A stretch of DNA of 64,000 bases, taken from a virus. Lineage: Duplodnaviria > Caudoviricetes. Both the position numbers and the translations under genes were made by a program. Positions 1 through 64,000 of this stretch are shown in pieces (positions within the stretch are counted from its first letter, which is position 1; each line of letters begins with the position of its first letter). The notes under the pieces are model-generated. The model did not search any database. It was not told the DNA's origin and saw only the letters and a list, made by a program, of their open reading frames with translations. The stretch is taken from IMG/VR virus record IMGVR_UViG_3300028805_000037, positions 224,001 to 288,000 of that record; one strand, 5' to 3'.

Positions 1-1
1 A

Positions 2-994
2 GGTAATGTATACGCTACACAAGATGATGAAATAATAACTGTTACTGCAGTAGATAATGAATCTGTAGTATTATCTAATAATGATGTTAAATCAAAAGGT
101 GAAATACAAAAGAAAATTGATGATGGTGAATGGAGAAGACAAGCTGCAGATGAAGAAAATAAAGAAATTGTTAAATTATTAAAACAGATGGTTAAATATG
201 GTGATGCACTTGAACAAAAATTAATAATAGATCAATCAATAGAACAAATTACTAAAGATGTTAAAGATAATCTTGAATCTAAAGTTGGTGAAGATTTACA
301 AAATTATGATACTATGATCGATAAAAATTTACCTAAAATCACAAAATTAGCTGCATCAATAGAATCCATAACAAGAAGTGATGAAAAATCATATAGTATT
401 ATAAAAAAGAAATTTGGTAATATAAAATTTCAATATACTCCAGAATATTTAAGACAAACTGTAGTAAGTAAACAAGTATTAGAAGAAATATTAGAACAAA
501 TGGCTAAATTAGTTTCGCCTAAAAATATACAAAAATTTGAAGCTCTTGAAAGCCAACTTTATAAATATTCTATGGTACAAGAAAATATAAAATTTTCTCT
601 TGATGATAAAAATACAGAAGTTCAAGAAAAAATACAAGATAAAATACAAGAATTAAGAAAGAGTTTATCAAGTTCTAAGATACTTAGAGATAAACAACTT
701 GATGATAAAACTTATGATAAACTTGATAAAATGATAAGTGCTGGCAAAATTAGTTTTGATACATATAATTCTTTAACTGATTGTATGGAATCAAATAGCC
801 AATTAACAAATAATCTTGTAAATAAAATATATGCAACACTTAGTAAAAATCAAATATCTGAATTTAAAATAACAGCTGGAAATATATTACAATCCATAAA
901 AGATATATTTATATGGATTGGTAAAATATTTGGTTTTGTAACAATTCAAGAGATGGAATCTAAAAAATTAGAATCTTTACTTGAACAAATTTAA
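2..994 (+). CDS. Hypothetical helical/coiled-coil protein, 5'-truncated by the window edge
   Basis: Frame of ORF 188..994 is open back to base 2 (GNVYATQDD...GEWRRQAADEENKE); contains an RRQA site like the KKQA motifs of head proteins. Confidence 0.6.
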   Translation, partial: GNVYATQDDEIITVTAVDNESVVLSNNDVKSKGEIQKKIDDGEWRRQAADEENKEIVKLLKQMVKYGDALEQKLIIDQSIEQITKDVKDNLESKVGEDLQNYDTMIDKNLPKITKLAASIESITRSDEKSYSIIKKKFGNIKFQYTPEYLRQTVVSKQVLEEILEQMAKLVSPKNIQKFEALESQLYKYSMVQENIKFSLDDKNTEVQEKIQDKIQELRKSLSSSKILRDKQLDDKTYDKLDKMISAGKISFDTYNSLTDCMESNSQLTNNLVNKIYATLSKNQISEFKITAGNILQSIKDIFIWIGKIFGFVTIQEMESKKLESLLEQI

Positions 995-1011
995 TTAGGA
1001 GTTACTATTTT

Positions 1012-1572
1012 ATGAAAGTTAGAGATAATTATAATCAATTGTATAATGTTGAAGTTATTATTGATAATAATACAAATAATAAATTTTATAGAGTTGCTAA
1101 TCAAAGTGATGATAGGATAGTAACACAAAAAGAATTTGATGAAAATTTTCATAAAGTAGCTGAATCTAAAACAATAGATTATTTCCAAGAATTGACGCAG
1201 CTTAAAGACAAAGTAGTTGAAAGAATTGGAAAAATTAATGAAAGAATAAATTATGTTGATATAAGGTTAGGTTCTATTGATAAAAAATCTCAAGAAGGAA
1301 TGAAACTTCAAGAACAACTTGATAGATATGAAGAAGATAAAAAATATTATAATGATATACTTGAAAATATTAAAGATAAAATAGTAGATTTTCAATCTAT
1401 ACAATCTCGTGTAAGTATAGAAAGAGAAATTGATCTTGCTGAAATTTATTCACAATTAGGAATAGATTTAAATGAATTACAAAACAGATTTAAAAATGAA
1501 GATGAATCTGTTGAATTGATACAAGAAAAAGAAGTAGATACTACAGAAGTACCACAATCCAACGAAGAATAA
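1012..1572 (+). CDS. Hypothetical coiled-coil protein
   Basis: ORF with AGGAG RBS; no recognisable motif. Confidence 0.6.
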   Translation: MKVRDNYNQLYNVEVIIDNNTNNKFYRVANQSDDRIVTQKEFDENFHKVAESKTIDYFQELTQLKDKVVERIGKINERINYVDIRLGSIDKKSQEGMKLQEQLDRYEEDKKYYNDILENIKDKIVDFQSIQSRVSIEREIDLAEIYSQLGIDLNELQNRFKNEDESVELIQEKEVDTTEVPQSNEE

Positions 1573-1669
1573 TTTTTTAATTTTGATTTAATTTTTAATG
1601 AATTTTGACATATTTTGTGAAAATTTTATATATTATATTATTATATTTAATTTATTTAAGGAGAATATA

Positions 1670-4600
1670 ATGTTTAAATGGAAGCAACCTTTATCTGAAG
1701 AAATTTTTAAAAAGAAATATATGATTAATGAAGGAGATAAAGATGTTGAAACAATAATACAAAATATATCAAAAGAAATATCATCAGTAGAAAAAACAAA
1801 AGAAAAACAACAATTATGGCAAGAATTATTTTATACAGAAATAATTAATCAAAGATTTATTCCAGCTGGAAGAATATTAGCGCATGCTAGACCAAATTCA
1901 AAGCAAAAAACATATATAAATTGTTATACAGTAGGTATAGAAGATAGTTTAAATGGAATATATGATACAATTAAAGAAATGGCTTTAATTGCTCAATCAT
2001 CTGGTGGTAGTGGATTAAATATATCAAATATAAGGCCCGAAGGTGCAATTTTATCACGTGGAGGAACAGCTTCAGGACCTTTATCATTTATGAAAGTTAT
2101 AAATGAATCTGCAAATACAATTTGTGTTGGCGGCGCTAGAAGAAGTGCTACAATTATAATATTAAATGTAGATCATCCAGATATTGAAAAATTTATTACT
2201 TGTAAACATGGGGATGAAAATAAAGCATATCAATTTATGAATATTTCAGTTGGTATAACTGATGAATTTATGAATGCAGTAGAACAAGATTTAAATTGGG
2301 ATCTTAAATTTGATGGTAAAATTTATAAAACAGTAAAAGCAAAAGATTTATATAATTTAATAATTGAAAATAGTTTTAAATATGCTGAACCAGGTGTTTT
2401 AAATTTATCAGCAATAAATAAAGAAAATAATGGTTATTATATGTATAATATTAATGAGTGTAATCCATGTTTCACTGGTGAAACAATGATTGCAGTAGCT
2501 GATGGTAGAAATGCAGTTTCAATAAAACAATTAGCTGATGAAAATAAAGAGTTTTTAATATATTCAACAAAATATAAAATGAAAAAATGGAATAGAACTC
2601 CAGAAATAAAAAAGGCAAAAGCTTTTAAAACTGGAGAAAAAGAAGTTTTAACTATTGTTTTATCAAATGGAAGTAGTTTTGAATGTACGCCAGATCATTT
2701 ATTAGCTTTACCTAATGGAACTTTTATACAAGCTAAAGATTCATTAGGTGAAGTATTACAAAAATTTTATACATTTTCAAATAAAAATAATAATAAAAGT
2801 TATAGACATATTAATAGTATAACAAATTGTCATTCAAAACAATGTAGATTAATTTATAATTATTATAATAAATTAGAACAAGGTACTGTTATACATCATA
2901 AAGATCATAATTCAATAAATGATTTAATTGATAATTTACAAGCTTTAACTAAAGAAGAGCATGATAAATTAACTGGTGAAGAACATAAAGGAAACAATAA
3001 TCCAATATTTAAAACAAATATGGAATGGACAAAGTGGGATTGGGCAAGAAAAAATAGATTTGCAAATGCTCGCAAATATAATTGGACAGATGAAAGATTA
3101 AAAAAAGAATTAGAAATTTATGATAGAGAAAATCCTGAACCAACAAGAGATATAACTGATAAAAATATATATATGAATCAAGATGTACAAGTAATTGATG
3201 TTATTCGTAATGGAAAAGTTGCTCCTGTATATGATATAACTGTTGAAGATAATCATAATTTTTATATTATTACTAAAACTGATGATGATAAATATTTAAA
3301 TTGTTCAGGCGTATTAGTTCATAATTGTGGTGAAACATCAATGCCAATATATAATGTCTGCGATTTGGGCTCAATTAAATTATCAACATTTGTTGAAAAT
3401 CCATTTACAAATGAAGCAAAAATTGATTGGGAAAGATTAATAAAATCAATACATATTGGGGTAAGATTTTTAGATAATGTATTAGATGCTACTCAATTAC
3501 CATTAGATAAAGTTAAACATAATGTAAAAAAAGAACGTAGAATTGGGTTAGGTTTTACAGCTTATGCTGATATGTTAATAAAAATGAAAATACAATATGG
3601 ATCTGAAGAAGCAATTCAATTAACAAAAAAGTTAGCAAAAATATTTAGAGATGAAAGTTATAAAGCATCAATTGAATTAGCAAAAGAAAAAGGAAGCTTT
3701 CCACATTTAGATAAAGAAAAATATTTACAAAGTAATTTTATTAAAAGATTACCTGAAGAAATTAAAGAAAATATTAAAAAATATGGTATTCGTAATATTA
3801 ATTTAAATTGTGTAGCTCCAACTGGAACTATAAGTTTAAGTTATGGTAATAATTGTAGTTCTGGAATAGAACCAGTATTCGCATTAAGTTATGATAGAAA
3901 AGTAAGACAAAAAGATGAAACTTTTATTACACAAACTGTTTGTGATGAAGCATTTTTAGATTGGCAAAATCAATTTAATAATGAAAAAGAAATACCAAAA
4001 TATTTTACAACAGTAGCAGATTTAACTGCAGAGCAACATATAGCAATACAATCATTATGGCAAAAATATATAGATAGTAGTATAAGTAAAACTGTAAATT
4101 TACCTTCTGGAACAACAATAGAAAAATATAAAGATTTATTTATGTTAGCATATAAATCTGGTTGTAAAGGTATAACATTTTTTAATCCAGATGGAGCATT
4201 AGCACCAGTTTTATCAGTTAAAAAAGAAAATGTTAAACAGCAAGAAGATATAAAAGAAAATCAAGCTCCAAAACGGCCACAAGATTTACCATGTGATATT
4301 TATCAAATAGTTGTAGATCATAAACCAGTTCTTGTATTACTTGGCAAATTAAATAGCAAAATATATGAAATGTTTTTAGATTATAATTTTGATGAAAATG
4401 GTGATAAAAAAATAGATGTAATGAAAGCTAAAGAAGGTATAATACGGAAAATTAAATCTAGCCAATATGATTTAATTATTAAAACTGATGAAGGTAAAGA
4501 ATTAACAATTATTAAAAATATAGCTGATACTTTTGATGAAATGGCTGGGATGATAAGTAGATTTGTTTCAATGTCATTAAGATATGGAGTTCCATACCAA

Positions 4601-4798
4601 TTTATTATTAATCAAATGCAAAAAACAAAAAGTTTTAATAGTTTTACAAAGATTGTATCAAGAGTATTAAAAAAATATATTAAAGATGGTGAAAAAGTTA
4701 AAACATCTGATAATAAATGTCCAGAATGTAATACAGAATTAGTATTTCAAAGTGGTTGTATAATATGTCCATCTTGTGGCTTTTCAAAATGTAATTAA
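1670..4798 (+). CDS. nrdJ: Class II (AdoCbl-dependent) ribonucleotide reductase with intein and C-terminal Zn ribbon
   Basis: FIPAGRIL, GGGSG, GGARRSA, HPDIEKFI, NP[intein]CGE, CDLGSI, RRIGLG, APTGTIS, SSGIEP, SISKTVN, CKGIT; C-terminal CPEC..CPSC; start moved to ATG 1670 behind AAGGAG. Confidence 0.95.
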   Translation: MFKWKQPLSEEIFKKKYMINEGDKDVETIIQNISKEISSVEKTKEKQQLWQELFYTEIINQRFIPAGRILAHARPNSKQKTYINCYTVGIEDSLNGIYDTIKEMALIAQSSGGSGLNISNIRPEGAILSRGGTASGPLSFMKVINESANTICVGGARRSATIIILNVDHPDIEKFITCKHGDENKAYQFMNISVGITDEFMNAVEQDLNWDLKFDGKIYKTVKAKDLYNLIIENSFKYAEPGVLNLSAINKENNGYYMYNINECNPCFTGETMIAVADGRNAVSIKQLADENKEFLIYSTKYKMKKWNRTPEIKKAKAFKTGEKEVLTIVLSNGSSFECTPDHLLALPNGTFIQAKDSLGEVLQKFYTFSNKNNNKSYRHINSITNCHSKQCRLIYNYYNKLEQGTVIHHKDHNSINDLIDNLQALTKEEHDKLTGEEHKGNNNPIFKTNMEWTKWDWARKNRFANARKYNWTDERLKKELEIYDRENPEPTRDITDKNIYMNQDVQVIDVIRNGKVAPVYDITVEDNHNFYIITKTDDDKYLNCSGVLVHNCGETSMPIYNVCDLGSIKLSTFVENPFTNEAKIDWERLIKSIHIGVRFLDNVLDATQLPLDKVKHNVKKERRIGLGFTAYADMLIKMKIQYGSEEAIQLTKKLAKIFRDESYKASIELAKEKGSFPHLDKEKYLQSNFIKRLPEEIKENIKKYGIRNINLNCVAPTGTISLSYGNNCSSGIEPVFALSYDRKVRQKDETFITQTVCDEAFLDWQNQFNNEKEIPKYFTTVADLTAEQHIAIQSLWQKYIDSSISKTVNLPSGTTIEKYKDLFMLAYKSGCKGITFFNPDGALAPVLSVKKENVKQQEDIKENQAPKRPQDLPCDIYQIVVDHKPVLVLLGKLNSKIYEMFLDYNFDENGDKKIDVMKAKEGIIRKIKSSQYDLIIKTDEGKELTIIKNIADTFDEMAGMISRFVSMSLRYGVPYQFIINQMQKTKSFNSFTKIVSRVLKKYIKDGEKVKTSDNKCPECNTELVFQSGCIICPSCGFSKCN
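2468..3325 (+). mobile_element. Intein (286 aa) with HNH-type homing endonuclease, inserted at the NPC active-site motif of NrdJ
   Basis: Begins CFTGET, block B CTPDH, block F VYDITVEDNHNF, ends VHN before Cys+1; internal HHKDHNSINDLIDNL...EEH. Confidence 0.92.
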
Positions 4799-4810
4799 AG
4801 GAGTAATGAA

Positions 4811-5071
4811 ATGATAGAAATAGTTAAATTATACACATCAAGTTGTGTACCTTGTAAAATGTTATCACCAATTTTAGATGAAATAAAAAAAGAATTTAAT
4901 ATAAAAGTTGAAGAGATAAATTTAGATAATGGTATACCAGAAAAATTTCAAGAATTAAATATAATGAGTACACCTACACTATTGTTTTATAAAGATAATA
5001 AATTAAGAAAAACATTAGTTGGTTTAAGAACAAAAAGTACAATTATTGAAGTTTTGGAGTCAATGAAATAA
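4811..5071 (+). CDS. trxA: Thioredoxin
   Basis: CVPC motif, STPTLLF; adjacent to RNR. Confidence 0.9.
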   Translation: MIEIVKLYTSSCVPCKMLSPILDEIKKEFNIKVEEINLDNGIPEKFQELNIMSTPTLLFYKDNKLRKTLVGLRTKSTIIEVLESMK

Positions 5072-5072
5072 A

Positions 5073-5195
5073 ATGCTCCAAACAATAATTGAAGAAGCTT
5101 TAAAAGGAAATTTTAGTTGGTTTATTTTAATTGTAAATTTTATTCAACTTTTGATTATGTTATTAAATTTGTATATATTAATAAAAAAGAAATAA
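5073..5195 (+). CDS. Small putative membrane peptide (40 aa; not in ORF track)
   Basis: MLQTIIEEALKGNFSWFILIVNFIQLLIMLLNLYILIKKK fills the gap between genes. Confidence 0.4.
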   Translation: MLQTIIEEALKGNFSWFILIVNFIQLLIMLLNLYILIKKK

Positions 5196-5202
5196 AGAAT
5201 AA

Positions 5203-5988
5203 ATGAAATTTAGAGTTTTTTCAGATTTACATATTAATATTAATAAAAATAATAATTTATTAAAAGAACTACAAAGAAATGCATCAGATGATGTTTTAAA
5301 TATTATTGCTGGTGATATTTCTGGTAATTGTTTTGAAACAATTAAATGGATTCAAAATTATTGTAAAAAAGCTTTATTTGTATCTGGAAATCATGAATTA
5401 GCAGCTTATGATGATACAAATGCAATTCAACAAGTAGATAACCATTTTAGAAACCTTTTAAGATCATTTCAATATTATTATTTGCAAAATGATTTTATTA
5501 GTTTTGATGATATTTTATTTGTTGGTTGCACATTATTTACTGATTATGAATATGGTGAATACAATAATGAATATAATCAACGTTTGGCATTAAATTATTT
5601 AAATGATTTTAGGTTTGGAGATTATTTAATTGATGATAAAAAATATCAATTAATGCCACATCATTATAAAGAATTATTTAATAAAAGTTTTGAATTTCTT
5701 AAAAATACAATTGAAAAATATAAAGATTATAAAATTGTAGTAATTACACATCATGGTTGTTCTAGTAAATCTATATTAGATAAATATCAAAATCATAAAT
5801 TAAATGCATCATTTATAAGTGATCTTGATGATTTTATTTTAAATCATCAACAAATAAAGTATTGGATTCATGGACATCTTCATAGCAATAGCGATTATAA
5901 AATAGGAAATACAAGAATAATATGTAATCCTTTAGGTTATATAAATGAAAATACAAATTTTAATCCTAATTTAATTTTAGAATTATGA
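5203..5988 (+). CDS. Calcineurin-like metallophosphoesterase
   Basis: SDLH, AGDI, GNHE, THH, HGHLH motifs. Confidence 0.9.
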   Translation: MKFRVFSDLHININKNNNLLKELQRNASDDVLNIIAGDISGNCFETIKWIQNYCKKALFVSGNHELAAYDDTNAIQQVDNHFRNLLRSFQYYYLQNDFISFDDILFVGCTLFTDYEYGEYNNEYNQRLALNYLNDFRFGDYLIDDKKYQLMPHHYKELFNKSFEFLKNTIEKYKDYKIVVITHHGCSSKSILDKYQNHKLNASFISDLDDFILNHQQIKYWIHGHLHSNSDYKIGNTRIICNPLGYINENTNFNPNLILEL

Positions 5989-6818
5989 AATATTCAGAAA
6001 GTTTTATTCAAAATACATTATTGACATCGACATCTGGTTCTCCATTTAGTTTAAAAAGAAATTACAATTTACTTACTATTTTTAATGTAAGTTGGGGATT
6101 TTTTAAAGAAGGTGAAGCTGATATACTTACTGTAACAAATAATTACGAATTAATTGAAGGTGAAATTAAATGTACATTTTATGATTTTTTAAGTGATGAT
6201 AAAAAGAAACCTGAAATAATGGAAGAACGAAAAAGAAAATTGGCAAGAAAATATTACATTATTCCAATAGAAATTTATAGAGAACATGAAGATGAAATAT
6301 TTAACAAATTATGTGAAAGAAAATGTGGATTAGTTATTATTAATGGAACAAGTTGTAACACAATTTATCCTGCGCCAGATTTTGATAATGATTATACAAT
6401 AGATTTAAATCAATTTTTTAAATTAGTTAAACTTACATGTTATAGACAAAATAGATTAGATTTTAATGATGTTCTTGAATTTAAAGAATATATAGGAGAT
6501 TTTATGGATTTTAATAAAGTTATAGAAGAAGTAAAAGAAAATAAAAAAGAAATTAATTATAATGAAAAACCTAAAGAGTGGCAAGAATTATGCAAAATGT
6601 ACAAAGAACAATTTAAAGGTGTAATACAAATAATTGATAAATATACAAGACCAAATTTTGATGGAAAACAAGCTATATTTATTCAAACAATGAAACCTGG
6701 TGAAGGATTTTTATTTTGTGAAAATGGTTATGTTTTAGATACAATTACAAGAAGTGTAATAGCAATGTTAAATGTGCAACAAGTGTGGGAAATGATTAAA
6801 ATATTGAATAGAAAATAA
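5985..6818 (+). CDS. Putative PD-(D/E)XK (MmcB-like) nuclease-domain protein, possibly two fused genes
   Basis: EADIL...EGEIK..DF..D pattern; internal AGGAG plus in-frame ATG near 6505. Confidence 0.45.
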   Translation: MKYSESFIQNTLLTSTSGSPFSLKRNYNLLTIFNVSWGFFKEGEADILTVTNNYELIEGEIKCTFYDFLSDDKKKPEIMEERKRKLARKYYIIPIEIYREHEDEIFNKLCERKCGLVIINGTSCNTIYPAPDFDNDYTIDLNQFFKLVKLTCYRQNRLDFNDVLEFKEYIGDFMDFNKVIEEVKENKKEINYNEKPKEWQELCKMYKEQFKGVIQIIDKYTRPNFDGKQAIFIQTMKPGEGFLFCENGYVLDTITRSVIAMLNVQQVWEMIKILNRK

Positions 6819-6822
6819 CCTA

Positions 6823-6851
6823 TTTACTTTTTCATAAAAATTTATTATAAT
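6823..6851 (+). promoter_or_regulatory. Sigma70-like early promoter
   Basis: TTTACT-N17-TATAAT; same architecture at 7324, 8518, 28829 and 44726. Confidence 0.75.
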
Positions 6852-6881
6852 AATTATATAAAATTAAATGAGATAATAAAA

Positions 6882-7316
6882 ATGAATAAATGGACAATTA
6901 AAGATAGAAATATTATAATGAAAAGAATGGAATCACAATTACAAAATAAAAATAAACCTAAGGTTGGATCATTTTATTATGATATTAAAAATAAAAATTT
7001 ATTTCTTGTTGATACATTACTTACTGAAAAAGCTTATGATCCAGGAAATGGCATTAAAACATCAGATAAATTACATAAAGAAATTTGGCAAGATAATGGT
7101 ATGAATGGAAATTATATGGATACACCAAGAGGCAGAGTATTTTATAATGTAAATAAAAATGAATATCAAATTATGGTTGGAGATTGGATTAAAGATACTC
7201 CAAATTTAAAAGATATAGTAATACAAAGATTTAATTTACAAAATGAAAAAGTTGAAGTTATAGAAGATGAACATTGGAATATAGGTAATGGTTTTGAAGA
7301 TGATTATTTATGGTAA
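6882..7316 (+). CDS. Hypothetical protein with MNKWTIK leader-like N-terminus
   Basis: ORF; flanked by identical promoter repeats. Confidence 0.6.
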   Translation: MNKWTIKDRNIIMKRMESQLQNKNKPKVGSFYYDIKNKNLFLVDTLLTEKAYDPGNGIKTSDKLHKEIWQDNGMNGNYMDTPRGRVFYNVNKNEYQIMVGDWIKDTPNLKDIVIQRFNLQNEKVEVIEDEHWNIGNGFEDDYLW

Positions 7317-7323
7317 TTAAATA

Positions 7324-7352
7324 TTTACTTTTTCATAAAAATTTATTATAAT
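7324..7352 (+). promoter_or_regulatory. Sigma70-like early promoter (copy of 6823)
   Basis: TTTACT-N17-TATAAT; 6821-6862 is identical to 7322-7363. Confidence 0.75.
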
Positions 7353-7384
7353 AATTATATAAATAAAAGTTAAGGAGAAGAAGA

Positions 7385-7506
7385 ATGAATAAAAAATTAC
7401 AAGAATTAAAAGAACAGATGTATATAAAACTCAAATTTGTTCAAGATGTGGTTCAAAAGAAGCATTAGAAATTTTTTATAATTATATGAAAAACAAGGAG
7501 AAATAA
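7385..7506 (+). pseudogene. Remnant of a small Zn-finger phage gene
   Basis: ATG frame stops after 27 aa; the shifted frame reads RTDVYKTQICSRCGSKEALEIFYNYMKNKEK*, resembling the common phage SRxDNKTxICxxCGxxEAL motif. Confidence 0.4.
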
Positions 7507-7959
7507 ATGAAGTGGATAAAAATAATAGCAATGTCTAAAAATTTAAAAGATATAAAAAGAGATTTAGGTGATGGACGTTCTGTAAAATTTGCAGATCATT
7601 GTTGCAAAATAATTGTTACAAATGGTAGAGTATATTTTGAACATTGGACAAATGAAATTTATGGTTTTTGTTCTTGGATTATGACAACAACAATAAAACC
7701 AGATAATAGAAAGATTGATTTAAAAATGATAAATGAATATTTTTTTGGAAGTTGTTGTGATACATTAAATACATTTAAAATTTGTTTAAAATTACAAAAT
7801 TCAATTGAAAATAAAAATAATAAGTGGGATGAATCTAATGATGAAGTTTTATTTGAAAATTATAGAAATTTTTGTAAACAAATAGCAATATATCTTAATA
7901 AAAATATTTTAACTCCAAATGATGTAAGAGATTTTGCAATTAAATATTTAATTAAATGA
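7507..7959 (+). CDS. Hypothetical protein with MKWIKIIA leader; weak DUF29-like HW..EI..F pattern
   Basis: ORF with AAGGAG RBS. Confidence 0.55.
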   Translation: MKWIKIIAMSKNLKDIKRDLGDGRSVKFADHCCKIIVTNGRVYFEHWTNEIYGFCSWIMTTTIKPDNRKIDLKMINEYFFGSCCDTLNTFKICLKLQNSIENKNNKWDESNDEVLFENYRNFCKQIAIYLNKNILTPNDVRDFAIKYLIK

Positions 7960-8012
7960 AAATTTTATATAATATATTATAAAATTAATCAAAATAATTA
8001 AAGGAGAAAACA

Positions 8013-8513
8013 ATGGAAGAAAATAAAAAAGAAGTAGTAAATAATGAAGAAAAAACAAGATTTGAAAAATTTAGTGAAACAGATAAAGTTAAAGAGTTAT
8101 TAAAACCAATACAAACAAATTGTCCACATTATAATTTAGTTGTAGGTTTAAAAGCTTTATTTACAAGAGCTAAAAATTATGAATTTACAGATAAGTGGAT
8201 TAAAGAAACTGAAGGTAAAATTGATGAACATACTAAAAAAGCAACAAAAGAATTACAAGATGTTAATAAATTACTTGATGATTGGTTTTTTAATTTTACT
8301 AAAGCAACTTTAACATTTTGTGAAACTGAAAAAGCACAAAAATCTAATAAAGATGTTGAAGCTGTAATAATTGATGTTAATGAAAAAGTTCAATCTGCAG
8401 AATTTCATAATAAATGTGTAGAATTAGCTAAAAAAATAAGACAATGGGTAAATGCTACACAAATTGGTATGAATCATGAAGTAATATTTGAAACTATATC
8501 ACTTTTTGCATAA
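8013..8513 (+). CDS. Hypothetical protein
   Basis: ORF with AAGGAG RBS behind an AAAATTTTATATAAT motif. Confidence 0.6.
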   Translation: MEENKKEVVNNEEKTRFEKFSETDKVKELLKPIQTNCPHYNLVVGLKALFTRAKNYEFTDKWIKETEGKIDEHTKKATKELQDVNKLLDDWFFNFTKATLTFCETEKAQKSNKDVEAVIIDVNEKVQSAEFHNKCVELAKKIRQWVNATQIGMNHEVIFETISLFA

Positions 8514-8517
8514 ATAG

Positions 8518-8546
8518 TTTACTTTTAGTAAAAAATTTATTATAAT
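8518..8546 (+). promoter_or_regulatory. Sigma70-like early promoter
   Basis: TTTACT-N17-TATAAT. Confidence 0.7.
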
Positions 8547-8585
8547 ATTTATATAAAATAAATTTTTGCTAAAAGGAGAATAAGA

Positions 8586-9902
8586 ATGATTTTATTAACT
8601 TTATTAGAAAAGATTCAAAATTTTGTTGATGAAGTAAATCAAAGTAATAGTGGAACTTATAAAAAACAAGTTCTACAAAAATATTTTGATTATGATTTTA
8701 AAAGATTTTTTAGTTATATTTTTGATTATGATAAACAATTTAATATAACATCAAAATCAATATTAAAATATGAAAATAGTAAACAATTAGAATTATTAGA
8801 TACATATAAATATGATTATTTATTTGATTTATTAGATGCATTAAATTCTAGAAAAGTAACTGGGCATAATGCAATTAAAACTTGTTTAGATTTTATTAAT
8901 GATAATATTAAATATAAAGATTTAATATTAAAAATTATAGATAAAAAATTAGATATTGGAATAAGTGATACTACTATTAATAAATTATATCCTAGTACTG
9001 TAAAAGAATTTAATGTAGCATTAGCTGGAAAATGGTCTGAAAAATTTCCATTAGATGATACATATTTTATAAGTAGAAAATTAGATGGAGTAAGATGTAT
9101 ATGTTTTTATAATCATCCTTATAATATTCAATTTTATTCAAGACAAGGTAAAGAATTTACAACATTAAATGTATTAAAAGAAAAACTAAGTCAATGTAAG
9201 AATATTCCAAATAACACAGTTTTTGATGGTGAAATTTGTATTGTAGATGAAAATGGAAATGAAGATTTTCAAGGTATAATTAAAGAAATAAAAAGAAAAG
9301 ATTATACAATTAAAAATCCATGTTATATGATATTTGATGTTTTAACTAAAGATGAGTTTGAAATGAAAGAGCAATCACAATGGTTAAAATGGAGAATTGG
9401 AAATTTAACATCTTTATTTAATGATAATGAATTATTAAGAACAAATAACTTTAAACAAGTAACACAATATCAGTATACTTCAGATACATTACAAATGTTA
9501 AAAGAAAAGGCTAATAAAGAAGGTTGGGAAGGTTTAATGTTTAGAAAAAATGTATCATATAAAGGAACAAGAAGTAATGATTTATTAAAATATAAAGAAT
9601 TTAATGAAAATGATTATAAAGTTATAGATGTTGAAGTTAGTGAAGTTCAAGATGTTGTTAATGGTATTGCTACAAAAATTCCTGCAATTGGAGCTTTAAT
9701 AATAGAACATAAAGGTAATAAAGTTCATGTTGGAACAGGTTTATCATTGGAACAAAGAAAAAGATGGTTAGAGCATCCTGAAGAAATAGTTGGTTCTATG
9801 ATAAATGTAAAATATTTTGAAGAATCATTAAGTCAAGATGGAAGTTACTCATTAAGATTTCCAGTTTTAAAAGGTGTATATGGAAAACAGAGAGATATTT
9901 AA
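8586..9902 (+). CDS. ATP-dependent DNA ligase
   Basis: KLDGVR, FDGE, EGLM, LLKYK, VGTG, SLRFP. Confidence 0.93.
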   Translation: MILLTLLEKIQNFVDEVNQSNSGTYKKQVLQKYFDYDFKRFFSYIFDYDKQFNITSKSILKYENSKQLELLDTYKYDYLFDLLDALNSRKVTGHNAIKTCLDFINDNIKYKDLILKIIDKKLDIGISDTTINKLYPSTVKEFNVALAGKWSEKFPLDDTYFISRKLDGVRCICFYNHPYNIQFYSRQGKEFTTLNVLKEKLSQCKNIPNNTVFDGEICIVDENGNEDFQGIIKEIKRKDYTIKNPCYMIFDVLTKDEFEMKEQSQWLKWRIGNLTSLFNDNELLRTNNFKQVTQYQYTSDTLQMLKEKANKEGWEGLMFRKNVSYKGTRSNDLLKYKEFNENDYKVIDVEVSEVQDVVNGIATKIPAIGALIIEHKGNKVHVGTGLSLEQRKRWLEHPEEIVGSMINVKYFEESLSQDGSYSLRFPVLKGVYGKQRDI

Positions 9903-10284
9903 AATGACTATTGATAATGATAATGAAAACAATAATTATATAGAAAATGGGAAAATTTTGTATAATATGTTTATAGGATCAGTACCGCAATTTATTGATA
10001 TAATTATTGATAATATTAGAAAATTGAATATTAAAGAAGACGATGATAGTTTATTTGATATTACAATAGATATACAAGAATATGTAACTATAATACAAAG
10101 TAAAATTAGTATTATACAATATTATTTAAATCAACTTGAATATAATATTGATATTAGAGTTAAAGAAAATTATCCTAATACAAAGGTAATATTTAAACAA
10201 GTAGATAAATATATAATTCAAGATTTACAAGATGTAAAATTTCTTATATTTTGTGAATATCATAAAAATTTAGGACATGCATAG
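9874..10284 (+). CDS. Hypothetical protein (start uncertain)
   Basis: ORF only. Confidence 0.5.
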   Translation: MYMENREIFKMTIDNDNENNNYIENGKILYNMFIGSVPQFIDIIIDNIRKLNIKEDDDSLFDITIDIQEYVTIIQSKISIIQYYLNQLEYNIDIRVKENYPNTKVIFKQVDKYIIQDLQDVKFLIFCEYHKNLGHA

Positions 10285-10292
10285 GAGTAATA

Positions 10293-10922
10293 ATGGAAAA
10301 TAAAAAAGATTGGACAGGTGGTTCAAGATCAACATATAGTATTTTAGCAGCTTCTTCACATAGTGATACTAAAAGAGAAATTAATGATTATTATGCTACT
10401 AATCCTCGAATGGCTGAGGAATTATTAAAATTTTTACCACAATTAAATAATATTTGGGAACCAGCTTGTGGTGAAGGACATTTAGCAAAAATATTTGAAA
10501 AATATAATAAATTGAAATTAGCATCTGATTTAATTGATAGGGGTTATCATAGTTCAACTTGTGGAAAAGATTTTGATTTTTTAAATTTAGATAATAGTAA
10601 TAATAGTAAATATAATGGTGATATAGTTACAAATCCGCCATATAAATATGCATTAAAATTTGTTGAAAAGGCTTTAAGTATAATTGAATCTGGAAGATAT
10701 GTTTGTATGTTTTTAAAAATACAATTTTTAGAAGGTAAATCAAGAAGAATATTATATGATAAAGAACCACCAAAATATATTTTAGTATCAACTAATCGTG
10801 TTGAATGTGCTAAAAATGGTAAACCAATAAGTGAAAATTGGACAGCATCTGCAGTGTGTTTTGCTTGGTTTATTTGGCAAAAAGATTATAAAGGTGATAC
10901 TATTATAAAATGGTTTAATTAA
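10293..10922 (+). CDS. Orphan DNA amino-methyltransferase (probably N6-adenine)
   Basis: DYYATNP, WEPACGEG (SAM binding), NPPY catalytic motif. Confidence 0.85.
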   Translation: MENKKDWTGGSRSTYSILAASSHSDTKREINDYYATNPRMAEELLKFLPQLNNIWEPACGEGHLAKIFEKYNKLKLASDLIDRGYHSSTCGKDFDFLNLDNSNNSKYNGDIVTNPPYKYALKFVEKALSIIESGRYVCMFLKIQFLEGKSRRILYDKEPPKYILVSTNRVECAKNGKPISENWTASAVCFAWFIWQKDYKGDTIIKWFN

Positions 10923-10931
10923 GGAGGAATA

Positions 10932-11216
10932 ATGGAAATAGTTTATTTAATTAGTTATTTAATAACAAAATATGAAAAACCAAAATTTAATTATATGTTA
11001 TTTTATGATGAACCAGCATTAATGGACACATTATGTTCTATTATTGAACATGAAAAAGATGAAAATCTTAATCCAGACGATATAGTTATTTTATCTATTA
11101 ATCCTATATATAATGATTTAGATGAATATGAAGAGCAAAATACAGAAGATCAATGTGATTGTGAACATTGTGATGAAATAGATTGTAAAAATAGAAAAAA
11201 TAAAATTTTAAATTAA
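10932..11216 (+). CDS. Hypothetical protein with Cys-rich tail
   Basis: ORF with AGGAGG RBS. Confidence 0.55.
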   Translation: MEIVYLISYLITKYEKPKFNYMLFYDEPALMDTLCSIIEHEKDENLNPDDIVILSINPIYNDLDEYEEQNTEDQCDCEHCDEIDCKNRKNKILN

Positions 11217-11227
11217 GGAGAAATAAA

Positions 11228-11683
11228 ATGAGCTTTGTAGTAGAAGAACAATATCTAACATTAAAATTTCAAAAATTGACAGAAAATGCAAAAACCCCAG
11301 TAAGAGGAACTAAATTTTCTTCTGGTTTAGATGTTTTTTCAACTGGAGATTATGATATTCCAGCAAGAGGAGATGTTTTAATTCCATTAGATTTAAGATT
11401 TGAAATTCCTATAGGTTGGGATTTATCAGTATATAATAAATCAGGTATGTCAACAAAATTAAAATTAGATAAAGGTGCAGAATTAATTGATTCAGATTAT
11501 CGTGGTAATTGTCATGTGCATTTATTTAATAATTCAGATAATGTTATACATATAGAAAAAGGGCAAAAAATAGCGCAATTAGTAATGAGAAAAGTTTGGT
11601 TAGGAAATGTTGAAGAAGTAAAAGAAATATCTACTGATACAAGTAGAGGTCAAGGTGGTTTTGGATCAACTGGAAAATTTTAA
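11228..11683 (+). CDS. dut: Trimeric dUTPase with atypical motifs 2 and 3
   Basis: SGLD, NKSG, IDSDYRG, KIAQL, RGQGGFGSTG. Confidence 0.9.
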   Translation: MSFVVEEQYLTLKFQKLTENAKTPVRGTKFSSGLDVFSTGDYDIPARGDVLIPLDLRFEIPIGWDLSVYNKSGMSTKLKLDKGAELIDSDYRGNCHVHLFNNSDNVIHIEKGQKIAQLVMRKVWLGNVEEVKEISTDTSRGQGGFGSTGKF

Positions 11684-11696
11684 TAAGGAGAAAACA

Positions 11697-11933
11697 ATGT
11701 TTAAATGTGATAATTGTAATGAAAGCTTTAGACAGCCACATAGAGTAGTAGCAGAAACTAGAGTAAAAATTTATGAAAATGTTTATCCTAAAAAAGCTAA
11801 AAAATTTATGAATTTTACAAAAGGTCAACAAAACTTAAATGAGTTGCAATTTGCAAGAGGAACAGAAATTGTAAAAGAATTAAATTTATGTGATAAATGT
11901 TTTAAAGATTTAGGATATGATGTAAAAAAATAA
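11697..11933 (+). CDS. Small Zn-binding protein
   Basis: CDNC...CDKC; start at ATG behind AAGGAG. Confidence 0.55.
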   Translation: MFKCDNCNESFRQPHRVVAETRVKIYENVYPKKAKKFMNFTKGQQNLNELQFARGTEIVKELNLCDKCFKDLGYDVKK

Positions 11934-11979
11934 AATTTTATATAATATATTATAAACATATATTTAAGGAGAAAATAAA

Positions 11980-12270
11980 ATGAGATTAATTTCAAAAATT
12001 TACAAAGCAAGAGTAGCAGGAACACCATCAGTAGTAGTAAATCTTTTAGATTTTAAACAAAAACCATTATTAAATGGTGAAAAGAAAACTGAAAATGATT
12101 GGACCATTAGATTAGGTGATTATTTTAATATTGATGAAAGAGTAATAACACTACCTAAAGATAGAGAATTAAAACCTGAAATAATAGTACTTAAATCTAA
12201 TAAAGAAGATTTAGATAAATTATTTAAAGATGTACAATTAGCTTTAAAATTAGCAAAAAGGATAAAATAA
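11980..12270 (+). CDS. Hypothetical protein
   Basis: ORF with RBS behind an AAAATTTTATATAAT motif. Confidence 0.55.
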   Translation: MRLISKIYKARVAGTPSVVVNLLDFKQKPLLNGEKKTENDWTIRLGDYFNIDERVITLPKDRELKPEIIVLKSNKEDLDKLFKDVQLALKLAKRIK

Positions 12271-12272
12271 AA

Positions 12273-12836
12273 ATGAATAACAATATATTGTGGTTAGATA
12301 CTGAAACAACTGGAATTGATCCGAATAAAAATTTTTTAATTCAGTTATCTTATATAAGTACATTAAATAATAATATAAAATTTGATAATGATTTATATAT
12401 GAGACCACAATATATTGAAAAATTTGAAATAGAACAAAGTGCACTTGATAAAAATAAAATAACAGTAGAACAAATTAAAAATTTTGAATTAGAAGATAAA
12501 CAAATAAAAATTTTTCTTAATGATTTAACATCAAGTTGTGGAAAATTTTATTTAGCGGGTTATAATGTAAAATTTGATATAGAGTTTTTAACAGCAATTT
12601 TTGCAAGACAAAATCTAAATTTACATTATTATTTTAATTATTTATATCTTGATGTAATGCAATTAGTTATAAATTTAAAATTAGCAGGAAAAATCAATCC
12701 AGAAAATTGTAAATTACAAACAGTTTTACAATATTTTAATCTTATAGAAGATATAAGTGTTTTGCATAATGCAAAACAAGATATAGTATGTACTAAAATG
12801 CTATATGATTTTCTTATAAATAAATTCAATATTTAA
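12273..12836 (+). CDS. DEDDh 3'-5' exonuclease (DnaQ-like)
   Basis: LDTETTG, GYNVKFD, HNAKQD. Confidence 0.88.
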   Translation: MNNNILWLDTETTGIDPNKNFLIQLSYISTLNNNIKFDNDLYMRPQYIEKFEIEQSALDKNKITVEQIKNFELEDKQIKIFLNDLTSSCGKFYLAGYNVKFDIEFLTAIFARQNLNLHYYFNYLYLDVMQLVINLKLAGKINPENCKLQTVLQYFNLIEDISVLHNAKQDIVCTKMLYDFLINKFNI

Positions 12837-12838
12837 AA

Positions 12839-13339
12839 ATGAATAAAATAATTATAATAGAAGGTATATCACGTGTAGGTAAAACTACATTATGTAATAA
12901 AATTAATAAATTATATAATATACCAATATATAAACATAATAATAAAATAATAAATTATTCTGAAATGAATGATAAAAATGAAGTAGAAAAAATGATGGTT
13001 ATGTTAGACGTATATAGAACTATACCATCAAATATAATATTTGATAGATTTCATTTTTCAAATGCAGTTTATGGTATTTTATTAAGAAATTATGATGTTA
13101 ATGAATCTATTAATAATATTAAAAAGATTGAAAAATATATTAAATCTGTGAATTCTAGATGTATTTTAATTAAAGTTAGTCCTACAGATATTAAAGAATC
13201 TTCAAGACAATATGGTAGAGATTTAACAGAATTTGAAAATTATTTTCAAAAATTATATAATATATCAATATTAGAAAAATATAATTGTAATTATAATAAT
13301 CAAGATCAATTAATCAAAAAATTAAATTTAGGAGTTTAA
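12839..13339 (+). CDS. dNMP kinase (thymidylate-kinase fold), probable hm-dCMP kinase
   Basis: P-loop EGISRVGKTT, FDRFHFSNAVY; first gene of the modification cluster. Confidence 0.8.
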   Translation: MNKIIIIEGISRVGKTTLCNKINKLYNIPIYKHNNKIINYSEMNDKNEVEKMMVMLDVYRTIPSNIIFDRFHFSNAVYGILLRNYDVNESINNIKKIEKYIKSVNSRCILIKVSPTDIKESSRQYGRDLTEFENYFQKLYNISILEKYNCNYNNQDQLIKKLNLGV

Positions 13340-14440
13340 ATGAATATTTTATATTTTTATTGGGGATTTCTTGGTGATGTAAAATATAAACCAAATGGAG
13401 AATTAGGTAGTTTTCCTGATGGTAATGCATTTTATTCTTGGTCAATAATACATGAATTACAAAAAAGAAATAATGATGTATATATTATTGAAGATAGAGA
13501 TAAAATAGGTTATGAAAAGTTTAATAAAGATTTATTTCATTCATTTGCTCAGAATAAAAGATGTGAATGTTATAGAAAATTAAAGATTTTTAATAAAAAT
13601 GTAAAAATAAATTATGCTATAATTGAATGGAGATGGCCAATACCTGGAAGAAATACATTAGATGTTAAAGGTACTAATATTTATCAACCAGATTTAGAAT
13701 ATATGCAAAATTGTATTGATTATTGTAATAATAATAAAATACCATTTATTATTTTTGATTTAGATTATAAATTACAATATGAAGATATAAAGAAGTATGA
13801 TATCAAATATATAATTGAATTAGGTAATAAATGGAATAAACTTTATGGTGATATTAAAGCTACAAGAGTAGAGATACCATTTGATTTTTCTTGTATTAAT
13901 GAAAAACCAATAAAAATGGAAAATTTTGAAAATGATTGTATTTATATTGGTTCACGTTATGAAAGAGATTGGTGTATGCATTATTTACCAAAAGGAACAG
14001 TTGTACATGGTAATTGGTTAGAACCAGGTCATGGAGATCCAGTAAATGAATTTCCAAATTTAGTATTTAAAAAGAGGTTATCAGCATCTGAAATTTTTGA
14101 ACCATATAATAATAGTATAGCAACTGTATTATTAGCTAAAAAAGAATATTGTAGTAAACAATTTATGACAGCACGTATACAAGAAGCAATTTTTTATGGA
14201 ACAGTACCATTATTTATTAGAGAATATGGTAAAGAATTAATTAATAAATATGCTGGAAAATATAGTAACATTTTAGTAGTAGCTTCAGATGAAGATGTTA
14301 AAATGAAAATAGATATATTTAAAACACGTCCAGAATTAAGAAAACAAATAATAATGTATTTACGTAAATATTTAAGATTTATGGATTGCAAATTTTTTGT
14401 TGATGATATACAAGAGTTAATAGGAGTTCAGAATGTATGA
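13340..14440 (+). CDS. GT-B DNA glycosyltransferase, T4 beta-glucosyltransferase-like
   Basis: IYIGSRYER / VHGN / NSIATVLLAKKEY..FMTARIQEA parallel T4 BGT IYGGSFR / FFGN / SQAIAALIIGDKNY..FITLRVWET (recalled from memory). Confidence 0.7.
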   Translation: MNILYFYWGFLGDVKYKPNGELGSFPDGNAFYSWSIIHELQKRNNDVYIIEDRDKIGYEKFNKDLFHSFAQNKRCECYRKLKIFNKNVKINYAIIEWRWPIPGRNTLDVKGTNIYQPDLEYMQNCIDYCNNNKIPFIIFDLDYKLQYEDIKKYDIKYIIELGNKWNKLYGDIKATRVEIPFDFSCINEKPIKMENFENDCIYIGSRYERDWCMHYLPKGTVVHGNWLEPGHGDPVNEFPNLVFKKRLSASEIFEPYNNSIATVLLAKKEYCSKQFMTARIQEAIFYGTVPLFIREYGKELINKYAGKYSNILVVASDEDVKMKIDIFKTRPELRKQIIMYLRKYLRFMDCKFFVDDIQELIGVQNV

Positions 14441-16490
14441 TTATCTTATAGTTGGTTCAGGATTATATGGCAGTTTTGCAGCATTTTTGTTAACACAAAA
14501 AGGCAAAAAATGTTTAGTTATTGATAAACGAAATCATATAGGTGGTAATGTATATAATGAAAGAAAAGATGATATAGATATACATATTTATGGACCACAT
14601 ATATTTCATACATCAAATAAAGAATTGTGGAATTTTTTAAATAAATATATTAAATTTAATAATTTTATAAATCAACCATTAGCTATATATAAAAATGAAA
14701 TTTATAATTTACCATTTAATATGAATACATTTTCAAAAATGTGGAATATACAAACTCCAAAACAAGTACAAGAAATTATTTATAAACAAAAGCAAGAAAT
14801 AATAAATGAACCAAAAAATCTTGAAGAACAAGCAATAAGTTTAGTTGGTAGAGATATTTATGAAAAATTAATTAAAGGTTATACTGAAAAACAATGGGGA
14901 AAATCTTGCATAGAATTAGATAAGAATATAATAAAAAGATTACCAGTAAGATATACTTATGATAATAATTATTTTAATGATATATATCAAGGTATACCAA
15001 TTAATGGTTATAATGAACTAATAAATATATTTTTAAGTAAATGTGATGTGAAATTAAATATTAAATTTGATTATAGTAATAAAAAAGAATTAGAGAAATT
15101 AGCAAAAAAAATTATATATACTGGTTCACTTGATGAATTATATAATTATCAACTTGGTAAATTAGAATATAGGTCTTTAAAATTTGATACTTATTCTTTA
15201 CAAGAAGTTAATTATCAAGGTAATGCTGTAATTAATTATACTGAATATGAAATACCTTATACCAGAATTATAGAACATAAACATTTTAATAAATATCAGA
15301 AAGGTTATATAAATCCTATAACATATTTAACAAAAGAATATCCTATTAAATTTGAAGAAGGTTTAGAAAGATTTTATCCAATAAATAATGAAATAAATAA
15401 TCAATTATATCAAAAATATGTTGATTTAATTAATCAAGATAAAAAGTATATTTTTGGTGGTAGATTAGCAGAATATAAATATTATGATATGGATAAAGTT
15501 TTAATTAAATGTAAAGAAGATATAGATAAAATTTTAAAAATTAAAGATAACATTAAAATTAAAACTAGAGTTAAAAAAGAAAAAACAAATGTTATTAGTA
15601 ATGAAGAAATTTTAGGCTATTTAAAACAAACACAAGATATAAATACTTTAGAATATCCTGTATGTATACCAACTGTTCATAATAGAGAAAAATCAGTATT
15701 AAAATTATTAGATAATTTTGGTAATACAAAAATATTTTTATTTATTATACCTAATGAAGTTCAATTATATAATTATTTAAATAAATCAAATATTATTAAA
15801 GTTATATTACCAGAAGAATATGTTGGTTCAATACAAAAAGCAAGAAAATATATACAAGAATATATGGATAAACAAAATATTGATTTATATCATTGTATAG
15901 ATGATGATGTTGTTGGTTTTATGTTAATTAATAAAACAATAGATTGTAGTGTTTCTCAAGGTTTAAGAGTTCTAGAGTTATTTTCAAAAACTATTGAATT
16001 TTCATCATTAAGTTATTGTTTCAATGATATAAGTTGTAAATTTTGGAATGGTGAAAAATATGGTGAAGTTTTAACAGCAGTTCAATATTTATTTAATAAT
16101 AAAAAATTAAAAGAATTAAATTTAAGATTTACTGGACAATCTGATTTAAATGAAGATTTAGAATTTACTGTAAATTCATTGTTATATACTAATCTTCCAA
16201 CAAAAGTTTTAAGATGGGGATTAATAAAACAAGCTTATGCAGCTGGAGGTAAAGATTCAATAGCATCATCAAATAATTTACATTTATTATATCAAACAAA
16301 TAATTATTTAAAATTTGGTAATTATTTAAAATTTCATAAAGATATACGTGGTTTTAGAACAAATATTAATTATAGTAAAATTAAAAAAGATAAAAAGAAT
16401 AATAACATTAAAATAGAATATGATGAAAATTTATATAATATGTGTATAAGCAGAAATTATGAAGGATTAATTAAATATGTACAACAATAA
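14433..16490 (+). CDS. glf: Fusion of UDP-galactopyranose mutase (N-terminal ~370 aa) and a GT-A DNA glycosyltransferase (T2/T6 glucosyl-hmC glucosyltransferase / TAGT-like)
   Basis: GSGLYG, HIGGN, YGPHIFHT, YTEKQWG, RLPVR, YQGIP, TRIIEHKH, GRLAEYKYYDMD; from ~15654 VCIPT..R, GSIQKARKYI, IDDD, EDLEF. Confidence 0.88.
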   Translation: MYDYLIVGSGLYGSFAAFLLTQKGKKCLVIDKRNHIGGNVYNERKDDIDIHIYGPHIFHTSNKELWNFLNKYIKFNNFINQPLAIYKNEIYNLPFNMNTFSKMWNIQTPKQVQEIIYKQKQEIINEPKNLEEQAISLVGRDIYEKLIKGYTEKQWGKSCIELDKNIIKRLPVRYTYDNNYFNDIYQGIPINGYNELINIFLSKCDVKLNIKFDYSNKKELEKLAKKIIYTGSLDELYNYQLGKLEYRSLKFDTYSLQEVNYQGNAVINYTEYEIPYTRIIEHKHFNKYQKGYINPITYLTKEYPIKFEEGLERFYPINNEINNQLYQKYVDLINQDKKYIFGGRLAEYKYYDMDKVLIKCKEDIDKILKIKDNIKIKTRVKKEKTNVISNEEILGYLKQTQDINTLEYPVCIPTVHNREKSVLKLLDNFGNTKIFLFIIPNEVQLYNYLNKSNIIKVILPEEYVGSIQKARKYIQEYMDKQNIDLYHCIDDDVVGFMLINKTIDCSVSQGLRVLELFSKTIEFSSLSYCFNDISCKFWNGEKYGEVLTAVQYLFNNKKLKELNLRFTGQSDLNEDLEFTVNSLLYTNLPTKVLRWGLIKQAYAAGGKDSIASSNNLHLLYQTNNYLKFGNYLKFHKDIRGFRTNINYSKIKKDKKNNNIKIEYDENLYNMCISRNYEGLIKYVQQ

Positions 16491-16920
16491 GCAAATAAGA
16501 GAATTTAATTTTTTTATGAAATCAGCTTTATTGGCAGCACAAAATTCTTATGCAATTAGAAATAAAGTTGGTGCCGTATTTGTTAGAGATGGAAGAATTA
16601 TAAGTAGTGGTTGGAACGGTCAGCCTAAAGGTTTTGATAATTGTTGTGAAGAAAAATTAGAAGATGGTTCATTAAAAACATTACCAACAGTTATACATGC
16701 TGAAGCAAATGCGTTATGTTTTTGTGCAAAAAATGGTATATCATTAAAAGATTGTGATGCCTTTATTACATTAAGTCCTTGTATGAATTGTGCATTATTA
16801 TTAATACAAGCTGGTATTAAAAATGTTTATTATTATGAAGATTATAGAGATAATGGTGGTATTAAATTATTAAATAATGTCGGAATTAAATGTGAAAATA
16901 TTAAGGAGTATATTAAATGA
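16477..16920 (+). CDS. dCMP deaminase
   Basis: KVGAV, GWNG, HAEAN, SPCMNC. Confidence 0.92.
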   Translation: MYNNKQIREFNFFMKSALLAAQNSYAIRNKVGAVFVRDGRIISSGWNGQPKGFDNCCEEKLEDGSLKTLPTVIHAEANALCFCAKNGISLKDCDAFITLSPCMNCALLLIQAGIKNVYYYEDYRDNGGIKLLNNVGIKCENIKEYIK

Positions 16921-17651
16921 AAAATGAAGAAATAATATTACCATATTTTAAAGAATTAAAAAGAAAAAAAGATAATGGTAAATTTAAAATTGATAAAACT
17001 GGAGTAAAAACAGTTGAAATTAGAAATTGCCATATAGATGGATTAAATCCGTTACAACCAATATTAGAATTTCCTGGAAGAAAAACTCCAGAAAATTATG
17101 TAAAAAAAGAATCTAATTGGTATAATAGTTGTTCATTAAATATTAATGGTTATGTTGATGATGTAAAAATTTGGAAACAAGTTAGTGATAATGATGGTTT
17201 TGTAAATAGTAATTATGGTTGGTGTATATATTCAAAAGAAAATTATAAACAATATAATCATGTTTTAAAAGAATTAATTAATAATAATTGTTCTAGAAGA
17301 GCATCAATGATTTATAATAGACCATCAATGTGGATTGAATATAATCAAGATGGTATGAATGAATTTATGTGTACTTATGCAGTTCAATATGATATTACAG
17401 ATAATGAATTAAATGCTATTGTATATATGCGGTCGAATGATAGTCAATATGGGTTCTTTAATGATCTAGCTTGGCAGTGTGAAGTATATATGAAATTATA
17501 TAATGATTTAAAGAAACATTATAAAGATTTACAAATAGGTGTAATAGATTGGAATTCTGGTAGTTGGCATATTTATGAAAGACATTTTGAAATGTTAGAT
17601 AAAATATGTACTTATGAGGTTAAAAATGAAGAACCAAAAATCAATAATTAA
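16917..17651 (+). CDS. dCMP hydroxymethylase (T4 gp42-like, thymidylate synthase fold)
   Basis: NSNYGW, SRRASMIYNRPSM, DGMNEFMCT, MRSNDSQYGFFNDLAWQ with Asp at the dCMP/dUMP specificity position, WHIYERHF. Confidence 0.88.
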   Translation: MKNEEIILPYFKELKRKKDNGKFKIDKTGVKTVEIRNCHIDGLNPLQPILEFPGRKTPENYVKKESNWYNSCSLNINGYVDDVKIWKQVSDNDGFVNSNYGWCIYSKENYKQYNHVLKELINNNCSRRASMIYNRPSMWIEYNQDGMNEFMCTYAVQYDITDNELNAIVYMRSNDSQYGFFNDLAWQCEVYMKLYNDLKKHYKDLQIGVIDWNSGSWHIYERHFEMLDKICTYEVKNEEPKINN

Positions 17652-17790
17652 GAAAATTACACAAAGGTATAAAAATGCACATAAAGTAGATTGTAAAAAT
17701 TGTAATAGAGATGAAAAAAGTTGTGTAATGAAAATACATATGAGTAAAAATGATAAATGTATCTGGTTTAAATATAAAGTGGAAGAATAA
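17626..17790 (+). CDS. Small Cys-rich protein (54 aa; not in ORF track)
   Basis: GAGG RBS; MKNQK...CKNC...C...C...VEE*. Confidence 0.4.
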   Translation: MKNQKSIIKKITQRYKNAHKVDCKNCNRDEKSCVMKIHMSKNDKCIWFKYKVEE

Positions 17791-18024
17791 TGGAACAAAT
17801 ATATAAAAACAAATAAATTAAAGAGGATTAATGTGTATAATAATAAATATTACTATTTAGATGATATATATGATTCAAATAAAAATCTTGAAAAATTAGC
17901 AACTTATATAATTTGTAGAGATAATGCTGAACGACCTGCAAATAAACTTGAGTTTATATTAGAGAAAATGCATAATAATAAAAAGTTTAAAGAACAATAT
18001 TATTGTAACAAAGGAGAATAAATA

Positions 18025-19131
18025 ATGATAAATGCAAGTTTTGAACAAATTGAAAAAGTAGAAAAACATCCTAATGCAGATAAATTAGATATAATTACAG
18101 TTTCAGGTTATACAGTAGTTTCACAAAAAGATACACATAAAGTAGGGGATACTGTGTTTTTTATTCGTGAAGATAGTCAAATACTTGTTGATGAACAAAA
18201 GTTTCCTTGGCATACAGGAGTTAAAACATATTTAGGTAAAAGTGGTAGAGTTAAAACAATTAAATTAAGGGGAATATTTAGTTCGGGCATTGTATTAAAT
18301 GCCGAAAAAGTATTAGAATCATATTTTAAAAATAACGGTCTTAAACGATATACCTTAGTAAGATATGAAATAAATAAAAGGTTGGAAGATGAAAAGTTCC
18401 TTGAAGAAAATTTTGGTATTAAACATTATGTACCACCAGCAGTTGGTGCAAGTTTTGGCAATTTACAAATGATAGGAACTATACCATTTGGTATACCAAA
18501 AACAGATGAAGAAAATGTACAAAATATAGATAAATCAGAATTACCATTTGGTGAAGAAGTTTTAGTTACAAGAAAACTTGATGGTACAAGTTGTACAGTA
18601 ATATTTGATAATGATGGTAAATATCATATTTGTGGTAGGAATTATGAATATAAATTAGGTCAAGATAATATTTATGAAAGAACAACTAAACAATTAATAG
18701 ATTTAATATTAGAAATAGGTTTTTATAAACAATTAAAAGAAAATGAACATTTAGTTATACAAGGTGAGGTTGCAGGCAAAGGAATACAATCAAATAAAAT
18801 AAACAAAATTAGTCAAATAGAAGAACCAAGATTTTATATATTTAGAACAATGTTATGGAATGATAAAGATAGAACAAAAGTTGATTGGGGCAATTATGGT
18901 AGTAAATATCATTTTTTTAAAATTAGAAGACAATTAGTTGAAGAAGAATTTAGAAAAAATAAAACTAATAGTGTAGTATATTGTGTTCCTATATTAGGTA
19001 GAGAAATATTAACAGAAGAAATGGTGCAAAAATATATAAATGCACCTGCAGAAGAAGGTGAAGGCGTAGTAATTAACCACAAAAAAGGACATTTTAAGAT
19101 TAAGTCATTAGATTACATAAGTAAATTTTAG
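18025..19131 (+). CDS. RNA ligase, Rnl2/DRB0094-like, with N-terminal OB domain
   Basis: HPNADKL, PKTDEE, KLDGTS, QGEVAG.GIQ.N, EGVV, FKIKS. Confidence 0.85.
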   Translation: MINASFEQIEKVEKHPNADKLDIITVSGYTVVSQKDTHKVGDTVFFIREDSQILVDEQKFPWHTGVKTYLGKSGRVKTIKLRGIFSSGIVLNAEKVLESYFKNNGLKRYTLVRYEINKRLEDEKFLEENFGIKHYVPPAVGASFGNLQMIGTIPFGIPKTDEENVQNIDKSELPFGEEVLVTRKLDGTSCTVIFDNDGKYHICGRNYEYKLGQDNIYERTTKQLIDLILEIGFYKQLKENEHLVIQGEVAGKGIQSNKINKISQIEEPRFYIFRTMLWNDKDRTKVDWGNYGSKYHFFKIRRQLVEEEFRKNKTNSVVYCVPILGREILTEEMVQKYINAPAEEGEGVVINHKKGHFKIKSLDYISKF

Positions 19132-19152
19132 GAAAAAGGAAAAATTAAAATA

Positions 19153-19722
19153 GTGGAAAAGAAAATATTTATAATAAGTGATACTCATTTTTGGCATACA
19201 AGAATAATCAGATTTGAAAATCGTCCATTTAAATCAGTAGAAGAAATGAATGAAGAACTCATCAAAAGATGGAATTCTAAAGTGTCTAATAATGATACTG
19301 TTATTCATTTAGGTGATTTTTGTTTTGGAAATAAAGAAAAGACTCAAGATATTGCACAAAGATTAAATGGTAAGAAAATACTTATAATGGGAAATCATGA
19401 CGACTCTAGAAATGTAAAATGGTTTATAGATTGCGGCTTTGATGAAGTTTATAGGTATTCTATACTTTTTCAAAATTATTTTATTCTTTCTCATGAACCT
19501 ATTGCTTATTTAAAAGCACCATTTGTGAATCTTTATGGTCATGTTCATGGTAGTCCCAATAATCCAACATTCACTAAAAATAGTGTATGTTGTTGTGTAG
19601 AAAGATGGAATTATGCGCCTATAAATTTTACTACAATAATGAGGAATATAGAAAAATTACAAAGACAAATTGATGCAACTATGATTAACTTTGAATCTTC
19701 AGAAACAATAGAAGAACAATAA
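19153..19722 (+). CDS. Calcineurin-like phosphoesterase
   Basis: SDTHF, HLGDF, GNHD, SHEP, GHVH. Confidence 0.88.
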   Translation: MEKKIFIISDTHFWHTRIIRFENRPFKSVEEMNEELIKRWNSKVSNNDTVIHLGDFCFGNKEKTQDIAQRLNGKKILIMGNHDDSRNVKWFIDCGFDEVYRYSILFQNYFILSHEPIAYLKAPFVNLYGHVHGSPNNPTFTKNSVCCCVERWNYAPINFTTIMRNIEKLQRQIDATMINFESSETIEEQ

Positions 19723-19738
19723 ATTTAAATTTTAAAAA

Positions 19739-20020
19739 ATGAAACAAATTAATCAAACCCAATTCTATGCTAAAATTCTTTTAAAATTACATAAAATTTT
19801 ATCAATTTATGAAGGTAAAATTTTATGTAGAGAGATTTCTGAAAAAATAGAGAATGATATAAAAGAATTTTATAAACAATTAAAAATTAAATATAAAAGT
19901 ATTTTAAATATAAGATATTTAAATGAACTCATTAAACAGCCAATTCATTATAAAGTAAGATATCATACATTATTAAGTATACAGATTGATATAGATTTAA
20001 AGAGGTTATTTAAAAAATGA
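19739..20020 (+). CDS. Hypothetical protein
   Basis: ORF only. Confidence 0.45.
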   Translation: MKQINQTQFYAKILLKLHKILSIYEGKILCREISEKIENDIKEFYKQLKIKYKSILNIRYLNELIKQPIHYKVRYHTLLSIQIDIDLKRLFKK

Positions 20021-21111
20021 ATTTAGAAGTATTAGAATTTATTAATAATAATAAAAACTGGAAAGAAATTCTTGAAAAAAATCCATATAATATAAAAATT
20101 AAAGAAGAAGATAATTTTATTATATTAAATTATTCTCAAGTTGAAAGTGATTTTTCATTAAGAATAGTACAAGAATGTAGAGGATTAATTTTAGTTAAAG
20201 AAGATAATAAATATATTCCAGTATGTATTCCATTTTTTAAGTTTTTTAATTATGGTGAAAAATATGCAAGTAAAATTGATTGGAATTCAGCACAAGTTCA
20301 AGAAAAAATTGACGGTTCATTAATTAAAATATGGTTTTATAAAGATAAAATGCATATATCTACAAATAGTATGATTGATGCATTTAAAGCTACTATAGCA
20401 TTACCTACTGATAATTTTAAAACTTATGGTGATTTAGTAATATATTGTTTAAATTCATTTTATAAAATAGAAGAGTTTAATAAAGATTACACGTATATGT
20501 TTGAATTAGTTTCACCTTATACAAGAATAGTAGTTCCTTATAAAGAAATAAAATTATTTTATTTGGGACAAAGAAATAATAAAACATTTAATGAGATGAA
20601 TTTAAGAAATTTTTATAATTATGTACCTAAGTTATATAATATATCAATATTAAGTGATTGTGTAAATAATGCTAATAAATTGCCTAAAGATAAAGAAGGA
20701 TATGTAGTAGTTGATGAAAGATTTAATAGAATAAAAGTAAAATCACCTGTTTATGTAGCTATGCATCATATAAGAACAAATGTGGCAACCGAAAAATCAA
20801 TATTAGAATTGATAAGAAAAAATGAAATAGATGAATTTACAAATTATTTTCCAGAATATAAAAATGTTTCACAACAAATAAAAGATAAATATAATAATGC
20901 ATGTGCAGACATAGCAAATTGTTATTTGTTTGTTGAAATGAAAGTAAAAAATTTAAAAACAAGAAAAGAACAAGCACAACTTATAATGCAAAATTTTAAA
21001 AATTGTTCAGATTTTGCATTTAGTTATCTTGATGGAAGAGTTAAAGGAATAGAAGAATTCATTAAAAATTTGAGTTTAGAAAAATTATTGAAGCGATTGG
21101 AGAATTATTAA
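20017..21111 (+). CDS. RNA ligase, T4 Rnl1-like
   Basis: ECRGLI, KFFNYGE, EKIDGSL, FEL, EGYVV, KVKS. Confidence 0.85.
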   Translation: MNLEVLEFINNNKNWKEILEKNPYNIKIKEEDNFIILNYSQVESDFSLRIVQECRGLILVKEDNKYIPVCIPFFKFFNYGEKYASKIDWNSAQVQEKIDGSLIKIWFYKDKMHISTNSMIDAFKATIALPTDNFKTYGDLVIYCLNSFYKIEEFNKDYTYMFELVSPYTRIVVPYKEIKLFYLGQRNNKTFNEMNLRNFYNYVPKLYNISILSDCVNNANKLPKDKEGYVVVDERFNRIKVKSPVYVAMHHIRTNVATEKSILELIRKNEIDEFTNYFPEYKNVSQQIKDKYNNACADIANCYLFVEMKVKNLKTRKEQAQLIMQNFKNCSDFAFSYLDGRVKGIEEFIKNLSLEKLLKRLENY

Positions 21112-21112
21112 A

Positions 21113-21433
21113 ATGAAATTAAAGCATGGAAGTTGTTATCAATATGATAAAACAATATATATTATTGAAAAAGTTGATTATGATAGAATACTTGCAAAAC
21201 CTAAAATGATTTATTATAAAATATTTTATTATACAAAATTAAATAGATATAATAATCAAATTGCTTTTGTAAAAGATAAAAATAAAGAAATAGATAATTT
21301 TTGTATGACATTTAATGATTGGAATATATTTATTAATGTAAATAAATGTAATTTTATAGGTATTTTACATCAAACAGTAAGATTAAATAAATTTAGTTTA
21401 ACAATAAATAAAAAATATTTTAAGAAGGTGTAA
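21113..21433 (+). CDS. Hypothetical protein
   Basis: ORF only. Confidence 0.45.
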   Translation: MKLKHGSCYQYDKTIYIIEKVDYDRILAKPKMIYYKIFYYTKLNRYNNQIAFVKDKNKEIDNFCMTFNDWNIFINVNKCNFIGILHQTVRLNKFSLTINKKYFKKV

Positions 21434-21436
21434 ATT

Positions 21437-22093
21437 ATGGATGTAAAAATTATAGGTAATACTTATACTGATGAAGCAACTATTACTGAATATTTTGCTA
21501 AAATAGCAAGAAGATGCTATACAACTATTCCATTTATAGATATTCAAATTGATTATGAAAAAGCTAAAAAATTATTAAAAAAGATTATTGATTCTGGACA
21601 TTTATCAATTTTAGAACATTATTCATTTACATTTGCTATAGAAAACGTATCTGTAGCGCTTCTTGGACAATTAACAAGAAATAGATTAGCATCATTTACA
21701 GTTCAATCATTAAGATACAATAATATGAAAGATAGTGATATCAATGTAAGTATACCTGAAGGTATAAAATATGATGATTTAAATGAAATATATTTAAAGT
21801 CAATTAGTGAATCTTACAATAATTATAATAAACTTATAGAAAAAGGCTATAAACCAGAACAAGCTAGATATGTTCTGCCTCAAGGAATAAGAACAAATTT
21901 GATTATGACGATGAATGTAAGAGAACTTTTTCATTTCTTTGATTTAAGGTATTGTAATAGAGCAGATAATGAAATACATCAATTAGCAACTATGATCTAT
22001 TTTCTAGTAAATCAAAAAGATAATTATTTATTTAGTTTTGCAAAACATTCCTGTCAACAATGTAAAAATAAATGTGAAAAATATAAAAAATAA
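21437..22093 (+). CDS. thyX: Flavin-dependent thymidylate synthase
   Basis: GHLSILEH, RNRLASFTVQSLRY (RHRX7S variant), ARYVLP, MNVREL..FF.LR. Confidence 0.9.
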   Translation: MDVKIIGNTYTDEATITEYFAKIARRCYTTIPFIDIQIDYEKAKKLLKKIIDSGHLSILEHYSFTFAIENVSVALLGQLTRNRLASFTVQSLRYNNMKDSDINVSIPEGIKYDDLNEIYLKSISESYNNYNKLIEKGYKPEQARYVLPQGIRTNLIMTMNVRELFHFFDLRYCNRADNEIHQLATMIYFLVNQKDNYLFSFAKHSCQQCKNKCEKYKK

Positions 22094-22141
22094 AAATTTT
22101 TATATAATATATTATAAAATATTTAAAGGAGATATATTTAT

Positions 22142-22852
22142 ATGAAATTTACACAAGAACAAATTGATGAAATTAATCAAAAAGCAGAAGAATCATTAAA
22201 ATTTAGAATAGAGATTAATGATAATTTGAATCAGCAAAAATCACAATATAAAAGAGTATTTTTATCACATTTTACTCAAGGTTTAGATAAAAAATCACAA
22301 GAATATAAAGAACAAGTTAAAAAATGTAGTAATATATTTAATATGATACATCGTGCATATTATTATGATAAAGATTTTAAAGATGCTAATAAAACATATA
22401 AAGATGTATTATTACATTTATTAGAACAAGTTCAGATATTAGTAATGTGGATGAGAACATTAAAACTTGATAGTCATTTACAAGATACATTAGATAAATT
22501 AAATATGTCAATACAAACCCCAGAATTACATTTAAATGAACAAGATGTAGATACATTAAATAAAGTATTTGAAGCAATGAAAACTACACAAGCAAAAATA
22601 TGTGAAAACTCTGATATGATAACAATACAAAAATTTAATGAATTGCCATTTGATGTTAAATTTAATAATATGGATAATCGTAGTGGAATGAAATCATCAA
22701 AATTTAATAATTTAACTACATTATTGTATAAGAAAATGAAGAATAAAGACAAGGCTGTTGAGTCTGTAAATAAATTAATAGATCAAATTAATATAAATAA
22801 TGAAAGTAATGATAATTATTTAAATAGTGCATTTACAATTACTAAGGAGTAA
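22142..22852 (+). CDS. Hypothetical protein
   Basis: ORF with RBS behind an AAAATTTTTATATAAT motif. Confidence 0.6.
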   Translation: MKFTQEQIDEINQKAEESLKFRIEINDNLNQQKSQYKRVFLSHFTQGLDKKSQEYKEQVKKCSNIFNMIHRAYYYDKDFKDANKTYKDVLLHLLEQVQILVMWMRTLKLDSHLQDTLDKLNMSIQTPELHLNEQDVDTLNKVFEAMKTTQAKICENSDMITIQKFNELPFDVKFNNMDNRSGMKSSKFNNLTTLLYKKMKNKDKAVESVNKLIDQININNESNDNYLNSAFTITKE

Positions 22853-22856
22853 TTAA

Positions 22857-23351
22857 ATGGATAAAAAAGAATATCAAAAGATATATAGATTAAAAAATAA
22901 AGATAAAATTAAAGAGTACCAAAAAATATATAGATTAAAAAATAAAGACAAAGTTAAAAAATGGAGAGAAAGATATTATTTGAAAAACAAAGATAAAATT
23001 AAAGAATATCATAATAAATACAATAAAGAATATTTTAAAAATAATAAAAATAATAAAAATAAATTGAAATATTCTGTATATAAAAGTAGATATAAAACAA
23101 AAGAAAGTTATAATAATTTTTTAAAATATCAAAGAAATTATTATAATATTACTAAACAATTAAAAGAAAAATACAAAATTAATAAGAATTATAATGTAAA
23201 AACAGTTTTAATATCAAATGATAATACATTTAAAGGTTTATTTGATAAACAAGGTTATGAATGTGGAAAACAATATTTAGATCAAATTTTTACTAAAAAA
23301 CAAATTGAACTTTTATTACAAGGTTTAATTGATTATTTACTAGTTGTTTAA
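22857..23351 (+). CDS. Basic K/Y-rich helical-repeat protein
   Basis: Tandem KEYQKIYRLKNKDK repeats. Confidence 0.55.
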   Translation: MDKKEYQKIYRLKNKDKIKEYQKIYRLKNKDKVKKWRERYYLKNKDKIKEYHNKYNKEYFKNNKNNKNKLKYSVYKSRYKTKESYNNFLKYQRNYYNITKQLKEKYKINKNYNVKTVLISNDNTFKGLFDKQGYECGKQYLDQIFTKKQIELLLQGLIDYLLVV

Positions 23352-23408
23352 AATTTTTATCTTAATTTAAAACACAAATTATTTACAAAAATATAGATAT
23401 AAATTAAA

Positions 23409-23666
23409 ATGAATATATTTAATGATGAATTAGAAAAATTAAAGAAATTAAAAGAACAATTAATTAGATTAGATACGAGATTATTTGCTTGTGGTCTTTT
23501 TGATAATGGTAGTGATCGTATTGAAGCAGAAATAGATATACATTTAAAATATGAAGAATTAATTAAATTTGCTAAAGAATTGATACAAAAATATAAAGGC
23601 AATGAAAATAAAATTAAAAACATAAAAGATATTTTAAAAGGTGTTAAATTAAAGGAGGAATTATGA
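23409..23666 (+). CDS. Hypothetical protein
   Basis: ORF overlapping the next start (ATGA). Confidence 0.5.
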   Translation: MNIFNDELEKLKKLKEQLIRLDTRLFACGLFDNGSDRIEAEIDIHLKYEELIKFAKELIQKYKGNENKIKNIKDILKGVKLKEEL

Positions 23667-23998
23667 ACGTAGGACAATTAAAAGCTTTTATTGAAAAACT
23701 TAATGATGATATGGAAATTGTTATTGAAGGTGAATATAATAGAGGTGTACCTGTTTGTGAATTAAAAGTTGATAAAAGAGTATGGGATGATAATTATTAT
23801 AGTAGAGATGAAAAAAGAATAGCAGAAAAATGTTTAATTATAACTATTGATGAATATCTTGCCGAATCTGAAGATATTGGAGATAAAGAATTATTTCTTA
23901 CAACAAGTGAATATAATGATATATATAATCAAAATGTTAATGAAATAGATGATGAAGATGAACTTCAAGAATATGATGAGGACAATCAAGATGAATAA
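23663..23998 (+). CDS. Hypothetical acidic protein
   Basis: AGGAGG RBS; MNVGQLKAFIEKL.DD.E-type phage N-terminus. Confidence 0.55.
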   Translation: MNVGQLKAFIEKLNDDMEIVIEGEYNRGVPVCELKVDKRVWDDNYYSRDEKRIAEKCLIITIDEYLAESEDIGDKELFLTTSEYNDIYNQNVNEIDDEDELQEYDEDNQDE

Positions 23999-24380
23999 AT
24001 TACCTATAATTAAATCACAACAAGATATTGATAATATTGATTTTTCTTTATATAATGATGAAGATATAAAGAAAATAAAAAGAAGAATATATTATTTTAA
24101 AAATAAAAATAAAATTAGTAATTATATGAAGAATTATTATAAAAATAATTCAGAATATTTTAAAAAGAATGCTAAAGAACATTATAAAATAAATAAATTA
24201 AATGAAAATTATATAAATAATATAAAAAAATATAGAATAAAAAATAAAGATAAATATAAAGAATATTATAAGAAGTATAATGAAGCACATAAAGAAAAAA
24301 TACAAATGTATTATAAAGATTATTATCAAAAAAATAAAATAAAGTATAAAGAAAGATATTCAAAAAAGAATAAAATCTAA
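23991..24380 (+). CDS. Basic K/Y-rich helical-repeat protein
   Basis: Repeated YYKxNK units; start behind GAGG. Confidence 0.5.
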   Translation: MNKLPIIKSQQDIDNIDFSLYNDEDIKKIKRRIYYFKNKNKISNYMKNYYKNNSEYFKKNAKEHYKINKLNENYINNIKKYRIKNKDKYKEYYKKYNEAHKEKIQMYYKDYYQKNKIKYKERYSKKNKI

Positions 24381-24403
24381 AATTTAAATACCTCGAAAAA
24401 GTT

Positions 24404-24420
24404 AAAATTTAAATTTAAAA
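24404..24420 (+). promoter_or_regulatory. Putative late promoter AATTTAAATTTAAAA inside an RBS-occluding hairpin (24385-24442)
   Basis: Motif recurs 12 times before structural-region genes; 14-bp perfect inverted repeat covers GAGGT. Confidence 0.65.
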
Positions 24421-24444
24421 AAAGATAATTTCGAGGTATTTATT

Positions 24445-26664
24445 ATGTTTAAAAAGACAGCTAAACTTGAATTTAAGAAGATATATGCCTCTGATAATAA
24501 TGGTAATTATTATTGGAGAGATTTTGTTAAACAAGCCAATACTCAACTAGCCACTGATTCTAATTTTGTACCTAAAAATTTCTATGAATACAATACAGAT
24601 AAATTCCTTTATTTGACTGCGAGAGCAATTTCTTCATTAGAATCTTGGGGACCTAATGGAAATTTTGATGCATTTCCTTGGGAAGAATTAAAGAAATCAT
24701 ATCCTACTTTTTGTGGTAAAGGTTTTTATATTGAACATAAAGAAGATGATGAAAATGATGCAAAAGGTATAATATTAGATGCACAACCAGATGAAGACAA
24801 TGAATTTATTAATTGTATATGTGCAATATCTAAAGAAGAATACCCTGAAATATGTGATGATATATTAAATGGAAGATTAAATCAAGTATCAATGTCATGC
24901 TTGGCTTCTTCCTGTGAATGTAGTAGGTGCCATAATGTAGCTACTAAAGAAGAAGAACTTTGTGAACACATGAACCCAGAACATCCTCATTTTTGCAAAG
25001 GTTCACTTGATGAAAATAATAAACCTATATATGAAATCAATAGAGATATAGTATTTACTGGTTTATCTGGTGTTGCAATCCCAGCAGATAAAGATGCTTT
25101 TATATTTGATATTAAAGCAAGTAAAAAACAAAGAACTACAATAGATAAAGAATATAATAAATATTTAAGAGCTAAAAAAGAATATGAATATATTAATTCT
25201 TTATTAGAAAAAGAAGATATACGTAAATATATAGAATCTCAATTGAAGAAAGCATTTGAAGATATTAAAGGTAAATCTTGGGAAGATGTATTAAATAAAA
25301 TATCTGAATTAGGTTATGAATTTGATGAACATTATTATGATGAACCATATAAATTTATTACAGTATTAAAAGATAATAAAGAATATAAAATAAAATTATT
25401 TGGTTATAATAATGGTTCATATGAAGTAATTAGTATTGTAGATACAGGTAAAACATATAAAGATTTAGATGATTTTTTACTTAATTCTAGTTTAAAGAAA
25501 AAAGCTGGTAAATTTAATCTTTCAAAAGAAACTATAAAAGGAATGGTGATAGATGCCTTAGATTTATTAAAATCAGAACACACAATGTATAATAAGCAAT
25601 TTAATACAGACGATGAAGTATTAAAAGTACAACTTGAACAGAGAGATAAGGAACACGAATTTTTTAAAAAATGGAGAGGATATGATTATGGTAATTTTGT
25701 AAATAGACATAATGATACTTTTCATAAATTATATACAAATCAAATTTCTATTGAGCAAGCTGTTGAACAAGTAAAAGCACTTGAAGATCAAATTCATAAT
25801 TATGATTCACTTAATCCACATAAAAAAGCTAATCTTAAAAAGAAAGCAGATATAGAATACTTTTCAGATAAAGTTCAAGAAATTCCAGAAATTGATTTTT
25901 ATACAGAATTTATGAATGCTGGTAAATCTAAAGGTAATTCAGAAGAAATAAATAAAGAACAATTAGAAATGGGTAAAAAAGTTGAGATGGAACATACTAC
26001 AAATCCTATTATAGCAGAAAAGATAGCTATGGATCATATTAAAGAAATACCTAATTATTACAATTTACTTGCAGAAATGGAAGCTTCAGCTAAAGCAAAC
26101 TATGAAGTTGCTAAGCAAGAAATAAATAAAGAAATCAATGAAGAATATCCTACAAAACAAGCATCTAAACAATTCTTTAAAATTAAAAAAGCAAGTTGGG
26201 AAGTTAAAAAAGATAAAGATAATAAGTATCATATTTTAACTCCTGATGGAAAATATAAAAATAGTAAAGGTGAAATATATAAATTTGATACTGAAAAAGA
26301 TGCACTTGAAGAAATGGAATATTTAAAAGCTGAACATAAATATGAAAATAAAAAACAAGCATCTAAACAATTCTTTAAAATTAAAAAAGTATCTAAGAAA
26401 TGGTTTAAAATAGCTAGTGTTTATGATGATCCTGAAGATAGAAACGAAATAGATGAATATGGTTTAAATCAATTAGAAAGAGAAACTCTTGCTGATGTTG
26501 TATGGAATATAAATAGAGTTAATGAAGAATCATATATAACTTGGGAAGAATTAATTGAAAGTATACCTACTGATATAATATCTTATGATTTTATGAATAA
26601 AAATAAAGATAAAATAATAGAATTTATTCAAAATGAATTGGAACAAGATATAGAAGTATATTAA
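24445..26664 (+). CDS. Prohead (capsid maturation) protease with C-terminal polyprotein of KxA-separated modules, including a DUF5661-like domain
   Basis: NGNFDAF..EEL..Y.TF.GK..YIEH, GIILDA, VSMSC..CECSRC, CEH, LSGVAIPAD; GKKVEMEH..AEKIAMDHIKEIPNYY. Confidence 0.75.
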   Translation: MFKKTAKLEFKKIYASDNNGNYYWRDFVKQANTQLATDSNFVPKNFYEYNTDKFLYLTARAISSLESWGPNGNFDAFPWEELKKSYPTFCGKGFYIEHKEDDENDAKGIILDAQPDEDNEFINCICAISKEEYPEICDDILNGRLNQVSMSCLASSCECSRCHNVATKEEELCEHMNPEHPHFCKGSLDENNKPIYEINRDIVFTGLSGVAIPADKDAFIFDIKASKKQRTTIDKEYNKYLRAKKEYEYINSLLEKEDIRKYIESQLKKAFEDIKGKSWEDVLNKISELGYEFDEHYYDEPYKFITVLKDNKEYKIKLFGYNNGSYEVISIVDTGKTYKDLDDFLLNSSLKKKAGKFNLSKETIKGMVIDALDLLKSEHTMYNKQFNTDDEVLKVQLEQRDKEHEFFKKWRGYDYGNFVNRHNDTFHKLYTNQISIEQAVEQVKALEDQIHNYDSLNPHKKANLKKKADIEYFSDKVQEIPEIDFYTEFMNAGKSKGNSEEINKEQLEMGKKVEMEHTTNPIIAEKIAMDHIKEIPNYYNLLAEMEASAKANYEVAKQEINKEINEEYPTKQASKQFFKIKKASWEVKKDKDNKYHILTPDGKYKNSKGEIYKFDTEKDALEEMEYLKAEHKYENKKQASKQFFKIKKVSKKWFKIASVYDDPEDRNEIDEYGLNQLERETLADVVWNINRVNEESYITWEELIESIPTDIISYDFMNKNKDKIIEFIQNELEQDIEVY
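26154..26389 (+). repeat. 38-bp perfect direct repeat (26154-26191, 26352-26389) bracketing one protein module
   Basis: AAAACAAGCATCTAAACAATTCTTTAAAATTAAAAAAG twice, encoding KQASKQFFKIKK. Confidence 0.9.
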
Positions 26665-26687
26665 TATATATAAAAGGAGTAATAAAA

Positions 26688-26966
26688 ATGGCACCACATC
26701 AAGAGAAGAAAAATAATATTACTAGTTACTTTGATTTAAAATCATTAATAACTATATTAGGAATCATAGGTTTTGGTTTATTTTGGATCTTTACTATAAA
26801 TGGAATACCTTCAAGAGTAACAACATTAGAAACAAAGGTCGAAATGTTAGAAAGAAGTATAATTAAAAATGAAACACAAACTGAACTTATATTAAATGCT
26901 ATATATGAAATTCGTAATAATATACAAAATATAACATTACAAGTAAATAATAAAAAAGGTAAGTAA
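26688..26966 (+). CDS. Single-TM plus coiled-coil protein (holin-like, uncertain)
   Basis: LITILGIIGFGLFWIFTI followed by a heptad-like segment. Confidence 0.45.
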   Translation: MAPHQEKKNNITSYFDLKSLITILGIIGFGLFWIFTINGIPSRVTTLETKVEMLERSIIKNETQTELILNAIYEIRNNIQNITLQVNNKKGK

Positions 26967-26968
26967 TA

Positions 26969-27391
26969 ATGAGTAAATTTTTTAAAATTAAAAAAGCATC
27001 TGAAAATGAAATATATACATCATTAAGTAATAAACAAGTTTCTATTACTAGTGATATATTAAAACAATATGTAAGAAAAGATGATGATCCAATTGATGGA
27101 CTTATTGATTTTACACCAAATGATGAATCATATATAAAATGGACAATAAGAGTAGTTAACACTGGTATTGGTCAAGCTAGATTAGAAGTTAAAGTTTTAG
27201 ACATACAAATTAAAGGTAATATAGAATATGAAATAGAAAATAGTTATGAACCAATTATTATAGAAAATATTGTATTACCTATAAATGAAATAAATGTTGA
27301 TATAAACTTTAGTACAAATTTAATAGCTGTAGATTATATTGATTATAATGAAAATGGTAATATAAATGTAAATTTTTCAAGTTTAACCTGA
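26969..27391 (+). CDS. Leader-bearing putative head cargo protein; last codons replaced by the IS insertion
   Basis: MSKFFKIKKA|SE N-terminus. Confidence 0.65.
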   Translation: MSKFFKIKKASENEIYTSLSNKQVSITSDILKQYVRKDDDPIDGLIDFTPNDESYIKWTIRVVNTGIGQARLEVKVLDIQIKGNIEYEIENSYEPIIIENIVLPINEINVDINFSTNLIAVDYIDYNENGNINVNFSSLT

Positions 27392-27494
27392 AAACAAAAG
27401 AAATCTCTTTCCTTTAGGGAAGAGATGAAATTTGTACTTGACATAAACAATAAAATAAGTTATAATATGGTATATCAAAAAAGGATATACTATA

Positions 27495-27629
27495 ATGTAT
27501 AAAGTAGATAAGAACAGAGGTTCGGTAAGTAGTATAATATATCATCTAATTGTTTGTGTAAAATATAGACAAAAAGTATTCAGAAATGTTACAGTTGATA
27601 TATTGAAGGAATATATTGAAAATCAATGA
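27495..27629 (+). pseudogene. tnpA: Truncated IS200-type Y1 transposase (44 aa)
   Basis: YHLIVCVKYRQKVF N-terminal motif; HUH and catalytic Tyr missing. Confidence 0.8.
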
Positions 27630-28780
27630 TACAAAATAAAGCATATAAATTTAGATTATATCCAAATAAACAACAACAAGAACAAATAGATAAAACTATT
27701 GGTTGTTGTAGATTTTTATATAACATCATGCTCTCAGATAAGATAGATTGTTATCAAGAGAATAAAACAATGCTATATAATACTCCGGCTATGTATAAAG
27801 ACTTTTATTATTTTCTTAAAGAAATAGATAGTTTAGCATTAGCAAATGTACAGTTAAACTTAGAAAGAGCATATAAGAATTTCTTTAAGAATATAAAAGT
27901 AGGATTTCCTAAATTTAAAAACAAACATAAATCTAAATGGTGCTATACTACAAACAATTTAGGACAAATTCAAATTGAGAATAATAAAATAACATTGCCT
28001 AAATTAAAAGAAGTTAAAATTGTACAACATAGACAAATAAAAGGTGTAATTAAATCTTGTACAATAACAAAAACAAGAACAAATAAATATTATATATCAA
28101 TATTGTGTGAATACGAAAACCAAGTTGAACCAATATTGATAAATATGCAAAAGTCTAAAATGGTCGGTTTAGACTATTCAAGTTCACATTTCTTCGTTTC
28201 TTCTGATGGTGAAATTGCAGATTATCCAAAATTTTTTAGAAATAGTGAAAAGAAATTAGCCAAAGAACAAAGAAAGTTGAGCTTGAAGAAAAATAAAAAG
28301 TCAAAAAATTATCAAAAGCAAAAGTTAAAAGTTGCTAAAATCCATGAGAAAATTGCTAACCAAAGAAATGACTGGTTACATAAGAAGTCAAGTGAGTTAG
28401 TAAATGCTTATGATTGTATCTTTGTTGAAGATATAGATATGAAATCAATATCAAGATGTCTAAATTTAGGTAAATCAACAATGGATAATGGATTTGGGTT
28501 GTTTAGGAATATGATAGAGTACAAAGTTAAAGAACAAGGGAAATGTTATATGAAAATAGACAGATTTTCTCCTACAACCAAGTTATGCCATGTATGTGGA
28601 TATAAATATGAAGATATAAAATTATCAGTTAGGGATTGGACTTGTCCTATTTGCAAGACATATCATAACAGAGATATAAATGCGGCTCAAAATATATTAG
28701 CTTTTGGTAGAGAAATATTATTTAGAGGTAGGAACTGCCTTGATAGCTCTGTAGTATATTCTGGTAGTAAACAGAATTAA
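27626..28780 (+). CDS. tnpB: TnpB RNA-guided endonuclease
   Basis: KAYKFRLYPN, GFPKFK, RuvC GLD / VED / RDINAA, Zn finger CHVC..CPIC. Confidence 0.95.
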   Translation: MIQNKAYKFRLYPNKQQQEQIDKTIGCCRFLYNIMLSDKIDCYQENKTMLYNTPAMYKDFYYFLKEIDSLALANVQLNLERAYKNFFKNIKVGFPKFKNKHKSKWCYTTNNLGQIQIENNKITLPKLKEVKIVQHRQIKGVIKSCTITKTRTNKYYISILCEYENQVEPILINMQKSKMVGLDYSSSHFFVSSDGEIADYPKFFRNSEKKLAKEQRKLSLKKNKKSKNYQKQKLKVAKIHEKIANQRNDWLHKKSSELVNAYDCIFVEDIDMKSISRCLNLGKSTMDNGFGLFRNMIEYKVKEQGKCYMKIDRFSPTTKLCHVCGYKYEDIKLSVRDWTCPICKTYHNRDINAAQNILAFGREILFRGRNCLDSSVVYSGSKQN

Positions 28781-28828
28781 AATGAGAAGCTCTATGCTTT
28801 AGCTGAGAGTAGTTCACATGAGTAGGTA

Positions 28829-28857
28829 TTTACATTTTAATAAAAATTTATTATAAT
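28829..28857 (+). promoter_or_regulatory. Sigma70-like promoter
   Basis: TTTACA-N17-TATAAT. Confidence 0.7.
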
Positions 28858-28888
28858 ATTTATAAAATAATTTAAAGGAGTAAATAAA

Positions 28889-29137
28889 ATGACTAAATGG
28901 ACTATTAAGAAACAAGCAGAAGATACTAAATATACAGATGAAGATAAGAAAATATATAATGAAACTACTAAATTAATGAAAGAATGTGTTGATATATTAA
29001 ATACATATATTATACAAAGTAAAGATATGAAATTTGAAGATTATGTAATAAATGATCAGCAAAGATCATATCGTAAACAAGATTTAGAAACATTGAAACA
29101 ATTAAAAGATTTTATTAAAAAATATTTTTGGAAATAA
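28889..29137 (+). CDS. Leader-bearing putative head cargo protein
   Basis: MTKWTIKKQA|ED. Confidence 0.65.
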   Translation: MTKWTIKKQAEDTKYTDEDKKIYNETTKLMKECVDILNTYIIQSKDMKFEDYVINDQQRSYRKQDLETLKQLKDFIKKYFWK

Positions 29138-29153
29138 TTAAGGAGTAAAAATT

Positions 29154-29357
29154 ATGGCATTTAAAAAATCTGGTAGTCATAAAGATTCAAAAATAGAAGT
29201 AATAAAGCCAATAACAAAATTGCAAGCTAGCGAAAGTATAATTAAGTGTCCTAAATGTAAACAAGTTATAGGTAAAAAATTAGGTAATATATATCAAATA
29301 TTAGATAAACAATATGTATCTATGAATGGCATTGTTTGTCCAAAATGTGGGAGATAA
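29154..29357 (+). CDS. Small Zn-ribbon protein
   Basis: CPKC...CPKC. Confidence 0.55.
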   Translation: MAFKKSGSHKDSKIEVIKPITKLQASESIIKCPKCKQVIGKKLGNIYQILDKQYVSMNGIVCPKCGR

Positions 29358-29360
29358 TAA

Positions 29361-29662
29361 ATGACTAAATGGATTGTTAAAAAGCTAATGAAGCTGAAGT
29401 TTTAAAAAATTTTACTGATCCTAAATCATCAAAAGCATTAATAACTGTATTAGTTAATGGTAATTATATTAAAGATGTTGATTTCGTATTAAATGATTTT
29501 GATGCTTATATACAATTACAAGATGTTGATAATCTTATAAACCAAGATAAAGATATTGATTATATAATAGATTATATTAATAAAATAAATATAAATATTG
29601 GATGGTTAGAAAAATTAAGACAAGAAAAAATACAATATGTTAAAGATATGTATAGACCATAA
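29361..29662 (+). pseudogene. Leader-bearing gene with a frameshift inside the leader
   Basis: MTKWIVKK, then a ~90-codon open frame ANEAEVLKNF...DMYRP* in the -1 frame. Confidence 0.6.
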
Positions 29663-29722
29663 TTTAGATCATACACATTCTATAATATTAGATAAAATTA
29701 AAAATAAAGGAGAGTAAATAAA

Positions 29723-30034
29723 ATGACTAAATAGGTAATAAAGAAAAAAGCATTTCTTGGTGATGAATTACCTATGCCTATACCTAATTCAATAGTAGGT
29801 TTATTAATTAGGTGTAATAAATATGATGGCAATAGATATACTAATATAGAATTAGCTGGTTATTTTGATAACAATAAAGGTAAAAGATATTATAATGATA
29901 AAATATCTAATGAAGAATTACAAAGTTTTAAAAAACAAGTTTTAAATGAATTAAAACCATTAGTAGATCAAATTGGAGAAAAATTTGATGAATTAGTTAG
30001 AGCAAAAGGTTTTATAACAAAAGATGAAGATTAA
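29723..30034 (+). pseudogene. Leader-bearing gene with TAG at the conserved Trp codon
   Basis: AAGGAG then ATG ACT AAA TAG GTA ATA AAG AAA AAA GCA, in frame with ORF 29774..30034. Confidence 0.65.
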
Positions 30035-30067
30035 ATAAAATTAGTTGTGAAGATATATAAAAATATC

Positions 30068-30115
30068 AAAAATAGGTTAACTTAAAATCATTTTAGTTAA
30101 CCTATTTTTATTTTT
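30068..30115 (+). terminator. Intrinsic terminator-like hairpin
   Basis: AAAAATAGGTTAACT...AGTTAACCTATTTTT plus T tract. Confidence 0.65.
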
Positions 30116-30175
30116 AATTTAAATTTAAAAATTGATGCCCACTTTGGGCTAATTCTATTAAAAGGAGTAATCAAA

Positions 30176-31774
30176 ATGGCAGAAGAATTAAAAAAGAAAC
30201 TGAAAGCCGAAGAAGAAAATATTGATGAAACAAAGAAAAATGAAGAAAAGAAAAATGATGAAAAAGATATTAAAACTGAAGCTGAAACAGTTGAAACAAA
30301 AGTAGAAGACAAAAAAGATGAAGATACAGATGTAGAGAATACAATAGTATTAGATTCTGGTGCAGTTGTAGATGAAAATGAACAACCTGAAGAAACAGAA
30401 GATTTAGTAACTATTACGAAAGATGATGGTACTAAAATTTATGTTGATAAAGTTGAAGCTGAAACTGAAGATGAAAAGAAAGATATTTATGAAGCCATTG
30501 TATCAGCAGATGAAGCAGATGATGGTATGGCTGAATCAGTAGAAATTGGTGAAGAAATGTCTGATGAAATTAATGAAGGAGCTGATGTTGAAGCACCTGT
30601 TGTAGAAGATGAAGAAATTGAAGAGGCTTCTTATATTGGTGCAGCTTGCAATTCACATAAAGCTTCATTAAATAATTCTTATTTCATATTTAGAACTAAA
30701 GCTGGCAAAATATTAGCAGTTAAAGCCGGTAAATTACTTTCTAAACAGTTGAAGGCATCTTTACTTAGTAAAATAATTAGAAAGCAAGAGCTTCCTTCTC
30801 AAGAGACAGTTGTAAGTAAAATACTTGCTAAAATTGGTACAAGATTTTCTGATGTTAAAAGATATGTTAAAAAATTAGCATCTTTGGAAAAAGCAAATAT
30901 TACTAAAAAAGCTTCTATTACTTTACCTAAAATAGGAGATGAAGTTGAAATGAATGGCAAAACATTTAAAATTGTAGCTTCTAAGAAAGATGAAGTTATA
31001 CTTAATAATGGTAAACATCTTAAAGCAGCAGATTTAGCAACATCTGATACTAAAGATATTGAAGGTGATTCAAAACAGACTGTAGATAAAGATAAACAAT
31101 TAGAAACATTTTCTATAGATGAAAAAGATATAGAAGATTCTAATTATGAATCTACAATGGCTATTGATGGCAAAGAAGCAGATAAAGCTGATGAAGATGA
31201 TGTTAAAGCAGCAAAATCTAAAGTTAAAAATTTCTATAGTAGATTACCTGGTAAATCTGGTGTTGGTGGAGATCCTGATTGGGCACTTAAAGATTTTAAT
31301 TCATTAAGAAATAAAACAGTTGCTTCTCAAATTAAATCAATAAGAGAATTAACAAAACAACTCAGAGCAAAACAAGAAGAGATTGAAGCTAAAGAAAAAG
31401 AAAATAAAGAACTTCAAGCAAAATTGAATACAATTGAAGAATCTAAAAAATCAATGGAAAAACATGCTAAAATAACAAAAATATTGAAAGCAATGAACAT
31501 TGAAGATCCACAACAAAAATTTGTTATGGAAAAGAAATTTGCATCATTTAATGACAATCAATTAAATGCAGTATATGAAACATTAACAACAAATGTTGAT
31601 GCTGAAACAGACTCATATAACGAAAAAATGATAAATGAAGGAATGAATAAAGAAGCAAGTTTTTCAGCAGAAAGAATACCGGCATTTAATTTAAAAGATG
31701 AGCAGATAACAAGTGGTGAAGTTGATTACGTTTCATACTTGGCAGAAAGAGAAGAAAGAGAATTAAATAAGTAA
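30176..31774 (+). CDS. Probable head scaffolding/core protein
   Basis: Acidic N-terminus, C-terminal coiled coil, many xxAS sites, directly upstream of decoration and capsid genes. Confidence 0.6.
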   Translation: MAEELKKKLKAEEENIDETKKNEEKKNDEKDIKTEAETVETKVEDKKDEDTDVENTIVLDSGAVVDENEQPEETEDLVTITKDDGTKIYVDKVEAETEDEKKDIYEAIVSADEADDGMAESVEIGEEMSDEINEGADVEAPVVEDEEIEEASYIGAACNSHKASLNNSYFIFRTKAGKILAVKAGKLLSKQLKASLLSKIIRKQELPSQETVVSKILAKIGTRFSDVKRYVKKLASLEKANITKKASITLPKIGDEVEMNGKTFKIVASKKDEVILNNGKHLKAADLATSDTKDIEGDSKQTVDKDKQLETFSIDEKDIEDSNYESTMAIDGKEADKADEDDVKAAKSKVKNFYSRLPGKSGVGGDPDWALKDFNSLRNKTVASQIKSIRELTKQLRAKQEEIEAKEKENKELQAKLNTIEESKKSMEKHAKITKILKAMNIEDPQQKFVMEKKFASFNDNQLNAVYETLTTNVDAETDSYNEKMINEGMNKEASFSAERIPAFNLKDEQITSGEVDYVSYLAEREERELNK

Positions 31775-31825
31775 TCAAAAATGTAGTAAATGTAGTAAAT
31801 AAATTTAAAAAGGAGTATTACAAAA

Positions 31826-32602
31826 ATGTTAAACAGAGATTTTAATGCATTGACAGTAATAGGTGATTGTGATTTAGCAGTAATGAATATATATCAAGGA
31901 TCACCTTTGACTTTAGGAGTAAATGGTTATAAAAAAGCAACAAAAACAGATAAACTTGCAGGTTTTTCTTTCAACTATTATAATCAGTATAGAAATGATG
32001 TAACTGGTGGAGAATTCTTTGCAAATTCTGGAAAAGTTGGTATAGTAAAAGTTGGACAGGTTACTTTTGATAAAGATGTTTATCAGAATGCTGGTAACAT
32101 AAATGCAAAAGTATATTTTGCAGTAACAGCAGCAAATGGTGCTACGGCTGGTACAGCAGTAGTAACAATTGAAGGTGTTTCTGGTTCTTCTGCAACTATA
32201 GCAGCAAATGCAACAAAAGAAGCAGTAGCAGCAGCTCTTGCAGCAGCAGCTCCTTCTGGCTGGGTTGGAACAGTTTCCAATGATGTAGCAATATTTACAA
32301 AAGTTGCTTCTGAAGCTATGGCTTCTACTGATGCAGCAGATAATAAAGTAGTTGTAACAACTGCTGATGCAACTGTATCTAGTGCAACAATTGAAGATTT
32401 TAAACCGGCTGGATCATTATTTAATGTATTTCCGTATGATGAAACAAGAACATATAATGTAAATGATACACTTTATGTTGATGAAAATGGTATACTTACA
32501 AATGATTCTTCTGCAGCTAGTACAGCTAATGAAGCTGGAACAGTTATAGTTCCTCCTACGGCAACAAAATCGGCAATGACAGTATATGTAAATATAAAGT
32601 AA
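31826..32602 (+). CDS. Probable capsid decoration/cement protein with Ala/Thr-rich inserted domain
   Basis: SGKVGIV...YNVNDTLYVDENGILT..AGTVIVPP pattern; lies between scaffold and capsid genes. Confidence 0.55.
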   Translation: MLNRDFNALTVIGDCDLAVMNIYQGSPLTLGVNGYKKATKTDKLAGFSFNYYNQYRNDVTGGEFFANSGKVGIVKVGQVTFDKDVYQNAGNINAKVYFAVTAANGATAGTAVVTIEGVSGSSATIAANATKEAVAAALAAAAPSGWVGTVSNDVAIFTKVASEAMASTDAADNKVVVTTADATVSSATIEDFKPAGSLFNVFPYDETRTYNVNDTLYVDENGILTNDSSAASTANEAGTVIVPPTATKSAMTVYVNIK

Positions 32603-32679
32603 TTTAAAATGTTTTTAAATAGGATGAATTTCCTATTTAAAAACACAATTTGAAAGAAATAAAAAGGAGATAAAATAAA

Positions 32680-33609
32680 ATGACTAACAATGATATATTA
32701 AGACAATTAGCTGAAGCTTTACAGTCTACAGCTATAAAAAAGACTGCTTCTAAAAATGAAGGTCCGTCAGTAGAACAAATGAATGCAGATTTTGCAAAAT
32801 ATTTGAATGCTGGTGATTTTGGTAGAAAAAAAGCTGCTGTAGCTTTTGACAAACCTTTGAAAATGAAAGTTGCTTATGAAGCAATTCTTCCTAAAATTTT
32901 CAAAGAAGATAATATAGCAAATTCAGTTGCTTGGGCAGATGTTGAATTTCCTGAAATTGGAGCTGTAGTTGTTCCTTTCAGAGGAGCTCCTGCAAGAATC
33001 GAAAGAGGTACTGCAAGAGTATTTTATAAAACTTATACAGTATCTGCTGCTTGGGATGTATTTTATGATGACGTTTTCACAGCAGCTTATTCAGTATTAG
33101 ATGAAGCTAAAAATAAAGTTGCTATTGGTCTTGCAATACAGATTGATACAGATTTGTTTAAAGCTTTGAATGCAGCAGCATCTACTGGAGTATATCCGGA
33201 TTTAGCAGTTTCAACAATGTCACTTTCCGTTATTAACTCTATTAGAGGCGAAATGATGGAATTTGATTTGATTGCAACAGCAATGTTATTGAATCCGAAA
33301 AGATATTATGAAATGTTAGATGTTACACCTAACCAAGTTGATCAGGTTACTTTGAACACAGTTATAGAAACTGGTTATATTGCTCAGCTCTATGGAGTAA
33401 AATTCTTTGTTTCTAAACTTTGTCCGAAAAATGCTGGTTTTGTAATCACAGCACCTGAATATATTGGTAAATGTGTATTTAGACAATCACAACAGATTAA
33501 AATTACTGATATACCTTGGGAATTAAAATATGTTGTAGTAGGATATCAAAATTATGGATTAACGCTTCATAATCCTAGATCAGTAAGAAAAGTTAACTTT
33601 ATTGGTTAA
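32680..33609 (+). CDS. Major capsid protein (HK97-fold likely)
   Basis: 309 aa; N-terminal IKKTA|S site; EAK..VA..L....D..LF.AL, LLNP.RY, G.I.QLYGVKFFVS; strong terminator after. Confidence 0.75.
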   Translation: MTNNDILRQLAEALQSTAIKKTASKNEGPSVEQMNADFAKYLNAGDFGRKKAAVAFDKPLKMKVAYEAILPKIFKEDNIANSVAWADVEFPEIGAVVVPFRGAPARIERGTARVFYKTYTVSAAWDVFYDDVFTAAYSVLDEAKNKVAIGLAIQIDTDLFKALNAAASTGVYPDLAVSTMSLSVINSIRGEMMEFDLIATAMLLNPKRYYEMLDVTPNQVDQVTLNTVIETGYIAQLYGVKFFVSKLCPKNAGFVITAPEYIGKCVFRQSQQIKITDIPWELKYVVVGYQNYGLTLHNPRSVRKVNFIG

Positions 33610-33637
33610 TTAAATAAAGTTTAATTTTTAAATATAG

Positions 33638-33672
33638 ACGAAAGTAAAAATTTATTTTACTTTCGTTTTTTT
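33638..33672 (+). terminator. Intrinsic terminator after the capsid gene
   Basis: ACGAAAGTAAAA-ATTTA-TTTTACTTTCGT plus T tract. Confidence 0.8.
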
Positions 33673-33698
33673 ATTTTATATAATTAATTTAAATTTAA

Positions 33699-33828
33699 AA
33701 GGTATTGGAAACACCTTGACTAGTTTAAATAAGAATATTATATTTTTTATATAATATATAATTATAGTTTATAGAATCTAGTCAAAGTTTCCAGCTTTAA
33801 ATTAAAATTCTATAAACTATTTTTATTT
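33699..33828 (+). ncRNA. Nuclease-associated structured element, copy 1
   Basis: A TGGAAAC 33706-12 with A' 33787-93; B TTGACTAG 33716-23 with B' 33778-85; C 33764-77 with C' 33807-20 (14 bp). Confidence 0.65.
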
Positions 33829-33841
33829 ATGGAGATATAAT

Positions 33842-35710
33842 ATGAATTTAGATAAATTAAAAAAAATTATTAATGATGAAAATTTTAAAAAAATTAATAT
33901 TAAATGTAAATTTCCTAAAATGAATAAAAATAATATTAATATATTTAAAATAATAATGCAGAAATATGATAATATAAATCAAGATGATATTATAAATATA
34001 TTTATAAATAAAAATATAAATAATTGTATATGTAAATGTGGTAATTTTAAACATGCAAAACAAAATTTTTGTTCAACAAAATGTTATTATTTTAAACAAT
34101 ATTTAAAACAAAGGCAAGAACAGGGATGTTTAGAAAAATATGGTGTAAAAAATGTATTTCAAAATAAAGATATAATTAATAAAATAACTAATAAAAGAAT
34201 TAATAAAACAAAAGAAGAAAAGCAAAAAATAGCAGATAAAAAACATCAAACTAAATTAAATAATATAGATGAAAATGGTTTAAATTCATATCAAAGAGGT
34301 GTAAAACATAGCAAAGAAACTTGTTTAATTAAATATAATATTGATAGTTATTCAAAAACTCAAGAATATAAAAATAAAATGCATGAAACATATAATAATA
34401 AAACAAATGAAGAAATGAATAATATTTTAGAAAAAAGAAAACAAACATGCCAAGAAAAATATAATGTAGACAATGTATGGCAATCTGAAAATGTTAAAGA
34501 TAAAATTAAAATTACTAATAAAACAAGATATAATGTTGAATTTTATACACAAACAGATGAATATAAAATTAAATCAAAAAATACTTGGAATAGCAAAACA
34601 CAAGATGAATTAGAAGAAATTAAACAAAAGGCAAAATTAACAAGAATACAAAATGGTAATCAATATCCTGATGGAATAACAAAAGAATTTCTAGATAATT
34701 GGGATAAAGATAGAAAACCTACACCACAAGATTTATTAGATTATTTTCATCAATATTATAATAAAAATACACATTTAACAAATATTTATCCACTTATTAT
34801 TAATAACAAAGAAGATTTTGAATTACAACAATCACGACTTGAATTAAAAGTTAAAGATTTTTTAGATAAATATAATTTAAAATATGAACAACATAATAGA
34901 AGAGTAATAAAGCCTCTAGAATTAGATTTTTACTTACCAGAATATAATTTAGCTTTAGAAGTAAATGATATTTTAACACATAATTCTACATTACATTTAT
35001 TTGGAGGACAACCTAAAGAATTAAATTATCATTTTAATAAAACAATGTTATGTAAAAAAGTAGGAGTAAGATTAATACATATATTTGAACCAATTTTAAA
35101 TAATGAAAAACAATGGGAAATTTTGCAAGATATTATTTTGCATGCTTGTGGAAAAAGTAAAAAGATATACGCACGTAATACTGAATTAATTGTGAAACCA
35201 GCTATTGAATTAAAACAATTTTTTAGAGATAATAATATACAAGGTTATCGTTCAGCAAATACAGCTTTTGTATTAATTGATAAAAATTCAAAAGAACCAT
35301 TAATGTGTTATACTATAGGGCAGGCATATTTTGGTAAAGGTAAATATGATGCTGAAATAGTTAGAGGAGCTTGTAAGTTAGGTTATTCAGTAATTGGTGG
35401 TGCAAGCAAATTATGGAAATTTATTATTAATTATTATAAAGATAAAGATTTATATGGAAATCCTGGCAGTATTAATTCTATAGTTTATTATGTTAATCTT
35501 AATTATTATGATGGTAAAAGTATGAATTTTTTAAATAATATTAAATTTATTAAAAATCAAAGAGGATTTTGGAATTATTGGGTAAAAGATAAAATTTTAA
35601 AAAATAGAGAACCAGGAAGACACAAAGAAATAAAAGATTTAATTAAAAAAGAACAAGTTTTAGTTATTGGAAATTCTGGAACTCAAGTAAATGTTTGGTC
35701 AAGAGAATAA
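33842..35710 (+). CDS. Free-standing homing-endonuclease-like protein (Zn finger, EKYGV repeats, Vsr-like PD-(D/E)XK, Hef-like C-terminal domain)
   Basis: CKCGN..FCSTKC; ELDFYLPEYNLALEVND..H; IYAR..NIQG..GGASKL. Confidence 0.75.
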   Translation: MNLDKLKKIINDENFKKINIKCKFPKMNKNNINIFKIIMQKYDNINQDDIINIFINKNINNCICKCGNFKHAKQNFCSTKCYYFKQYLKQRQEQGCLEKYGVKNVFQNKDIINKITNKRINKTKEEKQKIADKKHQTKLNNIDENGLNSYQRGVKHSKETCLIKYNIDSYSKTQEYKNKMHETYNNKTNEEMNNILEKRKQTCQEKYNVDNVWQSENVKDKIKITNKTRYNVEFYTQTDEYKIKSKNTWNSKTQDELEEIKQKAKLTRIQNGNQYPDGITKEFLDNWDKDRKPTPQDLLDYFHQYYNKNTHLTNIYPLIINNKEDFELQQSRLELKVKDFLDKYNLKYEQHNRRVIKPLELDFYLPEYNLALEVNDILTHNSTLHLFGGQPKELNYHFNKTMLCKKVGVRLIHIFEPILNNEKQWEILQDIILHACGKSKKIYARNTELIVKPAIELKQFFRDNNIQGYRSANTAFVLIDKNSKEPLMCYTIGQAYFGKGKYDAEIVRGACKLGYSVIGGASKLWKFIINYYKDKDLYGNPGSINSIVYYVNLNYYDGKSMNFLNNIKFIKNQRGFWNYWVKDKILKNREPGRHKEIKDLIKKEQVLVIGNSGTQVNVWSRE

Positions 35711-35803
35711 AACAGGTTTATTTAAAAAGAAATATGGAGTACAATTGTATAACGAATATTCACTATAAAATTTAAATTTAAAATAAGTTTATAAGGTGAA
35801 ATT

Positions 35804-36586
35804 ATGAGTATAAATATAACTTGGACACTTCCATATTCTATATTACAAAATCCTAATTATACAAAGATAGATATTTATCGTGGTAATGATGAGAATAAAA
35901 TTGAGTCATATCATATTATTGCTACTCTTGATAGATGGGTAGATAATGACTATGAAAAAGAAGTAACATCATATACTGATCCTTCTGGTAATAATCAAAA
36001 ATTTTATTTTGTTAAATATACTAATAATAATGGTACATTAGTATCAAATATGTTATTAACAGCTTTTGATTTAAGTCCTAAGCAACAACGCTGGGTAAAT
36101 AGTTTAAGAGATATGTTAGATCCTATTATAACAAGTAAAATTCTTGATGATGGCACAATGCAACCATTAAGTGATACTGATTTATTTTTAGGTATTAATA
36201 TGGCACTTGATTATTTTAATAATTATAGTCCAGTAACTGATTTTACTTATGCTACATTTCCTAAAGGTGGAGGATATGAATTTATTATATTATTATTTGC
36301 ACAATACTTCACTATTATGAATAAATTTATAGGTTTATCAATCCGTGATTTCAGTTATTCTGATAATGGTTTATCTTTAAACCAGCAATTTACTCCAGCA
36401 TTAACTACTGCTATGGATAAAATATTAGGTATATTAAATCCATTAATGCAGAAAGTTAAAATGGATTTCAGTATTGATTCTAGTGCAACTTTAGGTTCAA
36501 CAATGTATGCGGTGGGGCTAAATGGAAGGATGGGTCAGTACCCGGCTGAAGTTTTTTCAATATTTCGTTCACTTACTACAAATTAA
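35804..36586 (+). CDS. Probable head completion/neck (head-tail adaptor) protein
   Basis: Ig/FN3-like N-terminus; ALDYFN..P.T.F...FP and FSYSDNGLSL patterns; late-promoter motif upstream. Confidence 0.5.
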   Translation: MSINITWTLPYSILQNPNYTKIDIYRGNDENKIESYHIIATLDRWVDNDYEKEVTSYTDPSGNNQKFYFVKYTNNNGTLVSNMLLTAFDLSPKQQRWVNSLRDMLDPIITSKILDDGTMQPLSDTDLFLGINMALDYFNNYSPVTDFTYATFPKGGGYEFIILLFAQYFTIMNKFIGLSIRDFSYSDNGLSLNQQFTPALTTAMDKILGILNPLMQKVKMDFSIDSSATLGSTMYAVGLNGRMGQYPAEVFSIFRSLTTN

Positions 36587-36608
36587 AATTTAAATTTAAA
36601 ATATGTTA

Positions 36609-36740
36609 TAGGTAATACGAGCACCTAGAACCAGTTAAATATAAGATATTATATTTTTTATATAATATATAAATATAACCTATAGAATCTGGTTCAAAGC
36701 TCGTAACTTAAATCAAAAATTCTATAGGTTATATTATTAT
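36609..36740 (+). ncRNA. Nuclease-associated structured element, copy 2
   Basis: A TACGAGC 36616-22 with A' 36699-705; B TAGAACCAG 36626-34 with B' 36689-97 (one mismatch); C 36672-88 with C' 36719-35 (17 bp). Confidence 0.65.
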
Positions 36741-36755
36741 AAAGGAGATATAATA

Positions 36756-38432
36756 GTGAATAAAGAAGAAATACAAAAAATTTTTAATGAATATAAAGAT
36801 AGGATTATAATTCATAAAAATATAACATATTCTGGCAATTTAAAACAAAATATTTTATTGTTCAAAGAAATCAATACAAAATATCCTAATATTTTTAAAA
36901 ACATAACAGAAATTATTTATTTAATGAATCATAGTATTGATGAAAAATTTTGTTATTGTGGAAATAAAAATAGTTTTAGAGGGTTAAAATATGGTTATGC
37001 TAAATATTGTAGTAATAAATGTGCTGCAAATAGTAAAGAATTTAAGCAACATTATGAAGATACATTATATAAACGATATGGTGTAAGAAAATTAAGTCAT
37101 ACTAGCTTTATGCAAGAAAAATTTAAAGATCCGGAATGGGGTAAAAAATGTAGGCAAAATCAATTAAAAACATTTCAAAAAAGAACTGGTTATTTACATC
37201 CAAGTTTATGCCCAGAAAGTAATGAAAAAAGAAAGAAAACTATGCAAGAAAGATATAATGTAGATCATCATTGGATGAGTAAAGATCCTAAATTAAATGG
37301 AAGTAAAACAAGATTAGAAAAATATGGTTATTATAATTCTTTTAATATGCCAGAAGTTAAACAAAAAGCTATAATTGCAAGAAAAAATCCACAATGGATT
37401 GAAAAAGTTTTAATAACTCGTAATAAAAATAAAAAAATAATATTTGAAAAAAAGCATAAACATTTTGAAGATTATAATGAAAAATTTTTTAGAGATAATT
37501 TTATAAAAGATGGTAAATTTGATATAAAAGCTTGTTGTGATTATTTTAATATAATTGAATCTTGGTGTAATTGCAAAAAGCGTGAATTTAATATAATTGA
37601 ACCAAATAAAAATGAGCAAAATTTTAAATTACAAAAAGAAGTTTTTGATTATATAAAATCTATATATAATGGTGAAATTTTATTTAATACACATAAATTT
37701 ATTTATCCTTTAGAAATAGATATTTATATTCCAGAAAAGAAAATTGGTATAGAATTTAATGGTGTTTATTGGCATTCAATACGTTATAAAGATAAAGATT
37801 ATCATTATAAAAAGTCATTATTAGCTAAAGAAAAAGATATAGAATTAATTCATATTTGGGAAGATCAATGGTTATATCAAAAAGATTTAATTAAATCAAT
37901 AATTAAAGTAAGATTAGGATTAAATACAAATAAAATTTTTGCAAGAAAATGTATTATAAAAGAAATTACTACACAACAATATAAAGATTTTACAAATAAA
38001 AATCATATACAAGGCTATAGGAAAGCTTCTATTAAATTAGGTTTATTTTATAATGATGAATTAGTACAAATAGCATCATTTAGCAAATCAAATAAATATG
38101 ATTATGAATGGATAAGAGGATGTCCAGCATCATTAAATGTTGTTGTTGGTGGGACATCAAAGTTATTTAATTATTTTATTAAAAATTTTAAACCAAAATC
38201 TGTCTTATGTTATGCGGATTTTAATCTTTTTAATGGGCAAGGCTATAGACAATGTGGCTTTCAATTTAACGGTTATACTGGGCCGAATAAATTTTATTTT
38301 GATTCAGAATTAAAAAGAATCGAAAGAAACCCACACAGATATAAAGAATTTAAACAATTAGTAGAAAATAATCAACTATTATTATGTTATGGTTGTGGTA
38401 GTTTGCGTTATATTTGGTTCAATAAAATTTAA
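36756..38432 (+). CDS. Free-standing Hef-like homing-endonuclease-like protein
   Basis: CYCGN..YCSNKC; EIDIYIPEKKIGIEFNGVYWHS; IFARKC..NHIQG..GGTSKL..YAD. Confidence 0.78.
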   Translation: MNKEEIQKIFNEYKDRIIIHKNITYSGNLKQNILLFKEINTKYPNIFKNITEIIYLMNHSIDEKFCYCGNKNSFRGLKYGYAKYCSNKCAANSKEFKQHYEDTLYKRYGVRKLSHTSFMQEKFKDPEWGKKCRQNQLKTFQKRTGYLHPSLCPESNEKRKKTMQERYNVDHHWMSKDPKLNGSKTRLEKYGYYNSFNMPEVKQKAIIARKNPQWIEKVLITRNKNKKIIFEKKHKHFEDYNEKFFRDNFIKDGKFDIKACCDYFNIIESWCNCKKREFNIIEPNKNEQNFKLQKEVFDYIKSIYNGEILFNTHKFIYPLEIDIYIPEKKIGIEFNGVYWHSIRYKDKDYHYKKSLLAKEKDIELIHIWEDQWLYQKDLIKSIIKVRLGLNTNKIFARKCIIKEITTQQYKDFTNKNHIQGYRKASIKLGLFYNDELVQIASFSKSNKYDYEWIRGCPASLNVVVGGTSKLFNYFIKNFKPKSVLCYADFNLFNGQGYRQCGFQFNGYTGPNKFYFDSELKRIERNPHRYKEFKQLVENNQLLLCYGCGSLRYIWFNKI

Positions 38433-38439
38433 ATTTAAA

Positions 38440-38570
38440 AAGGTATTGAGAACACCTTGAACCAGTTTAAATAAAGATATTATATTAGTACAGTATATAG
38501 ATGTGGCCTATAAAATCTGGTTCAAAGTTCTCAAAGCTTAATCAAAAATTTTATAGGCTACTTTTATTTT
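38440..38570 (+). ncRNA. Nuclease-associated structured element, copy 3
   Basis: A TTGAGAAC 38446-53 with A' 38527-34; B TTGAACCAG 38457-65 with B' 38517-25; C 38503-16 with C' 38548-61 (one G-U). Confidence 0.65.
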
Positions 38571-38583
38571 GTGAGTATAATAT

Positions 38584-39852
38584 ATGAATTATATTAATAT
38601 AATAAAACAATTAAAAAAAGAGTCACTAATAATATCTGGCAAAACGCCATATCAATTTCAAATAAATAAAGATATATTTCAAAAATATAAAGATTATTTT
38701 ATTAATATTTCTGAAATGTTATATTGTTTTAAAAATGATAATATTTTAAATGAAATATTTTGTAAATGTGGAAATAAAAAGAATTTCATTAATATGACGA
38801 TTGGTTATACTAAATTTTGTTCAAAAGAATGTAATTATAAATATAGAAATTTTGATTCACCATTCAAAAGAAAAGATGTACAAGAAAAATCTAGAAAAAC
38901 ATTTCAAATAAAATATAATAGTAATACATTTGCTGGCACAAAATTATTTAAAGAAAAATCAAAATTAACAAAATTAGAAAGATATAATGATGAAAATTAT
39001 AATAATAGCAAACAAGCAAATAAAACTAAATATGAACGTTATGAAAATCACGCCTATAATAAAAATAAATTTGAACAATCAATGTTAGAAATTTATGGTG
39101 TTACACATCATTGGAAAGATAAAAATGTAAGAAAACAAATTATAAACACTATGTTAAATAATATAGATGAAAATGGATTAAATAGCATTCAAAGAAGAAA
39201 ATTAAAAATAGAACAAACAAATTTAGAAAAATATGGAGTTAAATGTAGTTTTTCAAGCAAAGATCCAGAAATAAATGGTAGAGCATCTATAAAAAGAAAA
39301 TATGGTGTAGAATCTTTTTGGAGTTCACAACAATTTAAAGATCTTTATAAAGATGAAGAATATAAAAATAAAGTACAAGAAAAAGCTATTCAAACTAGAT
39401 TACATGATATAGATGAAAATGGTTTAAATAGTTATCAAAGAAGTGCAATAAAACGTTTTGAAACAATGAAAAAAAATAATTCTTTTAATACATCTCAGCC
39501 AGAAGAAGAATGTTATCAATTACTTTTAAAAAAGTTTAGTAAAGATGATATAGAAAGGCAATATAAATCTCAATCATATCCTTTTCATTGCGATTTTTAT
39601 ATTAAATCTCTAGATTTATATATAGAATACCATGGAACTTGGACGCATCAATTTAAACCATTTAAACATTCAGTAGAAGATTTGCAAAAATTAAAAGAAT
39701 TACAAAATAAAAATACAAAATATTATAATACTTCAATTGAAATTTGGACAAAAATTGATCCATTAAAATTACAAACATTTAAAAAGAATAAACTTAATTT
39801 TAAAATATTTTATAATATAGAACAATTTAAAAATTGGTTCAATAAAATTTAA
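38584..39852 (+). CDS. Free-standing homing-endonuclease-like protein (Zn finger, EKYGV repeats, PD-(D/E)XK; no Hef C-terminal domain)
   Basis: CKCGN..FCSKEC; SQPEE, YPFHCDFYIKSLDLYIEYHGTWTH. Confidence 0.75.
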   Translation: MNYINIIKQLKKESLIISGKTPYQFQINKDIFQKYKDYFINISEMLYCFKNDNILNEIFCKCGNKKNFINMTIGYTKFCSKECNYKYRNFDSPFKRKDVQEKSRKTFQIKYNSNTFAGTKLFKEKSKLTKLERYNDENYNNSKQANKTKYERYENHAYNKNKFEQSMLEIYGVTHHWKDKNVRKQIINTMLNNIDENGLNSIQRRKLKIEQTNLEKYGVKCSFSSKDPEINGRASIKRKYGVESFWSSQQFKDLYKDEEYKNKVQEKAIQTRLHDIDENGLNSYQRSAIKRFETMKKNNSFNTSQPEEECYQLLLKKFSKDDIERQYKSQSYPFHCDFYIKSLDLYIEYHGTWTHQFKPFKHSVEDLQKLKELQNKNTKYYNTSIEIWTKIDPLKLQTFKKNKLNFKIFYNIEQFKNWFNKI

Positions 39853-39877
39853 ATTTAAAATATAAGGAAATAATATT

Positions 39878-41668
39878 ATGTCTATTAAAAAAACAGCTTC
39901 AGAAATATTAGATAATTTTACTGGTGGAATTGTTAATATATCTAGAGGAAGAAAAAAGAAAGCGGCAATGAATAAAAAAGCTGGCGATATGAGTTATGAT
40001 GCTGCTTATGATGCAAGTAGAACACCACTTTCATACCAAGAACCCTTATATGACGCTTATCTTGTGATGTTTCCTGAATATAATTTAGTTGAAGCTAATA
40101 AAAGATATCGTCATTATGCAAAGTTTCATCCCGTACTTGGTAATTGTGTAGATATACATTCAACTTTTCCTTTTACTGATTTTGAAATAATGGTAGATAA
40201 TGAAGAAATAAAAGAATATTATACATATTTAGCTAATGATAAATATGATTTACCAAATATGAATACATTATCTGCAAGAGATGAAGTTCTTCTTGGTGAG
40301 GCAGTATTTCTTGGTAATTGGGATGAAGCTAATTTTGAATGGGAAGAATGGTTACAATATCCTCCAGAATTTATTGATATAACAACAATCCCAGGTATTT
40401 CATCTAAAGTTTTTACAATTAAACCAGATCCAGAAATACAAAATACAATCAGAGATAAAGATAAAAATAGTGATGCTAATAAGATTTTGACAGAAATACT
40501 TAAAAAGATGAATCCTAAATATTATGATGCTGCTGTTGAAGATAAACCATATACTGTACCAGAAGATAGAGTAATATATCTTGCTAATAAAATTGATGGT
40601 TATTCTAAAAGAGGATATCCTTTAACAAAAAGAGCATTACAAGATTTAATGCATGAAACAGATTTAAGAACTCTTCAACATACATTTGTACAAAGACACA
40701 TGTTCCCAATTAAATTATGGAAGTTAGGTAGTGAAAGTATGGGTTGGGTACCAAGTCAAAAACATTATCAAAATTTTAAAAAATTATTAGTGCAAGCGAG
40801 TGCAGACCCTGATTTTAACTTAATCTACCATATAGGTGTTCAATTTGAAGCAGTTGGAACTAAAGATAAAATTGAAGATTTACAACCTAAATTTGAATGG
40901 TGTTCAAAAAGAATAATGAATGCATTTTTTGTTAATGATGCTCTTCTTAATGGTGAAGCACCAAGTTATGCTGGACAAGTTGCTAATACAAAATTATTAA
41001 TGTATAGATTTGCTACAGTAAGAAATAATAGAGAAAAAGCATATAGACAAAAGATATTTTTACCTATAGCTAAAAAGCAAGGTTTAGTTAAACAAAATAA
41101 TAATGAAAAGAAAACATATACATTAATTAAAAGCAAAACATTTAGAGATACTCAATATTATCTACCTGAATTTATGTGGAGACAACAAAATACATTAAAT
41201 AATTATCAATTACAACAAATGTTAGTAGGTTTATATAATGATGGAGCTATTCCATTTGGTATAATAAGTGATATATTTGGTTTAAGTGATAAAATACTTG
41301 AAAATTATCGTAAAAAAGAACAAGGTACTTATGCAAATAGATTAACGAGAGAAATTGTAGATGAAATAGTTAAAGCTGATCCTAGTATGTCATTAAAATT
41401 TGCTTTAGGTGAAGATCCAATCGAATTATTAAAAGAAAAAAAGAAAAATGATGAAGTATTAAATAGTACAGAAGAAGGACAAAAAGATGAAAATGGAAAT
41501 ATAGATGATAATTTAGATATGAGTGGCGGAGATATGGGATTTGATTCAAGATCACCTATAGAATTAGATAATAATGAAGAAGAAACAAGTAATAATGAAG
41601 AATCTGGAAGTGAGCCTCCAATGAGTGAAACTGGAGAACCTCCATCAAATGAATCTTCAGAAATATAG
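39878..41668 (+). CDS. Portal protein
   Basis: RHYAKFHPVLGNCVDIHSTFP, LLGEAV, P.KLWKLG, acidic tail; N-terminal KKTA|S. Confidence 0.7.
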   Translation: MSIKKTASEILDNFTGGIVNISRGRKKKAAMNKKAGDMSYDAAYDASRTPLSYQEPLYDAYLVMFPEYNLVEANKRYRHYAKFHPVLGNCVDIHSTFPFTDFEIMVDNEEIKEYYTYLANDKYDLPNMNTLSARDEVLLGEAVFLGNWDEANFEWEEWLQYPPEFIDITTIPGISSKVFTIKPDPEIQNTIRDKDKNSDANKILTEILKKMNPKYYDAAVEDKPYTVPEDRVIYLANKIDGYSKRGYPLTKRALQDLMHETDLRTLQHTFVQRHMFPIKLWKLGSESMGWVPSQKHYQNFKKLLVQASADPDFNLIYHIGVQFEAVGTKDKIEDLQPKFEWCSKRIMNAFFVNDALLNGEAPSYAGQVANTKLLMYRFATVRNNREKAYRQKIFLPIAKKQGLVKQNNNEKKTYTLIKSKTFRDTQYYLPEFMWRQQNTLNNYQLQQMLVGLYNDGAIPFGIISDIFGLSDKILENYRKKEQGTYANRLTREIVDEIVKADPSMSLKFALGEDPIELLKEKKKNDEVLNSTEEGQKDENGNIDDNLDMSGGDMGFDSRSPIELDNNEEETSNNEESGSEPPMSETGEPPSNESSEI

Positions 41669-41680
41669 GAGAAAATAAAA

Positions 41681-42280
41681 ATGAAATGGACAATTAAGAA
41701 AAAAGCTGCAATAAAAACAAATGAATATATTGATGCAGTATTAGATAAATTTGTACAAAAATATAATTTAAAATTAGAAAAAGATGGTAAAGTAAGACGC
41801 TATTATTCAGCACCATTTTTACCAAATACATATATTATGTTTAGATATGATGGAAATACATATAAATTTACTATAGTAAGAGATGATGGTAGAGAAACTG
41901 GTAATTATCAAGTTAATAATAATGATTTAATTAATGCAATAATTGAATTTGAAAATAAATTAACAAATCAATCTAAATTATATAAAAATTATAATAAACA
42001 AAAAGAACAACCAAAACAAGAATTAAAACAAGAAGAACAACAAAGTAAATCAAAAACAATATATAGTGTAGAATTACTTAATAATGAAGGTGATACTGAA
42101 ACTTCAACTGATTGTAATAGTTATGATGAAGCAATACAAGCTATGGAGAAATATAAAAATAATAAAACGCAATATGTTGATAGCTGGGGTTTAAGTGGTA
42201 AAGGTAGAATAATTAAATATACACAAGATGAAAATGGTAATATAGATGGAGAAAAAGTATTAAAAACTTTTTGGTTATAG
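41681..42280 (+). CDS. Leader-bearing putative head cargo protein
   Basis: MKWTIKKKA|A. Confidence 0.65.
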   Translation: MKWTIKKKAAIKTNEYIDAVLDKFVQKYNLKLEKDGKVRRYYSAPFLPNTYIMFRYDGNTYKFTIVRDDGRETGNYQVNNNDLINAIIEFENKLTNQSKLYKNYNKQKEQPKQELKQEEQQSKSKTIYSVELLNNEGDTETSTDCNSYDEAIQAMEKYKNNKTQYVDSWGLSGKGRIIKYTQDENGNIDGEKVLKTFWL

Positions 42281-42290
42281 GAGTAATAAT

Positions 42291-42677
42291 ATGAGTAAAT
42301 GGACAAAAATAATTACTGCAGATCAAACATATCATGAAGAATATACAATAACAGTTGAAGATGATTTACCATTAATAAAATATAATAATAAAGATTATAT
42401 ATTATTTCAAGTTTTAGTAAATGTAGAAAAAATATATAATACTTATAATAAAGATATACATGATATCGTAAATGGCGAAGATAAAGTTACATATACAATT
42501 GACCAAGATATTCTTGATGAATTTGTTATAGATGAAATATATAATGTTGAATTAATTGATCCTGAGACAGATGAAATAATTAAAATTGAAAATGATAAAA
42601 ATCTTTTTAATGAAATATTAAATAATAAAGTATATATGGATTATTTTTATAATTATCTTGAAGGGTATATAGAATGA
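42291..42677 (+). CDS. Leader-bearing acidic putative head cargo protein
   Basis: MSKWTKIITA|DQ. Confidence 0.6.
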   Translation: MSKWTKIITADQTYHEEYTITVEDDLPLIKYNNKDYILFQVLVNVEKIYNTYNKDIHDIVNGEDKVTYTIDQDILDEFVIDEIYNVELIDPETDEIIKIENDKNLFNEILNNKVYMDYFYNYLEGYIE

Positions 42678-42868
42678 TAGAAAACTTACCTAATTATCTA
42701 ATTCAAGATGAAACATATATATATTGTAAAAAAGAAGATTTAAATAAACTTCAACAATATAATAAGTTTATTCCACTTGATGATTATATGGAACAAGCCA
42801 ATGCAAGAAAATTATATTATAATGTAATTGGTTTTATAGATTTTAAACAAGTAGTCATAAAAGAATAA
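42674..42868 (+). CDS. Hypothetical protein
   Basis: ORF, ATGA overlap. Confidence 0.45.
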   Translation: MIENLPNYLIQDETYIYCKKEDLNKLQQYNKFIPLDDYMEQANARKLYYNVIGFIDFKQVVIKE

Positions 42869-42909
42869 TTGTAGAAATTTAAGATTTGACGTATTTTAAT
42901 AAGTTTTTT

Positions 42910-42937
42910 AAGCTCATATAAATTAATATATGAGCTT
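42910..42937. terminator. Hairpin, possible terminator, before a late promoter motif
   Basis: AAGCTCATATA-AATTAA-TATATGAGCTT. Confidence 0.5.
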
Positions 42938-42991
42938 TAATTTAAATTTAAAAATGAATGAGGAAAACCTCAGAGAATAAAGGAGAAAAAT

Positions 42992-44119
42992 ATGGATAAC
43001 AATCAATTCATGAATGCATTCCAAAATTTTGTACAACAAGCTGCAGGACAAAGTCAATCAAATAAAGTTTTTATTAAAAACAATTCAAAATCAATTTTAT
43101 TATTACAAAATAATAAAAAAGAAGTATTTTGTAAATTAGAGCCTAAACAAGTATCAATTGAAGCATTTGATAAACAAGAATTAAGAACAAATGTTTTCAT
43201 ACAAAAGTTGTTGCAGAGTAATATGATAATATTATTAGAAGAAAGAGTTGAAGAACCTAAACCAGTATATAGAAATTATGGACAAAAATATCTTATAGGA
43301 CAAAGATGTGAAATTAAAGGTGAACATCATTTAGTTATTAATATTGTACAATATTTACCAGAAACTGGACAATATAGATGTAAACTTGAAAAAACTGGTG
43401 GAATAATGATACTTACTGAAAGAGAAATTGTACCATTATCTAAAGAAGTAATAAATAAAGAAAATAATGTTGAAACTGTAGATGTAGTAGTAAATCAAGA
43501 AAGTAAAGTAAAACCTGAAGCTAAAAATGTAAAAGATATAATGAAAGATGCACTTAATGAATTAAATGATGAAGAACAATATCAAACACCAGAAATTATA
43601 ACTGTTGAAAATCAAAAAGATTATAAAGAAATGATAGATAAAGAAGTTAATATACAAGCCGAGCAAGATATAGAAGCTGAAAAACAATTACAAAAAAGAA
43701 TATATGGAAATAAAATGCCTAATAATGAAGTAATTCAGCCTTTACCACAAGAACCTGAAGAAGATCTTGAAGAAAACATATATATAATGAGAAATAAAGA
43801 TATTAATCAAAAATTTGCTAAAGAAGTTAAAGCAAGTAAAGTTATAAATGATACAATGACAGCACAACAAAAAATACTTCAAGAAGAATTAAGTAAAGCT
43901 AAAGTTGTAGAAAGAAATAATGATAATCAGTTAAATGTAAATGAAATTCCAGAAAAATTTAGAAAATGGTTTTTAGAATTTCTTAAAAAAGATGAAAGAA
44001 AAAAGAAAATAGCAATTTCAGCTTGCAAAGATATAGAAAAACTTAATTTAATTATAAAATATTGTGGAGAATATGAACAAAATTTAGCAAAACAAAAATT
44101 GGCAATGATAGGAAAATAA
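42992..44119 (+). CDS. Hypothetical late protein
   Basis: Late promoter motif 42939-42953 and AAGGAG. Confidence 0.6.
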   Translation: MDNNQFMNAFQNFVQQAAGQSQSNKVFIKNNSKSILLLQNNKKEVFCKLEPKQVSIEAFDKQELRTNVFIQKLLQSNMIILLEERVEEPKPVYRNYGQKYLIGQRCEIKGEHHLVINIVQYLPETGQYRCKLEKTGGIMILTEREIVPLSKEVINKENNVETVDVVVNQESKVKPEAKNVKDIMKDALNELNDEEQYQTPEIITVENQKDYKEMIDKEVNIQAEQDIEAEKQLQKRIYGNKMPNNEVIQPLPQEPEEDLEENIYIMRNKDINQKFAKEVKASKVINDTMTAQQKILQEELSKAKVVERNNDNQLNVNEIPEKFRKWFLEFLKKDERKKKIAISACKDIEKLNLIIKYCGEYEQNLAKQKLAMIGK

Positions 44120-44121
44120 AA

Positions 44122-44649
44122 ATGAATAAACCTAATATAAATTTAAGAGTTTTTCGTAGAGATACAAATGATATGACATTAGTCTATAATCATAAATCAA
44201 TTCATAATAAATTTGCATTATGTCCTATTATAAGTATTGGTAAAAATGAGCTTAAATATACAATGCTTAATGAGAAATCATCTAATGCAGCTGAAGGTGA
44301 TGTAAAAGTTTTTATTGATTATCAAGAAAATAAGTTAAATTCTAAAGATAGATATAAAATTGATTTTTGTTTTGGAGAATATGATTATAGTTTAATTGTT
44401 GAACCTAAAGGTGTTATACCGAATCTTAAAGATAATATGAAATATGTATCACAAAATATGATATGGGATAATGTTAAACAACGCTGGGTTAAAACACAAT
44501 CAATGAATGATGGATTTAATAGAAATAATATGCTTGTTCATGATGCTAATAATAATGTTATATTAAATGAAATATTACAAAAATCAAAACAAAATAATGA
44601 AGTATTAAATGAAATATTAAATGAAATTAAAACAAAAATAATGAAATAA
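44122..44649 (+). CDS. Hypothetical protein
   Basis: ORF only. Confidence 0.55.
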   Translation: MNKPNINLRVFRRDTNDMTLVYNHKSIHNKFALCPIISIGKNELKYTMLNEKSSNAAEGDVKVFIDYQENKLNSKDRYKIDFCFGEYDYSLIVEPKGVIPNLKDNMKYVSQNMIWDNVKQRWVKTQSMNDGFNRNNMLVHDANNNVILNEILQKSKQNNEVLNEILNEIKTKIMK

Positions 44650-44670
44650 ATATTTTTATTTTACATTGAT

Positions 44671-44708
44671 TAAAAAAGAGTATACATTAAATTGTATACT
44701 CTTTTTTA
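44671..44708. terminator. Bidirectional terminator-like hairpin
   Basis: TAAAAAAGAGTATACA-TTAAAT-TGTATACTCTTTTTTA. Confidence 0.7.
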
Positions 44709-44725
44709 TAATATATTTGTATATA

Positions 44726-44754
44726 TTTACATTTTCATAAAAATATATTATAAT
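44726..44754 (+). promoter_or_regulatory. Sigma70-like early promoter opening an accessory islet (44790-46781)
   Basis: TTTACA-N17-TATAAT. Confidence 0.7.
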
Positions 44755-44789
44755 AATTATATAAAATAAAAAATAAAAAGGAGAAGAAA

Positions 44790-45077
44790 ATGAAAAAATC
44801 ATTAGAAGAACAAATTAAAGAATTTAAAAATTTTTTAGATGCAAATTATTTTATTTATGATTATTATACTTTAGATAATAATAAAGTTCATAATTTTATA
44901 ATTTACCCTAAAAATGATAAAACTAAATCATATAAAGTTATATTTGAAAATCAATATTGCATACGAATAATTATGAAATTTGATATGAATAATTATGTTA
45001 CAACTAATATATCACCATTACCTGGTGTATATTTTACTTTAGAAAAAACTATAGAATTTTTTAGATTATTTTTATAA
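44790..45077 (+). CDS. Hypothetical protein
   Basis: AAGGAG RBS. Confidence 0.55.
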   Translation: MKKSLEEQIKEFKNFLDANYFIYDYYTLDNNKVHNFIIYPKNDKTKSYKVIFENQYCIRIIMKFDMNNYVTTNISPLPGVYFTLEKTIEFFRLFL

Positions 45078-45139
45078 AAGTATTTACATTTTCAAAAAAT
45101 ATTATAATATTTATATATAAAAATAAAGGAGAAGAAGAA

Positions 45140-45355
45140 ATGGTAAAAACAAGTAATTATGTAGTAGAATTAATCAATAAAGGTAGTGAATTTGCAACTG
45201 AAGTTGGTAGGTTTACTTGGACTAAAGAAGAAGTAGATAAATACTGGGATGAACAAGTAATGATTTGGTTAAATGATGATAATGTAGAAATTGGTGGTAA
45301 ATTAATATTAAGAAATGAAAAAACAAATAAAATTGTAAAGGAGGCAATAAAATGA
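45140..45355 (+). CDS. Hypothetical protein
   Basis: AAGGAG RBS. Confidence 0.55.
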   Translation: MVKTSNYVVELINKGSEFATEVGRFTWTKEEVDKYWDEQVMIWLNDDNVEIGGKLILRNEKTNKIVKEAIK

Positions 45356-45717
45356 GAGTTCATTATTTAACAAGAACTGGAATGATTCCACAAGCAATAG
45401 ATTTTATTTTAAAAGAAAACCCAAATTTTGAAGTAACTTTAGAGCAATATGAAAATGCACAAAATACAAAAAAATATGATAAAAAACGAGGATATTATAC
45501 ATCTAAAGAAATACGTAGAATTAACAAGACTATAGATGAATATTTAGATAAACATTATTTAATGTACACAATAGATTATACTGATGAAAGAGATTACGGT
45601 TCAAGAATGGAAGCAATTTTAGTTTGTAAAAAACCTGAACATGATGAAAGTGGTGATGATTTTATGATATATAGTCCAGATTTTACAAAAGATATTGTAG
45701 CTTGTTTTTATAGATAA
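45352..45717 (+). CDS. Hypothetical protein
   Basis: GGAGG RBS, ATGA overlap. Confidence 0.55.
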   Translation: MRVHYLTRTGMIPQAIDFILKENPNFEVTLEQYENAQNTKKYDKKRGYYTSKEIRRINKTIDEYLDKHYLMYTIDYTDERDYGSRMEAILVCKKPEHDESGDDFMIYSPDFTKDIVACFYR

Positions 45718-45719
45718 AA

Positions 45720-46244
45720 ATGAGGAATAAAATGGAAATAGATAAAAGATTTTATATGAGTTATATAGAAAATATGTATAATTATATATCTGATTTAAAA
45801 AAATTATATGATAATAAAAAATTAATTATATTAGGTAGTGATTGGAACAATAGTAAAAAAAGTACAATAATTGAAAGTATAATATTAGGAATACCAATTA
45901 ACACAATATATATGTTTGAAAATATAAATTCAAAATTAATTTGCATTGATGGTAATAGAAGATTAGAAGCGATATTTAATTATATGAATAATAATTATGT
46001 ATTAGATGATTTATATATTATGAATAAATTAAATAATAAAAAATATTCACAATTAAAAGGTGATAATGAAAAATATTTATGTAGAATAGAAGATTGTAAA
46101 CTTCATATTATGAAGATAAGATATGATACAGATAAAGATTTTATATTGGAAATTTATCATAGATATCATAATATGAGTAAAGATAATGATTATTATATTA
46201 ATAATATAATAAATAAATATAAAGATGAAAAACCAATGTTTTAA
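45720..46244 (+). CDS. Stand-alone degenerate DUF262 (GmrS/ParB-like) domain protein
   Basis: W...KKS.IIESIILGIPI..IY.......IDGNRRL (canonical DGQQRL). Confidence 0.7.
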   Translation: MRNKMEIDKRFYMSYIENMYNYISDLKKLYDNKKLIILGSDWNNSKKSTIIESIILGIPINTIYMFENINSKLICIDGNRRLEAIFNYMNNNYVLDDLYIMNKLNNKKYSQLKGDNEKYLCRIEDCKLHIMKIRYDTDKDFILEIYHRYHNMSKDNDYYINNIINKYKDEKPMF

Positions 46245-46261
46245 TAAAAAGGAGAAGAAGA

Positions 46262-46546
46262 ATGAAAAATAAAATAATGAAACTTTATGTTATTGGACCA
46301 GAAGATGATGGAGAAGGTATTTATCATTTAGTAGCTCAAACAGGTGAAGTATTTTATGGACATTTTTGTAGTCATATAGGTTTTGCTATGGGTGATCTTT
46401 ATGCTAATAGACCTGAAAGAATAGAAGAATTAAATAAAAAATTTGGCAAAGTTAAAATTTTAAATTTAGGTGATGATAAAATAACAAGAGAAAAATTAAT
46501 TGAATTAAATAAAAAATTTTATAAGGATAAGAAAAATGGTAAATAA
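46262..46546 (+). CDS. Hypothetical protein
   Basis: AAGGAG RBS; GE....HFCSH..FA..DL. Confidence 0.55.
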   Translation: MKNKIMKLYVIGPEDDGEGIYHLVAQTGEVFYGHFCSHIGFAMGDLYANRPERIEELNKKFGKVKILNLGDDKITREKLIELNKKFYKDKKNGK

Positions 46547-46781
46547 ATCAATAAAATTGTTTTGTCCAAAATGTAACCAAATAAGAGAATTTGAAGTGCA
46601 GCATAAATTTGATATAAATAGTCATCATGATGTAAATGATGGTGTTATTGATTTTGATGATTTTGACCCAAATGCAGACATAAGATGTGAAGTAAATGTT
46701 GAATATGAAATAAGTATAAAATGTAGTTATTGTAATCATGAAATGTATAATGAAATAGGAAATGAAAACTACAAAATTTAA
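46536..46781 (+). CDS. Small Zn-ribbon protein
   Basis: CPKC...CSYC. Confidence 0.5.
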   Translation: MVNKSIKLFCPKCNQIREFEVQHKFDINSHHDVNDGVIDFDDFDPNADIRCEVNVEYEISIKCSYCNHEMYNEIGNENYKI

Positions 46782-46813
46782 ATTTAAAATATATTGTTTT
46801 TTTGAGGATAAAA

Positions 46814-47398
46814 ATGGCTAAATGGACTATTAAAAAACAAGCAGAAAATAAAACTTATGAAGAAAAAATGTTAAATGAAATTAAAGAAGCTGATGAAAGA
46901 ATAAAAGAATTAAAAAAGAGTATAGATTTTTGGGAAAGACATAAAATAGATATTCAAAATCAAATTAAGAAGAATAAAGGTGATAGTGAAAATCCTGAAA
47001 TTAAAAATAAAGTTCAATCTCTTATAAATAAATTAGAGAAAAATTTAGATGAATGGAATAAAGCATTTAATGATCTTAAACAACAAGCTGGTATAAGTAA
47101 TTTACGTGATTTAATAGTTAAATATAATAAATATTTTACAGATAAAGGTCAATATCCTAAAATTGATTATTATAATATTTATAAAAAATTTATTGAACAT
47201 AAACAATATTTAAATATGTATTTAAGAAAATATAAAAATGAAAATAATTTATCTGATTTAAATTATAATTTGAAAAATATATTTAATAATAATGATTTAT
47301 GGTTTAATAGATCAGAAAATGAAGAATATACTGTACAATATTTTTATAATGAATTACTTAAAATGGTTGATTTTTGTAAAAAACATAATATAAAATAA
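46814..47398 (+). CDS. Leader-bearing putative head cargo protein
   Basis: MAKWTIKKQA|EN; late promoter motif at 46775. Confidence 0.65.
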   Translation: MAKWTIKKQAENKTYEEKMLNEIKEADERIKELKKSIDFWERHKIDIQNQIKKNKGDSENPEIKNKVQSLINKLEKNLDEWNKAFNDLKQQAGISNLRDLIVKYNKYFTDKGQYPKIDYYNIYKKFIEHKQYLNMYLRKYKNENNLSDLNYNLKNIFNNNDLWFNRSENEEYTVQYFYNELLKMVDFCKKHNIK

Positions 47399-47399
47399 A

Positions 47400-47561
47400 A
47401 TGAATAACTGGACTAAAATATTATCTTATATAAGAAAAGAAAAAGGCGTATATAATGTATATTCTGAAAAAGGTAAATGTTTAGGTAAAGGTTATAAAAC
47501 AAAAGAAGACGCTGAAAAACGTCTTAAACAAATAGAATACTTTAAACATAAAGGAGATTAA
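47400..47561 (+). CDS. 53-aa leader-bearing protein (not in ORF track)
   Basis: MNNWTKILS|YIRKEKGVYNVYSEKGKCLG..YKTKEDAEKRLKQIEYFKH; resembles a module of the protease tail. Confidence 0.65.
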   Translation: MNNWTKILSYIRKEKGVYNVYSEKGKCLGKGYKTKEDAEKRLKQIEYFKHKGD

Positions 47562-47562
47562 A

Positions 47563-47916
47563 ATGAGTAAATTTTTTAAAGTAAAATCTAGTAAACAAAT
47601 AAAGTCTGGAAATGAAGTAAATGTTAAAATGAATCTTGATGAATATGTTGAACTTCTTAAAATGATATATAATTCACGATTTTCTGATATTGATGAAGTA
47701 AAACAATCATTATTTCCTAAATTAACTGAATTTATTCATGAAGCTGGTTATGATAATATTGAATCACCGCAAGAAATGATAGATAGATATATTAATAGAG
47801 CAGATGTTCATTATAGAAGTGAATTTGAACCTAATGAAACATATAATACTTGGGAAGAATATTGTAGTGATAATGCAATATTATGGAATGATGAATATGC
47901 AATAATTAGTTTTTAA
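47563..47916 (+). CDS. Leader-bearing putative head cargo protein
   Basis: MSKFFKVKSSKQIKS. Confidence 0.6.
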   Translation: MSKFFKVKSSKQIKSGNEVNVKMNLDEYVELLKMIYNSRFSDIDEVKQSLFPKLTEFIHEAGYDNIESPQEMIDRYINRADVHYRSEFEPNETYNTWEEYCSDNAILWNDEYAIISF

Positions 47917-47987
47917 TATATATTATAAAAATAATATAAAATAGCTCCGGGAAATTTAAATTTAAAAATGTCAGGAGCTATTTTTAT

Positions 47988-49625
47988 ATGTCAATAAAAT
48001 CAAAATTTTCTCCACTTGGTTATCTTTTTCCTAAAATACCAAAAATAAAATTAACAATTGTTTGTAATATTGTATGTGATAATATTTATTTAAATGGTGT
48101 CTCTGTTGCACAGAATGTTAGCCAGATTGAAAATCTTGAAGTAAATAAAGGATTATTATGTAATATTAAATTTGAAGCATCTGGGTATGATAGCTTAATT
48201 CTAGAGCCACAGGTAATATATGAAGATACTACAATTGAAGGTTATATAGGTGCAACTGATACATTAATATTGAATATTAATTCAGGTGATGAAGGTGAAT
48301 TTTATATACCTTTAAATCATTATAGACAAGTTAATTATAATTGGAATATAAAATGGGGTGATGGAACTCCTACTCAGAACGTAACTGGAATATATTCATC
48401 ATCTAATACTGGTATACTTCATGAATATCCTAATAAAAATACAAATTATACAATAACAATAACTCGAAATCAAGCATCTAATTATAATGGTTGGTTACTT
48501 GCATTTGGTTTTGATACTACTACTACAAATTATGGACCTCATTCACTTATTAATAAAGGTAAAATATATCTTGTAGATGGTGAACTTACCGAATCAATGT
48601 TTTATGATATAATGAGACCAGCAGGTAGAACACCTGTTGATATGTCACAAAATGATTATAAATATGCATATATGTTTAATGATTGTAGAAATCTTCAACT
48701 TGGTAATTCAATTTCAATGCCAAGACATTATAATATAAATAAATCTGGAACTCATTATTGTGAAAATATGTTTTTAAATTGTACTTCACTTACAAGTTTA
48801 AAGAATTTTCAATTTGATGGAGAACATATAGAAGCAAGTGATTATTATTGTAATTCAATGTTTCAAGGTTGTATAAATCTTGTTGATATTGGTAATTTTA
48901 GTATAGGTACTTATGACGATGATGGAACAATGTATCAAGGTCCGCAAATAGCCGGCACTTACATGTGTGCTAATATGTTTAGAAATTGTCAATCATTAAT
49001 TTCATTACAAAATTTTGTACTTTCTGATTCATTATCTGTACTTGGTGATTATTCATTATCAAATATGTTTAATAATTGTAAATTACTTAATGATGTATCT
49101 GATTTTAATTTTCCACGTTATATGACTACAGCACCAAGATCAGCATTTGCATATAAAATATTTTATGATTGTCAATCACTTGAAGATCTTGGTAATATGA
49201 AAATACCTAATATAACATCTATTAATAATAGTACTGAATCTGAAATAACAGATAATAATGAATCAAGTTGGATTGGCTATTTTGAAAGTGCATTTGAAAA
49301 TTGTATATCTTTAAAAACAGGTTATACATCATTTTTAAGTAATTGGACAAATGCTACTCAAGCTATGATAGATTATCATTGGTATTATTATGTTGTTATA
49401 CCTTATGCAGCTATAAAAGTTCTTGTATATTATAGAACATTCTATAAAATGTTTAAAAATTGTACATCTATAGAAGAAATACTCACTACTAATATTAAAC
49501 CTCTTTCATTTACTCCAACAAGATCTTCAGATCAAAATGAACCTTATTCTTATTATATTGAAAAACAAACTTTTAGAGGCTGTCCTTCAGAATATGTTAG
49601 TCAATTAAATGCAAATTGGTTATAA
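47988..49625 (+). CDS. Virion surface/adhesin-like protein with PKD-like domain and BspA/DUF285-type LRRs
   Basis: IKWGDG; repeated MFxxCxxL units. Confidence 0.7.
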   Translation: MSIKSKFSPLGYLFPKIPKIKLTIVCNIVCDNIYLNGVSVAQNVSQIENLEVNKGLLCNIKFEASGYDSLILEPQVIYEDTTIEGYIGATDTLILNINSGDEGEFYIPLNHYRQVNYNWNIKWGDGTPTQNVTGIYSSSNTGILHEYPNKNTNYTITITRNQASNYNGWLLAFGFDTTTTNYGPHSLINKGKIYLVDGELTESMFYDIMRPAGRTPVDMSQNDYKYAYMFNDCRNLQLGNSISMPRHYNINKSGTHYCENMFLNCTSLTSLKNFQFDGEHIEASDYYCNSMFQGCINLVDIGNFSIGTYDDDGTMYQGPQIAGTYMCANMFRNCQSLISLQNFVLSDSLSVLGDYSLSNMFNNCKLLNDVSDFNFPRYMTTAPRSAFAYKIFYDCQSLEDLGNMKIPNITSINNSTESEITDNNESSWIGYFESAFENCISLKTGYTSFLSNWTNATQAMIDYHWYYYVVIPYAAIKVLVYYRTFYKMFKNCTSIEEILTTNIKPLSFTPTRSSDQNEPYSYYIEKQTFRGCPSEYVSQLNANWL

Positions 49626-49790
49626 TAATTTTAAATATTATAAACTTGTATAATGACACTCTAATATATAAATTATAAATGCAAAAACTTCTTTTTTATA
49701 ATAAAAGTTTATTTTCATTTATATATAATATATTTGTATTATATGAATAAAAAATTTAAATTTAAAAATTGTATTCACAGGTGAAAATTT

Positions 49791-52724
49791 ATGAAACAAT
49801 CAATAAATAAAATAAATGTAGCAACAAAAGATTATAGAGGCAGAAAATCTGTTTTATCTGAAAGAGTGATAGAAGGTGTATCTAATGAATATGATTTAGC
49901 TGAAGATTTATTATTAAATATTGATATACCTAAAACTATTATTATAGATAAAGTTAATGATAAAAAAATATATTTACCTAATGCACAGACATTACTTCCT
50001 GGTTGGAAAATAACAATTATTAATAATGATATTAATGAAGATATAGAAGTATATTATTATGATTCTAATATATTATTTACTACAGTATCAAAAAATAAAA
50101 TGACTGAAATATTATTTTTGAATACTGATAATGAAAATGATATACAAGGTAATTTTAAAGTAGTTGTTTTATCAGAGCAAGTAGTAAATGATACTGATAT
50201 ATATACAACAAATTTATATACTACTACAGATATTGATTATACAGATTTAGGTACAAGTTTTTCATATAATGTATTATTAGCTAAGATAAAGAAAAATAAG
50301 ATTCTTCAATCTATATATATAAGAAATAAAAATAATTTTGTTGGTGCTAATGTTAAACTTGATATTGGTATACCAAGTAATACAAAATATTTTTATGAAG
50401 GTATAGATTTAACTACAAACACTAATATAAGAGATTTATTTAATGAAATACTTAATGTTAATAATGATGAATATATAGTAGGAAATTTTTATATTGATAA
50501 CGCAGTAAGTAATACTTGGAATACTATTACTCCAGCATCACCTATATCAGCAGATATAAAGAATTCATGTTATGGTGATGGTTATTATGTATTTCAAGAT
50601 GGTACTAATATATATAGTACAAATAATTTAAGTAGTAATATAACATTTACTTCTGTAGCAATAAGTACATTTTCTTATGATAGTATATCTGATTATAGTT
50701 TACAGTATATAAATAATAAATTTTATTTCTTTGGTGTTAAAAATGGTAAAATAAGTTATACAACATCTTCTAATGGATCATTATGGGATTCTATATTAAT
50801 AAATAGTGATATAGAAATTGATACAATAGAATATATAACATATAATAATGATAATATTTATATAAAATGTACTAAAGATAATAATTCATATATTATATAT
50901 ATAGATGATATAACAAATATGGCTACTTGGTCACTTTATGAAATTAAATATAATAATACATTTATTAGCAATATACATAATATTACTTGCGATAATAGTA
51001 ATAATATAGTAATAAATGCAAATAATGGTACATATTATTCAAATGATTATGGACAAACTTGGAATATTATAGAACAATATAGTAATTCAGAAATATATAA
51101 ATATAAATATTTGAATAATATATGGGTAAGATTTGAATATAATACTAGCAATAATATAATAAAATTTATAAATGAATTTAATTCTAATATTAATAATTGG
51201 GAAAGTAAAACTCTTGTTGGAGCAAGTAGTAATATAGATTATATACTTGATATTAATTATACAAATAATTTATATACTATATTCAGAGCATATAATGCTA
51301 GTGATGCTGATCATTTTAATATAATAACAAGTGCGAATTTCTTTACAACATTAGTAGAAGCAAATCCAAATTTTGGAATTGATAATATATTAAGTATATG
51401 TGGTGATAATAATGGTTATTTATTAACTGGAGAAAATGGTAAACTTTCATATATGAGTGGAAATTCATCATTTATAGGTTTATCTGCTGGTGAAATAGAA
51501 TTTATTATTGAATATTCATCAGATATTAATCCAGTTAATTTATTAAATCCTATTATACAAGGACAAATAATGCCATTAGGAACAATTGTACATTATCCTT
51601 TTGGAAATTCGCTTCCTGGCGGTTATGCAAGATTAGATGGACATATAGAAATAAATGCAAGAAATAAATATCCTGAATTTTGTAAATTACTTGATGATAA
51701 CGCTAATATAATGGTATATAATAATTATTCAGATTATGAAACAGCATATACTGATAATAATGGTAATGTACCTAAATTTGCTTGGGTTAATAGTACTGAT
51801 TTAAGATTTCCAAGTATAAATTGTTTTATAAGAGGTTTTACTGGAGATATACAAAATATTGATTATATAAGTTTTTATAGTGATGGTTTACCAAATATTA
51901 CTGGTTCTATTATTCCTACAGCAAATTATCCAGTGAGAACAAGAGATGCTTCAGGCGCTTTACAAAGTACAAATTTTAATTCAAGAGTAATGCAGCGTGA
52001 TGAAGGTACATCTTCTTATGATTATGGTATATCAATTGATGCATCAAGAAGTAGTAATATATATGGTAAATATAGTACTACTTCAGATACAGTACTTCAA
52101 AATAAGGTTATTCCTGCACATATAGCTTATCCTTATATAATGGCTATATATCATACAGCACAAGAAGTTGGCACATATAATTTACAATCTTTAGGTGAAG
52201 AGCTTGATAGATTAAATGCACAAATAGTTATTGCACAATCAGAAATTAATGATATGGCAAATAAAGTACCAGTAGGAACAATACTTGCTTATTCTAGTAA
52301 TGATCTTCCTGATGATAATTCTTGGATGTGGTGTAATGGTACAGAACTTTTAAAAGTAAATTATCCTAAATTATATGAAAAAATAGGTAATATATATAAT
52401 ACTTCAGAAACTGATGAAGATCATTTTAATATACCAGATATAAGTGATAATAGATTTATTGAAGGTGTTAGTAATAATACTAATAGTAAAGTTAATGCTG
52501 GACTTCCAAATATAACTGGTGGATGGAGAGAAGATTCAAATGCTTGGGTTTATGCCGGAGCTATATATGATGCTGGTGAATCTAGTGGTTCTGGTTCTGC
52601 AGATGGTGGTGGAGCATCAAAAAGATTTAATTTTGATGCATCAAGAAGTAGTAATATATATGGAAATTCAGATACTGTACAACCAAAATCAATAAGATTA
52701 AGATATATAATAAAGGTAAGATAG
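49791..52724 (+). CDS. Tail fibre protein with tail-collar-like domains
   Basis: PLGTI / PVGTI..WMWCNG....YPKLY..IG; duplicated GLPNITG...DASRSSNIYG. Confidence 0.75.
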   Translation: MKQSINKINVATKDYRGRKSVLSERVIEGVSNEYDLAEDLLLNIDIPKTIIIDKVNDKKIYLPNAQTLLPGWKITIINNDINEDIEVYYYDSNILFTTVSKNKMTEILFLNTDNENDIQGNFKVVVLSEQVVNDTDIYTTNLYTTTDIDYTDLGTSFSYNVLLAKIKKNKILQSIYIRNKNNFVGANVKLDIGIPSNTKYFYEGIDLTTNTNIRDLFNEILNVNNDEYIVGNFYIDNAVSNTWNTITPASPISADIKNSCYGDGYYVFQDGTNIYSTNNLSSNITFTSVAISTFSYDSISDYSLQYINNKFYFFGVKNGKISYTTSSNGSLWDSILINSDIEIDTIEYITYNNDNIYIKCTKDNNSYIIYIDDITNMATWSLYEIKYNNTFISNIHNITCDNSNNIVINANNGTYYSNDYGQTWNIIEQYSNSEIYKYKYLNNIWVRFEYNTSNNIIKFINEFNSNINNWESKTLVGASSNIDYILDINYTNNLYTIFRAYNASDADHFNIITSANFFTTLVEANPNFGIDNILSICGDNNGYLLTGENGKLSYMSGNSSFIGLSAGEIEFIIEYSSDINPVNLLNPIIQGQIMPLGTIVHYPFGNSLPGGYARLDGHIEINARNKYPEFCKLLDDNANIMVYNNYSDYETAYTDNNGNVPKFAWVNSTDLRFPSINCFIRGFTGDIQNIDYISFYSDGLPNITGSIIPTANYPVRTRDASGALQSTNFNSRVMQRDEGTSSYDYGISIDASRSSNIYGKYSTTSDTVLQNKVIPAHIAYPYIMAIYHTAQEVGTYNLQSLGEELDRLNAQIVIAQSEINDMANKVPVGTILAYSSNDLPDDNSWMWCNGTELLKVNYPKLYEKIGNIYNTSETDEDHFNIPDISDNRFIEGVSNNTNSKVNAGLPNITGGWREDSNAWVYAGAIYDAGESSGSGSADGGGASKRFNFDASRSSNIYGNSDTVQPKSIRLRYIIKVR

Positions 52725-52733
52725 GAGTAAATA

Positions 52734-53288
52734 ATGAATGCTTATCGTTATGATGAAATAACAAAAGAATATAAATGTGAAGTAGAATGCAATATTGATT
52801 ATGTTGCTTCTGATAAAGCTGGTAAAACTATATATTGTTTACCAAGTTTTTCTACATTTATAGAACCACTTCAAAAGAAAACAAATAAAGCAATAATATT
52901 TAATGGTGAGGCCTGGGAATATATACAAGATTATAGAGGAAAACGTGCTTATAATGATGAAGGTTTATTAATTATTACATATTTAGGCAAGCTTCAGGGT
53001 TCAGATAAACTTTTAACTAAAAAACAAATTCAAGGTCTTGATGACGGTACATTAATTTGGAAAGATGGTGAAATAATTGAAAATCCTGGTCCTACTATTC
53101 CAGAACAGATAGCTGAATTAGAATCACAAATAGAAGTATTAAATCAAAAAATGTTAAGAGATATGATTATACTTCAAAATCCTAATGCTTCAGAGCAAGA
53201 TAAACAAGAAGCACAAATATATTTTAATAGAAAGCTACAACAAAAAGAAGAACTTGTAGAAAAAATAAATGAACTCAAGAATACATAG
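52734..53288 (+). CDS. Tail fibre assembly chaperone-like protein
   Basis: YRYDEITKEY...P..STFIEP...WEYIQDYRG. Confidence 0.7.
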   Translation: MNAYRYDEITKEYKCEVECNIDYVASDKAGKTIYCLPSFSTFIEPLQKKTNKAIIFNGEAWEYIQDYRGKRAYNDEGLLIITYLGKLQGSDKLLTKKQIQGLDDGTLIWKDGEIIENPGPTIPEQIAELESQIEVLNQKMLRDMIILQNPNASEQDKQEAQIYFNRKLQQKEELVEKINELKNT

Positions 53289-53297
53289 GAGAGATTT

Positions 53298-55457
53298 ATG
53301 AGTAATAGAAAATTTTCATTAACTGCACAACCTAATAGTATTCCATATACAGATGATGAAGGTAATTTTAGTGAATCTTGGAAAGAAAAGTTTGGTGGAG
53401 GTGGAAGCGGATCTGCTCTTCAAGTACAAGTTAGTTATAATGATGATGTTATAAAAGGTGTAGCAGTAGTTGTTAATAGTAATACTTATACTACAAAAAA
53501 TAATGGTATTGCTAATTTTACAAATTTACCAACAGGTAATACAGTAATTCAAGCAAGTAAAGATGGTTATATAAGTAATATAAGTTCAGTATTAATTGAG
53601 AATCCTATTGAATTTGCTGATATAATAATGAATCCTGTAACATTAACATTTACGGTTACTAATAGTATAAATAACCCAATAAAGGATGCACAAGTTACGG
53701 TAGGTACATATAGTGCAAAAACCAATAATGAAGGTATTGCAGTAATTAGTACAATTGTTGATGGAACGTATCAATATACTATATCAAAAGAAATGTTTGA
53801 AACAATGTATGGTACAGTTATAATTAACAGAGCAAGTGCAGCTGAACCTGTTGTAATGTTAACTGCACCGATAAACTGTTATGCAGTTGATGCAGTAACA
53901 ATGGATGACACCGTAAAAGTAAATGCAGGTATGGGCAGTGCAGATGTTGATTATAATGTATATGCTGCAAATACATCAATAACTAATGTATTAACTCTTG
54001 ATGGACTTGCAAGAAGTTCAGCAAGCATTGGTGAAACAGCAGAAGTGCGAGTAACTGATTACCAAGAAAATGTTATAACCATAACAACCGACCAAGAAAA
54101 TGCAGATATACAATTTAATAACGGTAATGATATAAATCAAGCAACAATCAACTTAAATCCTATAATAGTAAGACAAAAATATTTAGCATTTACTAAAACT
54201 GATAATTCTGTAATTTACTTTAAAGGTTCTGTTGCTCCATTTTCTGCTGGTGGAAATGCAGTTAATAATACACAATTTACATATTATACTTATGCTAATG
54301 GAGTAATGACTTCACATTTAGCTACAACAGCAACAGCAACAACAGGCAATTCTAATTATCAAGATAATATATTAACAATATACTCACAAACGCAAGTGGT
54401 AAATGGTATATTTACAAGAACACCTGAAAATGATGTTATAACAGAAACGCCAGAAGATTTAACAGATGCAACAATTACAACTTCAAGCTATTTAACAACA
54501 CCTGAAGTTGTTATACCACGAAACAATTATTGGAACTTTGCAATTGAAAAAATTGACACAACACAGTGGAAAATGTTTTTTATTGTTGGAGGAAGTTATT
54601 TAGATTTACCAAATTTACGTCAAATAGTAGTACCTAATAATACTCTTGTTAAAATTTGGGGTTTTAGAGCAGATAAAGTATCAAGTCCGCAAGTTACACA
54701 ATATGTATATTATAGAACATTTACAATTACTAATGATAGAACATTTAGAAAAATTAAATTCTTTATTACAGACCCTTCAGAACAAAATTTTGATGTTGTT
54801 ATTACAGTTAATAATGTTCCGTTTGAATTTACAGGTGCTTGCAATATAGAAGCTTATGCTGGCGATGTTATTAACTGGACTGTTAGCAAAAGTGGTTATA
54901 TAACACAAACAGGTAGTTATACTGTTCCTGATTACCCATTACCTACATCAAATTATGAGCAAATACAATCTGTAACACTTGTAGCAAATACTGTAACATT
55001 AACCGTTACAGACGGAACAAATAATTTAAGTGGTGTAACTGTTATAATCAGTGAAAATACATATACTTCTGATAATACAGGTAAAATTATAATTTCTAAT
55101 ATGAATAATGGTATACATAATTATACTGCAAGTTTAACGAGTTATCCAACAGTAACAGGCAGCTTTACGGTAGCTGGTGCAAATTTAACGCAAACCATAG
55201 CACTTGCAGAAGGTGAAGTTACATTCACTGTAATTAACAGTTCTTCAACACCGCTTGAAAATGTATTAATAGCTTTAAATGGTAATAGTTATAGAACAGA
55301 TAGTAACGGGCAAGTAACCATAAGTAATGTAGATTATGGAATACAAAATTATACTGTATTTTTAAATGGTTATGCTAAAAAAACTGGTGATACAGTTAAT
55401 GTAAATGTAGCTACAATAACTAAAACAGTTACACTTGTTGCAAATTATAATAATTAA
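53298..55457 (+). CDS. Virion protein with repeated PEGA/carboxypeptidase-regulatory-like beta domains
   Basis: Repeats of V....YTTxNNG.A....L..G...Y..SK.GY. Confidence 0.6.
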   Translation: MSNRKFSLTAQPNSIPYTDDEGNFSESWKEKFGGGGSGSALQVQVSYNDDVIKGVAVVVNSNTYTTKNNGIANFTNLPTGNTVIQASKDGYISNISSVLIENPIEFADIIMNPVTLTFTVTNSINNPIKDAQVTVGTYSAKTNNEGIAVISTIVDGTYQYTISKEMFETMYGTVIINRASAAEPVVMLTAPINCYAVDAVTMDDTVKVNAGMGSADVDYNVYAANTSITNVLTLDGLARSSASIGETAEVRVTDYQENVITITTDQENADIQFNNGNDINQATINLNPIIVRQKYLAFTKTDNSVIYFKGSVAPFSAGGNAVNNTQFTYYTYANGVMTSHLATTATATTGNSNYQDNILTIYSQTQVVNGIFTRTPENDVITETPEDLTDATITTSSYLTTPEVVIPRNNYWNFAIEKIDTTQWKMFFIVGGSYLDLPNLRQIVVPNNTLVKIWGFRADKVSSPQVTQYVYYRTFTITNDRTFRKIKFFITDPSEQNFDVVITVNNVPFEFTGACNIEAYAGDVINWTVSKSGYITQTGSYTVPDYPLPTSNYEQIQSVTLVANTVTLTVTDGTNNLSGVTVIISENTYTSDNTGKIIISNMNNGIHNYTASLTSYPTVTGSFTVAGANLTQTIALAEGEVTFTVINSSSTPLENVLIALNGNSYRTDSNGQVTISNVDYGIQNYTVFLNGYAKKTGDTVNVNVATITKTVTLVANYNN

Positions 55458-55476
55458 TTTTTAAGGAGAAATAAAA

Positions 55477-56508
55477 ATGTCAACATCAAAAACAGTAAAA
55501 ATACAGAAGAACAAAATTTTAACTTATAGTATTAATAAAACAGGTTATCAAACAGTAAATAAAAGTTTAGTGGTAGCAGAAGATACATCAATTAACGAAG
55601 ATTTAACACCTACAACAGGTAATCCTATTTTATATTTGTCAGAAGACCATCACGATAGAATATTTGATTGTGCAACTTTTGTTTGTTATTTTACACCCTC
55701 AGGAACTTATGATGTAGATAGTTTAAAATACATGACTCCAAGTCAAACTTCAGGAACAGGGCTTACAGATATACAAGTTAATAAGAATTTATGGCTTGCA
55801 CAAATAGAAACTGTATCATCGATTGAAACGCCAAAAGGTCAGTCAAAATCTTTTGTATTTACTTATAATGGTTCAGCTTGGGATTTAACAGGTGTAACAA
55901 CGGTTTCAGGTATTTCTACACAAGATTTAAACGATGTTTATGGAATAAGTTATACAGGTACTGAAAGCTCGGGTAATGCTATAACGATAGTTGAAACACA
56001 ATACAATAAGTTTGCTTGTTATGTATTAGACGCTAATTATAGGGCTAATCAACAATGGAGTTCAAATGATACTTTAACTATAATGCCTAAACAATATGAT
56101 TCTAATCCACAAAATTGTTTAGAAAGTGCAACATACTATAATCAATATGTTTGGAATAATGCTAATTTAAGTAATTATGCAATATTTAATTTTTGTAAAA
56201 ATAAAGGATATTTTTTATTACCTAATGGAATAAAAATTAATGCTTTGGTTCCTAATGGTGTTGAGTTACAAGCTATTTATGATAATAGGGTAGTACTTGA
56301 TAGCTTTGATCCGATTATTCAAGAAGGCTCAACGAGTTTTAATTTAACTAATTGGAATTTTCGTGATTCTATTGTTTGGAGTTGTATAGAGAACTCTAGT
56401 TATAGCGCTTGGTTTATGGGTAGTAATGGTAGGTTTGATAATTACATTTATAATCATAAGAAAGCTCAAGGTGGTATTGTACCAGTTTTTGAAGTGCCTG
56501 TGATGTAA
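55477..56508 (+). CDS. Putative receptor-binding protein with C-terminal C-type-lectin-fold-like (DUF1566-like) domain
   Basis: VPN..ELQAIY...WSCIE.SS.SAW......G...K....VPV. Confidence 0.5.
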   Translation: MSTSKTVKIQKNKILTYSINKTGYQTVNKSLVVAEDTSINEDLTPTTGNPILYLSEDHHDRIFDCATFVCYFTPSGTYDVDSLKYMTPSQTSGTGLTDIQVNKNLWLAQIETVSSIETPKGQSKSFVFTYNGSAWDLTGVTTVSGISTQDLNDVYGISYTGTESSGNAITIVETQYNKFACYVLDANYRANQQWSSNDTLTIMPKQYDSNPQNCLESATYYNQYVWNNANLSNYAIFNFCKNKGYFLLPNGIKINALVPNGVELQAIYDNRVVLDSFDPIIQEGSTSFNLTNWNFRDSIVWSCIENSSYSAWFMGSNGRFDNYIYNHKKAQGGIVPVFEVPVM

Positions 56509-56619
56509 TATTAATTGATAGGGTTAATATATAGTAATATTGTTCTCCAGTATAATTTATATACTGGAGATTTTCTTTTAAAAAATTTAAATTTAAAATA
56601 CATAAGTGAGGTAAATAAT

Positions 56620-56853
56620 ATGGCATTAATAGTAAAACCAACAATTTTAATTGATAATGATGATGAAAGTATTGTTTATATTGGTATATGTAGAAATAGT
56701 GGAATAACTCAAGCTCCAACTGATAAAGAAATATGGGAAATAACAAAAATAACTTATCAAGATGAAAAAATAAATAAAATAGAACACGGTATTAATAAAA
56801 ATAATAGAGTTAATTTAGCTTGGGATAAAAGAACTACATATAATTACATATAA
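56620..56853 (+). CDS. Small virion protein
   Basis: Late promoter motif and GAGGT RBS; YIG..W.I.KI..WDKR..Y.Y. Confidence 0.55.
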   Translation: MALIVKPTILIDNDDESIVYIGICRNSGITQAPTDKEIWEITKITYQDEKINKIEHGINKNNRVNLAWDKRTTYNYI

Positions 56854-56864
56854 GGAGTAAAATA

Positions 56865-59123
56865 ATGTGGGTATATGATATAGAGAATGGTAAAGAATTA
56901 TTTTTAATAGGACTTGATGGTATTAATGGCTCTGGCGGTGGCGTAAGTAAAAAGAAAATAATAATAAAATCCGATGTAATACCTGAAGCAAGTGCCAAGA
57001 CATATAAGTTAATATATATTTATTCTGGTGAAAGTAATGGTACATATCATCATGGTTATATATATGAATGTGTAGCTGATGTTACTTATGATGCAAAAAA
57101 TATTTACTTTGATTCACATAATATGGGTTTTGATTACAGAAATGCAGATCCTTCAAAGAACTTTACTACTGATGGTGAAGCAATGGAAGCATTTTTAGAA
57201 CTTGTATTAAGAGATAAAGATGTATCTTTTTTACAAGTTACTAATGGTGCATTAACACGTAAAGAAACAGGAATGTGGAATGTCCAATTAAAAAATAAAG
57301 ATGGTAATATATTACTTGATAATTATCAATTAGGTCCTGAAGATTTAGAAGATTTCGGTTTTGTTTTTTTACAGCAGCAATCTGCTTATGTAGTAGGTGA
57401 ACCTGAAGATTTTAATTTTGTATGGGAGCAAACATCAATTTCAAATTATCGTTGGGAACAACTTAATGTACAACCGAATGGTAGTGGTGGTGATTTAAGT
57501 ATATATCAGTTAAAAATGAATATGACAAATGACCCTAATAGTACATCACAAGGAACATATCCTTCAAGTTATGCATTAAGTGAAGCAGTAAAAGCAACAT
57601 TAACAGTATTTGAAAACAATACAGGTACAGTACTTGAAACTGGTTTAACATTAGGTAATTCAGTACTTGTATTTATTAATGGAAGTTTGTTAGAGGCAGG
57701 AGCAGAAGCTGATTATACAATAAATGGTAATCAAATTATATTTAGTATTCCATTACAATCAACTGATAAAGTTACTATAATAAATGGTAATTTAAAAGCA
57801 ATTGATTTAAGCCCGTATCAATTAAAATTAGGTGCATCCAATGTAATTACAATTGGTGAAGGTAATGTAGTTGATGGTGTAAGTGCAGATGGTGGAACAG
57901 TAACTGTAACAAAAAACACTACATTATCAACAGTTGCAACAAGTGGAGATTATAATGATTTAAGTAATAAACCAAGTATTAATGGTGTTACATTAAGTGG
58001 AAATAAAACAAGTAATCAATTAGAATTACAAAATATGTCAATTGAAGTTCAAAATAGTGGAGATGAATTACCATCAGATACGACAGGTTATAATTTAGGA
58101 GATAAATTTTTAAATAAAACTGATAAAAAAGTATATGAAGTCAGTAATGAGTATACATTAAATAGTGGTGTAAATACTAATGGTTTAACTATTAATTATA
58201 CTACTGGAGAAGTTAGTGGCTTTGATTACGCATATTATATAAATAGAAATTTTGGAAGTTATAATTATTTATGGTCGGGAAATAAAAACTACACTGTTAA
58301 ATTTAAATTAACAACATTGAATAATGGAGGTGGGATAATAAGTTTCCACAATGAGAATGGTCAAGGTCAAGGTGATATTATTGCATTTAGTGTAGACGTT
58401 GATAATAAAATATATTATAGTCATTATACAAGAGACTTCGGTTCATATGTAATATTATCAAAAGAATTATTATTTAATGAAACGTTATCAGCTAATAAAG
58501 AATATGTATTAAATATTAATAAAATTGATAATATTTGTAACGTAGAATTAGTTTCAGATTCACAAATAATAAACACAGGCCAATTTTCTACACAAGATAT
58601 AACAACATATACACAACAATGTACTATAAGTTTTGGTAGTGGAGTTCTAACTAATACACCACTATATTTATCAGGTTCAATATATTTACTTGAATCTTCT
58701 GGTGATTTTCTTACATCCACAGGTAATGTTGTATGGAATAGCGGAACAGCATTAGTAAATAACACACAATATATAGATGTAAATAAAGATATATTATGGT
58801 TATTTAATAACAATGAATTAATGCCATATTCACAAGACCCTTCAATAATAATTAACGATAGTGCAACAATTACAGATTTAGCAATACAAGTAAATAAAGT
58901 ATATAAATTTACCAATGCAAATATAACAAACATTAGCTTTGCAAGTTGTGAACAGTCGGAACTTGTAACTAAAATAGATTTTACAACTGGTAGTTCAAAT
59001 GTTACATTTAGTGATGGTAATGTAATTAATTGGGCTGACGGAGAAACACCACATTTTTATGCTTACCAACACTATTGGATAATAATAAGTAACGGTGTAG
59101 GATTTGTAAAAGAAATATACTAA
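56865..59123 (+). CDS. Tail fibre/spike-like protein
   Basis: VFING.L..DYTI; VATSGDYNDLSNKPSINGVTL.GNKT; LamG-like segment. Confidence 0.65.
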   Translation: MWVYDIENGKELFLIGLDGINGSGGGVSKKKIIIKSDVIPEASAKTYKLIYIYSGESNGTYHHGYIYECVADVTYDAKNIYFDSHNMGFDYRNADPSKNFTTDGEAMEAFLELVLRDKDVSFLQVTNGALTRKETGMWNVQLKNKDGNILLDNYQLGPEDLEDFGFVFLQQQSAYVVGEPEDFNFVWEQTSISNYRWEQLNVQPNGSGGDLSIYQLKMNMTNDPNSTSQGTYPSSYALSEAVKATLTVFENNTGTVLETGLTLGNSVLVFINGSLLEAGAEADYTINGNQIIFSIPLQSTDKVTIINGNLKAIDLSPYQLKLGASNVITIGEGNVVDGVSADGGTVTVTKNTTLSTVATSGDYNDLSNKPSINGVTLSGNKTSNQLELQNMSIEVQNSGDELPSDTTGYNLGDKFLNKTDKKVYEVSNEYTLNSGVNTNGLTINYTTGEVSGFDYAYYINRNFGSYNYLWSGNKNYTVKFKLTTLNNGGGIISFHNENGQGQGDIIAFSVDVDNKIYYSHYTRDFGSYVILSKELLFNETLSANKEYVLNINKIDNICNVELVSDSQIINTGQFSTQDITTYTQQCTISFGSGVLTNTPLYLSGSIYLLESSGDFLTSTGNVVWNSGTALVNNTQYIDVNKDILWLFNNNELMPYSQDPSIIINDSATITDLAIQVNKVYKFTNANITNISFASCEQSELVTKIDFTTGSSNVTFSDGNVINWADGETPHFYAYQHYWIIISNGVGFVKEIY

Positions 59124-59135
59124 TTGGAGTAAGAA

Positions 59136-60788
59136 ATGAACGAATTACTTACAATATTAGATACAAAATATAAGAGGTTAGAGTATATTGAAAGTACAGG
59201 GACTCAATATATCGACTTAGGTTTAACTGCAAATCAAGATATTATAATAAAATGTAGAGTTTCAAATGTTAATTCAGGAACTCAACCTTTTATTGGTTTA
59301 TCAGATGCTAATAATCTTATTTATGGAATTGGACAACAATCAGATGGTAATTATTTGTTTAGTCAATATTACAAAACTATAATAAATAACGGTAGAATAG
59401 TATCTGATATAGTAGGTAATGATGGTATAGTAAGAAATTTTGAATTACGAAAAAATGAGTTTTATATTGATAATGTTTTAATTGGTTCAATTACTTATCA
59501 TACATTTACTACACAAAACACAATAAAATTATTTACATTAAATCCTTCAAGTTCTAAAGCAAGTATCAAAATGTATAATGCACAAGTTCTTGATGGTAAT
59601 ATGAATTTATTGAGAAATATGATACCTGTTATGAGAAAATCCGACAACGAAATCGGAATGTTAGACTTGGTAGAAGGAAAGTTTTACCCTAATGCAGGAA
59701 CAGGGAAATTTACTGCTAATTTAGACACGATGTATGCTTTAATTCAGGGAACACCGACTGTGCAAGACGGAAGAGTATCAGGGTTTTCAAGTAGTGATTA
59801 TTTGAAGATAAATCAAACAGTTTCTTTAGGAAGTAGTTTTGAAATAGTAACTAAAATAACAACAGGTTCAGATGTAAGCACTCAAACAGTTTTTATTTCA
59901 GGTAAAACAAATCAATATTTTAATCTATGTGTCCAAAATGGAAAAATACAACAAAATATTGGAAATGGAAGTGCTTGGTTAATAAATGTTACTGCCCAAA
60001 CATTTGGAATAACTGATATACAGACAAATACATCATATTTAGTTAAATTTACTTTTGACGGTAGCATATATAAAACATTTATATCAATAGATAATGGAAA
60101 AACTTGGATATTAGATTGGAGTTATAGTTCAAGTTCCATAATACCTAATTGTCAAATTGTTTATGGAGTTTCAAGAAGTTTAATAAATGCTTTTACAGGC
60201 ACCCTCGACCTCAACCGTTCATACATCAAGATAGACGACACGAAATACAAACTTCAGGCGGTGGTGGGGTATAGTCAACCAAGTGGAAGTAGTGTTACGA
60301 TAACAAATGGAATTGCGAGTGGGTTTTCAAGTAGTAATTATTTGCAAATTAATAATGGTTTTTCTTTAGAAAAAGATTTTGAAATAGAAACAGAATTTTC
60401 TGCAAATAGTGTTACTGCTGGAAATCTTATAACTTTTGTTGGAAATAATGGAAATAATTATGGAATGTATATCGATACTAATCAAAAAATACATTTTTTT
60501 ACACCAATAGCAACTTCAACTTCTACTTCAATAGCTGGAACAACAACAATTCCTTTCAATACAATTTGTAAAGCAAAATATGTTCGAAACAAAGACATAC
60601 AAATTTTGTATTTGGATATTGGTAATGGTTATAAAATAGAAGCAACAAGAAATATTACAGGTTTAAATGCACAAAATATTGTTCGCTTTGATATATGTAA
60701 AGGTGCAACAGGAATAAACCAAATAAATTTAAACAATACACATATAAATCTTAATCACAAACTATGGTTTAACGGATTAGAACAATAA
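59136..60788 (+). CDS. Virion protein with tandem lectin/LamG-like modules
   Basis: LEYIESTGTQYID..., P..RKSD.EIGM.DLV.GKFY.NAGTG.F; SGFSSS.YL twice. Confidence 0.6.
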   Translation: MNELLTILDTKYKRLEYIESTGTQYIDLGLTANQDIIIKCRVSNVNSGTQPFIGLSDANNLIYGIGQQSDGNYLFSQYYKTIINNGRIVSDIVGNDGIVRNFELRKNEFYIDNVLIGSITYHTFTTQNTIKLFTLNPSSSKASIKMYNAQVLDGNMNLLRNMIPVMRKSDNEIGMLDLVEGKFYPNAGTGKFTANLDTMYALIQGTPTVQDGRVSGFSSSDYLKINQTVSLGSSFEIVTKITTGSDVSTQTVFISGKTNQYFNLCVQNGKIQQNIGNGSAWLINVTAQTFGITDIQTNTSYLVKFTFDGSIYKTFISIDNGKTWILDWSYSSSSIIPNCQIVYGVSRSLINAFTGTLDLNRSYIKIDDTKYKLQAVVGYSQPSGSSVTITNGIASGFSSSNYLQINNGFSLEKDFEIETEFSANSVTAGNLITFVGNNGNNYGMYIDTNQKIHFFTPIATSTSTSIAGTTTIPFNTICKAKYVRNKDIQILYLDIGNGYKIEATRNITGLNAQNIVRFDICKGATGINQINLNNTHINLNHKLWFNGLEQ

Positions 60789-60798
60789 GGAGGAACAA

Positions 60799-61242
60799 AT
60801 GTTTGGAAAATTAATTGATGGAAATTTAGTAATAGCAGGAAATGAAATAAAAACAGACAAAGGAACTGTTACAAACCCTTCTGAAACTCTTTTGAGAAGT
60901 TTAGGTTACAAAGAAATTGAATATACAGAAAAACCAACATTTAATAAAGAAGAAGAAAAGTTAATTGAAACATATAGAGTAGATATAGAACAAACAACAA
61001 TATTAGTATGTTATGAAAAAGTAGCACTTACTTCTGCAGAACACAATGCAATTATTAAGCAGGAAATTGTGGAAGAAGAAAGTAAGATAACAGATAGAAA
61101 TTATCGTGAAGCAATTAAAGATTTAAAAGCGAAAAAAGAAACAAGCTATGCACTTGATAAGATAGAAGAGATAGAAGCAAATATTGCAACATTAAGAGCT
61201 AAATTACAGCCAGAAGATAATATAAATCAAGACAAGGAGTAA
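60799..61242 (+). CDS. Tail-associated chaperone-like protein
   Basis: MFGKL..G.L...NP......LGYK.I....KP. Confidence 0.5.
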   Translation: MFGKLIDGNLVIAGNEIKTDKGTVTNPSETLLRSLGYKEIEYTEKPTFNKEEEKLIETYRVDIEQTTILVCYEKVALTSAEHNAIIKQEIVEEESKITDRNYREAIKDLKAKKETSYALDKIEEIEANIATLRAKLQPEDNINQDKE

Positions 61243-61245
61243 AAA

Positions 61246-63267
61246 ATGTCACAAACAAAGATTAATAAAAATCGTTTAAGAAATACCTTTGTTGAAACAG
61301 TAAACTTTAAAGAACCCGATGCTAGCGGTAATGTATTAATAACACAAGTAGCTACGGCAGAGAACTTAGTTTCACCAGACAATATTAATGATACTGCATA
61401 TATATTATTTAGGACAGCGGGTGGAACAAAAAGTATAAGTGACGGACCTGCAACATTAATGAAAATAGCAGGTAATGTAGTAAATCCGAGAAGAAGTCCA
61501 AACGATATAGATACAGAACATAGTGAAACACAAAGAATAACGGCAACTGTAGATGCAACTTTATTCGGTGCATTAAGTTTTGTAAACAATACAAGTGGAA
61601 CATATAGATTAAGTTGTAATAATGTAAATGATACACCAACTTGGCAGCATGATAATAATGGTACATTAATAGATGTAGATTTAGAAACTGCTGGTATAAC
61701 TTTAAGTAGTACTGCAGTTGTTAACGATACAATGGAAATTGTATACAATTATAGTGATATTGAAGGTGAAGAAAGTTATGCAATAGCTACATATAATGCA
61801 GTAGACAGATTAACAATAGCAGTAGATGAAATTATATTTGCACAAAAAGTAAATGAAACTTTTGGCGTATATACATTCTTACGTCAAGGTACTATATGGA
61901 TGATTAATGATTCTGTAGTAAATATAAGTGAATATGGTATCACAATTACAGGAACAGCACAAACAGGAGATACAATTACAGTAACATATAATGGTGATAT
62001 GCAAGTTGCAACACCTACAAGTTTTCAAGCAAGTGGCTTTAACCAATTTAATCCTGCTAATGTATTAAGTGGATACACAATAAACGAAAATGGAGAAATT
62101 GTTGCAAGTGCTGGTAGTTATGTTGCATATATACATGCAGTTGGTGGACTTGAAAATAATTACGGTAACAGACATGGTGATTATACAATATACGATGACA
62201 ATACAACAGGAACGTTGGTAAGAGTTGGATATAGTGCAACAATACCTACAACATCAAGTACTGTTACATTAAGTGGTAGTGATGGAATAGAAGTAGTAAA
62301 TGATACATCAATATTACCCGCAAACAAGTTACAATGGATAACATTCCCAAAAGATGGTTATATATGTGTAGCATTAACAGACATAACAAAGTTATGTGTA
62401 CATCCTACTTGGAGTAATTATAAAGACCAAGATTATGCAGAATATGTTGCACCGAGTGTAATTAATATACCAACAACTGGTTATGATATTTCAGATCCTA
62501 CACAAACACAAGTATCTTTAAATTGTGCAAACTATTTTGGTAAAGTAGGTAATGTATTTGATGAAATATTCTTAGAAGATAATAGATATGTAAATAGAAT
62601 AGGAAGATATACATATAGTGCAGAAAATTTAGCAACAGTAGAAGAACTTGGTGTAGATTATATTTATGATAGTAATTATATTTATTATGTATTGCCTACA
62701 CCGATAACTTATGTAGTAGATATACCAAACAATGGACAGTATATAGCAAATGACTTTGGTACAGAAGAGTTTGTAGGAACAATAGTAGCAGTACTTGCAA
62801 ATACATTGTATGGTAATAACTTGGTAGATAAGTTAAGAACGGATGTATTAACGAAATCTGCACAAAGTTTAAGCCAAGATCAGAAAGAGCAAGTATGGAG
62901 AAATTTAGGAACTTTACCACTATACAATTACTCTAAAACAATACAATCTAATGCTTTACTTGTAATAGCACTTGAAGAAGTTTATACATTTTATGACTTA
63001 AAACCTGAAACAAATATTACAAGTATAACAATTGATGATAGTCAACTATTAGAAAAAGAAAATGCTTGGTACACATTCTATTTGCATGTTAATATGGATA
63101 ATCCTACAACTACTGTTTATGATATAGATTGGAATTCAAATCCGAATATCACTTGGGGAAATACAAGTCCGACAATGACAGCAGGATGTCATTATTTATT
63201 TAGTTTTACTAAACCTAAAGGAAGTAGTGTTTGGGTAGGAAATCAATGCTATACTTGGATGGAATAA
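61246..63267 (+). CDS. Tail/baseplate-associated structural protein
   Basis: Beta-rich; QSLSQDQKEQV..NLG; shares YGITxTGT..xGD.IT module with 55477. Confidence 0.55.
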   Translation: MSQTKINKNRLRNTFVETVNFKEPDASGNVLITQVATAENLVSPDNINDTAYILFRTAGGTKSISDGPATLMKIAGNVVNPRRSPNDIDTEHSETQRITATVDATLFGALSFVNNTSGTYRLSCNNVNDTPTWQHDNNGTLIDVDLETAGITLSSTAVVNDTMEIVYNYSDIEGEESYAIATYNAVDRLTIAVDEIIFAQKVNETFGVYTFLRQGTIWMINDSVVNISEYGITITGTAQTGDTITVTYNGDMQVATPTSFQASGFNQFNPANVLSGYTINENGEIVASAGSYVAYIHAVGGLENNYGNRHGDYTIYDDNTTGTLVRVGYSATIPTTSSTVTLSGSDGIEVVNDTSILPANKLQWITFPKDGYICVALTDITKLCVHPTWSNYKDQDYAEYVAPSVINIPTTGYDISDPTQTQVSLNCANYFGKVGNVFDEIFLEDNRYVNRIGRYTYSAENLATVEELGVDYIYDSNYIYYVLPTPITYVVDIPNNGQYIANDFGTEEFVGTIVAVLANTLYGNNLVDKLRTDVLTKSAQSLSQDQKEQVWRNLGTLPLYNYSKTIQSNALLVIALEEVYTFYDLKPETNITSITIDDSQLLEKENAWYTFYLHVNMDNPTTTVYDIDWNSNPNITWGNTSPTMTAGCHYLFSFTKPKGSSVWVGNQCYTWME

Positions 63268-63286
63268 TAAAGGAGGACTATAGAAA

Positions 63287-64000
63287 ATGTTAACACCACA
63301 AGCTGGAATTCAGGTTGATCGTTTTTACCCACCTACAGATTGGCAATATAGTTTTCCTGAAGGGTATACAAGGTTGGAGTATTTGCAGAGTAGTGGGACA
63401 CAGTATATAGATACTGGGTATGTGCCAAATGTTGATGATATTATCGAAACCGATATACAACAATTAGGAGCAGATATTGGAACAGGGGATAAATTCTTTT
63501 TCGGTCAACAAAACATAGATAGTTCAAAAGGTGGATTATGGGTAGAACAACACGGACGTAATAATGCCTGGTATGTAAGATTTGGCTCTACAAGTTCCGT
63601 TTCTGCTGATCCAACAAATCAAGAAAAAACAGACAAAATACACTTAACTTTACAAAAAGAAAGTTTTGTGTCAAGTGGAGGAACGACATTAAGCCCTTCT
63701 TGGTCTGGAACAATGCAAACTACAAATTTAACATTATTTGGTAGGTTTTCTTCAAATGGAACAACGATAGTAACTTCAATAATTAAAATGTGGAATTTTA
63801 AAGTTACAAGAAATGGAGAAGTTAAATTAAATCTTATTCCTGTTCTTCGCAAATCCGACAATGAGTTAGGTATGTTAGACTTAGCAAACGTTGATGCAAG
63901 TGGTAATTATGTATTTTATGTTAATAAAGGCACTGGTGAATTTGTTATGGGACCTGAACTTTACACCAACAAATCCCAAATAGATATTCGTCAGAAGAAT
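63287..64000 (+). CDS. Virion lectin-like protein, runs off the window end (not in ORF track)
   Basis: AGGAGG RBS; PEGYTRLEYLQSSGTQYIDTG...RKSDNELGMLDL, paralogous to 59136. Confidence 0.65.
   Translation, partial: MLTPQAGIQVDRFYPPTDWQYSFPEGYTRLEYLQSSGTQYIDTGYVPNVDDIIETDIQQLGADIGTGDKFFFGQQNIDSSKGGLWVEQHGRNNAWYVRFGSTSSVSADPTNQEKTDKIHLTLQKESFVSSGGTTLSPSWSGTMQTTNLTLFGRFSSNGTTIVTSIIKMWNFKVTRNGEVKLNLIPVLRKSDNELGMLDLANVDASGNYVFYVNKGTGEFVMGPELYTNKSQIDIRQKN

Follow-up and report, generated by a model that had tools for sequence, protein, structure and literature searches.

By coating their cytosines with sugars, phages classically defend themselves from restriction enzymes and some CRISPR nucleases; type IV restriction enzymes, in turn, target such bases. 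The locus described here raises the question of whether a phage decorates its cytosine with a furanose whose donor it makes itself. The locus lies in the nucleotide-metabolism block of a 300,445-bp genome (98% complete) of an uncultured phage from a sheep-gut metagenome, of which we analyzed a window of 64,000 nucleotides (positions 224,001 to 288,000 of IMG/VR record IMGVR_UViG_3300028805_000037). An original prediction, made from this DNA alone, had proposed that five genes produce a galactofuranose (Galf)-decorated 5-hydroxymethylcytosine (5hmC). On balance, the sequences lead us to favor a T4-like cytosine-replacement pathway that would end in galactofuranosylation.

As predicted, the ORF list contains five abutting or overlapping genes on the plus strand (12839-13339, 13340-14440, 14433-16490, 16477-16920, and 16917-17651); the first two abut at 13339/13340 while the subsequent three junctions overlap by 8, 14, and 4 nt. 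A scan of this A+T-rich DNA for promoters and terminators gave nothing above shuffled expectation, so the operon boundaries are set by the gene overlaps only. The identical gene order was found again in the independent assemblies L042, L043, L040, L003, and L005, and the arrangement is therefore no chance juxtaposition. A megablast search of phage records with a 10-kb query returned no match. Family and structure matches bore out the proposed identities of the five products: a nucleotide kinase, a GT-B glycosyltransferase, a UDP-galactopyranose mutase (Glf) fused to a GT-A domain, a dCMP deaminase, and a dCMP hydroxymethylase.

The type of base is indicated by the last of these genes (16917-17651). 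Its product matched T4 dCMP hydroxymethylase (PDB 1b49) with an E value of 3e-53, compared to only 4.7e-10 for the best thymidylate synthase, and was 46% identical to T6 gp42 when the two were aligned. All of the key residues were kept: E60, W82, Y96, R123/R124, C148, R168-D171, D179, H216, and Y218 in T6 gp42 numbering, with C152 and D183 of the phage protein aligned to T6 C148 and D179. Asp179 of gp42 stands where ThyA has the Asn that selects dUMP. The protein also carries MRSNDSQYGFFNDLAWQ, the gp42-signature motif quoted in the original prediction, as well as FFNDLAWQ. The position of ThyA D169 separates 5-hydroxymethyl from 5-hydroxy enzymes (Lee et al. 2026, PMC13326640). Here it is occupied by D, not N, in the sequence RSND, as opposed to RSQN in the 5hodCMP synthase of phage RL38J1, a published signature (PMC13326640) that our own alignment reproduced. 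Judged by these residues, the enzyme is of the gp42 type and would convert dCMP to 5-hydroxymethyl-dCMP (5hm-dCMP) rather than make a 5-hydroxy derivative or thymidylate. It is very probable that the phage makes 5hm-dCMP.

The product of the first gene (12839-13339) is a P-loop nucleotide kinase that matched phrog_761 'thymidylate kinase' (E 1.5e-14) and, as its closest solved relative, SPbeta YorR (2axp/3kb2, E 1e-4); it matched gp214 of RL38J1 weakly (E 1.7e-4), and a homologue adjoins the gene for GT-B at 24 of the loci L003 to L029. This YorR-like kinase is predicted to phosphorylate 5hm-dCMP, beginning a series from which, we infer, the phage polymerase would incorporate 5hmC into DNA. 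The deaminase (16477-16920; Pfam dCMP_cyt_deam_1, 2e-23; phrog_174, 4e-55; PDB 4p9c, 1.7e-31; T4 Cd 1vq2, 4.9e-25) is predicted to supply dUMP to ThyX and to lower the dCMP pool. The ThyX gene itself (21437-22093, plus strand; Pfam Thy1, E 1.4e-52), already singled out in the original prediction, encodes a flavin-dependent thymidylate synthase, the predicted separate source of dTMP; the deaminase and ThyX would together provide dTMP for a genome that is 74% A+T.

A trimeric dUTPase-family enzyme (11228-11683, plus strand; matching Pfam dUTPase at E 4e-26 and DCD weakly) is encoded 5' of the cluster, as is a homologue in L042 and L043. It is possibly a dUTPase/dCTPase that feeds the dCMP/dUMP pools and might thereby help to exclude dCTP. 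The genome has only two trimeric dUTPase-family genes; phmmer found no homologue of T6 gp56 in it, and searches of the genome for MazG and dUTPase_2 found neither. Without a gp56-type dCTPase or MazG, complete replacement of cytosine is not assured, and this trimeric dUTPase-family gene is the sole candidate for the dCTPase role.

The donor is suggested by the N-terminal part of the fusion protein (residues 1 to ~368, 14433-15536). It matched Pfam GLF (E 5.5e-68, residues 145-350) and NAD_binding_8 (2.2e-19) as well as the Glf proteins of C. jejuni (PDB 4mo2, E 1e-131) and E. coli (1i8t, E 2e-128), and its N-terminus, MYDYLIVGSGL, agrees with both enzymes in the FAD-binding Rossmann motif. The mobile-loop Arg and the YTRIIEHKHF and GGRLAEYKYYDM blocks, which we take to be the substrate-binding blocks of these mutases and to hold essential residues, are identical or near-identical to those of 4mo2 and 1i8t. 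By these sequence features the domain is a canonical UDP-galactopyranose mutase, which would contract host UDP-galactopyranose (UDP-Galp) to UDP-galactofuranose (UDP-Galf). GalE was absent from the searched phage genome, so the UDP-Galp must be host-derived.

Poulin et al. reportedly found in 2010 that Glf positions 59 and 168 decide GalNAc use. In the phage protein these residues are H/K, as in E. coli Glf, and not R/R as in the C. jejuni enzyme. This pair, together with an E. coli match nearly as strong as that to C. jejuni, would speak against an alternative in which the mutase makes UDP-GalfNAc or UDP-L-Araf and the base receives GalfNAc or arabinofuranose instead of Galf. We regard that outcome as very improbable, although the C. 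jejuni protein that gave the best solved match has been employed as a UDP-GalNAc mutase (PMC3792076), arabinofuranosyl cytosine derivatives occur in phages RB69 and DLP3 (PMC13326640), and the GalE-like epimerases of relatives could take substrates beyond UDP-Glc/Gal.

The C-terminal domain of the same protein (residues ~380-685, 15570-16490) had been thought to be related to TAGT and T6 enzymes, and PHROG, Pfam, hhalign, and fold comparisons agree in assigning it to the TAGT / T6 ggt family. It matched phrog_842 'beta-glucosyl-HMC-alpha-glucosyltransferase' (E 4e-6), as did 27 of its 37 relatives; 22 of the 37 matched Pfam TAGT (PF20691), to which the domain alone gave no match at E 0.01. An hhalign comparison of the TAGT family alignment with T6 ggt gave a probability of 91% (E 1.1e-6, 176 columns). 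For the structure model (pLDDT 93), the leading BFVD matches were TAGT-domain proteins and the ggt of Klebsiella phage PKO111 while those in the PDB were the GT-A enzymes TarP, TarS, and RmlT. Searches with the domain sequence returned only noise against solved structures and, by tblastn, nothing from phage records. The motifs named in the original prediction (CIPT..R, IDDD, and ED) are present as PVCIPTVHNR, CIDDDV, and NEDLEF. In the family alignment these GT-A motifs (R44, D116-D118, and E200 in domain numbering) occupy columns that are invariant or nearly so, and the DDD lines up with that of T6 ggt. The domain is thus a predicted DNA-base glycosyltransferase whose acceptor would be 5hmC or a sugar on 5hmC. 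Its nearest stand-alone relatives (P0140-P0142) lie on short contigs with uninformative contexts.

The Glf-TAGT order occurs here and again in five other sequence variants (83-95% identical), and the fusion is therefore no assembly artefact. In L040 the order is reversed, the TAGT-Glf fusion being followed by a gene for a GalE-like epimerase. A search for more reverse-order fusions returned the known forward-order clusters only and also missed L040's own protein, so this census of fusions is incomplete. As it is fused to Glf in both orientations, the TAGT domain is coupled to the mutase, and the fusion found here would capture a thermodynamically disfavored furanose donor at its source.

The other transferase, encoded at 13340-14440, had been likened to T4 BGT. 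Our structure comparisons agreed as far as fold is concerned: the best solved folds were BGT and AGT, both of them T4 DNA glucosyltransferases, with BGT ahead of generic GT4 enzymes by only ~2 Z units and a Foldseek-aligned identity to BGT of 13-15%. Membership of the BGT family (GT63) was not seen at the sequence level, where Pfam gave a sub-threshold match to Glyco_trans_1_2 alone (E 0.0083) and a search of the PDB gave noise only. A tblastn search of phage records returned one marginal match, to a glycosyltransferase gene of an Enterococcus phage (E 2e-3). The enzyme belongs to its own nameless phage family of at least 938 proteins. In 21 independent loci, members of this family adjoin a thymidylate synthase (TS) homologue with the catalytic Cys and D at both specificity positions, and one member (P0088) is a GT-TS fusion. 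These associations suggest a likely function for a family of more than 900 cluster representatives. We consider it likely that 5hmC in the phage DNA is glycosylated by this predicted 5hmC-DNA glycosyltransferase, which is probably a user of UDP-Galf. The whole genome encodes a single GT-B and a single TAGT enzyme.

The same linkage bears on the possibility that the sugar genes glycosylate virion proteins or host surface glycans and not DNA. Glf normally serves cell-surface glycans, Streptococcus suis phages have prophage-borne glf genes, and the TAGT model is also similar to the teichoic-acid transferases TarP and TarS. However, the sugar genes form an abutting and overlapping series with those for the kinase, deaminase, and hydroxymethylase, the GT-B family is linked to dCMP-type TS homologues at the 21 loci and in the fusion, its closest solved folds are the two T4 enzymes that act on DNA, and the GT-A domain is in the TAGT / ggt family. 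A target other than DNA is therefore extremely improbable.

Which transferase would use UDP-Galf? According to the original prediction, the GT-B enzyme adds a hexosyl group and the fused GT-A domain then adds Galf. Close relatives point elsewhere. In L043 synteny is kept with GT-B and Glf, and the TAGT segment alone is missing (the segment 15522-16458 is cleanly absent). L003, L005, and the P0010 contig likewise pair GT-B with Glf, and no TAGT lies nearby; none was found in 262 kb of the L005 phage. Since these relatives keep GT-B and Glf without TAGT, GT-B is the conserved partner of Glf, and the TAGT domain looks like an optional add-on. The idea of a phage-made furanose donor for a DNA base is supported while the assignment of the fused transferase as its partner, and with it the proposed order, is not. 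Judged from gene linkage only, galactofuranose has a reasonable likelihood of being among the sugars. The Glf-linked GT-Bs form one clade (support 100/100), within which P0027/L041 is without an adjacent Glf. The majority of GT-B family members (40-50% identical) lack a neighboring Glf, and the donor therefore differs among members.

As we infer the acceptor, the donors, and the order of transfer, the GT-B enzyme would move galactofuranose onto the hydroxymethyl of DNA-borne 5hmC, and the Glf-fused TAGT-type GT-A would add a second sugar, most likely galactofuranose again. We put forward this sequence of events (GT-B first, TAGT second, Galf as donor for both) tentatively, as sequence cannot settle the order. 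The product would be DNA with mono- and di-galactofuranosyl-5hmC that resists host nucleases. The full proposal, that the phage DNA contains di-galactofuranosyl-5hmC made by two unrelated transferases on UDP-Galf with the GT-A-mutase fusion channeling a scarce donor, is more tentative still.

One alternative is that the GT-B enzyme adds glucose from host UDP-Glc to 5hmC and Glf-TAGT then adds Galf, which would give Galf-Glc-5hmC. This is unlikely, as Glf would have no consumer in the TAGT-less L043, L003, L005, and P0010 contig, and the Glf-linked GT-Bs are in a well-supported clade of their own. It would nevertheless fit with T4 BGT as the closest solved fold and with T6 ggt, the characterized TAGT relative, which is annotated as adding a second sugar to glucosyl-hmC; in addition, the Glf fusions in both orientations point to TAGT as the Galf user, and most members of the GT-B family function without any Glf. 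Another alternative is that each transferase acts on 5hmC directly, the two differing in anomeric linkage or in the sequence contexts that they modify. The T4 alpha- and beta-glucosyltransferases share one acceptor (PMC13216743), TET/JBP-linked TAGT enzymes are generally held to use 5hmC directly (family name of PF20691), and relatives can do without the TAGT domain. Although no feature of the sequence discriminates between action in parallel and in series, T6 ggt, the only biochemically named TAGT relative, extends an existing sugar, and we think parallel action distinctly unlikely.

The proposed di-galactofuranosyl pathway shares with that of the T-even phages a gp42-type hydroxymethylase, a dCMP deaminase, a nucleotide kinase, a GT-B enzyme closest in fold to BGT/AGT, a GT-A enzyme related to T6 ggt, and the logic of building the base as a nucleotide and putting the sugar on DNA. 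In contrast to the host UDP-glucose of T-even phages, however, the furanose donor here would come from a phage-encoded Glf. The GT-B enzyme falls outside the BGT family by sequence, a YorR-like kinase stands in place of gp1, gp56 dCTPase was not found in the genome, dTMP would come from ThyX, and the ggt-like domain shares a polypeptide with Glf.

The novelty that the original prediction saw in a galactofuranosylated base is not supported as it was stated. Galactosylated cytosine derivatives in RL38J1 DNA have been known since 1985, and Lee et al. 2026 proposed the Glf of this phage as the UDP-Galf source for galactosylation of 5-hydroxycytosine (PMC13326640). The galactofuranosyl idea is therefore not wholly new, but that precedent involves 5-hydroxycytosine and unrelated transferases. 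The galactosyl-glucosyl-5-hydroxycytosine pathway of RL38J1 / Pootjesviridae resembles ours in its phage Glf (41% identical), proposed to feed the base-proximal galactose on the modified cytosine (PMC13326640), in its module of kinase, GT, and TS homologue, and in a multi-sugar product. On the other hand, its base is 5-hydroxycytosine (D169N signature, RSQN) and not of the 5-hydroxymethyl type (RSND), hhalign detected no relationship between its transferase gp215 and the GT-B family (probability 0.2%), and its Glf is unlinked and unfused, whereas ours is fused to TAGT; a furanose is predicted in both systems. With D instead of N in the TS homologue, an unrelated gp215, and Glf alone in common, our phage does not belong to the RL38J1-type pathway. 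In Aeromonas phage Aes508 two orphan genes flank or adjoin Glf, and in L005 a 406-aa ORF lies 3' of it; all three were also considered as GT-B homologues, and hhalign found nothing for any of them.

The arabinofuranosyl-5-hydroxycytosine systems of RB69 and DLP3 likewise place a furanose on a C5-oxygenated cytosine by means of phage-encoded donor synthesis and successive transferases (PMC13326640). They too have a YorR-like kinase beside GT and TS genes, and DLP3 gp78 has 3kb2 as its best PDB match (PMC13326640), as does our kinase. Their sugar is a pentose on 5-hydroxycytosine while a hexose on 5hmC is predicted here, and their donor is made by an arabinose-5-P isomerase, a kinase, and a nucleotidyltransferase rather than by Glf. 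The TET/5mYOX phage clusters of Pyle et al. 2023 (bioRxiv 10.1101/2023.12.21.572611) also combine GT-A and GT-B enzymes, T4-BGT-like GT-Bs included, in building mono-, di-, and tri-saccharides on 5hmC; their 5hmC is formed post-replicatively by a methyltransferase and a TET-type enzyme, in contrast to the gp42-type enzyme here, and the text mentions neither a furanose nor a mutase.

If our proposal is true, 5hmC bearing a furanosyl hexose would have its first example here, as would the fusion of a donor synthase to a DNA glycosyltransferase. Galf-5hmC would be chemically distinct, its sugar ring being five-membered and its linkage acid-labile. To our knowledge, galactofuranose is absent from mammals. 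The pathway would also yield new DNA glycosyltransferases for 5hmC labeling and a natural mutase-transferase fusion, the latter of interest in the production and use of UDP-Galf. Among relatives in the ruminant gut, gain or loss of TAGT would toggle between mono- and di-Galf. The close relatives vary only in the presence, absence, or orientation of TAGT, in a cytidylyltransferase gene, and in GalE, a pattern that suggests rapid arms-race diversification in this environment.

Genomic evidence gives good support to the 12839-17651 operon as a DNA-modification system, with its product predicted from sequence. The five ORFs named in the original prediction are real: all lie on the + strand at the positions proposed and are packed without gaps, either abutting (13339/13340) or overlapping by 8, 14 and 4 nt. 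In order they encode a P-loop nucleotide kinase (12839-13339, 166 aa), a glycosyltransferase with a T4 BGT-like fold (GT-B, 13340-14440), a Glf-TAGT fusion protein (14433-16490), a dCMP deaminase (16477-16920) and a 244-aa match to T4 dCMP hydroxymethylase (HMase, 16917-17651).

The cluster is embedded in a nucleotide-metabolism and repair block. On the upstream side, the ribonucleotide reductase large subunit (1598-4798) contains an intein that carries an HNH endonuclease domain. Also upstream are genes for a DNA ligase (8586-9902), a member of the trimeric dUTPase family (11228-11683) and a DnaQ-like exonuclease (12273-12836). Directly downstream of the operon, two RNA ligases, one of Rnl2 type with an OB domain and one of T4 Rnl1 type, form an RNA-repair-like set (18025-21111) together with a metallophosphoesterase, and ThyX lies at 21437-22093. 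The window spans positions 224001-288000 of a single viral contig of 300,445 bp. This contig has a CheckV completeness of 98% and a G+C content of 26% overall and ~21% around the modification genes. It originates from a sheep-gut metagenome assembly, and partial matches to it are present in gut sequencing runs of cattle and sheep across several studies. Its last 100 bases are repeated at start positions 46-145 (genome G000), a sign that the assembly is either closed into a circle or terminally redundant, although its record carries a linear label.

The logic of the operon is that of the T-even pathway, with the gp42-type HMase and Cd (dCMP deaminase) being clear homologues. HMase matched T4 dCMP hydroxymethylase with an E-value of 3e-53, compared to just 4.7e-10 for the best thymidylate synthase (TS), and it is 46% identical to T6 gp42. 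It keeps all of the residues that we checked (in gp42 numbering E60, W82, Y96, R123/R124, the catalytic C148, R168-S169-N170-D171, D179, H216 and Y218). The gp42-type D179 stands in place of the Asn that gives thymidylate synthases their dUMP specificity. When the ThyA-D169 position is occupied by Asn, TS homologues produce 5-hydroxy-dCMP instead (Lee et al. 2026, PMC13326640). This position is Asp in HMase (RSND), and on this basis we predict that its product is 5-hydroxymethyl-dCMP. The enzyme of phage RL38J1, aligned alongside HMase, gave its published RSQN signature, which validates the alignment of TS homologues.

The kinase belongs to phrog_761 and its closest solved relative is SPbeta YorR, which is likewise the best solved match for the kinase of the DLP3 arabinosyl-cytosine cluster (Lee et al. 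2026, PMC13326640). Profile and structure-database sequence matches identify the 16477-16920 product as a typical phage dCMP deaminase. Neither a gp56-type dCTPase nor MazG was found in the genome. The only candidate for dCTP exclusion is the dUTPase-family gene 1.2 kb upstream of the cluster, which is syntenic in the related loci L042 and L043. A second trimeric dUTPase-family domain lies outside the window within a 273-aa ORF (G000:C1:298894-299277), and one of these two paralogues might act as a dCTPase.

GT-B had no usable sequence match in Pfam or PDB; its family comprises 938 or more cluster representatives from metagenomes, all unnamed. A confident AlphaFold model (pLDDT 94, pTM 0.91), built from a 58-sequence alignment, gave T4 beta-glucosyltransferase (BGT) as its top Foldseek match (E 1e-9) with T4 alpha-glucosyltransferase a close second. 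As modelled, the fold is BGT-like by a modest margin, and GT-B is not a member of the BGT family at the sequence level. Gene context is a stronger argument for its function than fold. Among the IMG/VR and assembly loci recovered, 24 have a YorR-like kinase next to the family gene and 21 have a TS homologue there. These TS homologues all have the catalytic Cys and Asp at both specificity positions, and by these residues they are predicted to be dCMP-directed enzymes of the 5-hydroxymethyl type. In P0088, GT and TS are fused directly within a single protein. The likeliest reading of the GT-B family is that of a widespread glycosyltransferase of 5hmC DNA.

The P0088 gene (L001:8001-9842), in which a GT-B family domain is joined to a dCMP-type TS homologue, has genes for MazG and DNA polymerase III alpha as neighbors. 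In more distant family clusters there are radical-SAM/SPASM enzymes and second transferases with a weak likeness to GT47 (L008:6147-7001, L017:5024-5887, L009:5904-7001 and L008:8926-10101), and the L017 cluster also encodes a divergent Glf-like protein. It seems that many different pathways to 5hmC glycans are built around this family.

The fusion protein begins with a Glf domain (residues 1 to ~368; Pfam GLF, 5.5e-68) that matched the Campylobacter jejuni enzyme 4mo2 at 1e-131 and Escherichia coli Glf at 2e-128. Its FAD-binding N-terminus and substrate-binding blocks are near-identical to those of both solved enzymes, as expected of a canonical UDP-galactopyranose mutase. The TAGT domain (residues ~380-685) has 44 relatives in the representatives library searched, nearly all of them free-standing proteins of ~300 aa, the closest being 36-37% identical. 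When 37 of these relatives were aligned, 27 matched PHROG 842 (“beta-glucosyl-HMC-alpha-glucosyltransferase”) and 22 matched Pfam TAGT. The family profile matched T6 ggt with 91% probability and with the DDD and ED motifs in register, and all three TAGT-domain motifs of the original prediction fell on conserved alignment columns. The domain was modelled as a GT-A fold (pLDDT 93), with TAGT-domain proteins and Klebsiella phage ggt as its best viral matches and TarP, TarS and RmlT as its best PDB matches.

Six arrangements of the module were recovered among related phages, including that of the window (GT-B identity 100%). L042 (83%) has the window order with a small cytidylyltransferase-like gene before GT-B. 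L043 (76%) has the window synteny at ~80% DNA identity and a free-standing Glf; the gap in its DNA alignment, window 15522-16458, is exactly the TAGT domain. L040 (71%) has HMase, kinase, GT-B, a reversed fusion with TAGT N-terminal and Glf C-terminal (L040:7112-9163, equivalent to window 14433-16490), and then a GalE-like epimerase gene. Compared to the window fusion, the TAGT part is the better conserved (83% identical, against 64% for Glf). The P0010 contig (70%) has HMase, kinase, a cytidylyltransferase-like gene, GT-B, free Glf and a GalE-like gene, with no TAGT found within 6 kb. L003 and L005 (58-59%) have HMase, kinase, GT-B and free Glf, and no TAGT was found in 262 kb of the L005 phage. 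In a maximum-likelihood tree the Glf-linked GT-B sequences form one clade (100/100 support), in six of whose seven members Glf adjoins GT-B; members farther off have no Glf or have other accessory genes.

From these arrangements and the GT-B tree we conclude that Glf and TAGT, fused twice in opposite orders, are functionally coupled, and that GT-B plus Glf is the conserved self-sufficient unit to which TAGT is an optional addition. The original prediction, in which GT-B glycosylates hmC while Glf feeds UDP-Galf to the fused transferase, holds in outline as a modification pathway; however, its assignment of steps is probably incorrect since GT-B and Glf persist without TAGT in relatives. In the simplest model, GT-B would transfer Galf onto 5hmC and TAGT would then attach a second Galf; we infer both this order and the exact donors. 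The GalE-like genes of two relatives fit a supply line from UDP-Glc through UDP-Galp to UDP-Galf. No epimerase was found in the genome of the window phage, which must therefore depend on host UDP-Galp.

In three close relatives (L042:4068-4490, L043:3615-4031 and the P0010 contig) the kinase gene is separated from GT-B by the cytidylyltransferase-fold gene (CTP_transf_like, 138-142 aa), which is absent at the window junction 13339/13340. Its product may serve to activate an additional substituent such as a CDP-linked group.

A phage mutase that feeds DNA modification is an idea already in print: RL38J1 DNA has been known since 1985 to carry galactose-proximal hexosyl chains on 5-hydroxycytosine, and its Glf was proposed to supply UDP-Galf (Lee et al. 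2026, PMC13326640). RL38J1 differs from the window phage in its base, in a first transferase without detectable homology to the GT-B family and in its unlinked Glf. Pyle et al. (2023, bioRxiv 10.1101/2023.12.21.572611) described TET-type clusters that decorate 5hmC with glycans of hexose, HexNAc and heptose, with neither furanose nor mutase mentioned. In the literature searched we found no report of galactofuranosyl-5hmC or of Glf fused to a DNA glycosyltransferase.

Among cultured phages, Glf-like genes are present in Erwinia phage FBB1 and, together with a gp42 homologue, in T4-like Aeromonas phages. In one of the latter, Aes508 (L034, NC_019543.1, 4992-8771), the Glf-like gene (30% identity) is followed by two orphan proteins of ~350 aa each. 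Neither matched Pfam or resembled the GT-B family, and they may be unrecognised DNA glycosyltransferases.

What the first reader, a model, noticed from the sequence alone, without database searches (positions are those of the whole stretch)
33699..38570. Covarying structured element before three divergent nucleases: a hairpin whose loop matches DNA upstream of its own promoter
Seen: each nuclease gene is preceded by the same layout: late motif, GGT-A-ACC-B, ~40-nt AT spacer with a -10-like box, then C-B'-a-A'-13-nt linker-C', T-rich tract and RBS. A differs among copies (TGGAAAC, TACGAGC, TTGAGAAC), as do B (TTGACTAG, TAGAACCAG, TTGAACCAG) and C. Yet A:A', B:B' and C:C' stay complementary, with ACC always opposite a single A and a G-U pair in copy 3. 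The -10 boxes (33750, 36661, TACAGT 38489) would start RNA near the first base of C, giving a ~60-nt hairpin with a bipartite 16-18-nt loop antisense to the top strand upstream. RNA from the late motif would instead have H-type pseudoknot topology (L2=0). Inference, three options: (i) a guide RNA directing these PD-(D/E)XK/Hef-like proteins, for autoregulation or targeting; (ii) a two-promoter attenuator switch limiting a toxic nuclease; (iii) structured ends of a mobile cassette. I cannot match it to a known RNA family.
Basis: partly seen in the sequence, partly recalled or inferred. Interest (0 to 1): 0.9.

Follow-up and report, generated by a model that had tools for sequence, protein, structure and literature searches.

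The report
Pseudoknotted RNA leader of phage homing nucleases
Three selfish DNA-cutting-enzyme genes in a 300-kb gut phage each start with the same ~125-base folded RNA leader, a real and apparently undescribed pseudoknot that probably limits how much nuclease is made and shows no sign of being a guide RNA.

Summary
The genome holds five copies, three of them in the window. Relatives from animal-gut metagenomes supply more, giving 16 distinct sequences.

All copies share one architecture on the gene's own strand:
- a 5-bp hairpin P0, (N)AGGY/RCCU(N'), at the 5' end;
- its loop A kisses A', and the 6-7 nt B that follows pairs with B';
- an invariant AAA joins B' and A';
- B'-AAA-A' lies in the loop of a 12-17-bp helix C:C';
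- a spacer hairpin lies between B and C;
- a U-rich tract and the start codon follow C'.

Of 29 scored pairs, 24 show compensatory changes, and 97.8% of cells pair against 82% in shuffles. G-U outnumbers A-C 14 to 3, so the fold belongs to the sense strand. Rfam has no match.

The leader is a portable module. It heads Hef-like (DUF7487) and HNH-NUMOD3 homing endonucleases, is swapped between nuclease genes, and is missing from near-identical alleles. Its loop has no other target. This argues against a guide RNA.

Best reading: a cis-acting leader that controls nuclease expression, as T4 homing-endonuclease leaders do. Here the internal -10 box gives a transcript that lacks the pseudoknot.

The scan noted analogous, non-homologous nuclease leaders in other phages, but not this family.

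The parts
33686..33699 (+). Copy 1: phage late-type promoter motif AATTTAAATTTAAA directly before the leader
   Evidence: The motif occurs 24 times in the window against 4.1 expected. It lies mostly on the + strand, 13-46 nt before the starts of structural genes.
33699..33723 (+). Copy 1: 5' module. P0 hairpin (33699-33703 with 33713-33717), loop segment A (33705-33712), B core (33718-33723)
33735..33757 (+). Copy 1: spacer hairpin (arms 33735-33743 and 33749-33757). Its 3' arm holds the -10 box TATAAT at 33750-33755, which matches the genome-wide TTTTATATAATATAT promoter motif.
33764..33820 (+). Copy 1: helix C:C' (33764-33777 with 33807-33820). It encloses B' core (33778-33783), AAA (33784-33786), A' (33787-33794) and an A-rich linker (33795-33806).
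33821..33844 (+). Copy 1: U-rich tract, SD GGAG (33831-33834), start ATG (33842)
33842..35710 (+). Homing endonuclease 1, 622 aa (DUF7487 repeats; phrog_3339)
36587..36600 (+). Copy 2: late-type motif, abutting the stop codon of the 260-aa gene
36609..36634 (+). Copy 2: P0 (36609-36613 with 36623-36627), A (36615-36622), B core (36628-36634)
36646..36668 (+). Copy 2: spacer hairpin with -10 box TATAAT (36661-36666)
36672..36735 (+). Copy 2: helix C:C' (36672-36688 with 36719-36735). It encloses B' core (36689-36695), AAA (36696-36698), A' (36699-36706) and the linker.
36756..38432 (+). Homing endonuclease 2, 558 aa (GTG start; SD at 36744-36747). Weak match to the PD-(D/E)xK intron endonuclease chain 3r3p.
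38426..38439 (+). Copy 3: late-type motif overlapping the end of nuclease gene 2
38440..38465 (+). Copy 3: P0 (38440-38444 with 38454-38458), A (38446-38453), B core (38459-38465)
38481..38497 (+). Copy 3: weak spacer hairpin with a degenerate -10-like box TACAGT (38489-38494)
38503..38561 (+). Copy 3: helix C:C' (38503-38516 with 38548-38561, with a G-U pair). It encloses B' core (38517-38523), AAA (38524-38526), A' (38527-38534) and the linker.
38584..39852 (+). Homing endonuclease 3, 422 aa. It ends in WFNKI plus the late motif that serves the portal gene, as nuclease 2 does.

Best explanation
Each element is the 5' leader of a homing-endonuclease (HEG) cassette, transcribed on the gene's strand.

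Shown by comparison:
- The RNA starts with a 5-bp hairpin (P0).
- The P0 loop (A) and its 3' flank (B) pair with B'-AAA-A'.
- B'-AAA-A' lies in the large loop of a second helix (C:C').
- A spacer hairpin sits between B and C.
- Together this makes a compact pseudoknot that ends 7-25 nt before the start codon.
- The leader is a portable module shared by unrelated nuclease genes.

Inferred:
- The pseudoknot locks C:C' next to the U-rich initiation region and so damps translation of the nuclease on transcripts that begin upstream, whether from the late motif or by read-through.
- In this phage the -10 box in the 3' arm of the spacer hairpin starts a shorter RNA at the first base of C. That RNA lacks P0, A and B, cannot form the pseudoknot, and is translated more freely.
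- Promoter choice therefore sets nuclease output. This is the same principle as in T4 HEG leaders, with a different structure.
- The hypervariable A and B helices keep each cassette's fold private when several cassettes share one genome.
For: Existence and fold:
- Five copies in the genome and 16 distinct sequences with relatives.
- 24 of 29 pairs are compensatory, with 97.8% pairing against 82.1% in shuffles and 26-51% in slid controls.
- RNAalifold independently recovers P0 and C:C'.
- A spacer hairpin is present in all 15 parsed copies, built from unrelated sequences, some with GNRA loops.

Sense-strand RNA:
- 14 G-U against 3 A-C, the latter only at helix ends.

Cis function:
- Relatives with no internal promoter (L066, L075a, L099, L100) have a TATAAT-type box 7-8 nt (13 nt in L100) before AGGY. 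They keep covarying A and B, so the full-length leader is the conserved form.

Position:
- C' ends 7-11 nt before an SD-less AUG in those copies and about 10 nt before the SD here.

Internal promoter:
- It matches the genome-wide TTTTATATAATATAT motif.
- It always ends 5-10 nt before C.

Energetics:
- Summed pseudoknot parts give -32 to -47 kcal/mol, against the best nested fold of -28 to -37.

Module:
- It heads DUF7487 and HNH-NUMOD3 nucleases.
- It is swapped between nuclease genes and absent from near-identical alleles.
- It lies inside the cassette boundaries.

Precedent:
- T4 I-TevI, I-TevII, I-TevIII, segB and Aeh1 mobE use leader structure plus an embedded promoter to time translation (PMC2988022).
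Against: - No transcript ends or levels were seen. The two metatranscriptome runs are held only as contigs and say nothing on this.
- The sign of the effect, damping or enhancing, is inferred.
- Copies without an internal promoter must express the nuclease from the pseudoknotted RNA, so the fold cannot be a full block.
- Copy 5 keeps a perfect fold although no nuclease gene follows it. This fits a function independent of nuclease translation, or a recent loss.
- A fold of five helices with invariant junction bases is more elaborate than simple occlusion needs.
- The pseudoknot energy sum ignores the pseudoknot loop penalty.
Confidence: 0.45

Rival explanations
1. mRNA-fate element. The fold protects or processes the 5' end of the AT-rich nuclease mRNA and so raises expression rather than damping it. 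It could work as a 5'-terminal stabiliser against 5'-end-dependent RNases, or as an RNase III-type processing site formed by the roughly 30 bp of stacked helices.
For: In both predicted transcripts the first bases lie in a helix. The -10 boxes sit 7-8 nt before P0 in most relatives, and 5-10 nt before C for the internal promoter. Copy 5 stays intact without a downstream ORF.
Against: A plain hairpin would be enough for 5' protection. That does not explain the conserved kissing and pseudoknot geometry or the invariant AAA and linker. No processing data exist.
Confidence: 0.15
2. Transcription attenuator. C:C' plus the U-rich tract terminates most transcripts before the nuclease ORF, leaving a stable structured RNA of about 125 nt (or about 60 nt). 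The pseudoknot tunes termination.
For: A U-rich tract follows C' in nearly all copies. In copies without an SD, the AUG lies at the end of that tract.
Against: C:C' has a 25-35-nt loop and an A-U-rich base. The phage's evident terminators, such as 33636-33668, have 5-nt loops and G-C at the base, and the terminator scan does not flag C:C'. U-richness is expected in 22% G+C DNA.
Confidence: 0.1
3. Cassette-specific trans-acting RNA. The short hairpin RNA from the internal promoter pairs through its B'-AAA-A' loop with P0, A and B of the long transcript of the same cassette. A and B act as orthogonal address codes, as kissing loops do in plasmid copy control.
For: B core and the middle of A are the most variable parts of the leader (38% and 42% identity) while the junctions are invariant. 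Every copy in this genome has a unique A+B combination.
Against: Family members without an internal promoter keep the same covarying A and B, so the pairing is needed in cis. The internal box of copy 3 is degenerate.
Confidence: 0.1
4. Operator for a protein or small ligand. The compact fold is bound by a phage or host factor, or by the nuclease itself, to repress translation. The T4 gene 32 mRNA pseudoknot works this way for gp32.
For: Invariant unpaired bases occur at junctions (AAA, GG/CC of P0, the A-rich linker) next to a U-rich unstructured initiation region. The gene 32 precedent is described in PMC535899.
Against: The leader serves unrelated nuclease families and is swapped among them, so binding by its own nuclease is unlikely. 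No candidate factor was identified.
Confidence: 0.1
5. Guide RNA that directs the nuclease.
For: A loop of 17-19 nt is exposed on a stable hairpin next to a nuclease gene.
Against: - The nucleases are protein-guided homing-endonuclease types.
- The only complement of the loop is A/B inside the same cassette.
- Leader and nuclease are not co-inherited.
Confidence: 0.02
6. DNA-level element: a cruciform, an invertible promoter flanked by inverted repeats, or recombination ends of the cassette.
For: A-B and B'-A' are inverted repeats flanking a promoter-like box.
Against: The G-U against A-C asymmetry (14:3) fits RNA of one strand. The interleaved repeats form a pseudoknot rather than nested arms. 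All copies have one orientation, and the 55-nt interval is very short for inversion.
Confidence: 0.03

Closest known systems
T4-family homing-endonuclease leaders (I-TevI, I-TevII, I-TevIII, segB, Aeh1 mobE): RNA structure plus embedded late or middle promoter (PMC2988022)
   Same: A structured 5' leader directly before a phage HEG. A promoter is embedded in the structure, so its transcripts lack the 5' part. The presumed purpose is to restrict nuclease synthesis.
   Different: The T4 structures are single hairpins that sequester the SD. Here there are five helices with a kissing loop and pseudoknot, and the SD or AUG lies outside the fold. The outer promoter is the late-type one and the inner is the TATAAT type. 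The family is shared by unrelated HEGs as a swappable module.
T4 gene 32 mRNA translational operator (5' pseudoknot followed by an unstructured A/U-rich region with the RBS; PMC535899)
   Same: A pseudoknot at the 5' end of the leader, followed by an A/U-rich single-stranded initiation region.
   Different: The gene 32 pseudoknot is about 28 nt and nucleates binding of the encoded ssDNA-binding protein. Here the fold is about 125 nt, and no binding protein is known.
Kissing-loop antisense control RNAs of plasmids (ColE1 RNA I/II, R1 CopA/CopT; own knowledge)
   Same: A hairpin loop pairs with a second loop, and the pairing extends into the flank. The loop sequences vary while complementarity is kept.
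   Different: Those pairs are made in trans from opposite strands. Here both partners lie on one sense transcript.
HEG leader cassettes noted earlier in this scan in other phages (e1-3458546 kissing-hairpin leader; e1-3294369 and others, antisense cassettes)
   Same: A shared, covarying structured cassette in front of HEGs of several families.
   Different: There is no sequence likeness. Several of those folds were assigned to the opposite strand, whereas this one folds on the sense strand.
GIR1 lariat-capping ribozyme before the I-DirI ORF in twin-ribozyme introns (own knowledge)
   Same: A double-pseudoknotted RNA immediately upstream of a homing endonuclease ORF that shapes the 5' end of the HEG mRNA.
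   Different: GIR1 is eukaryotic, about 190 nt, derived from a group I intron and catalytic. There is no Rfam match here and no evidence of catalysis.

Membership tests
T4-type HEG leader (RBS-sequestering hairpin with embedded promoter) | A stable structure pairs the SD or start codon in transcripts from upstream promoters | tested here: not met
   Nested MFE folds of copies 1-3 pair a spacer arm with GGAG...AUG. That arm also forms the local spacer hairpin. The complementarity is absent in L075b, L101 and L102, and the SD-less copies have nothing to sequester.
T4-type HEG leader (RBS-sequestering hairpin with embedded promoter) | A promoter inside the structure gives transcripts that lack its 5' part | tested here: inconclusive
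   A -10 box sits 5-10 nt before C in 11 of 15 parsed copies, and in the copies of this phage and its closest relatives it matches the phage's own promoter motif. No transcript start was observed.
T4-type HEG leader (RBS-sequestering hairpin with embedded promoter) | The endonuclease binds an operator that resembles its homing site | not testable with these tools
   The homing sites are unknown.
H-type RNA pseudoknot | Two helices with crossing topology, both supported by covariation | tested here: met
   A/B with B'/A' cross C:C'. 6 of 8, 4 of 4 and 12 of 12 pairs have compensatory changes. There is no linker between C and B'.
RNA-guided nuclease systems (TnpB/IscB omega RNA, HEARO) | The nuclease belongs to an RNA-guided family | tested here: not met
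   The proteins carry DUF7487 repeats, match phrog_3339 'homing endonuclease' and show a weak PD-(D/E)xK hit to 3r3p. One relative is HNH-NUMOD3.
RNA-guided nuclease systems (TnpB/IscB omega RNA, HEARO) | The guide segment matches a target outside the element | tested here: not met
   No match with up to 3 mismatches in 728 kb other than the leaders themselves. A and B lie inside the cassette.
Cis-antisense RNA cassette on HEGs (IS10 RNA-OUT type; earlier scan notes) | The conserved fold lies on the strand opposite the gene | tested here: not met
   On the sense strand, 14 G-U against 3 A-C, the latter at helix ends.
Any Rfam 15 family | Match at the gathering score or at a low E-value | tested here: not met
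   No hit at gathering in the window. Only chance hits at E up to 5 in 33000-40000 and in the loci of copies 4 and 5.
Intrinsic terminator / attenuator | A G+C-rich stem with a short loop, followed by a U run | tested here: inconclusive
   The U-rich tract is present. The stem base is A-U-rich with a 25-35-nt loop, and the scan does not flag it.

The most novel reading that the evidence does not exclude
The leader is an RNA address system. The short hairpin RNA made from the internal promoter acts in trans, through its B'-AAA-A' loop, on the 5' hairpin and flank of the late transcript of the same cassette only. The hypervariable A and B helices are specificity codes kept orthogonal among the nuclease cassettes of one phage genome. 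This would be a plasmid-incompatibility-like kissing-loop logic used by homing endonuclease genes.
Probability: 0.1. Interest if true: 0.8.

Novelty: new variant of a known kind. Interest (0 to 1): 0.55.

Why it matters
Homing endonuclease genes must be expressed without harming the phage that carries them. The only worked-out controls are the simple hairpins of T4-type phages.

This is a much more elaborate RNA that is well supported by covariation. It travels as a swappable module in front of unrelated nuclease genes in a clade of animal-gut phages.

If its effect on expression is confirmed, it adds a new class of cis-regulatory RNA, a candidate new Rfam family. Together with the other nuclease leaders seen in this scan, it suggests that structured leaders are a general part of free-standing nuclease cassettes.

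The private A and B helices would also be a natural set of orthogonal RNA-RNA interaction pairs.

Tried and rejected
- One search used a pattern with one N too many, so its two hits were chance matches.
- The 17-base core pattern in viral contigs gave 42 hits. A profile of the leader found none of the family among those loci.
- The corrected strict pattern gave no hits in viral contigs and two in metagenome contigs, both real.
- A looser family pattern in viral and genome contigs gave only known clade members and chance hits in coding DNA.
- Megablast of the region against deposited phages found nothing.
- The portal protein found no close relatives in viral contigs.
- Ten more distant IMG/VR records with related nucleases or a related 260-aa protein hold no copy.
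- The sigma-70 scan is uninformative in this AT-rich DNA: 79 sites found against 65 expected.
- Two sheep-gut metatranscriptome runs hold identical contigs on the capsid, 260-aa and portal genes but none on the leaders or nucleases. They are contigs only, so this is not evidence about expression.
- tblastn found no nuclease remnant downstream of copy 5.
- Reading AGGU as a split SD brought near the AUG was rejected on geometry, because the two lie at opposite ends of the stacked helices.
- Pairing of AGGU with the linker ACUU, suggested by RNAduplex, was rejected. The GGC/GCC double change and the covarying fifth pair support P0 instead.


Full report
**Setting.** The window is part of a single 300,445-bp virus record (98% complete by CheckV; window = bases 224001-288000). 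It has about 22% G+C in the window and nearly all genes on the + strand. Runs that hold it come from sheep and cattle gut.

The finding lies in the head-gene block:
- major capsid protein (32680-33609);
- nuclease 1 (33842-35710);
- a conserved 260-aa protein (35804-36586);
- nuclease 2 (36756-38432);
- nuclease 3 (38584-39852);
- portal (39878-41668).

The three nucleases carry DUF7487 repeats and match PHROG 3339 'homing endonuclease' (E down to 8e-98). Nuclease 2 has a weak match to the PD-(D/E)xK intron endonuclease chain 3r3p (E = 0.049). They are only 23-31% identical to each other. Their upstream regions are 81% identical.

**Observation.**
- A profile and a covariance model find exactly five copies in the genome: the three in the window, copy 4 at 167.4 kb and copy 5 at 199.0 kb on the minus strand.
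- Copy 4 is followed by a 41-codon nuclease stub and then an IS607-like serine recombinase plus TnpB. The 3' end of the old cassette is still visible.
- Copy 5 is followed by a second, partial leader and about 900 nt of non-coding DNA, with no nuclease remnant.

**Relatives.** Homologues of the 260-aa and capsid proteins led to contigs of related phages. A DNA pattern led to two metagenome contigs. IMG/VR records of relatives could be searched whole.
- The leader occurs in relatives whose 260-aa protein is as little as about 59% identical. One of these is a complete 136-kb phage with terminal repeats.
- It does not occur in ten more distant records, nor anywhere else in the viral or bacterial-genome collections.
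- In all there are 17 full copies, 16 of them distinct.

**Structure.** I parsed 15 unique copies by anchors and scored pairs in fixed registers.
- Helix A:A' has 8 bp, with three pair types at each of the two middle positions.
- The B core has 6-7 bp, differs in almost every copy and is always complementary.
- Helix C:C' has 11-17 bp.
- On the model-based alignment A7, 97.8% of cells pair against 82.1% in column shuffles (0 of 500 as high). 24 of 29 pairs have changes on both sides. Sliding the partners by 1-3 columns drops pairing to 26-51%. That alignment was fitted to A/B, but C:C' and P0 were not part of the model.
- RNAalifold predicts P0 and C:C' on its own.
- That run also showed that the base before AGGY pairs with the base after RCCU (UA 8, AU 6, CG 1). 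With the GGU/ACC to GGC/GCC change in L075b, this makes P0 a real 5-bp hairpin whose 9-11-nt loop is segment A.
- A spacer hairpin of 7-10 bp (6 bp and weak in copy 3) lies just before C in all 15 copies. It is built from unrelated sequences, some with GAAA or GUAA loops.
- The topology is a kissing loop (A:A') plus flank pairing (B:B') into the loop of C:C'. This is a pseudoknot with no linker between C and B' and an A-rich 8-16-nt linker after A'.
- Summed energies of the parts (-32 to -47 kcal/mol, without a pseudoknot penalty) are below the best nested fold (-28 to -37) in every copy.

**Strand.** In the helices there are 14 G-U pairs and 3 A-C mismatches on the + strand, the latter at helix ends. 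The fold is therefore selected in RNA of the sense strand. This differs from several nuclease leader cassettes noted earlier in this scan, which were assigned to the antisense strand. Rfam 15 has no match. Full-text searches found no description of such a leader.

**Promoters.** The motif AATTTAAATTTAAA occurs 24 times in the window against 4 expected, 13-46 nt before the starts of structural genes. It sits directly before P0 in copies 1-3. A second motif, TTTTATATAATATAT, marks many other genes of the genome. It forms the 3' arm of the spacer hairpin in copies 1, 2, 4 and 5.

Two subtypes appear across the family.
- **Type I.** These are the copies of this phage and its closest relatives, plus L075b, L101 and L102. 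A -10 box in the spacer hairpin ends 5-10 nt before C. In L101 and L102, as in copies 1-3 here, a phage-specific motif lies before P0. In L101's phage the upstream motif recurs 10 times against 3 for the control.
- **Type II.** These are L066b, L075a, L099 and L100. The spacer is a plain hairpin. A TATAAT-type box lies 7-8 nt before AGGY (13 nt in L100). The AUG follows C' by 7-11 nt without an SD.

The full pseudoknotted leader is therefore the conserved form.

**The leader is a module, not a partner of one nuclease.**
- It heads DUF7487 nucleases and, in L102, an HNH-NUMOD3 nuclease.
- In L104 the homologue of nuclease 1 carries a leader with the A and B of copy 4.
- In L103 (capsid 99% identical) the nuclease gene of L062 follows the capsid terminator without the roughly 195 nt that hold the late motif, the leader and the SD.
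- In a gut metagenome contig, bases 33685-33837 are replaced by 27 nt in front of an otherwise about 98% identical nuclease 1.
- Comparison of L066 and L067 places the promoter, leader and nuclease together inside the variable cassette.
- The complement of each loop occurs nowhere else in 728 kb of this genome and its relatives, including alleles without the nuclease.
- Only three of the eight DUF7487 genes of this genome have this leader. Two others have a different structured leader.

**Mechanism.** Three things are shown: a conserved sense-strand fold, its position at the very 5' end of the leader and directly before the initiation region, and its modularity.

The rest is inferred. The pseudoknot would stabilise C:C' next to the U-rich start region and damp translation on long transcripts. 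In type I copies the internal promoter would give an RNA that cannot form the pseudoknot. This is the logic of T4 homing-endonuclease leaders, realised by a different structure. The T4-style pairing of a spacer arm with the SD appears in the nested folds of copies 1-3. It is not conserved in relatives and competes with the local spacer hairpin, so I do not rely on it.

Rivals are:
- a 5'-end stabiliser or processing site;
- an attenuator;
- a trans-acting, cassette-specific RNA;
- a protein or ligand operator, as in T4 gene 32.

The guide-RNA and DNA-level readings are disfavoured by the data above. The intact orphan copy 5 and the complexity of the fold are the main observations that the preferred mechanism does not explain.

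**Verdict.** This is a real, well-supported and apparently undescribed structured RNA family. I class it as a new structural variant of a known kind of control, the regulatory leaders of phage homing endonuclease genes. Its mechanism still needs experiment.

Noticed in passing
L001:3566-5800 (genome about 167.5-169.8 kb): After leader copy 4 the nuclease ORF stops after 41 codons. An IS607-like serine recombinase (204 aa) plus TnpB (455 aa) follows, with its own late motif. The old cassette's 3' end (..NWYNN plus the late motif) survives downstream, so the IS element replaced the body of a homing endonuclease gene.
   Followed up: partly
L002:5060-5950, minus strand (genome about 198.06-198.95 kb): Leader copy 5 has no ORF after it. 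It is followed by a second promoter with a degenerate C-like segment, about 900 nt of non-coding DNA that looks richer in G+C by eye, and 13 tandem AGAATT repeats. There is no Rfam match and no nuclease remnant.
   Followed up: partly
Genome about 81-83.7 kb, minus strand (outside the window): Two other DUF7487 nuclease genes carry a different, mutually covarying leader of about 50 nt (UAYGGC...GCCRUA). This phage therefore has at least two structured leader families on its nuclease genes.
   Followed up: partly
L062:10655-13933, compared with window 39878-41668: In a relative whose 260-aa protein is 97% identical, nuclease 3 is absent. The portal gene instead carries an in-frame insert of about 490 aa after residue ~307. 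The insert begins with Cys and has a faint LAGLIDADG hit, so it is probably an intein. Different selfish elements thus occupy the portal locus in near-identical phages.
   Followed up: partly
window 38418-38439 and 39838-39859: Nucleases 2 and 3 both end in WFNKI-stop fused to the late motif AATTTAAATTTAAA. The cassettes therefore carry, at their 3' end, the promoter for the next phage gene. These repeated ends may serve as recombination homology.
   Followed up: no
L103:1010-1040: In the allele without a leader, a TATAAT box lies 6 nt before the nuclease ATG and there is no SD. This suggests a leaderless mRNA.
   Followed up: no
L066:6181-7977, compared with L067:7681-7977: A second nuclease site lies between the capsid and 261-aa genes. 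L067 has an internal deletion of about 1.5 kb that leaves a 98-aa remnant. That nuclease has no pseudoknot leader.
   Followed up: partly
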